IMG/VR virus record: IMGVR_UViG_3300032330_000639
Location: 1 to 28,962 of that record
DNA: 28,962 nucleotides
Strand: one strand, 5' to 3'
From: a virus
Lineage: Duplodnaviria; Caudoviricetes
Part shown: positions 1 through 28,962 of the stretch, piece after piece
Position numbering within the stretch: the stretch's first letter is position 1
Layout of the letters: each line of letters opens with the position of its first letter
The notes under the pieces: model-generated
What the model was told of the DNA's origin: nothing
What the model saw: only the letters and a program-made list of their open reading frames with translations
Databases searched by the model: none
Program-made: the position numbers and the translations under genes

Positions 1-8
1 AACTTACT

Positions 9-36
9 GTAAGGCTAGAGTTTCCCCTAGCCCTAC
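9..36 (-). terminator. Stable hairpin 3' of the major capsid gene (mRNA stabiliser or attenuator)
   Basis: Minus strand reads GTAGGGCTAGGG-GAAA-CTCTAGCCTTAC: 12 bp including 2 G-U pairs, GNRA loop, 10 nt after the capsid stop. No U-tract follows. Confidence 0.6.
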
Positions 37-46
37 CGTCAATCAA

Positions 47-1000
47 CTAAGCGATTGAAGAACCTGATTCGATTCTGTATAGTGCCTCTTCACGGTAGCG
101 TGCAAAGCCAAGTACGCCGTACCAACCCATTGGGCGGTGACGCATTAACTTGTCAACTACTGGTCCGATAACTACGTGTGGCTCTTCTGCTACTGCCTCG
201 GCCAATGCTTGCTGTCCAGCAAGAATTGTACGATAAACACGTACAGATGAAGAACCGTCTGTAGTATTGTACAGACGTGGAGACTCTACGAAGTATGCAC
301 CCTCGTATGTTCCGATTTCTCCTGCCCAGATACGGTCTTGAACAGAGCCGTATTGGTTAGGAAGCAACCATCCTGCTGAACCTGTCTCAGCACGTAGGTC
401 GTGGGATACCTCTGGGTGGATACCAGCCCAGTATAGTGAACCCTTACGAGCAACGGACTTACCAGCACGTAACTTAGCAACAGCCTTACGGATGTTAGCA
501 GAAGATAGTGTTGCAGCAGCAGTTACAGTTGCTGTTGAAGTTGCAGTTGAACCTGAGTAGATTACGTTGGTTCCGCCACGCAATGTTGTCATTGCTACGG
601 AGTCAATAGAATCTGCAAGGTTGAATGCAATAATGTTTGCGATTGCTGGGTCTACATCAGCAAGGCTGAATAGTTCCAACGCACGTGTTACCAACACTGA
701 GTTACCGTACTCGTTAAGAGTAATAGTTACTGAGGTTGGTGTGGACATTGCTACTGCATCTGGGTCAGCATCCTCAGTAAGGGCTGTAGTTGCAGCAGAT
801 AGGTCAACATAACGTTGTAGAACAACTGTTGAACCTGGGATTGCTTGTCTTGCTGGACGCTTATCTGCGACAGAACGAATTAGTGGTTCTGAACGGAGAG
901 CGAATTCAAGAAGACGGTCATACGCCTTCTGTACTAAACCAGCAGAACCAGCGGTTCCTCCTAATGAGGACGAACCTGTTGATACGTAGGCGTTAGCCAT
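47..1000 (-). CDS. Major capsid protein (HK97 fold, N4-gp56-like)
   Basis: 317 aa, directly after the scaffold gene, with a strong SD (GGAGGTGA). Capsid-like motifs 'TLNEYGN', 'IHPEVSHDLR', 'GEIGTYEGAYFVES'. Confidence 0.92.
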   Translation of the reverse strand: MANAYVSTGSSSLGGTAGSAGLVQKAYDRLLEFALRSEPLIRSVADKRPARQAIPGSTVVLQRYVDLSAATTALTEDADPDAVAMSTPTSVTITLNEYGNSVLVTRALELFSLADVDPAIANIIAFNLADSIDSVAMTTLRGGTNVIYSGSTATSTATVTAAATLSSANIRKAVAKLRAGKSVARKGSLYWAGIHPEVSHDLRAETGSAGWLLPNQYGSVQDRIWAGEIGTYEGAYFVESPRLYNTTDGSSSVRVYRTILAGQQALAEAVAEEPHVVIGPVVDKLMRHRPMGWYGVLGFARYREEALYRIESGSSIA

Positions 1001-1030
1001 ATCGTCACCTCCAAGTGACTATGAACGGAA

Positions 1031-1507
1031 TTATTGTGAGCGAAGTACATCTAACAACGCGTCCATTGAATCCGCGTTATCAATGCGAAGATTTAAGTCT
1101 TCTGCTCGGTCTGGGGTCATAGCATTAGACGTTAGAACATCCTGTTGACGCAATGCGGCACGGTCTTGTTCTGACGCTTTAGGTTCTTCCTTAGCAACTG
1201 TTAGTCCAAATAAGTCTGCGTTATCATCGAGCCAGTTATTCACTGACTCCTCGTTAACATCATCCAAATCTTTAAGAACTAATCTAGCCGCTTTGGCGTT
1301 GACACCCTTCTTTTCTAGGACTTCTTTGACTGTACGCTCACGCTGCGCCTTGGATAATCCCTCAAGTTGCTCAGTGAGTTCTTTGATACGCTTCTCATCG
1401 TTACGCTTGGCTTTTCGCAATTTTTTAAGTAAATCGCTTCCATCCATTTGCGTATCAGTGTCGGTATCTTGGTCGTCTTCGTCTTCATCCCAGTAGTTGT
1501 TGCTCAT
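1031..1507 (-). CDS. Capsid scaffolding protein
   Basis: Acidic N-terminus and coiled-coil (LLKKLRKAKR...LEGLSKAQRE), immediately upstream of the capsid gene. Start reassigned to MSNNYW (ATG at 1507), after a purine-rich RBS. Confidence 0.75.
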   Translation of the reverse strand: MSNNYWDEDEDDQDTDTDTQMDGSDLLKKLRKAKRNDEKRIKELTEQLEGLSKAQRERTVKEVLEKKGVNAKAARLVLKDLDDVNEESVNNWLDDNADLFGLTVAKEEPKASEQDRAALRQQDVLTSNAMTPDRAEDLNLRIDNADSMDALLDVLRSQ

Positions 1508-1531
1508 AGCAACCCACCCTTCTATTCGTTG

Positions 1532-1620
1532 TAGTCGCAAGCCTCAGATTCTGGTCGGGGAACCAGCCTGGCTCTTGCTATCGGTCTAGTACACTATGTG
1601 AGGCCGATGGATTCACATAG
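1532..1620 (-). promoter_or_regulatory. Structured 5' leader of the scaffold/capsid genes
   Basis: Hairpin CTATGTGA/TCACATAG. Second domain GCAAG.GCC/GGCTTGC enclosing CTGGT-TCCCCG-ACCAG. Confidence 0.55.
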
Positions 1621-1628
1621 GATTCTAT

Positions 1629-2969
1629 TTAGAACTGACCAGCACCCTTATTGGTAAGTGTGGTCTTTGTTAAGCCAGATTGTCCTTTGAATCTGCCTTC
1701 TTCTTGTGCAGTTAAAGATTCTCTTGCTCTCTTAGCGGAGGCTAATCCAAGGAATGCTTCTTGTTCTGCTTGAAGTCTTGTGTAATCTTCTCCACCAGAA
1801 ATACTTGATAGGAATTCTGCACGAGGTGCAATACCTGCTACGGTTTGGTATCCCTTACGCGCTTCTTCTTGAGTAATACCAAATGAGGCTAGTGCTTCAG
1901 CACCTAATGCTCCTGTAGTTACATTCTCAAATTGCTTAGAAGTTTCAGACATTGAACCAAGTCCAGTCTTAAGACCTTGTACAGCAGCAGCGCCACCTAT
2001 TTCAGCGATATTAACTTTACGCTTTAATGCTGGTAAGCCTTCTGCTGGGTCTAATACTGCAGCAACAATATCTGTTTGATTAAGCATAGGATAATATTCT
2101 GCTAAAGCAGCCTTTGTAAATGGGTCAGCATTTCTTACTCTATCTACCGCTAAACCTACTCGGTCAGATACTTCTGCCGCAGAAACATCATTTGAAATAA
2201 AAGAGTTTATTCTATCTCTAGTAGCAAGACTAGATGCACCATAAGATTGTAATACTTGAGTGTATGTTCTCTCTGCTGCTAAATACTCTGCTGCACTTAA
2301 TACTGATTTACCAGCAGCAAGGCGTGCTTTATTTGCGGGAAATCTAGTTTGAAATGCAACCGCTAATGGGTCTTTGCTATTAGGGTCTTGCATAATTAAT
2401 TGAATAGTATCGCTTGTATAGCCCTTTTGAACTGCTTCAGTTATTGAGGCACTTAAGTCGCCAAGTCCATATGAAGAAAGTAATGCGCTAATTGCTGCAA
2501 TTGCATTTACTGAACCTGCAGTCATTCCAGATGTAGGTGTTGTACCTAAAGTACCTGTACTACCAGTAGAAGAACCACCAATACCATATTGTCCATATTG
2601 AGATGAAACTTTATTAGTTGCATCATTTAATGACATTCCTTGAGATACTAAATTTGTAATCTCTTTTTGTTGAAGAATTTTAGCCATTGCAAATGTATCA
2701 GTAGTTCCATCAGGATTTCTTACTTGTGCTTGTTCGGCAGCAGTTAATTGCGCACTTACTGGAACATCATTGTAATATCCCTGGGCATTGATGCCACCTC
2801 TTGAATTAATGTATTCTTGTGAGACAACACTTAATGCTTCTTTTTCTTTAGCAGCACTACGTGCTGGAGCAGCAGGTGTAACGGCTTGTGTTGTAGGTGA
2901 AATCATACCTGATAAAGGATTATAAGAGTCCCTTACTTTTGCATCATAAGCACTATCTACTGATGGCAT
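1629..2969 (-). CDS. Putative internal virion (ejection) protein
   Basis: 446 aa, Ala/Gly/Ser/Gln-rich, no Cys, lies in the head module between portal and scaffold. Confidence 0.55.
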   Translation of the reverse strand: MPSVDSAYDAKVRDSYNPLSGMISPTTQAVTPAAPARSAAKEKEALSVVSQEYINSRGGINAQGYYNDVPVSAQLTAAEQAQVRNPDGTTDTFAMAKILQQKEITNLVSQGMSLNDATNKVSSQYGQYGIGGSSTGSTGTLGTTPTSGMTAGSVNAIAAISALLSSYGLGDLSASITEAVQKGYTSDTIQLIMQDPNSKDPLAVAFQTRFPANKARLAAGKSVLSAAEYLAAERTYTQVLQSYGASSLATRDRINSFISNDVSAAEVSDRVGLAVDRVRNADPFTKAALAEYYPMLNQTDIVAAVLDPAEGLPALKRKVNIAEIGGAAAVQGLKTGLGSMSETSKQFENVTTGALGAEALASFGITQEEARKGYQTVAGIAPRAEFLSSISGGEDYTRLQAEQEAFLGLASAKRARESLTAQEEGRFKGQSGLTKTTLTNKGAGQF

Positions 2970-3865
2970 TACGCTCCCAATCCAAACATCTTAGTCATAT
3001 CTCTTGCAAGTGAACTTAGTGAATCTTGAGCATTCTTTGTATAAGCCCATTTAGGGTTTTTACGTAGAGAAATCTCATAATCATATAGTCCCATTAAACC
3101 TTTAGGGTCAGATGCTACAGACTTTAAAGTAGATACATCTATTGAATCTGGGTCTTCTTCTAAAATATTAGCACGTGTGTTTATGTAAGGAGTGAGTAAT
3201 TGTTTTACTGTATATCCCTTATCAATCTTATCTGCTAGTGCTGGGAAATATGTTTTTGCTTGCATATTGATTAAATTTAGATTTGACTTAAGGAGTCCAG
3301 GATTAGTGGCTGATTCAATAACCAATTTATTTAATGCCTGCATATTTACTGGTAATCCATTTTCAGCATAAGCATTTTTCAAGGTAGTGTAAGTGATACC
3401 AAAATTACCTCTTTGTAATGCCGCTGCTGCTTTAGGGTCTCCAGCGCCTGCTGCAGTAATTAACTTAGTTGCATTAGAACTTATGTATTTATTCTGAAGT
3501 GCTTTAATTTCAGAAGTAGATACACCTTGTATGTTGATGGTTGTCTTACCATCTTTACTTGCACCACCACTAATTCTTGTGGATTGAAGGGCACGTAATT
3601 CATTATAATAAGCAGCAATAACTTCTTTAGGTGCAGATGTACCAAATTGTTCCATAAAAGCAGCATTAATATCTGCAGTGGCTTCAGGCTTTGTAGTTAC
3701 AGAAACAGATTGCCTAGATAGAGTATCTGGACCAGTATATGTAGAACCTAGTGCTGCGCCACCTGGTTTAACAGCAGCATTATTGTCATCTGGGTCAACA
3801 AGGTTTATTGGAACATCGTCTCCAACAAAGAACCCATCTTGGTCTTTATCTACTGGTTTGGCCAC
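2969..3865 (-). CDS. Putative internal virion protein
   Basis: 298 aa, GTG start, translationally coupled to its neighbours, Cys-free. Confidence 0.5.
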   Translation of the reverse strand: MAKPVDKDQDGFFVGDDVPINLVDPDDNNAAVKPGGAALGSTYTGPDTLSRQSVSVTTKPEATADINAAFMEQFGTSAPKEVIAAYYNELRALQSTRISGGASKDGKTTINIQGVSTSEIKALQNKYISSNATKLITAAGAGDPKAAAALQRGNFGITYTTLKNAYAENGLPVNMQALNKLVIESATNPGLLKSNLNLINMQAKTYFPALADKIDKGYTVKQLLTPYINTRANILEEDPDSIDVSTLKSVASDPKGLMGLYDYEISLRKNPKWAYTKNAQDSLSSLARDMTKMFGLGA

Positions 3866-6800
3866 TTATTCTCCAATCAACGTTTCAAATATATTCCAAT
3901 AAAGCGATTTAGCATTTGGATTATCTCCTGCTAATTGGCGAAGAACATCCTTCAAGTCTGCTCTTATTGCTTTTCTATACCCAACATCGTAATCTGTCTT
4001 TCCAGTAACTCCAGAAAGTTGTTTTACTCCTTCATCATATTGAAGAATCATTGCACCGAATATTTCAGCAAGTTTTTTATCTGGTGCTTTACCGCTATAC
4101 ACAACATCTCGTAAGTCATCTAATGCCTCATTCTTTAAGGCAATATAGGCTCCACTAGGTGCTAACTGAGCCGCTAAAAGCGGATAAGATTCTTTAAAGA
4201 AGTTAGATTCTAATTGCCATTGTTCACGTAGATAACGACGCTTACCAGGGTCTGCTGTTTCAAGAATTGCTGCGTCGTATAAATCCTTGCGTACATTATA
4301 TTCTTGACGAGCAGATGCAGTTGAAGCCTCACGTAAGAAATCTTCAAGGTCTTTGTTCTTTACAAATCCTTGTGACTTAAGGTATGTGTATGCCTCAAGG
4401 TCGCTAGTTCCATTAATTGGAATAAAGAATGATGCAGCCTGTTTATTGTTTTTAACTAAGTCTGGATTATTCTTTACAAACTTTGCAGCCTCATATGATT
4501 TTGCAAAAGATGCTTCTGTCTCAGCAGTTGTTTTAGCAACTGTATAAACTGTTTTACTTGGATATAATGTAGCAAACTGTACAAAAGCCTTCTCAAATGC
4601 TTGGTCTTCATTGGCATAACGCTTAAGAATTCTTGCAAACTCTGAGTCCCAAGTAAAGTATCCTGCATTGATAAGTTCTTTAGGAACATCTTTTGTAGCA
4701 AACAATTGAACTGAAGCAGGTGCTCCCAGTCCAGTTATAAAACGAAGAGCCATAATATTTGTGGCCTGAATTATTGAGTTTGTTGTAAATGGGTTAATAT
4801 CAGCACCAGTTTTTGGACCATTTCCAGTAGATATTAATAGACGCATAGCCTGCACTGAGGCTGAAGCCTTTTGCTCAGTCATTAAATTTTTGTTTCCACC
4901 ATAACCCAAATCAATTAAACGTTGTACGTTGATTGGTGTAATCTTTCTCCACCATTCTTGACTTGAAGAACCACCTGTTATAACAGGCTCTGCAGAGCGA
5001 ATCCAGTTGCCAATGCCAGGAATATTTTGAAGAACTGCTAATGATATTCCAACAAATGGACCACCAAGGCGTGGTGCTGCTGACTCTGGGTCAAGTGAAG
5101 GCGTAAGCATTTTTACTTTTCCACCAAAGTTTGAAGCCATAGGCTGTGCTCCAGGAATTCCAAGTAAGCGGAATACCGTATTGCCTAATACATAGTTAAG
5201 AACATCATCACCTGGATAGGTAAAGTATAATTCACCATTAGCATCTTCGTGTATAAAGCCAGAGTGCTCAAATGTTTGGTTAGTAATAGCAAGTCTTACA
5301 ATTGCTTCTTTTTCATACTTACCAATACGCATAGCACGGCGGTAGAAATCTTCAGTTGCTCTGTAATAACGACCAAAGTTACGAATATTAAATGCAAGAT
5401 TAGTACGAATTTCAGAGTTATCTACATAACCTAATGTTCTTTGACGGGCAAGACTGATGCCAACTTCGTGTGCTTGCTTACGAGCCAGTTTATCAGCAGT
5501 CTCTAAGTCAATTCCAGAATTAACTAAACCATTTTTAATGTTTGACTCATACTTATTTAGTTTTCCACGATAAGAAATATAGTTGCCATAAGTAAGTGGC
5601 TCACGGTCAAGGATAGATATTTGTTTTCCTACCCAAGCGTAACCATTTTTCATAACACGGTCAAAGAATCCAATGTCATCTCCTGCTTGAAGAGGTACAA
5701 GTTCACGTCCTAAAACTGCTTTAGGCATTTGGAAGTCTTGATTATATTTATGAAGTTGTTTAAATTCAAAATTATCTATTCCGCCAGAAGCCTTAATTTC
5801 TTTAATTAGTTTATTATTAAGGCGTCCTGAGTAATCACGCAATGTGCTTGTAGCATCAGCATAGATACGACGAGCAAATTCATATGAACCCTCAGAGTTG
5901 TAGATAGCAAATCTCTTTGCTAACTCATTGCCTTTACCATCAAGGTATTTTGCAACAGCCTCAATTGCATCTTCTTCTTTTTTATATATATTACTAAATA
6001 CAATTTGACCAAATATATTTCTTCTACCAATAGTGTTATGTAAATCTAGGTGCCAGTTTAATAGGAAGTCTGAGCGGTTGTAATCAATCTTTGAAAAAAT
6101 ATTAGCAAATTTTACATCTTTCATAGCACTTGTAACATCAACATTTAATGCCACTGATGGACCATATGAGCGCAAATAGTTAGCAGTTGATTCTGCTATA
6201 TCTTCTTTAAACTCTGCGTTACGAACAGCACCATTGATTTCTTGCATTACTGTATCGCCGCCGTTAGTAACCCAATCCTCGGCATACCCTGCTGCTTTTT
6301 GACCACTTCTGGTTTGAAGAAATGCTGGTTTAAATCTATCTTTAACAAGTGACTTGCTAACTGCCTGTCCAAGTTTTTCTGGGTCACTAGACATAGCAAG
6401 AATTTCTTCTTTGCTATAATTCTTACGAGTAATTTTATAAAGAGTACGAGACATAATTCCAAGAGAACTTACTTCTTTTTCAATTTTTCTAAAAGCACTA
6501 ATCTTGGTTGTTGGCGCAGATGCCAAGCGTATTTCTTGGGACATTGCAAAACCTTTAAAGTAATTTACAATTCCCTGTATCCCATTCATAAGGATATTAG
6601 TACCAACTTCTTCAACAGTGGTACGAACACCAAGGCGTGGATATAGGTTCAAGTATGACCAAATATCTGTAGCCTTTTGGTTATAAACAGATTCTCCAAC
6701 TTTACCAGTTATTGAAGAAAAGACATTTCCACGAAGTTCAAATTTACGTAGGTCTACAAGGTTTGGCATATAGCGATTTTGATTTACTTGATATGCACGA

Positions 6801-9199
6801 ACGCCTCGTTGGGCACCATTTAATTCGGCAGCATTAAATACATCAGCATCTATAGGGTCAAGGTCATCAATGATTGATTTGACATCCTTGCGAGCAATTT
6901 TCATTTTTCCTAGTGTGCCACCAAGAATTCTTAAAGAATTATCAATATCAGAAACAATATCCTTAATTGATGCTGCTTCATCGGTTGATGCTGGAGCCTT
7001 AGCAATAAGTTGTTTCTTAAGAGCCTTAAGTTGATTAACCTGCTCGATAAGGTTCTGCATTTCTGCACCACTTGATGCAAGAATACCACGAGCCTTTTTA
7101 TCTGCGCTAACTTTATCGGTTGCTTCTGCTACAAGTTTACGAACTCCCTCTGGTACTGGAAGATTTTCAGATTTAATAGTTCCAAGGATTCTTGAAAACT
7201 CACCTAAATCAAGTTTACTTTGATTTACCGAGTAAAGTTCTTTTGATGTTTCATCAATTTTTGAAATAAATGCACGACCAGCCGCAGAATGGTCAAGTCC
7301 CATACCATATGCAAGTGTTTTTACAAGTCCTCTGTACATAAGAAGGCGTTGACCTTCATTGGCTGCAATCCAAGCAGCACGGAATGTAGATGCTGTTCCT
7401 CTATCTACAACAGTACGCATAAGTCTATAAACTTGGTCAGCACTTGTAGTATCGCTAAGAGAAATTACACGCTCTCGTGATGGTGCAATAGCAAACTGGC
7501 GCATAAAGCGGTCAATTTTTGCTGCGGTTGAAGAATCTTTAGAAACAAACTTTCCTTCAGTTCTAACACCTTCAACAGTTTTTCCAGTGCCAGCAAATCT
7601 TGCGCCTTGCGCTTCTTTAAATCCAATTTTTTCTGCCCAAATTACTGGGTTTTCATTAGCAAGACGAGCAATATCATCAACAGTTCCTGGTAAAGCAATA
7701 GATTCTAACTTGCCGAATCTACCTATAGTTTTTAATCCTGCATCACGAATTGAATCTTTTATATAACGAGCCTGTGTATAACGTGGAACAAGTGGGTCTC
7801 TGCGTAATCCCGCATTACCCTTACTGATATCATCAATAATATCTCCGCCTCTGAAAAATTCTAAAGCGGTATCGGCATCCTTAATATTTGGAGCCATATA
7901 TCTTGCTACATCTAAATTAATTTCAGGAAAACGAGTTTCAATTTGTGTAAGAACTTGTCCCTTTGTAGCAATATCGCCTTTTTCGTAAGCGACAAATAGT
8001 TTACCTAATGTATTCCAGTAGCGTTGAACTGCTTTATTTTTCCAAGCCTTATCTAAGTTGGCTGGATTCTCACCTAATTTGATTAAACCAAAGCGAGCAA
8101 CGTCTGAGGCTTTTTTAGCCTTAGCAGTTAAAATTAAAGGGTCAAGACCAAAGGTAACGCTAAAGTCAACTATACCAGATACGTAATTAAAAAACTTCTG
8201 GTCAATAGGATTTCCATTTTTAGCACGGTCTGCTTCAAATGGGAATGCTGAAGCGAGTGCACGGGCAACGTCACGTCCTGGACTTATCTTAGCCTGTTCA
8301 TATAGAACTACTGCATTTGCAACTTTTTCCATTGCATCTTTTTCGCCAGCAGTATAACGCTGAATTAAACTAAGCGCATCAGGATTCTTTAAAATATCCT
8401 CATAGTTATCGCTAAAATTCTTTCGACCCGCAAGTAATTTTCCAACATATGCAACATCTGGAGTAAGATTTGATTCAATTCTTGCAACTTCACTAGCATC
8501 AAAAACATTTTCTTTATCAGATGCTTGTTTCCAGAATTTCTGCCAAGTATCAGATGGTGTTATATCTGACACGGTAGCATCTTCTCCACCAGGGGCAAGT
8601 TCACCAGCACCTGTGATTAAAGACTGTCCAAGAACCTTAAATTGCTCAAGTGTGCTATAGCCTTCTTCACTTGCTAAACGAGCCGTTGTATAAGGTTGTT
8701 TAACAAGTTTTTCTTGTGGACGAACTAAAGCCTCAAGTGCTCTACCAGCGCCAGTTGCAACACCAGTTTCTTTATTTACTGAAACAGGTGCACCAGTAGC
8801 AAGAGTTAAAATTGCCTCTGGCAAGTTAGCGCCAGTTGTTGGCGTAACTGGTAAACCAGCAATTTGCATACCAAGTTCTTTAATTGATTGTACAGAATAA
8901 TTTGCAGATGATTTTAGGCTTCTTAAAATATTACCAATAAAACCTTTATCTTCAATTCTATACTTTGGATTAAAGTAAGTTGTAAGTGCTGACTGATATT
9001 CAGGTGTAAGGGATTTAAAGTTTTTGTACGCATCATTTTTAGGAAGAGTCAATAAATATTGATGAGTTTTTTTAAGTTCACCAAAAGCAGCAAGTTGTTG
9101 CTGTTCTTCTTTAGTCAATTGAGCCTGGGCTGCCGCAGTTGCAACGCCTGGAGATAGGTTAGTTGCTACATCGGTTAATGGTTTATTCTTTTCAGCCAT
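3866..9199 (-). CDS. Large internal virion / DNA ejection protein
   Basis: 1777 aa, Cys-free and Ala-rich. Size and context match the large ejected core proteins of podoviruses. No catalytic motif recognised. Confidence 0.6.
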   Translation of the reverse strand: MAEKNKPLTDVATNLSPGVATAAAQAQLTKEEQQQLAAFGELKKTHQYLLTLPKNDAYKNFKSLTPEYQSALTTYFNPKYRIEDKGFIGNILRSLKSSANYSVQSIKELGMQIAGLPVTPTTGANLPEAILTLATGAPVSVNKETGVATGAGRALEALVRPQEKLVKQPYTTARLASEEGYSTLEQFKVLGQSLITGAGELAPGGEDATVSDITPSDTWQKFWKQASDKENVFDASEVARIESNLTPDVAYVGKLLAGRKNFSDNYEDILKNPDALSLIQRYTAGEKDAMEKVANAVVLYEQAKISPGRDVARALASAFPFEADRAKNGNPIDQKFFNYVSGIVDFSVTFGLDPLILTAKAKKASDVARFGLIKLGENPANLDKAWKNKAVQRYWNTLGKLFVAYEKGDIATKGQVLTQIETRFPEINLDVARYMAPNIKDADTALEFFRGGDIIDDISKGNAGLRRDPLVPRYTQARYIKDSIRDAGLKTIGRFGKLESIALPGTVDDIARLANENPVIWAEKIGFKEAQGARFAGTGKTVEGVRTEGKFVSKDSSTAAKIDRFMRQFAIAPSRERVISLSDTTSADQVYRLMRTVVDRGTASTFRAAWIAANEGQRLLMYRGLVKTLAYGMGLDHSAAGRAFISKIDETSKELYSVNQSKLDLGEFSRILGTIKSENLPVPEGVRKLVAEATDKVSADKKARGILASSGAEMQNLIEQVNQLKALKKQLIAKAPASTDEAASIKDIVSDIDNSLRILGGTLGKMKIARKDVKSIIDDLDPIDADVFNAAELNGAQRGVRAYQVNQNRYMPNLVDLRKFELRGNVFSSITGKVGESVYNQKATDIWSYLNLYPRLGVRTTVEEVGTNILMNGIQGIVNYFKGFAMSQEIRLASAPTTKISAFRKIEKEVSSLGIMSRTLYKITRKNYSKEEILAMSSDPEKLGQAVSKSLVKDRFKPAFLQTRSGQKAAGYAEDWVTNGGDTVMQEINGAVRNAEFKEDIAESTANYLRSYGPSVALNVDVTSAMKDVKFANIFSKIDYNRSDFLLNWHLDLHNTIGRRNIFGQIVFSNIYKKEEDAIEAVAKYLDGKGNELAKRFAIYNSEGSYEFARRIYADATSTLRDYSGRLNNKLIKEIKASGGIDNFEFKQLHKYNQDFQMPKAVLGRELVPLQAGDDIGFFDRVMKNGYAWVGKQISILDREPLTYGNYISYRGKLNKYESNIKNGLVNSGIDLETADKLARKQAHEVGISLARQRTLGYVDNSEIRTNLAFNIRNFGRYYRATEDFYRRAMRIGKYEKEAIVRLAITNQTFEHSGFIHEDANGELYFTYPGDDVLNYVLGNTVFRLLGIPGAQPMASNFGGKVKMLTPSLDPESAAPRLGGPFVGISLAVLQNIPGIGNWIRSAEPVITGGSSSQEWWRKITPINVQRLIDLGYGGNKNLMTEQKASASVQAMRLLISTGNGPKTGADINPFTTNSIIQATNIMALRFITGLGAPASVQLFATKDVPKELINAGYFTWDSEFARILKRYANEDQAFEKAFVQFATLYPSKTVYTVAKTTAETEASFAKSYEAAKFVKNNPDLVKNNKQAASFFIPINGTSDLEAYTYLKSQGFVKNKDLEDFLREASTASARQEYNVRKDLYDAAILETADPGKRRYLREQWQLESNFFKESYPLLAAQLAPSGAYIALKNEALDDLRDVVYSGKAPDKKLAEIFGAMILQYDEGVKQLSGVTGKTDYDVGYRKAIRADLKDVLRQLAGDNPNAKSLYWNIFETLIGE

Positions 9200-9627
9200 T
9201 AAAGACCTCTGGAAATTACATAATCGTAAAGTTCTCTTACATCTCCAGTTGGGTCGACATCAATCATTGAGGCAAGAATTTCAGATAGAGAACGTTGTCT
9301 AGGTAGGTTAAGCGCTTCACTTCCTGGACCTGCGCCAAAATCCATACCAGCAGTTAAAGGTTCATTTGGTCGCTCAGTAGGTGCAGTTAAGGGAGTTACA
9401 GATGGCATCATTTCGCCAAATGGACTAACAGGCGCTGTTGGATTTGGTCCAGCCATAGGTGCTGCCATTTGTTGGTTCATAGTTGTTTGTCCTTGACCAT
9501 ATGGAAGTCCAGGAATATATTTGGCTGCTTGTCTACCAGATTGTCCTGCTCCACCTGTAGCAGAAACATTTGCTGGATTATTCTGTGGCGCTGTTGGGCG
9601 CATTCCTCCACGATTCTCAGCCATCAT
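9199..9627 (-). CDS. Pro/Gly/Met-rich hypothetical virion protein
   Basis: 142 aa low-complexity ORF with SD AGGAGG. Contains 'PTERPNEPLTAG'. Confidence 0.6.
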   Translation of the reverse strand: MMAENRGGMRPTAPQNNPANVSATGGAGQSGRQAAKYIPGLPYGQGQTTMNQQMAAPMAGPNPTAPVSPFGEMMPSVTPLTAPTERPNEPLTAGMDFGAGPGSEALNLPRQRSLSEILASMIDVDPTGDVRELYDYVISRGL

Positions 9628-9632
9628 TCCTC

Positions 9633-10202
9633 CTACTTAGTAAATTGTGTTTTTGTATGTACTGGTCCACCGCACCAAACATTATATTGAATTGCTACGT
9701 TTATTGCTTTCTTTGCAGCACCAGATGCTTTGGCGTGTGTTTTTGTTTCTATTTCCATTATTGATAATGCGCCAAGGGCTAATCCCCCACCTGCGCCTAT
9801 TCCGTATAAACCTTTATCATCTCTCATATATCCATAGTCATCACTAACTTGATATAACTTTCCATTAAAACAAACTAAAGCATCCCATCCTGAATCATCA
9901 TCATTTTTGTTCTTTGGTGCTGGGTCATATCCTGCTTCAGTTAATGCTTGTTTAATAGATGGTAATACTCTAATCATCATAAATCTATCTGGGTCTTGCG
10001 TTTTAATTACTTTAGGTGGTTGCCATAAGTTATTAAGAATATCTCCTGCTATAGCATCACCTGCTACTGCAACTAAATACTCACCAACTTTAACTATCTT
10101 GTCACAGCCTTTGGCTACATATGGTTTATCCATATATGTAGTCATTGAGTCTGCTGCTAAGACAGCCCAACCTTTACCTTGAATACCAACGATTGCAGTC
10201 AT
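9633..10202 (-). CDS. HslV / proteasome beta-like Ntn hydrolase
   Basis: Thr at residue 2 (MTAIVG), 'LAADS', conserved Lys in 'DKIVK', 'VAGD', and 'GIGAGGGLALGAL' at the GSG motif position. Confidence 0.8.
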   Translation of the reverse strand: MTAIVGIQGKGWAVLAADSMTTYMDKPYVAKGCDKIVKVGEYLVAVAGDAIAGDILNNLWQPPKVIKTQDPDRFMMIRVLPSIKQALTEAGYDPAPKNKNDDDSGWDALVCFNGKLYQVSDDYGYMRDDKGLYGIGAGGGLALGALSIMEIETKTHAKASGAAKKAINVAIQYNVWCGGPVHTKTQFTK

Positions 10203-10216
10203 AGTCCCCTACTTAG

Positions 10217-11998
10217 TTAACCTCTAGTTACTACTCTTGCGTTTCCTTTACCACCTGCGGTTAAACTTGTTAAAATTGATTGAATGTCTGGCGGCGGAGT
10301 AGGGGCTGCCATTTGTCCACCTTGTTCTGGAGGAAGAGCGCCTTCTACTGGAGCACCAGAGGGAGCAGGGGACGTTTGCTCAACCATAGGGTTAGAAACT
10401 CCAGCAGAAGGAACTGGTTGCTGCGGAGCGAAAGTGGCTTCAATTGCGTCTTCTAGTGCTTGACCCTTTTGACGAGCCTTGATAACCGCAGCAATTTTAT
10501 TTACTATTCCAGATGCGTCTTGTCCACCTGCAACCATCTGTGGAATTGCTTGACTTAATGCTGTAAGAGAACCAAGAAGCGATGCTCTCATATTTTCAAC
10601 TTCAATTTTTTCAAGTTCTTGAGTTACGTTAACTGTAAATGGCAACTCACGCATAGCCATATCTTTGGAGATTAATCCACCACCAAGTGCCTGTAACATA
10701 AAGATAAGACCTTGTGCTGGGTTAAGACCAGCAAGCATTCCATAACGAACATCAGCAGAATAATCTGACTTAATATCTTTGGTTGGCTTGTATGTAATTT
10801 CATATGGTGAACCAGAATCTACACCGCGAATTGTTTTTTCTTCAGGGTAGATACTCTCATCAATTTCAAAACATAAACGAATTACATCACGAAGTGCTGC
10901 AGCAAAGATTGCTTGGGCTGATTTAACCTGTGTATCAAATGCTCCCATAAGAGCCTGTACACCTTGACCAGTAACAATTGAAGCATCAATGTTTCCAGTA
11001 CGAGATTCAGGGTAACGAGCACCAACACGAAGTTCTTGATTAAGAAGACTTTGTTCTGTAAATGCACCTTGTGGCAATGTAAGTTCTACGCGACGAACAC
11101 CTGCTGGATTGGCTGTACGGATAACCGCATCTCCACCCAACTGTAGTTCTTGTACATCTTGTGGAAGAACGATAGGTGCTTGAACAGATTTCTCTGCAGC
11201 CTCCATTGCAAGTAAAGCAAAACGATTACGAAGTAATTGAATTCCTAGTACATCATCAAATTGTCCACGTAGTTCATTATCAATAGAAGGCTTACGTGCT
11301 ACTACTACCATCATCTTACCAAGAGGATTCTTAGCCTGTGATAGAACTAAATTCTGTCTTGCTGGTAGGTAAACAACTGATTGGTCTTTATCGTAGTAGC
11401 GAACCATCTCTACTTGACCATTTAAATCTTGTTTGTATCCATCTTGTCCAAGGATTACAGAATCATACTCTGGGAACTGGGTTACTAATTCGCCCAATGT
11501 TAAAGTATATCTTTTAGCAAATGCTACACAGCGACCATATCGGTCAAACTCTGGATAAGAACCAATTGGATTCTCTAAACGAATGCGAGGTAATTTTGCT
11601 TCATCATCTAGTTCTATAACAAATGGAAGGAATCCATATGTCAAATACCAATCTGCTCCTTGGTACATCTGTACAGATAAATCAGAGTTTTGGAAATAAT
11701 TACTAGCAATACGAGTACGCTTATCGGCAAAAGAACGAGCACGGTCATTAACTTGATTAGCCGCCGAGCAGTTGACTGCTGGGAGAGGTGCCATAACCTC
11801 TGAAAGGTCTCTGGCAACGACATCAATAAAATTTGCAACGACATTAGCATCTACACCATCTGGAAAGAAGTCAGGATAGACCTCTGATATTTTACCTTTA
11901 CGGACAGCAAGAACATCTAAGTTACGAGCATCTCTCTCGCTATTACGGTAACGAAGGGATTGAACCCGTGCTGCTACCTGCTCCATTGTTAATGCCAT
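10217..11998 (-). CDS. Portal protein
   Basis: 593 aa, directly downstream of the terminase. 'VANFIDVVARD' motif and Pro/Gln-rich C-terminal tail. Confidence 0.85.
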   Translation of the reverse strand: MALTMEQVAARVQSLRYRNSERDARNLDVLAVRKGKISEVYPDFFPDGVDANVVANFIDVVARDLSEVMAPLPAVNCSAANQVNDRARSFADKRTRIASNYFQNSDLSVQMYQGADWYLTYGFLPFVIELDDEAKLPRIRLENPIGSYPEFDRYGRCVAFAKRYTLTLGELVTQFPEYDSVILGQDGYKQDLNGQVEMVRYYDKDQSVVYLPARQNLVLSQAKNPLGKMMVVVARKPSIDNELRGQFDDVLGIQLLRNRFALLAMEAAEKSVQAPIVLPQDVQELQLGGDAVIRTANPAGVRRVELTLPQGAFTEQSLLNQELRVGARYPESRTGNIDASIVTGQGVQALMGAFDTQVKSAQAIFAAALRDVIRLCFEIDESIYPEEKTIRGVDSGSPYEITYKPTKDIKSDYSADVRYGMLAGLNPAQGLIFMLQALGGGLISKDMAMRELPFTVNVTQELEKIEVENMRASLLGSLTALSQAIPQMVAGGQDASGIVNKIAAVIKARQKGQALEDAIEATFAPQQPVPSAGVSNPMVEQTSPAPSGAPVEGALPPEQGGQMAAPTPPPDIQSILTSLTAGGKGNARVVTRG

Positions 11999-12005
11999 TT
12001 ATATC

Positions 12006-13874
12006 CTAACTGTAAGTTTCAGCCCATTGCTCTGCAAAGGCTTCGTCTAAATTAAGTGAACCACGTTTTGACTGTTGTGCTCTTGTAGCCCATCGATTGT
12101 TCTGGTATTGCCCAATTCGTGTTGACTGTTGCATTAATTCACGGATACGAATAACTGCAAACCATAAAGCCATTACACAGTCAGTTGGGTTCTTAGTGTC
12201 AGGCTTCCAAGTAATAAGTTCTTGAACTAAAGTCTTAAGACCTTCAGAACCCTCATTGCTTGGTAATTCTAATATGTTGTTATCTTGGAATCTACCATCT
12301 CTGGTTGAACCAAATAGGCTTGCCATAGAGGCTACACCGAATCCAACATCCCATTTATTCTTACCAGTAAAGTGTGAGTTTAATTGGCAACCATATTGGG
12401 CTAGATAATTTCTTAAGTTATCATCCAGAGCATAAGCCTTCTGGTGGGCGTTAATTTCAATTCGTATTTCTTGTGGCTTGTATTTAGGTACCCATTCTTC
12501 AATCAAGTTTTGAATCTTGGCTGGTGTTGGGTCTGTCATATTAATACAATCTAAAACATATATCTTTCCATCAGCACGGTTATAAGAAACAACTACCGCT
12601 CCTGTTGCTCCCGCCATTGCTGGGTCGAGGCCAATAACTGTATATGTAGATTCACAATGCTTCGGATGTCCTGGGACTCCAGGCTTGAGAGGTCCTCTTT
12701 TTCGCATTCCATTAACGCTACCTGCGACACAGGTTGGAGAAAAGATTGAATTCTCTGTGACATCTTCTTGTTGGTAGACCATAGCCCAGACAGATGGCGC
12801 CACTTCAGAGCGTCGCGTAAATAGTGACGGTCCATCCCACTTAGGGAACAGCCCTTCTTCATTTGCTTCATCTTTGTCGCCCTCTGGTCTATCAGTCCAA
12901 GGCCATAAGGTTTTCCAATTGGCTGGCTTTTCATCAAATTCTAATACTGCTGGCATAGCGAAGTATGTGAAAGGAGACTTGCCTCCAGTCCATTGTCCGC
13001 CATCTCTAATCATTTTATATAAATCAATTGAGGCGACACGGGTTCCTACTACTAGTAGTTTTCCGTGCCGTCCCAAACGTGTGATAACTTCTTTCTGAAG
13101 CCATTCAATTTGCTTTTCCCATTCGTGGGCATTTGAGTTCATCACAACGTCATCTAGGATAATCAGGTCTGCTCTTGCTCCGTAAATCTGAGACCCAAAT
13201 CCTAATGCTTGTACCGTAGGGTCCTTCTCACCAGAATCTCTCCCAGTACCTAGGTAAATCATATCTGCTGACCATTGAGTAGCATCAGCCTTATATCCTC
13301 CATTTGGACCGAAGGCGGTCTGGAGTTTAATATAGGCGGGGTGGCTAAGACGAGTCTTAATCGCACCTAAAAATTTTCTAGCCATACCCTGAGTTTTAGA
13401 GACTATGATTACTCTTGAGTTCGGGTTGGTCACAATATGATGAACTACGTAGTTGGTAGTTATCGTTGTTGACTTGGCGTGCTCAGGTGGTACGTTAATT
13501 AAGATACGGTTCTCAGCACCTGGTTCGTAGGTCATAGACGGGTGAATCCATCTTGGGGTCCTACCCTCGATTAAGTCAATCCAATCAAGGTGGTGTTCAA
13601 ATAACTTTGTATTTAAGAATTGCTCTGAGAAGTCAGGGAAGGATATGTTCTTCAAGTCCCCTAAGTCAGCGATTACCCCTTTACCAGCAAGGCGGGCTTT
13701 ATCGGCTCTTTCTTTAAATTCAGGGTCCTGCATCGACCATTGGCGGAAGGTAACATCGTTACGTCCTACTGAAGCCATTGCGGCTGTGATGGTAGAACCT
13801 TGACCTAATTGTATTAAAACTTTTTCTTGGGCCTCGCCCTTTGGTATATTTTGTATCCCTGGCTTGCGTCCCAT
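12006..13874 (-). CDS. terL: Terminase large subunit with an N-terminal HTH-like extension
   Basis: Walker A-like 'VPPEHAKST', Walker B 'GARADLIILDD', motif C 'VVGTR', nuclease 'IGLDPA' and 'TDCVMAL'. Confidence 0.93.
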   Translation of the reverse strand: MGRKPGIQNIPKGEAQEKVLIQLGQGSTITAAMASVGRNDVTFRQWSMQDPEFKERADKARLAGKGVIADLGDLKNISFPDFSEQFLNTKLFEHHLDWIDLIEGRTPRWIHPSMTYEPGAENRILINVPPEHAKSTTITTNYVVHHIVTNPNSRVIIVSKTQGMARKFLGAIKTRLSHPAYIKLQTAFGPNGGYKADATQWSADMIYLGTGRDSGEKDPTVQALGFGSQIYGARADLIILDDVVMNSNAHEWEKQIEWLQKEVITRLGRHGKLLVVGTRVASIDLYKMIRDGGQWTGGKSPFTYFAMPAVLEFDEKPANWKTLWPWTDRPEGDKDEANEEGLFPKWDGPSLFTRRSEVAPSVWAMVYQQEDVTENSIFSPTCVAGSVNGMRKRGPLKPGVPGHPKHCESTYTVIGLDPAMAGATGAVVVSYNRADGKIYVLDCINMTDPTPAKIQNLIEEWVPKYKPQEIRIEINAHQKAYALDDNLRNYLAQYGCQLNSHFTGKNKWDVGFGVASMASLFGSTRDGRFQDNNILELPSNEGSEGLKTLVQELITWKPDTKNPTDCVMALWFAVIRIRELMQQSTRIGQYQNNRWATRAQQSKRGSLNLDEAFAEQWAETYS

Positions 13875-13934
13875 TTACATCCCTAATATCGGTCATATAA
13901 CGCTAGTTATTAAACGGCATAACTGTGGTCGTCT

Positions 13935-14063
13935 ACCTACTTCGTAGGTTAAATATTTATATATTATATTTAACGAACGAGGAGCCAAAACGACGAGTTC
14001 GTTTGAACTCTGTAGTTTTAACTACTATATAAGATAACCTGTTCGAAGGGCTAAAACCGAACA
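13935..14063. repeat. Cluster of inverted repeats with an AT-rich tract
   Basis: ACCTAC-TTC-GTAGGT; GTTAAATAT...ATATTTAAC; AACGAAC...GTTCGTT; TGTTCG...CGAACA. Confidence 0.6.
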
Positions 14064-14208
14064 ATCAGATTGAATATATTTTTATTTATGTCCTATTTGT
14101 GGCACTTTGTGCCTATATAGCGGGGGATATAACAGCAATTTTTGTTGGAAGAGTACAGTATAGTATTGCACGCGTATTAATAACCTCTGGGTCAAACCTG
14201 ACCATTTC

Positions 14209-14246
14209 GGACATATGATGACATATGATGCTATGTCCTGACATAT
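14209..14246. repeat. Tandem GACATATGAT repeats within a GGACATA/TATGTCC inverted repeat
   Basis: GACATATGAT at 14210 and 14220; partial GACATAT at 14240. Confidence 0.6.
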
Positions 14247-14397
14247 ATGTATACCCGTTAGGGGTATGGATAAGTAAGAGATTTCCACAGGGCTAAACTA
14301 AATTAAACTTATGTTGCTTGACTATCCCCCTCCCATATTCCCCCCTCCTTCTTGCATTCAATCACCCGTTATAAATGCAATTCACAGAGGGCGCAGA

Positions 14398-14471
14398 GTC
14401 TCACATATTGAGACAATCACCCCACCCAATCTCAGATAATTCTCAGGTAATCGTTATCAAATCGTTATCAA
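14398..14471. promoter_or_regulatory. Putative transcription-factor boxes upstream of the early promoter
   Basis: Palindrome GTCTCA-N5-TGAGAC; TCTCAGRTAAT x2; ATCGTTATCAA x2. Both direct repeats have an 11-bp period. Confidence 0.6.
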
Positions 14472-14478
14472 AATGTCA

Positions 14479-14507
14479 TTGACAAGCCCCCCGCCCCGTG
14501 TCATAGT
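14479..14507 (+). promoter_or_regulatory. Housekeeping-sigma early promoter
   Basis: Perfect TTGACA, 17-bp spacer, extended -10 TGnCATAGT, about 50 nt upstream of the first early ORF. Confidence 0.7.
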
Positions 14508-14556
14508 TCCATTACTAGCCCAAGCAACTACGCAAGGGCAGAACAAGGAGCACCAA

Positions 14557-14742
14557 ATGACAAAGAAAGACTTTCAACTAATCGCAGGAGTTATTGAGGG
14601 CTCAATGCAAAATTGGGACGGCTTTACTCCTGAGGCACAAGAGGCAATTATCGGCTTAGCCCGTAGCCTTTCAATTAAACTACAAGATACAAATCCCCGC
14701 TTTAATCGGGATTTATTCTTAACCGCTTGCGGGGTGAAATAA
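14557..14742 (+). CDS. Small early protein (MTKKDF...NPRFNRDLFLTAC type)
   Basis: SD AAGGAG precedes the ATG at 14557. The longer ORF-track start overlaps the promoter. Confidence 0.75.
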   Translation: MTKKDFQLIAGVIEGSMQNWDGFTPEAQEAIIGLARSLSIKLQDTNPRFNRDLFLTACGVK

Positions 14743-14915
14743 TGTTAAAGGCAGAATACACCCTAAGCACTACCCCCGCAGGAGATGAGATTAAAGGGCA
14801 ATACGAGCAAGAGTTTGACACCATAAGCGAATTAGAGGATTTTATCGCCTACAATCGCGCCTACTTTGTAAGATTGCAATTCTGGGGCTCATTTAAAAAA
14901 GAGGTGGAAGAATGA
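14742..14915 (+). CDS. Hypothetical early protein
   Basis: TAATG coupling to the previous gene; acidic, 57 aa. Confidence 0.65.
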   Translation: MLKAEYTLSTTPAGDEIKGQYEQEFDTISELEDFIAYNRAYFVRLQFWGSFKKEVEE

Positions 14916-15094
14916 CCTCCCTTCCATTAGCAGGGATTTACTACCGCCCTTGGATATGTGAGACACATCTTCAAGAGTTGGACGAATTAGAGACAAGCGG
15001 GGAGATTAGCGAAGGCAAAACCCGCTTGAGTGAGATTGTGAATGAATATCTATGGTGCGAAGATTGCACAGAGTTAAAGGGGGCGCAAGAATGA
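14912..15094 (+). CDS. Hypothetical early protein, possibly Zn-binding
   Basis: ATGA overlap; CxxH and CxxC motifs. Confidence 0.6.
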   Translation: MTSLPLAGIYYRPWICETHLQELDELETSGEISEGKTRLSEIVNEYLWCEDCTELKGAQE

Positions 15095-15270
15095 GCGTCT
15101 TTGCCTATATCGTAAACGGCGACGGCTCGCGGGGTAGTGGCGAGATGGTTTGCCCTGATTGTGGAAAGAATAAACCCCAAGCCATAGAATGCCACCGCAG
15201 AGATTACTCCTACGGATATGAGATAATCGGGTGTTATTGGTGTAATCAAACACTAGACGCACCCTTTTAA
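15091..15270 (+). CDS. Small Zn-finger protein
   Basis: ATGA overlap at 15091; CPDC and CYWC motifs. Confidence 0.6.
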   Translation: MSVFAYIVNGDGSRGSGEMVCPDCGKNKPQAIECHRRDYSYGYEIIGCYWCNQTLDAPF

Positions 15271-15278
15271 TTAAGACC

Positions 15279-15359
15279 GCCCCGCCTCCTTAATCAGAGG
15301 GCACAGGCTCAAGACCTGAGCGGGGCACAAGGTAAGGCGGGAGACACCCGCAGACCTTA
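15279..15359 (+). ncRNA. Structured RNA element, copy 1 (three-way junction plus hairpin)
   Basis: Stems GCCCCGC/GCGGGGC, CTC/GAG and CAGG-CTCAAGA-CCTG, then AAGGT-AAG-GCGGG-AGACA-CCCGC-AG-ACCTT. Covaries with copy 2. Confidence 0.7.
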
Positions 15360-15380
15360 CAAAGAAAGACGGGGGAAATA

Positions 15381-15614
15381 ATGAAATGGCACACTAGAAG
15401 AGGACGCATTTACAAATCCATAAACGGGACGGCTAAGGCTCATCTTTTTTATTGGGTAAAGCAAGAGGGGGCTTATCATTTTGTAGCGGGCTATTACGGG
15501 TTTGGGAAAGATATCCAATTTACAAATCTAGTCTTCAAGACGGCGGGAGAGGCTAAGAATTATTGCGCCGTGAAGGACGGGGAGGCGGTAGTAATTGAGG
15601 GGGTGAGTGCGTGA
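15381..15614 (+). CDS. Hypothetical basic early protein
   Basis: 77 aa; GACGGGGG RBS. Confidence 0.7.
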   Translation: MKWHTRRGRIYKSINGTAKAHLFYWVKQEGAYHFVAGYYGFGKDIQFTNLVFKTAGEAKNYCAVKDGEAVVIEGVSA

Positions 15615-15769
15615 TTGATTGGGATAACTTTTTTAATATTGGCTTGAGTAGTTACGGGCTAGTAATTGAAGGATACTTTGGTGATGTATATCTGCCTTAT
15701 CGTGCCTTAATCCTTGCCGTGCTAGTAATTGCAGGGCGCAAGGCTTGGAAGAAATGGCGGGATAGATAA
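15611..15769 (+). CDS. Small membrane protein (not in the ORF track)
   Basis: GTGA overlap. 52 aa, MIDWDNFF...ALILAVLVIAGRKAWKKWRDR: hydrophobic segment followed by a basic tail. Confidence 0.6.
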   Translation: MIDWDNFFNIGLSSYGLVIEGYFGDVYLPYRALILAVLVIAGRKAWKKWRDR

Positions 15770-15791
15770 CGAAATTGTTATAAGAAACAAA

Positions 15792-15869
15792 GCCCTAACC
15801 CTTGACGGGGGCGCGGTGAGCAAGACACCATAGGGCACGGGGTAAGGTGGAAGATTTCCACAAACCTTA
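15792..15869 (+). ncRNA. Structured RNA element, copy 2
   Basis: Stems GCCCTA/TAGGGC, CCC/GGG and GGTG-AGCAAGA-CACC, then GGGGT-AAG-GTGGA-AGATT-TCCAC-AA-ACCTT. Confidence 0.7.
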
Positions 15870-15896
15870 AGACCATTTTGACGGGAGAAAATTAAA

Positions 15897-16343
15897 ATGG
15901 ACGATAGAGTAAAGGGTGTTGATTTATTGGCAACGCTTGAAAAGATTAAGCGCGGGGAGACTTACGACATCTTTAACCTATTGCCTAATATTGCGGGCGG
16001 TAGCGTTTGGTTAGATGAGATTAAGGACACCGCATTTCATATAGAAGGTTATATTAATGCCGAAGATGATTACGAAATCTCAGACCTTAGAGATTACGGG
16101 CACGAATATGCCAATGGACAATGCGAGACTTATTACAAAAACATCAACGACGAAGTGCAAGCCTTAAGTCTATGGGCTAGTGATGAAATTGATGAAGAAG
16201 TAGCAGAAATGGCTGAGGGTATAGAGCCAACGCTCACTAAATTGCAGAGCCTTTATTTATTCGTGGCAAAGTGGAAGTTGTGGGACGCAGTAGTAGACCA
16301 AGCCTTCCAACACTCAATACAAGATGAATTAGTGGAGGCATAA
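15897..16343 (+). CDS. Ocr-like acidic DNA-mimic (anti-restriction) protein
   Basis: About 33 D/E versus 11 K/R in 148 aa. 'DLRDYGHEYANGQCETYYKNI' parallels the T7 Ocr segment [21 protein letters not shown] (recalled). Located in the early region. Confidence 0.65.
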   Translation: MDDRVKGVDLLATLEKIKRGETYDIFNLLPNIAGGSVWLDEIKDTAFHIEGYINAEDDYEISDLRDYGHEYANGQCETYYKNINDEVQALSLWASDEIDEEVAEMAEGIEPTLTKLQSLYLFVAKWKLWDAVVDQAFQHSIQDELVEA

Positions 16344-16493
16344 ATGAAATCTCCAAATTACTATCGCACACGCACAATGGTGCGGGCGTTGTTTGTATTT
16401 GGCGTGCTTGTTATCTTTTATCTAATCGCAACCCGTATCTGGTGGACAGGCATAGGATTTTGTTTTAATACTATTGAGATTTGTGGGGTGTAA
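16344..16493 (+). CDS. Small membrane protein (not in the ORF track)
   Basis: SD GGAGG; 49 aa with a TM segment ALFVFGVLVIFYLIA. Confidence 0.6.
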   Translation: MKSPNYYRTRTMVRALFVFGVLVIFYLIATRIWWTGIGFCFNTIEICGV

Positions 16494-16494
16494 T

Positions 16495-16602
16495 ATGTGT
16501 AATGAATGCGGATATAAACACAGCGAGGACAACAATACAATGAGCCTAGTTATGTGTGGCGATTGCTTACAAGATATAAAGATTTGTGGGTGTGATAAAT
16601 GA
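16495..16602 (+). CDS. Tiny Cys-rich protein
   Basis: 35 aa with CNEC, CGDC and CGC; fills a gap in the operon. Confidence 0.45.
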   Translation: MCNECGYKHSEDNNTMSLVMCGDCLQDIKICGCDK

Positions 16603-16775
16603 ACGATTACACCATCACTCTAGTTTATGATTTGTTCAATATCACCACAGTTATATATGCTGATGATGAGGAACAAGCCAAGCGATATGCTTTACAAAAA
16701 TTAAGCCAAGATTGTGGGCTACCGCTAGGCGAACCAATGGAATACCAATTAGAATTAGAAGGGAGTTTTAATTAA
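16599..16775 (+). CDS. Hypothetical protein
   Basis: ATGA overlap; 58 aa, MNDYTITLV...ADDEEQAKRYA. Confidence 0.6.
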   Translation: MNDYTITLVYDLFNITTVIYADDEEQAKRYALQKLSQDCGLPLGEPMEYQLELEGSFN

Positions 16776-16912
16776 TGAGTGAGATGTCTATGAGTTGGGG
16801 AGAGATAGCACAATTAACCCACGCTACGCAGGTGTCAGGGTTTGGTTGGTGTTGGTGTGAAGATAACGAAGGTAAAGAAAATCCTTATGACGATTGCCCG
16901 AAGGAGGCATAA
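16775..16912 (+). CDS. Hypothetical protein
   Basis: TAATG overlap; 45 aa, ...THATQVSGFGWCWCED...PYDDCP. Confidence 0.55.
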   Translation: MSEMSMSWGEIAQLTHATQVSGFGWCWCEDNEGKENPYDDCPKEA

Positions 16913-17098
16913 ATGTTAGATGAAGATACACCAGAATGGGAACACACAATAACCGCAATGGTTAAACTACGACAACGCAACAGAGCCACCGACGCAGATG
17001 AAGGTTGGGAACTTGCAAAGGACGACGAAGAGAGTTGGTATGTTGTCTCGATTGATTGGGATAACCTTGCTAATTCAGACACAATAAGAATAAAATAA
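16913..17098 (+). CDS. Acidic hypothetical protein
   Basis: SD AAGGAGG; 61 aa. Confidence 0.65.
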   Translation: MLDEDTPEWEHTITAMVKLRQRNRATDADEGWELAKDDEESWYVVSIDWDNLANSDTIRIK

Positions 17099-17120
17099 AC
17101 CAATAAAGACAGGAGAAATA

Positions 17121-17396
17121 ATGAACGCAACACAAGAAATAAAAGTAATAAATAAAAATCACGAAGAGACAAGTTGGAAAAGATATATCACTTTCAATTA
17201 TGATGATACAGAATATAAAGTCTTGTTGTTTTGGGACGAGTTCAACGGGTATGAATTGTATTGGAGAAACAATGAAACCGAATTATTGAACAGTCTTAAA
17301 TCACCACAATGGGCACTTGAATGGGACGAAGACGCAAACAATGGCTCAAGTTTGGCGGCATATTTAGATGAACTTACCTTTCAGGGGGTGGAATAA
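17121..17396 (+). CDS. Acidic, aromatic-rich hypothetical protein
   Basis: GACAGGAG RBS; 91 aa. Confidence 0.7.
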   Translation: MNATQEIKVINKNHEETSWKRYITFNYDDTEYKVLLFWDEFNGYELYWRNNETELLNSLKSPQWALEWDEDANNGSSLAAYLDELTFQGVE

Positions 17397-17644
17397 TGTA
17401 TCAAGGCGAACTATCAGAACCAACAACACCAACAAAATGTTGTAATGCTCGTGCAATTTGGGACGATTGTGAAAAGCACTGGACAGAGGAAGGTAGCGGT
17501 TGTTATGCTACTTGTTGTGAGAAATGTGGCGTCCAAATAGAAACAGATTGTCAGGATAATGTATATTATCTTAGCGAACTTATATCATCAGCAAAAAAAT
17601 TAGTTGAATTGACAGGAGGAAAAAATGATAATGTATCAAATTAG
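17396..17644 (+). CDS. Cys-rich hypothetical protein
   Basis: TAATG coupling; 8 Cys in 82 aa. Confidence 0.6.
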   Translation: MYQGELSEPTTPTKCCNARAIWDDCEKHWTEEGSGCYATCCEKCGVQIETDCQDNVYYLSELISSAKKLVELTGGKNDNVSN

Positions 17645-17741
17645 TGCAACAGTTGATAGCCAGTGGTTTGATATCTTAGGTCAGATTACTAGGTATCAAG
17701 AAGGTTTTGTTTGGGGAGATGTAGAGGAGGTGAATAAATAA
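17625..17741 (+). CDS. Small hypothetical protein (not in the ORF track)
   Basis: GACAGGAGG RBS; 38 aa, MIMYQISATVDSQWFD... Confidence 0.55.
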   Translation: MIMYQISATVDSQWFDILGQITRYQEGFVWGDVEEVNK

Positions 17742-17878
17742 TGGATATATGCCAGTATTGTGGGTGGGAAGTAAAAAATCCTAGGTATGATAACTACTAT
17801 AATAAGAAGCCACTATGTGATGATTGTAATATGGATATGCACTTAGAAAAAGAAAAAGAAATGGAGATTGCACAATGA
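17741..17878 (+). CDS. Small Zn-finger protein (not in the ORF track)
   Basis: SD GGAGGTGA; 45 aa with CQYC and CDDC. Confidence 0.6.
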   Translation: MDICQYCGWEVKNPRYDNYYNKKPLCDDCNMDMHLEKEKEMEIAQ

Positions 17879-18165
17879 TTGGAACAAGCAGAGTAGTTAG
17901 AGTAGATAGTAATGGCGAAAGATTTCTTGGCGACCCACCTAACAATGTGGTTGTCTTGAGAAATGCTTTTGATGTTGTCTATGAAACCAAAGGGACGGAG
18001 TGCGTAAGAGTATTCCTCCCAGAGGGCGTTGGTATTCCAGAGGATTGGGACGAGTGGACAATGCAAGCCAAAGATGAGTGGCTATTTGAGAACCAAGATT
18101 ATGTGAATTATAAATGGAAAGATATAGACAGGGGTGATATAGTCCAGATACTAGAACTTAGATGA
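17875..18165 (+). CDS. Hypothetical protein
   Basis: ATGA overlap; 96 aa. Confidence 0.65.
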   Translation: MIGTSRVVRVDSNGERFLGDPPNNVVVLRNAFDVVYETKGTECVRVFLPEGVGIPEDWDEWTMQAKDEWLFENQDYVNYKWKDIDRGDIVQILELR

Positions 18166-18251
18166 GCATAACTTTATTCTTCCTCCTACTGCTTGTGCTC
18201 AGATATCATAGAAAATGGCTTACCTATTGGAGAAATTGGAGGACTAGATGA
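18162..18251 (+). CDS. Tiny hydrophobic/basic peptide
   Basis: ATGA overlaps at both ends; 29 aa, MSITLFFLLLLVLRYHRKW... Confidence 0.45.
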   Translation: MSITLFFLLLLVLRYHRKWLTYWRNWRTR

Positions 18252-18511
18252 GTATAATTGCTGAGGTATTAATGCCACCTGAGTGGACAAAGAAAGCCTT
18301 ATGTGCGGAGGTAGACCCTAATATATTCTTTCCTGAAATAGGAGATGATGTATCAAAGGTTAAAAAAATATGCAAAGCCTGCGATGTTCAAAAGGAATGC
18401 CTAAAGTTTTCATTAGACAATGACGAAAGGTTTGGTATATGGGGCGGACTATCGGAAATAAACAGACGCAAGTTAAGGGCAGAAAGAAAACTTGGCAAAA
18501 GTTCAAGGTAA
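18248..18511 (+). CDS. whiB: WhiB-family Fe-S transcription factor
   Basis: W..KALC, 'DPNIFFP', C-x2-C-x5-C and 'GIWGG' motifs. Confidence 0.95.
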   Translation: MSIIAEVLMPPEWTKKALCAEVDPNIFFPEIGDDVSKVKKICKACDVQKECLKFSLDNDERFGIWGGLSEINRRKLRAERKLGKSSR

Positions 18512-18900
18512 TATTCATAGCATTATTGATTATTACCTCAACCCTATTCTCTATAAACAAGATAGCCACACCCCCTAATTCCCTTATTCCTACACAAACT
18601 AAGGCTACAATGGAGCAGAAGAAGGCTAACAAAGCGTTGGCTAAGAAGATTGCTTGGGTTGGGTATGGTTGGAAAGATAAGGAGTGGGCGTGCCTTGATA
18701 AAATATTTATTAAAGAGGCAAGATATGACCATTTGGCAAAGAACAAATCTGGTTCAAGTGCGTTTGGAATTGGTCAAAGACTTAAAGAAACTAGCAAAGA
18801 CCCTATGGTTCAAATTCTTCACACCTATAAATATATTCAACACAGATATAAAACCCCTTGTTCTGCACAAAGGTGGCATACCCGACACAATTGGTATTAG
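18439..18900 (+). CDS. Membrane-anchored lytic transglycosylase-like protein
   Basis: N-terminal TM segment; 'WACLDKIFIKEARYDHLAKN.SGSSAFGIGQ' (catalytic Glu region) and 'YIQHRY.TPC...NWY'. Start codon uncertain. Confidence 0.75.
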   Translation: MGRTIGNKQTQVKGRKKTWQKFKVIFIALLIITSTLFSINKIATPPNSLIPTQTKATMEQKKANKALAKKIAWVGYGWKDKEWACLDKIFIKEARYDHLAKNKSGSSAFGIGQRLKETSKDPMVQILHTYKYIQHRYKTPCSAQRWHTRHNWY

Positions 18901-19076
18901 TGTTTGACTTAAGGGGTGAACCCGTATTTGTATGTGTATGTGGTTCAAAGATGTGGAATATAAAAGTAATGTGGGATATGGAGACAAGGCAAGTAGGAAT
19001 GTATTTACTAGACCAAGTATGTGATGAGTGTGGGGCTGTGGCTACTGCACCAACAGAGATAGATGGGTGTGATTAA
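18900..19076 (+). CDS. Small Zn-ribbon protein
   Basis: Likely GTG start coupled to the upstream TAG; DLRG.P..VCVCGS...CDECG. Confidence 0.65.
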   Translation: MFDLRGEPVFVCVCGSKMWNIKVMWDMETRQVGMYLLDQVCDECGAVATAPTEIDGCD

Positions 19077-19243
19077 TGCCAACTTATGAATATAAATGTA
19101 ATGTGTGTGGTGGACAGCAAGAGTTAAGCAAAGCCCACGATGATGAAACAATACCTGTATGTTGTAATGAAAGTATGACTAGATTATGGTCTGCTATTCC
19201 TACTATATTTAAAACTGGTGGCTTTTATTCTACGGGTGGCTGA
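19076..19243 (+). CDS. FmdB-family Zn-ribbon protein (not in the ORF track)
   Basis: 55 aa, MPTYEYKCNVCG...CCNESMTR...FKTGGFYSTGG. Confidence 0.85.
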   Translation: MPTYEYKCNVCGGQQELSKAHDDETIPVCCNESMTRLWSAIPTIFKTGGFYSTGG

Positions 19244-19866
19244 GCCTCTGATAAATCTTCATCACGATATGGCTTGAACCCACCAATCTTATTAATTAAT
19301 TTCTTTATTGCACGCTTGTTTCTCATACGAGCAGTGTCTTCACTAGGTAATTTCATTTCATCTGCAATCGCTTGGAAATCCATACTTTCTGCATAACGCA
19401 GGAACAATAACTTCCTATCCTCTTTACCTAACTTCCAAAATCCAGCGTCAATCTCAATCATCATAGCCATCATATTGCCACCTTCAGAGGGTGCAGAAGG
19501 GCGAGCAGTGCCACCGAGATTTAATTTATGTGCAAGATTTATCTCACCTCTTAAGACAGAGGGTAACAAGGCTTCAATCATATCTGCTTGGTAAAAGAAT
19601 AGGTCAGAGGTTTCATATCCACCTGTCTTTGCTTTCCAAGCCTGACAATAATCCAATGCTTGGTTACGAAGTGAGCGATAGATTAAATTCTTTGCGTCCT
19701 TCTCACCTATTGCTTCCCAAGTATCTAGTTTATTTGGGTGCTCAACAAACCACTGATATAGATTTTGTTTTATATCTTGTATATCAATCTTAAATTTAAG
19801 TTGATACTCAGAGGCAACAGAGTCTACAATGTAGTCCCAGTTCTTTATTCTATCCCATTCAATCAC
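19225..19866 (-). CDS. Sigma-70/ECF-like RNA polymerase sigma factor
   Basis: Region-2-like 'QDIKQNLY...LIYRSLRNQALDY'. Region-4 HTH 'LLFLRYAESMDFQAIADEM...TARMRNKRAIKKL'. Confidence 0.75.
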   Translation of the reverse strand: MIEWDRIKNWDYIVDSVASEYQLKFKIDIQDIKQNLYQWFVEHPNKLDTWEAIGEKDAKNLIYRSLRNQALDYCQAWKAKTGGYETSDLFFYQADMIEALLPSVLRGEINLAHKLNLGGTARPSAPSEGGNMMAMMIEIDAGFWKLGKEDRKLLFLRYAESMDFQAIADEMKLPSEDTARMRNKRAIKKLINKIGGFKPYRDEDLSEAQPPVE

Positions 19867-20252
19867 GTCAGTTTTATACCCAATTCTAATGGAAGAAATG
19901 TAACTAACTTAGTTGTCTTTGATTTGTTTTGAAACTCAGTTGTAGTGGGTAGCCACTTATCAACCCATTCTAAATCTTTAATTACAGAGTTGAGAGGGAA
20001 AGCCCAGACACCATTAGGCGTAGAGTTTATATACCAAGGCTGATAGCCTAGAGTTTCTGCAGTTACAACTAGGAAGTCAAACTTTTTTCTTTCTAATAAT
20101 AGAGTATCATAATGGGTAAGTCTGGACTTAAGTTCAATAAACATTTTGAATTCATCACTAACACAATCAAATCCATCATATTCATTAGAAGACTTTTCTA
20201 AATCAGAATAGTGTCCAACCTTTAACCAATCAAATAACTCTTGTTCCTTCAT
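19863..20252 (-). CDS. Putative PD-(D/E)xK nuclease
   Basis: 'FDC...FIELKSR' motif. Confidence 0.6.
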   Translation of the reverse strand: MKEQELFDWLKVGHYSDLEKSSNEYDGFDCVSDEFKMFIELKSRLTHYDTLLLERKKFDFLVVTAETLGYQPWYINSTPNGVWAFPLNSVIKDLEWVDKWLPTTTEFQNKSKTTKLVTFLPLELGIKLT

Positions 20253-20632
20253 TCAGTATCCCACTTATGTCTTAAGATAAGCAAGGCTATGATTGAGTAG
20301 TTCGCCATATCTTTAAAGGAGTCTTCAAGCGATTCGTATTGTGGTGTTGCGCCTTTGTCAACAAGGTTATTGATACGAGCAAGTTTGTCGTGCATACGCA
20401 CTCGTAATCCATTGAGAGGTCCACCTGGTGAGTCCGAAATATTTTTCGGACCGTAATCAATGTGCTTCTTGATGAGTAATTCTTTGAGTTCATCGAATGT
20501 TTCGCTAACCGCTACTGCAAACTTGGGGTTGAGAGCAGAGGCACTGTGATTTCTATTATCAATAGTTTGTTCCGTATCTTTGTTGATGTTATATGGAAAC
20601 CTTGTGTTTCCAAGTGGGTTATAATCTGCCAT
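20249..20632 (-). CDS. DUF1599 / nucleotide-modification-associated domain protein
   Basis: 'KKHIDYG..NI', 'RMHDKLARINNL', 'ESLEDSFKDMANY'. Confidence 0.75.
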   Translation of the reverse strand: MADYNPLGNTRFPYNINKDTEQTIDNRNHSASALNPKFAVAVSETFDELKELLIKKHIDYGPKNISDSPGGPLNGLRVRMHDKLARINNLVDKGATPQYESLEDSFKDMANYSIIALLILRHKWDTE

Positions 20633-20638
20633 ACTTCT

Positions 20639-21004
20639 TCATTCCCCATTCTCTTTGTCGCCTTCAGTTAGTAATTGCTGAAGTGATTCGTCAAAATTTT
20701 GCAGAGAAGATTTGACTATCATATCCTCAATCAACGTGTCAATTAAGTCATAGCCATTTTCCGCTGCGAAAAGTGTAACATAGGTAGATTGTGCTATATG
20801 TCTTATTTGTTCCGTGTTGTCCGAATTATCATAAAGGAATTTAAGTAAAGAACCAAGCATTAATCTATACCCATTAGGAAGAATTAGATAAGGGTCAAAG
20901 TCATCATCATCTTCTAGGGTATGGTCTATTAAATCAAATGAATTTTCAAACTCTTCCCCACACTCGTGACACTTTAGATAGTCTGGGTCAATCGGCTCTA
21001 TCAC
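20639..21004 (-). CDS. Acidic protein with a C2H2-like Zn finger
   Basis: C-x2-C-x3-F-x5-L-x2-H (CHECGEEFENSFDLIDH). Confidence 0.65.
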   Translation of the reverse strand: MIEPIDPDYLKCHECGEEFENSFDLIDHTLEDDDDFDPYLILPNGYRLMLGSLLKFLYDNSDNTEQIRHIAQSTYVTLFAAENGYDLIDTLIEDMIVKSSLQNFDESLQQLLTEGDKENGE

Positions 21005-21621
21005 TCAAGTCCAGCCTTCTCCCTTATGTATCCTGCTCCATATTTAACGTAGGCTGAGTTGACGTCTTCTCCTTCTGGCAGTTGCACAATAGTAACGGGG
21101 AGTTCCCTAGCCAGTGAGCGTGCGAATTCCGTGCCTGGTTGGTCTCCATCGGCAAAGACAAATACTCTTTCAAAGTCCGCGAGTAAACGAGTGTAATGTT
21201 TCTTCCAACTATTAGCCCCAGGAACACCGACACAAGGGATACCAACACAAGCAGAGAGAGTAATAGTATCAAGTTCACCTTCGCACACTCCTATAAAATC
21301 GTTTGCTTTATCTATATCTAATACGTTATACATCTTGGTATCAGCACCAGTCATACCCATATACTTAGGCTCAACAGCAGGATTAAGAGAGCGAAAACGC
21401 AAATCGACTGCACCAGTCTTGGTAATATACGGTATTGAGAGTCTTCCGTGAAACGCTTCGTGTCCAACTTCAGGCTCCACGACTACGCCTAATTGCGCCA
21501 GACGTGCCACTTCCAACGGAATACCTCTGCTTCTTAGGTAATCTTCCGCCTGATAAATGTTTTCCGCGTATCGTGTTGTCGCCTTGTCCAGTAATTCCTT
21601 CTGCGATGCGCTCTGCTTCAC
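21001..21621 (-). CDS. DNA primase, catalytic Toprim part
   Basis: 'RLSIPY', 'PKY', 'VCEGELD', 'GVPGA', 'DGDQPG', 'DVN'. Has its own SD (AAGGAG) before the GTG. Confidence 0.9.
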   Translation of the reverse strand: MKQSASQKELLDKATTRYAENIYQAEDYLRSRGIPLEVARLAQLGVVVEPEVGHEAFHGRLSIPYITKTGAVDLRFRSLNPAVEPKYMGMTGADTKMYNVLDIDKANDFIGVCEGELDTITLSACVGIPCVGVPGANSWKKHYTRLLADFERVFVFADGDQPGTEFARSLARELPVTIVQLPEGEDVNSAYVKYGAGYIREKAGLE

Positions 21622-21850
21622 GTATGTTAACTCCTTCTTGTAGGCTTATGATTTGTAAACTATTACCTTGCACTCCGCAAGCAAAACAAAAGAATATATT
21701 ATTATCTAAGTTTGCAGTTCCTGATTGATGTGTGTCAGAATGGAAGGGGCATTTAAGATTAACCTGTCCGTGAGTTTGTCGTAGCGTTGCTCCGTAATGC
21801 AAAAGGATTTCTCTAATGCTTGGTAGGTCATTATCATTTCTTCTCACCAT
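21470..21850 (-). CDS. DNA primase, CHC2 Zn-finger part
   Basis: 'CPFHSD...S' and 'FFCFACGVQGN'. Confidence 0.88.
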   Translation of the reverse strand: MVRRNDNDLPSIREILLHYGATLRQTHGQVNLKCPFHSDTHQSGTANLDNNIFFCFACGVQGNSLQIISLQEGVNIREAERIAEGITGQGDNTIRGKHLSGGRLPKKQRYSVGSGTSGAIRRSRGA

Positions 21851-22178
21851 ACCCTGCCTCCTTTAAAAGATTAACTAAATCTTCTAGCCTTAAGACTACA
21901 ACCCAATCCTTGATTTTCTCTTCACCCTGACCATTAAGTCTTAAACAAACTAAACCAAGTACGCCAGTCTTAGCACGTTCTTTTAGTTGTTTAATAGCAC
22001 TAGATGGATTAAATCCAGTTCGTGCTTTGACTTCCCAATCTATACCAACACACCCAGTTATATCTGTACCACTACGCCCTGCTCCTGTGGATTCTGCATA
22101 TGGGAATCCATTAACTGCTAAGTATTGAGCCAATACTTTTTGACTGCGGTATCCTCTATGCTTGCGCGACTGGCTCAT
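21834..22178 (-). CDS. Holliday junction resolvase (Hjc-like PD-(D/E)xK)
   Basis: 'SRKHRG...VLAQYL...G.D...WEVKAR'. Confidence 0.75.
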   Translation of the reverse strand: MSQSRKHRGYRSQKVLAQYLAVNGFPYAESTGAGRSGTDITGCVGIDWEVKARTGFNPSSAIKQLKERAKTGVLGLVCLRLNGQGEEKIKDWVVVLRLEDLVNLLKEAGYGEKK

Positions 22179-22305
22179 TGTTCCAATCTGATTCCCTACA
22201 TTCTTTGCATAAAATTACTTTAAAGTTCATACCTATTTTAACATAGGCATATTCAATGCACCCAGAACGTTGACATTTTCTTTTAAAAGCACCGTTAACT
22301 AACAC
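22156..22305 (-). CDS. Small Zn-binding protein (not in the ORF track)
   Basis: 49 aa, GTG start, C-x4-C...CKEC; fills the operon gap. Confidence 0.5.
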   Translation of the reverse strand: MLVNGAFKRKCQRSGCIEYAYVKIGMNFKVILCKECRESDWNNEPVAQA

Positions 22306-22492
22306 TCTTATCTTTCCTAAGAATACGAATAGCCCAATCTAATCCTTGATTAAGACCGTCACCCCACTCATCAGTAGGATTAATCTTTGCTTCTTGAATC
22401 TTTGCAACAAAATCTTTTATCTCTGCGTTAACTTCAAGTAAAACAAGACGACGAATCTCCTGTGTCATATCATCTTCTTCTTCTCTAATCAC
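22295..22492 (-). CDS. Hypothetical protein
   Basis: 65 aa; 'GLNQGLDWAIRIL'. Confidence 0.65.
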   Translation of the reverse strand: MIREEEDDMTQEIRRLVLLEVNAEIKDFVAKIQEAKINPTDEWGDGLNQGLDWAIRILRKDKSVS

Positions 22493-22494
22493 AC

Positions 22495-22974
22495 TTACTC
22501 CTTAAATTGTTCAACTGGCACTCGCCAGCCCTCAATGTATGAATCATACCATTCGTCAGTCATATAGTCAGTAGGTGCAATGTGTCCATATACCTCAACC
22601 TCAGAGTAATACTCAGTGTCTAATACCTTCGCTCCAAATATATAGTTGTTAATATCTTTCTTCCAGAAAGGGATAGAGGTCTGGGTTCGTATAGACCTAA
22701 CCTCATAGTTAGCCCCAACATCAGCCAGTGATTTACGCTGAGGGTGCAGGCTATTAGGATACCAAGGAACATTCCAAGACTGATTATATTGTTTGGCTAC
22801 TGCCCACTCACATACATTTGCTCTTACATTTGAAAGTAATTCGTGTTCTAGTTTTCCATCTGCCTTGCCTTGAGCGTAATTAGGTTTATCTGTAGAGCCA
22901 AACTTAGCAAGCCATCTCTCCGTCGCAAGCATTGTGCATATACGCACTTCCTCTTGGCTCAGTTTTACTATCAC
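22495..22974 (-). CDS. Hypothetical protein, possible restriction-endonuclease-like fold
   Basis: 'CEWAVAK...ADVG..YEVRS' resembles an E...D-x-E-x-K/R pattern. Confidence 0.5.
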   Translation of the reverse strand: MIVKLSQEEVRICTMLATERWLAKFGSTDKPNYAQGKADGKLEHELLSNVRANVCEWAVAKQYNQSWNVPWYPNSLHPQRKSLADVGANYEVRSIRTQTSIPFWKKDINNYIFGAKVLDTEYYSEVEVYGHIAPTDYMTDEWYDSYIEGWRVPVEQFKE

Positions 22975-23759
22975 TAGCCACCATTCTCAGGTATATCACT
23001 CATAAACATAAATTCAGGATTAAAAGATAACCAGCAGTTTAAGTTAGCATTTGCGTCTGCTCTTCCATATCTATTCTTTACTGGAGCAACAGCCATAGAA
23101 GTACCAACGACTCCAAGAGTACAAATAAGAGCGGGAAGTTGGGCGACTTTACCCTGAAGAGCCGAGCGAGGTTGACAAGGAGTACCAAGTACAGCCTCAG
23201 AAGTATGGTGCAGAATAATGATAGCAGCGTTAGTAGCACGAGCAAGGTATTTTAACTCCTTCATAATAGCCCTCATAGATGCGAACTCTTCGCCTCCGTC
23301 TGTTGCAATATCCATAAGGTTATCCACAAAGATTGCTACAGGTGGGCAACCCCATAGTTCTTCAAAGGCTTGGACTTCTTCATCTATATCTTGCAATGTA
23401 GGACTAGATTCAAATGACCAAACAATATGAGCACCCTTTGCTAACACAGCACGAGTCCAACCTTGGTCAGTATTCATCAACTCTTCTACATCAGTTTGAT
23501 TCTTACCTGAAATCATTGAGGCTAATCGCATAGCCATAGTGTGAGCATTAGTGTCAGCAGATATGTATAGACTAGGCACCTTCATATTTAATGCCAAGGC
23601 TAAAGCAAGAGTTGACTTACCTACACCTGGAGTTCCAGCAAGCATAGATACTTCTGCTCTGCGAAATATAATCTTGTTGCTTTCAAATGTTTTAAATACA
23701 GAAGGTAATGGTTCTCCACCAATATCTTTTCTGCCTACGCTACGTACAAGTGTTCTCAC
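22974..23759 (-). CDS. DnaB-like (SF4/RecA-fold) helicase
   Basis: Walker A GTPGVGKS, Walker B 'IFVDNL', 'ILHHT', 'VKNRYG'. Confidence 0.88.
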   Translation of the reverse strand: MRTLVRSVGRKDIGGEPLPSVFKTFESNKIIFRRAEVSMLAGTPGVGKSTLALALALNMKVPSLYISADTNAHTMAMRLASMISGKNQTDVEELMNTDQGWTRAVLAKGAHIVWSFESSPTLQDIDEEVQAFEELWGCPPVAIFVDNLMDIATDGGEEFASMRAIMKELKYLARATNAAIIILHHTSEAVLGTPCQPRSALQGKVAQLPALICTLGVVGTSMAVAPVKNRYGRADANANLNCWLSFNPEFMFMSDIPENGG

Positions 23760-23874
23760 TTTTGCCTTTTCTGAAATTAATTGGATATTCTGGATATAGT
23801 TTTTTAATACTATTACTCATTTGTCTTGTTGACCAGTTATGTAAACCACATACAAATTTAAAATATAGTTTCAT
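23740..23874 (-). CDS. Small basic hypothetical protein
   Basis: 44 aa, MKLYFKFVCGLHNW...; TAATG coupling. Confidence 0.4.
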   Translation of the reverse strand: MKLYFKFVCGLHNWSTRQMSNSIKKLYPEYPINFRKGKSENTCT

Positions 23875-23951
23875 TACATACCCAATAACATCATAATAAA
23901 AGCAAGTACTTGTTGTATTTCTAAGTAAAATAACATTAACATTTCAATCAT
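23874..23951 (-). CDS. 25-aa hydrophobic peptide
   Basis: MIEMLMLFYLEIQQVLAFIMMLLGM, preceded by a GACAGGGG RBS. Confidence 0.45.
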   Translation of the reverse strand: MIEMLMLFYLEIQQVLAFIMMLLGM

Positions 23952-23970
23952 TTAAAACCCCTGTCTTAAG

Positions 23971-24018
23971 TTGGAAGAGGGATAACTAATCCCCTTATGA
24001 AAATTACCCCTCTACCAA
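23971..24018 (-). promoter_or_regulatory. Long intergenic hairpin
   Basis: TTGGTAGAGGGGTAATT / AGTTATCCCTCTTCCAA: 16 of 17 positions pair, with G-U pairs possible only on the minus strand. Confidence 0.6.
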
Positions 24019-24041
24019 TTCCTATTGTAGTTCTTGTTGAA

Positions 24042-24437
24042 TTAGTTTGCTGGTTTGCACTGCTCTGGTCCCTGTGGTAGCGGGCAAGACCAAAATGCGT
24101 AAGGCTTTCCCGTTGTCTTGCTCACTCCACTGCGATGTGTTCGCGGTCCGTGTATACAAGTCGGGGTTGAGAGACCTCCCATAGCGGATGGAGCCGATTG
24201 CTGGGCGGTTGTTGAGGTAGGAGGTTGCGCTGTGCCTACTGTTGAACCAGTGGTCCCCAAAGGGGCTGCAGTGTAAGCACCTTGAATTAACTTTCCAGTT
24301 GCTGCAATCTGTGTAGAGTAATCACTCACACCTTCAAGCAACACTGATAGTTCTTCAGAAGTATTTGCACGTATATTAATTAAGTCTCCAGATGGAGTTT
24401 TATAAGAGACTTGTAGTTTCCAGTCTTCGTTTGCCAT
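24042..24437 (-). CDS. Protein with a C-terminal GRF-like Zn finger (possible ssDNA binding)
   Basis: Low-complexity linker, then CIHG...GKPYAFWSC...QC. Confidence 0.55.
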   Translation of the reverse strand: MANEDWKLQVSYKTPSGDLINIRANTSEELSVLLEGVSDYSTQIAATGKLIQGAYTAAPLGTTGSTVGTAQPPTSTTAQQSAPSAMGGLSTPTCIHGPRTHRSGVSKTTGKPYAFWSCPLPQGPEQCKPAN

Positions 24438-25034
24438 TTATTTATCCTTCGTGAATTGGCAGTGTTCTGTAAGTCCACAGTAACTGCACGATTGTAGGTT
24501 CGGTAGAAATATACCAGCCTTGCGTGCCTTATCAAAGCCTGACACAAAATATTCTAGTGTGTCTAATGTATATCTACTAAGGTCAATCATTTCCCCTGTC
24601 CCTGACTCACGAGACATCCAGTAATTGCCTAGATTGACTTTAACGCCAAGCATCTCTTCTACACCGACTTTATAAAAGCCTAGTTGTAAATCAGATATTG
24701 GCTTACGAGAGGATGTTTTCAAGTCGACAATCACAAGTTGTCCGTTAACTTCAAATATCCTATCAATGAACATCTTTACTGGAACATCAGCAATGATTGG
24801 ATTTAATTCCAACTCAATAGCCCGAACACCTTGAGGGGTAGTCCAGATTTTCCAGTCTTTATTATTCTTGCGCCAAGAGATGTAGTTGTCTACCCACTTG
24901 GAACCCTGTGTATTCCACCAAACGGCATCTTCTTTATTTGGATTCGCAATCGTTGAACGACCAGCAACACGAGCAATTGAGAAATCTAATCCTTCAGTTT
25001 CTTTAGCCCAAGCCTTTTCCCACAGTTCATTCAT
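24438..25034 (-). CDS. Cas4/RecB-like exonuclease, catalytic C-terminal part
   Basis: 'IELEL', 'FIDRIF', 'IVDLKT', 'QLGFY', C-x2-C-x5-C. Confidence 0.85.
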   Translation of the reverse strand: MNELWEKAWAKETEGLDFSIARVAGRSTIANPNKEDAVWWNTQGSKWVDNYISWRKNNKDWKIWTTPQGVRAIELELNPIIADVPVKMFIDRIFEVNGQLVIVDLKTSSRKPISDLQLGFYKVGVEEMLGVKVNLGNYWMSRESGTGEMIDLSRYTLDTLEYFVSGFDKARKAGIFLPNLQSCSYCGLTEHCQFTKDK

Positions 25035-25215
25035 TATCTAGGTCATACAATTCTGTTGCATAGTGAAAGGCTCTGCCACCAGCAGACCATACAGATGGTT
25101 CTTCTTCTAACTTCAGTAATCTTCCTAAGTAATACTGATAACCACAAGTCAGATAAGTTGTAAATGCTGAATAAGATATATGTGCAGGTAATTCATATCC
25201 ATCAAGTTTAAGCAT
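25027..25215 (-). CDS. Cas4/RecB-like exonuclease, N-terminal part
   Basis: 'ISYSAFTTYLTCGYQYYL' and 'GRAFH' are the usual N-terminal motifs of this family. Confidence 0.8.
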   Translation of the reverse strand: MLKLDGYELPAHISYSAFTTYLTCGYQYYLGRLLKLEEEPSVWSAGGRAFHYATELYDLDNE

Positions 25216-25235
25216 AGTTTCTCCTGTCTATTGAA

Positions 25236-25291
25236 TTAGATAACCCTCCTGCGGAGGACAGGAGAGTACTCAACACAAGAGAGTTATCTAA
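25236..25291 (-). ncRNA. 18-bp hairpin with an anti-RBS loop (candidate sRNA or RNA switch)
   Basis: TTAGATAACTCTCTTGTG / CGCAGGAGGGTTATCTAA: 18 of 18 pairs, 3 of them G-U. The 20-nt loop contains TCTCCTGTC. Confidence 0.7.
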
Positions 25292-25446
25292 ATTTATATT
25301 TAGTTGTATATATGTTGCCCTGTCGGGCAACTAGATTTAGGAAAGCCCCCCCACCCCCCATAAAAAAATTATGGTTGGTAGAGAAGACATAACCCTGTCG
25401 GTGTAACCGTCATTGAGGTTTCGCCCCCACCATTGCTGGTAGATGT

Positions 25447-25486
25447 ATCTTAACACACAACACTGACACAGAAGGTAGGCAGACAC
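25447..25486 (-). promoter_or_regulatory. Putative promoter of the replication module
   Basis: Extended -10 TGTTAAGAT just downstream of the terminator; two GTGTC/GACAC pentamers upstream. Confidence 0.5.
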
Positions 25487-25512
25487 GCTAATTAAAAACG
25501 TGATAATGAACG

Positions 25513-25560
25513 ACAAAAGACCCCCTTCCCAGTATCTCTACTAGGTCGGGGGTTATTTGT
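25513..25560 (-). terminator. Intrinsic terminator after the lysis genes
   Basis: ACCCCC-GA-CCTAGTA-GAGA-TACTGGG-AA-GGGGGT followed by CTTTTGT. Confidence 0.7.
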
Positions 25561-25600
25561 GTCTCTAAGGGGCGTTGTAGGCCCTATTAGGGGTACTTAA

Positions 25601-25792
25601 TTACTTACTGTTGACACCAAATTCTGTTGCTGATGGGTCCAATGCCTTTAGGACTGGTCCTGCTACAGCAGCGACACCTGCTAATGCTAGTGTCTTTAGG
25701 TCAGTTGTGCCAGCAAGATACAGAGCAATCACTGATGCTACTGCTGCACGAACATAGGTAACTACGATTGCTTTTAGTTTATCTTTATTCAT
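25601..25792 (-). CDS. Putative holin
   Basis: 63 aa with two hydrophobic segments, directly after the endolysin; 'GPVLKALDP...FG' tail. Confidence 0.7.
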   Translation of the reverse strand: MNKDKLKAIVVTYVRAAVASVIALYLAGTTDLKTLALAGVAAVAGPVLKALDPSATEFGVNSK

Positions 25793-25801
25793 ATTCCATC
25801 C

Positions 25802-26257
25802 TTAGGGGCGAGCAACGCCCATTACTAGGGAGTAGGCACGTTTCTTTAGATACACGCCATCTCCGTTTGATTGACTGCCCTTATTATCCCCTGAGGTATT
25901 ACCCTCGTAGACCATAAGGTTTTTCTTTCCATCGTTACTGGCACATATGCCGACGTGGTCAGCCTCTGCATCCGCATCGAATTGAAAGAAAACTATATCT
26001 CCAGGCTGGGCTTTACCCACTGGGACTATCTTGCCTTTACTTGTAAACCATTTAAGTCCTGCTTGACAAGAAGCAAATCCTTTTTTAGTTTGGGCTGCTA
26101 TCTTTTCGCCTAGTCCTGCTTGGTCAAAGCACCAAGATACAAACATTGCACACCAAGGGTTGTTGTTTAATCCATACCACTTGCCATACATACTGTCATT
26201 GTTCTTGCCTACTTCTTGGTATCCAAGTTGTGACTTTGCTATATCTACTACGCTCAT
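25802..26257 (-). CDS. CHAP-domain endolysin
   Basis: 'PWCAMFVSW', 'PGDIVFF', 'DHVGI', 'EGNT'. Start set at MSVVDIAK (TAATG coupling). Confidence 0.88.
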   Translation of the reverse strand: MSVVDIAKSQLGYQEVGKNNDSMYGKWYGLNNNPWCAMFVSWCFDQAGLGEKIAAQTKKGFASCQAGLKWFTSKGKIVPVGKAQPGDIVFFQFDADAEADHVGICASNDGKKNLMVYEGNTSGDNKGSQSNGDGVYLKKRAYSLVMGVARP

Positions 26258-26838
26258 TATTTTTTCCTTATCCATATCTGCCATCCCTTACGGAATATTT
26301 CTATTTCGTTCTCGTGCTTTGCTAGCCACGCATCTATTGCTGGTTTAGGATTTTTGTCTGTGCCATCTGGATGGTCCCATTCATAATCATCAAAGGCTAA
26401 TACGCCACCAGATTTAAGTAAGTCCCAAGATAAGTCAGCATCTAATGCAACTGATTCAGGTAGATGGTCTCCATCAATATAGATAAAGTCATATTTAACC
26501 TCACGGTTAGCCTTTAACCAGTCACCACTAAATGCTTTATGTGCTTGAAGTTTCTTGCTATAAGGAGCAGTCTGTTCTTTATAGGCTTCCTGTATATCAT
26601 CCCAATTATAGTTAGACTCGTGAGGTAGGTTGCCACACCAAGGGTCTATATCTACAAGCAAAGATGATGGGTCTGTAAGAATATTTTGTAGTAACCAAAC
26701 AGATGCGTTGCCAGTAAAGACACCTATCTGTAGGAACTTAAGATTCTTTTTACCCTTGAATTCTGCTAGTCCATTCTCAAAGTCTTGGACTGTAGCATTA
26801 TCATAAAACCATTTAGGAAAATTATCTGCTTTACTCAT
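26257..26838 (-). CDS. Class I SAM-dependent methyltransferase (Methyltransf_24-like)
   Basis: 'LQIGVFTGNAS', 'IDPW', 'YDFIYIDGDH', 'LKSGGVLAFDDY'. Confidence 0.85.
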   Translation of the reverse strand: MSKADNFPKWFYDNATVQDFENGLAEFKGKKNLKFLQIGVFTGNASVWLLQNILTDPSSLLVDIDPWCGNLPHESNYNWDDIQEAYKEQTAPYSKKLQAHKAFSGDWLKANREVKYDFIYIDGDHLPESVALDADLSWDLLKSGGVLAFDDYEWDHPDGTDKNPKPAIDAWLAKHENEIEIFRKGWQIWIRKK

Positions 26839-27004
26839 TATCTTCTTTAGGATTTCTTAGTCGGTAAGTAACTGCCCATACTATTAAAGTTAATATGATT
26901 GCATAACCAACTACAGTTTTTGCTGAACCATCAAGTACAACCCAGGCAATAAACATACCTAGTACTGTCCATAATTGTTCAATCATATCTCTTAATATTT
27001 TCAA
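26831..27004 (-). CDS. Small two-TM membrane protein (not in the ORF track)
   Basis: 57 aa, TTGA overlap; QLWTVLGMFIAWVVLDGSAKTVVGYAIILTLIVWAVTY. Confidence 0.7.
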   Translation of the reverse strand: MKILRDMIEQLWTVLGMFIAWVVLDGSAKTVVGYAIILTLIVWAVTYRLRNPKEDNE

Positions 27005-28221
27005 GGTTTTCTCCTTCTAGTTGACTTAGGCTTATCGTTACCAGCCAAAGGTCCACCAGCAGGGGAACTTGGCGTTGGAATTCTAGTTGCCGTACCTGCT
27101 GCCATACCTGCTGCATTTATAGCAGCCTGACTAGCGATAACAGATGCAACAATAATTTCTTCTGACTCTTCTCGTTCTTCATCGGACATATCAGCACCTA
27201 TATTTGCTACGGCTGTTAAGACTTGTCCTGGGTTATCAAAGATTGCACTTACTAATTCAGCAGGTGAATCAAATACTTGTAATGCAATAGCAACTTCTGC
27301 AGTAATTACAACTGCGTTACCATTGTCATCAGTACGAACCTCTACTTGAGTTTGTGCTGGTAAATCTTCAAGAGTAAGACCTGCTTCTGTTATAGCCTCA
27401 ACAGTAATGGCTTCACCATCTGCTGCTTCAATGATTGCTTCTACTGCTGCTTCTACTTCTTCAGGTGTAGATTGCTCAGTAATTACAGGAGGTGCTTCCT
27501 CAACTGGAACGGGTGGTTCCTCTACAGGTGCAGGAGATGCCTCTTCTATGGGTATAGGAGGTTCTTCTACCACAGCAGGAGGTGCTTCAGGCTCTGTAGG
27601 AGGCTCTGGAGCCTCTATAACAGGTTCTTCTACAACTGGTGTAGGTGGTTCTTCAACAGGAGCAGGAGGTTCAGGTACAGGCTCAGGTCCTACTGGTTGG
27701 TAATCAATAATTATAGGTGGTGCAACAGGTGTAGGCTCAGGAGAAGGTAATGGCTCTGGTTCTGGAATAGGTGCTGGTTCTGGCACAGGTGCAATATCAA
27801 TTAAATTACTACTTAAAGTATAAGTACCAATAGGTCTTTGTCCTGCAACTATATAGTCATATGATGTAGCACGAATTGTATATGTGCCAGGTGCTGCATT
27901 ACCAGTTAACCTTGATGCCCAATAATTATTTTGGCTATGATTACCGTCATCGTCTTGTCTTAAGACAGTATCGCCTTGACGTAATTGTATCCAAGAATCT
28001 ACCCAAGCAACTCGCTCTGTAGTTACACCAGCAGGTGATACTTCAAATCTAGGACCAGTAGTTGTTTCAATTACATAATCAGTAGGAGTTGTTACCTCTA
28101 CTACAGTATCTACATAAGCAATCTCTGGGGTTAATTCAATAAGTACTTCATCAGCATAGGCTAATTGTGGTATTAAAAGTAGGCTAATCCCTATCAGAAA
28201 GGAGTAGATAAATTTGGTCAA
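27001..28221 (-). CDS. Secreted/surface protein with a Pro/Glu-rich linker
   Basis: Signal peptide ending AYA; beta-rich domain 'DSWIQL...DDDG...PGTYTIRATSY'; about 100-aa PE linker; Ala-rich segment and RRRKP tail. Confidence 0.7.
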   Translation of the reverse strand: MTKFIYSFLIGISLLLIPQLAYADEVLIELTPEIAYVDTVVEVTTPTDYVIETTTGPRFEVSPAGVTTERVAWVDSWIQLRQGDTVLRQDDDGNHSQNNYWASRLTGNAAPGTYTIRATSYDYIVAGQRPIGTYTLSSNLIDIAPVPEPAPIPEPEPLPSPEPTPVAPPIIIDYQPVGPEPVPEPPAPVEEPPTPVVEEPVIEAPEPPTEPEAPPAVVEEPPIPIEEASPAPVEEPPVPVEEAPPVITEQSTPEEVEAAVEAIIEAADGEAITVEAITEAGLTLEDLPAQTQVEVRTDDNGNAVVITAEVAIALQVFDSPAELVSAIFDNPGQVLTAVANIGADMSDEEREESEEIIVASVIASQAAINAAGMAAGTATRIPTPSSPAGGPLAGNDKPKSTRRRKP

Positions 28222-28381
28222 CGCGGGCTTCCAATCTATTGACTTGGTCTTTTACCGAACTGCCCCCGTTTGGTTTTAATTCTTCAAGATAATGTTTAAC
28301 TAGCCAACGCACCATAAATGCAAATGAACCAATCAATGTGCTTATTGCTACTGCTAATGCAGCCCAGTCTTGTGCTGTCAT
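28184..28381 (-). CDS. Single-TM membrane protein (holin-like)
   Basis: N-terminal TM, then 'ELKPNGGSSVKDQVNRLE'. Confidence 0.7.
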   Translation of the reverse strand: MTAQDWAALAVAISTLIGSFAFMVRWLVKHYLEELKPNGGSSVKDQVNRLEARVDQIYLLLSDRD

Positions 28382-28962
28382 TATACTGTCCTAATCATAA
28401 TCTCAATTACGCCTCCGAATCCATCAAACCTTTTATCTGGTGGAGTCATACGTGTGAATGAGATTTGCTCAATAACTACCTGACGACTTTCGCCTGTAGT
28501 AAGGTCTTGCCAGGTAACAACATCGCCACCTTCTTCTACGTTTTCTAGTGATTGTAATCTTTGTAGTGCTTTACCCTCATAGCCAGACACTACATTGTAT
28601 CTATCTGTTTCAATATCAAAGCAGTAAACAGGGAATCTCATAACTCTTTGACGAGGTGTAGCAATAGTAGCCTTTGCTTGATAGCCCTTAAATATTGGAC
28701 CTGCACTGGTAGTCGTAGCATCACGATTAAGAATAAACTTATAGGCTACATACTCTTGGGCTGTATCAGGATTAGATGTACCTACTTCAACTGCAGTTAC
28801 TCCTGCTTCGTAGGTGATATGGTCATACTCGACACCATCTTTATCTACAGTCTCAAGTACTAATGAACCATAGTCAAAGTTACCACGAGCAAGTAAACGC
28901 TTAAAGTTCTTAGGCTCTAATGTTCCATAGCGGATGTAACCAGTAGTAATATATCCAGTAGA
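28381..28962 (-). CDS. 3' part of a tail structural protein (truncated by the window edge)
   Basis: The frame is open from 28962 (STGYITTGYIRYGTLEPKNFKR...) to the stop at 28381, so the track ORF is only its end. Beta-rich. Confidence 0.6.
   Translation of the reverse strand, partial: STGYITTGYIRYGTLEPKNFKRLLARGNFDYGSLVLETVDKDGVEYDHITYEAGVTAVEVGTSNPDTAQEYVAYKFILNRDATTTSAGPIFKGYQAKATIATPRQRVMRFPVYCFDIETDRYNVVSGYEGKALQRLQSLENVEEGGDVVTWQDLTTGESRQVVIEQISFTRMTPPDKRFDGFGGVIEIMIRTV

Follow-up and report, generated by a model that had tools for sequence, protein, structure and literature searches.

The window analyzed in this study is the whole 28,962-nucleotide (29-kb) stretch of the virus record IMGVR_UViG_3300032330_000639. 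This record encodes a terminase, WhiB, a sigma-70-like protein, a split primase, a DnaB-like helicase, and a CHAP amidase. The first gene of the replication operon is a 62-aa ORF (25027..25215, minus strand) for the N-terminal part of a split PD-(D/E)XK nuclease (PF12705 positions 1-48). It overlaps a 198-aa ORF (24438..25034, minus strand) for the C-terminal part of this Cas4-like nuclease (PF12705 positions 83-247). The same pair of overlapping ORFs, spanning 24438-25215 in the window, was found in 76 of 77 relatives. No longer fused forms of the nuclease were found in a dedicated search, though in L045 it is fused (253 aa). The split nuclease could be assembled as a heterodimer or made by frameshifting. 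The nuclease of the window is 82% identical to that of phages E7 and F5 (OX376640 and OX376641), described as cultured, host-lysing Planktophila phages (PMC10202952).

Between the lysis genes on one side and the replication operon on the other lies a minus-strand hairpin (25236..25291), herein referred to as hairpin 1. It is also present in E7 and F5, and since these two cultured phages carry it, the model proposed below is testable. A terminator-like hairpin with a U tail follows the lysis genes (25514..25554, minus strand) and presumably separates late transcription from the replication leader. A candidate extended -10 promoter, TG-n-TAAGAT, lies at 25447..25455 on the minus strand. The promoter was read by eye, as was the TG-n-TAnnnT pattern upstream of hairpin 1 in 19 of 20 genomes, and the terminator-like hairpin was recognized by its fold; both are absent from the list produced by a sigma-70 and terminator scan, which performed at chance level. 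The segment at 25292-25335 is an AT-rich tract with a GNA/GNNA mini-hairpin; in most relatives it is about 70 nt long and almost pure A/T. This tract is a candidate replication origin. Genes are labeled here by position and strand rather than by timing: "early" refers to a cluster of small opposite-strand genes at 7-11 kb from hairpin 1, "middle" to the 6.5 kb downstream of the hairpin, and "late" to the remainder.

An earlier note, made from the letters of the DNA, described an uninterrupted 18-bp minus-strand stem with three G-U pairs. This stem, P1, is indeed unbroken and contains the three G-U pairs, with 25291-25274 paired to 25253-25236, and the folding z-score of the 72-mer is -4.3 for the minus strand versus -1.9 for the plus strand. 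The 20-nt loop reported in the same note is correct as a sequence stretch but not as a single loop. It comprises a UU bulge (25273-25272), a 3-bp helix P1b (GAG 25271-25269 with CUC 25256-25254, replaced by AAG/CUU in 2 of the 58 relatives that were aligned), and a terminal loop of 12 nt, UACUCUCCUGUC. On the 3' side of the terminal loop is the invariant seed CUCCUGUC (25257..25264, minus strand), complementary to GACAGGAG. As the note had claimed, this exact complement is the RBS of the next gene (25228-25221, minus strand), located 7 nt past the stem end and 5 nt ahead of the ATG at 25215.

For the analysis of conservation, 80 loci were picked by the nuclease protein and not by the hairpin. 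The exact core CTCCTGTCCT was found in 73 of these loci, and the remaining 7 are cut short, with too little upstream DNA. Hairpin 1 sits before whichever gene leads the operon, be it the 62-aa ORF or a small gene inserted ahead of it. The stem has a length of 16-19 bp in 68 of 78 distinct variants. Among the 58 variants that were aligned, 96.2% of cells are paired and two-sided changes occur at 16 of 18 pairs, so the stem covaries across relatives. None of 500 shuffles matches this result, a control to be read with the caveat that kin sequences may beat shuffles even without structure; slid registers pair at 45-51%. Given these slid registers and how many types of pair occur, the helix is secure despite the kinship caveat. 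On the evidence of sequence comparison, hairpin 1 is a real, conserved RNA structure.

The conserved inverted repeat could in principle act as DNA, through inverted copies of an operator-like site or through a cruciform by the AT-rich origin. The AT-rich tract with its GNA mini-hairpin does lie directly upstream in relatives. However, G-U pairs outnumber A-C pairs by 151 to 6, a count from a stem finder that favors G-U, and the same per-pair trend is seen in the 58-variant alignment. Moreover, the motif lies at Shine-Dalgarno spacing on the sense strand. We therefore regard a DNA-level element as extremely improbable.

Comparison with Rfam, which the earlier note had suggested, gave no credible match. 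For 24900-25700, with E values up to 10, only two weak eukaryotic matches were found (E 0.46 and 7), at the gathering score there was no match in the whole window, and 4 relatives gave none either. No description of hairpin 1 was found in the literature; the motifs are absent from 6 supplement files of PMC10690425, a check that lay outside files 1, 2, and 4, which perhaps hold an unnamed candidate. Among assembled metatranscriptome contigs from 8 of 24 listed runs, one covers 24511-25275 and another covers 25235-25418; ends, strand, and level of the transcripts are not readable from these contigs.

The relation between the loop and the adjacent RBS is also conserved. The linker from the stem to this RBS is 7-10 nt long in 71 of 76 variants. 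The RBS aligns ungapped in 76 of 78 variants, all of which depart from the loop complement by wobble-compatible changes only, and reads GACGGAGG in the other two. As a pairing potential, loop-RBS pairing is possible in 99.6% of alignment cells. The seed itself never varies: none of the 8 seed pairs shows two-sided change, and no relatives with an altered seed in the same scaffold were found by five pattern scans (12, 24, 67, 19, and 0 matches).

The persistent pairing potential and the linker length both speak for an explanation in cis only. Here, the loop would fold onto the adjacent RBS as an H-type pseudoknot and limit or time the first replication gene, while the early RBSs would be alike through cassette homogenization or some other cause; cassette sequence is indeed common to the early genes. 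In such a fold the seed would stack directly on P1b, with a loop 1 of 4 nt. Stacking of this kind together with a short loop 1 is classic pseudoknot geometry. On the other hand, the linker must cross about 21 bp, an estimated 59 A, which requires fraying of the stem. The earlier note had called a cis pseudoknot unlikely on the basis of its linker. The linker is tight, but the dismissal was too firm, since fraying of A-U pairs at the stem base would by our estimate make the linker marginally long enough. Together with the comparisons described below, these points make the explanation in cis only unlikely.

The same note had offered a two-state switch. In such a switch, the hairpin would refold to a nested rod hiding the adjacent RBS. 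For the 111-mer of the window this rod is the minimum-energy fold (-31 kcal/mol), and the nested state costs 2 kcal or less in 9 of 76 variants. However, the median cost is +7.3 kcal/mol, the cost reaches 5 kcal or more in 52 of 76 variants, in 74 of 76 the hairpin is no more than 1 kcal above the minimum, and sequences for the rod arms are missing in several lineages. Such a switch is thus very improbable.

The motif GACRGGRG has 10 copies in the window versus 1.25 expected, and none of 100 shuffles reaches 10. Besides the adjacent RBS, five copies precede ORF starts, three do not, and one is the loop itself. The earlier note had likewise counted five other genes. Four of the five starts belong to the early cluster on the plus strand and are predicted targets of the loop: GACGGGGG before a 77-aa ORF (15368..15375), GACGGGAG before a 148-aa ORF (15880..15887), and GACAGGAG before ORFs of 91 aa (17108..17115) and 38 aa (17611..17618). 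The fifth, GACAGGGG (23958..23965, minus strand), precedes a 25-aa ORF upstream of the DnaB-like helicase. Tagged starts are confined to the opposite-strand cluster and two starts of the replication operon. Early genes are arranged in repeated cassettes (15290-15380 and 15800-15890, plus strand) consisting of a promoter-like stretch, a T-loop-like hairpin, GGGCAC, a short hairpin, and the tagged RBS. Type II hammerhead ribozymes scoring above the Rfam gathering score were found directly upstream of tagged early RBSs at L245:19262-19324, L248:18903-18967, and L249:1289-1353; Rfam detected none in the window.

Starts in the relatives were counted with a purpose-made gene caller that favors Shine-Dalgarno cores and has no preference for GAC. 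In 20 genomes, exact GACAGGAG precedes 85 of 305 early starts, 33 of 243 middle starts, and 1 of 598 late starts. For a larger set freed of duplicates, the corresponding numbers are 184 of 781, 142 of 1021, and 1 of 1141. The exact tag is present on only about one quarter of early starts, and the set of tagged genes varies from genome to genome. Seven early starts are tagged in E7 and six in F5, and none is tagged among the 17 early genes of G015, which has hairpin 1. The predicted duplex with the loop has an energy of -15.6 kcal/mol for the tag and about -9.3 kcal/mol for late-type or GAAAGGAG sites. At sites with one mismatch, position 3 changes only from C to T (6/6) and position 4 only from A to G (15/15). 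Overall, only 25 of 48 such sites are wobble-compatible, because the terminal positions vary freely. As another cause of the tag, a host 16S tail complementary to GACAGGAG was considered and rejected: among 185,579 genomes there were 5 matches, 2 of them at 16S ends and 0 in Nanopelagicales, with the host's own tail outside this count.

In the 20 genomes, the flanks of GACAGGAG are not conserved and the tagged sites are followed by A-rich spacers. The tag could alternatively be read by a protein, namely a RegB-like nuclease, a translational repressor, or an activator, the hairpin being a separate processing or protein site or a shield of tagged sites. The spacers are in line with this explanation, T4 RegB being described as cutting GGAG of early RBSs within an A-rich consensus (PMC3014915). 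Additionally, the SAS motif of Cluster K mycobacteriophages, considered below, persists in phages where an anti-SAS loop was not found. However, with a protein reader neither the exact complement in an invariant loop nor the wobble-only variation at tag positions 3 and 4 would be expected, and we consider this explanation quite unlikely. A search for regB was negative in all 5 near-complete relatives, and its control likewise matched nowhere.

Four observations favor predicted pairing in trans over pairing in cis: a second hairpin, a sister clade, a distant lineage, and the ninth base of the loop. The last three come from one lineage each. Hairpin 2 (23971..24018, minus strand), located before the helicase unit, repeats the stem-linker-RBS layout of hairpin 1 and has a G-rich loop that is not anti-RBS. 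A strong hairpin was found ahead of an RBS of this type in 78 of 80 loci, with two-sided changes at 13 of 16 pairs (27 aligned). Nearness to an RBS thus does not imply pairing in cis, because hairpin 2 combines identical spacing with a non-complementary loop. The hairpin 2 loop is of the GGGGAAG type, and in several genomes further copies of the complement of this loop, CTTCCCC, lie at a distance of about 10-11 kb.

The sister clade, with nuclease identity of 55-68%, was reached through a 59%-identical representative and compared over 10 kb. None of the 35 loci that had sufficient upstream DNA contains the hairpin 1 loop (7 of 45 were dropped). In a matched window, the median number of tagged starts is 1 in this clade (n=12) versus 6 in hairpin carriers (n=19). 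The first replication gene appears to be leaderless in sister-clade loci L600-L631, where a -10 box precedes its ATG by 6-7 nt. This loss of the tag alongside the hairpin is left unexplained by pairing in cis only.

In the distant lineage (L634-L636, 40% identity), a hairpin with another loop lies between the same type of promoter and the same first gene (L634:9740-9800). Over 13 bp, its loop is able to pair with the RBS of a class II glutamine amidotransferase gene that lies upstream (near L634:8770). The loop-target energies are -17.6 and -17.0 kcal/mol, equaled by 0 and 2 of 150 shuffled loops, and the differences in loop and target between loci are wobble-only. In contrast to a cis pseudoknot, this loop does not match its own adjacent RBS (-3.7 kcal/mol). 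The match was found post hoc and concerns a single clear target, on the same strand and about 1 kb upstream, and this hairpin is only a possible homologue of hairpin 1.

The ninth base of the loop provides the last comparison. In the lineage with UCAC loops, where this base is C, the base after the early seed is G at 25 of 51 sites versus 9 of 138, in line with the expectation for a ninth pair, several of the sites being orthologous. Late starts of this lineage are unshifted, and none of its 10 adjacent RBSs has G. The signal is weak, however: for UACC loops the figure is 15 of 101, and when full 8-mers were compared in a stricter test, the p values were 0.12 (A) and 0.04 (G). Moreover, the ninth base is not the same in E7 and F5, yet both use GACAGGAG. 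Taken with the covarying stem, the invariant loop, and the early/middle-only motif, the co-absence in the sister clade and the changed loop with its changed, non-adjacent target in the distant lineage lend comparative support to the trans-acting anti-RBS regulon put forward in the earlier note.

We consider it on balance probable that the loop of hairpin 1 pairs in trans with tagged RBSs, repressing translation of early genes from the time when transcription of the replication operon starts. In this model, a promoter about 90-150 nt upstream, placed by eye, would make the replication leader at middle times. In the predicted hairpin of this leader, the rigid stem would expose the 8-nt seed. By pairing over the Shine-Dalgarno site, the seed would keep 30S subunits from loading on tagged mRNAs, a mode of repression described for mycobacterial B11/6C. 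The opposite-strand cluster would be expressed early, and many of its genes would be switched off together through their common GACAGGAG. The GAC beyond the Shine-Dalgarno core would provide selectivity against late and host sites, and the two tagged replication-operon starts would be damped as well. The element could act inside the mRNA leader or as an excised small RNA; release of the latter from the 20-bp stem by RNase III is conceivable, though speculative. If pairing occurs in trans, the hairpin should lower output from GACAGGAG more than from CTAAGGAG. Repression of the first gene of its own operon is awkward for this model. Two cautions also apply: the shared promoter and leader cassettes of early genes could spread one RBS without selection for pairing, and both the untagged early starts of G015 and the lack of two-sided change in the seed count against the model.

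Temporal control in lytic phages is usually credited to transcription factors and nucleases. If the proposed mechanism is true, base pairing would join these means of control, with one RNA loop silencing a tagged class of genes. The mechanism would also provide a testable function for private phage RBS motifs, unexplained since the 2011 report of SAS. The phages with hairpin 1 are relatives of phages that infect a dominant group of freshwater bacteria.

Several known systems can be compared with hairpin 1. In P1/P7 c4 and P4 CI RNA, a phage RNA pairs by its loops with RBS-proximal sequence. These RNAs belong to temperate elements, where each controls the immunity or antirepressor operon that it comes from, and they are discrete RNAs processed from a precursor (RNase P). 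The analogy drawn with them in the earlier note is apt in logic and does not extend to family membership, as no Rfam match to c4 or CI was found for hairpin 1. In contrast to their targets in the same operon, the predicted targets of hairpin 1 are scattered over the opposite strand at distances of 7-11 kb.

The closest parallel for the tag is the SAS motif of Cluster K mycobacteriophages, reported as a phage-specific extended RBS on non-structural genes only, with one reverse copy away from starts (Pope et al., 2011, PMC3203893). In that report, SAS has no assigned function, and an RNA or protein partner is left possible. Both motifs are private, have RBS spacing, and belong to non-structural genes (here 184/781 early versus 1/1141 late starts). 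Unlike GACAGGAG, SAS is a 13-bp motif, GGGATAGGAGCCC, and its phages are temperate. Anti-SAS was found in 5 of 14 Cluster K genomes, all of them K1; coverage of the 9 others comprised the homologous region (7 genomes) or the right half (Pixie and TM4). Four of the five K1 phages, Anaya among them, have the reverse SAS as a terminal hairpin loop, and the fifth has the sequence in another predicted fold. The reverse SAS of the K1 phages (L258:29830-29910 in Anaya; also L261-L264) lies in a large structured non-coding region. The lone copy of Anaya is in the terminal loop of a long hairpin, in a region common to 165 records. Since anti-SAS was found in only 5 of 14 genomes, the parallel is incomplete, and it also shows that a tag may be retained where no loop is evident.

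Mycobacterial B11/6C is described as pairing its pyrimidine-rich loops with the RBSs of many mRNAs and repressing them without a chaperone (bioRxiv 10.1101/2022.10.27.514065). Hairpin 1 shares with it an apparently unpaired loop complementary to many RBSs, as judged from the predicted fold, the complementarity, and the enrichment of the tag. In contrast to 6C/B11, which is host-encoded and has two C-rich loops and generic G-tract targets, hairpin 1 has one loop and a private 8-nt tag on a phage gene class. With one loop instead of two and no match to Rfam 6C, it does not belong to this family. T4 RegB is described as inactivating early genes through an RBS motif, with S1 as a cofactor, while late genes escape (PMC3014915). 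RegB is a protein nuclease, whereas the reader predicted here is an RNA. By analogy, hairpin 1 would resemble 6C in chemistry and T4 RegB in purpose. A broader proposal, which we hold tentatively and at somewhat less than even confidence, is that the early-to-middle switch of lytic actinophages runs on an RNA address code. A whole class of genes would carry a private RBS tag, and one hairpin loop, produced along with the replication transcript, would read it. Such a code would correspond to T4 RegB with RNA as the agent, would have been retargeted from lineage to lineage, and would account for some of the Cluster K SAS puzzle.
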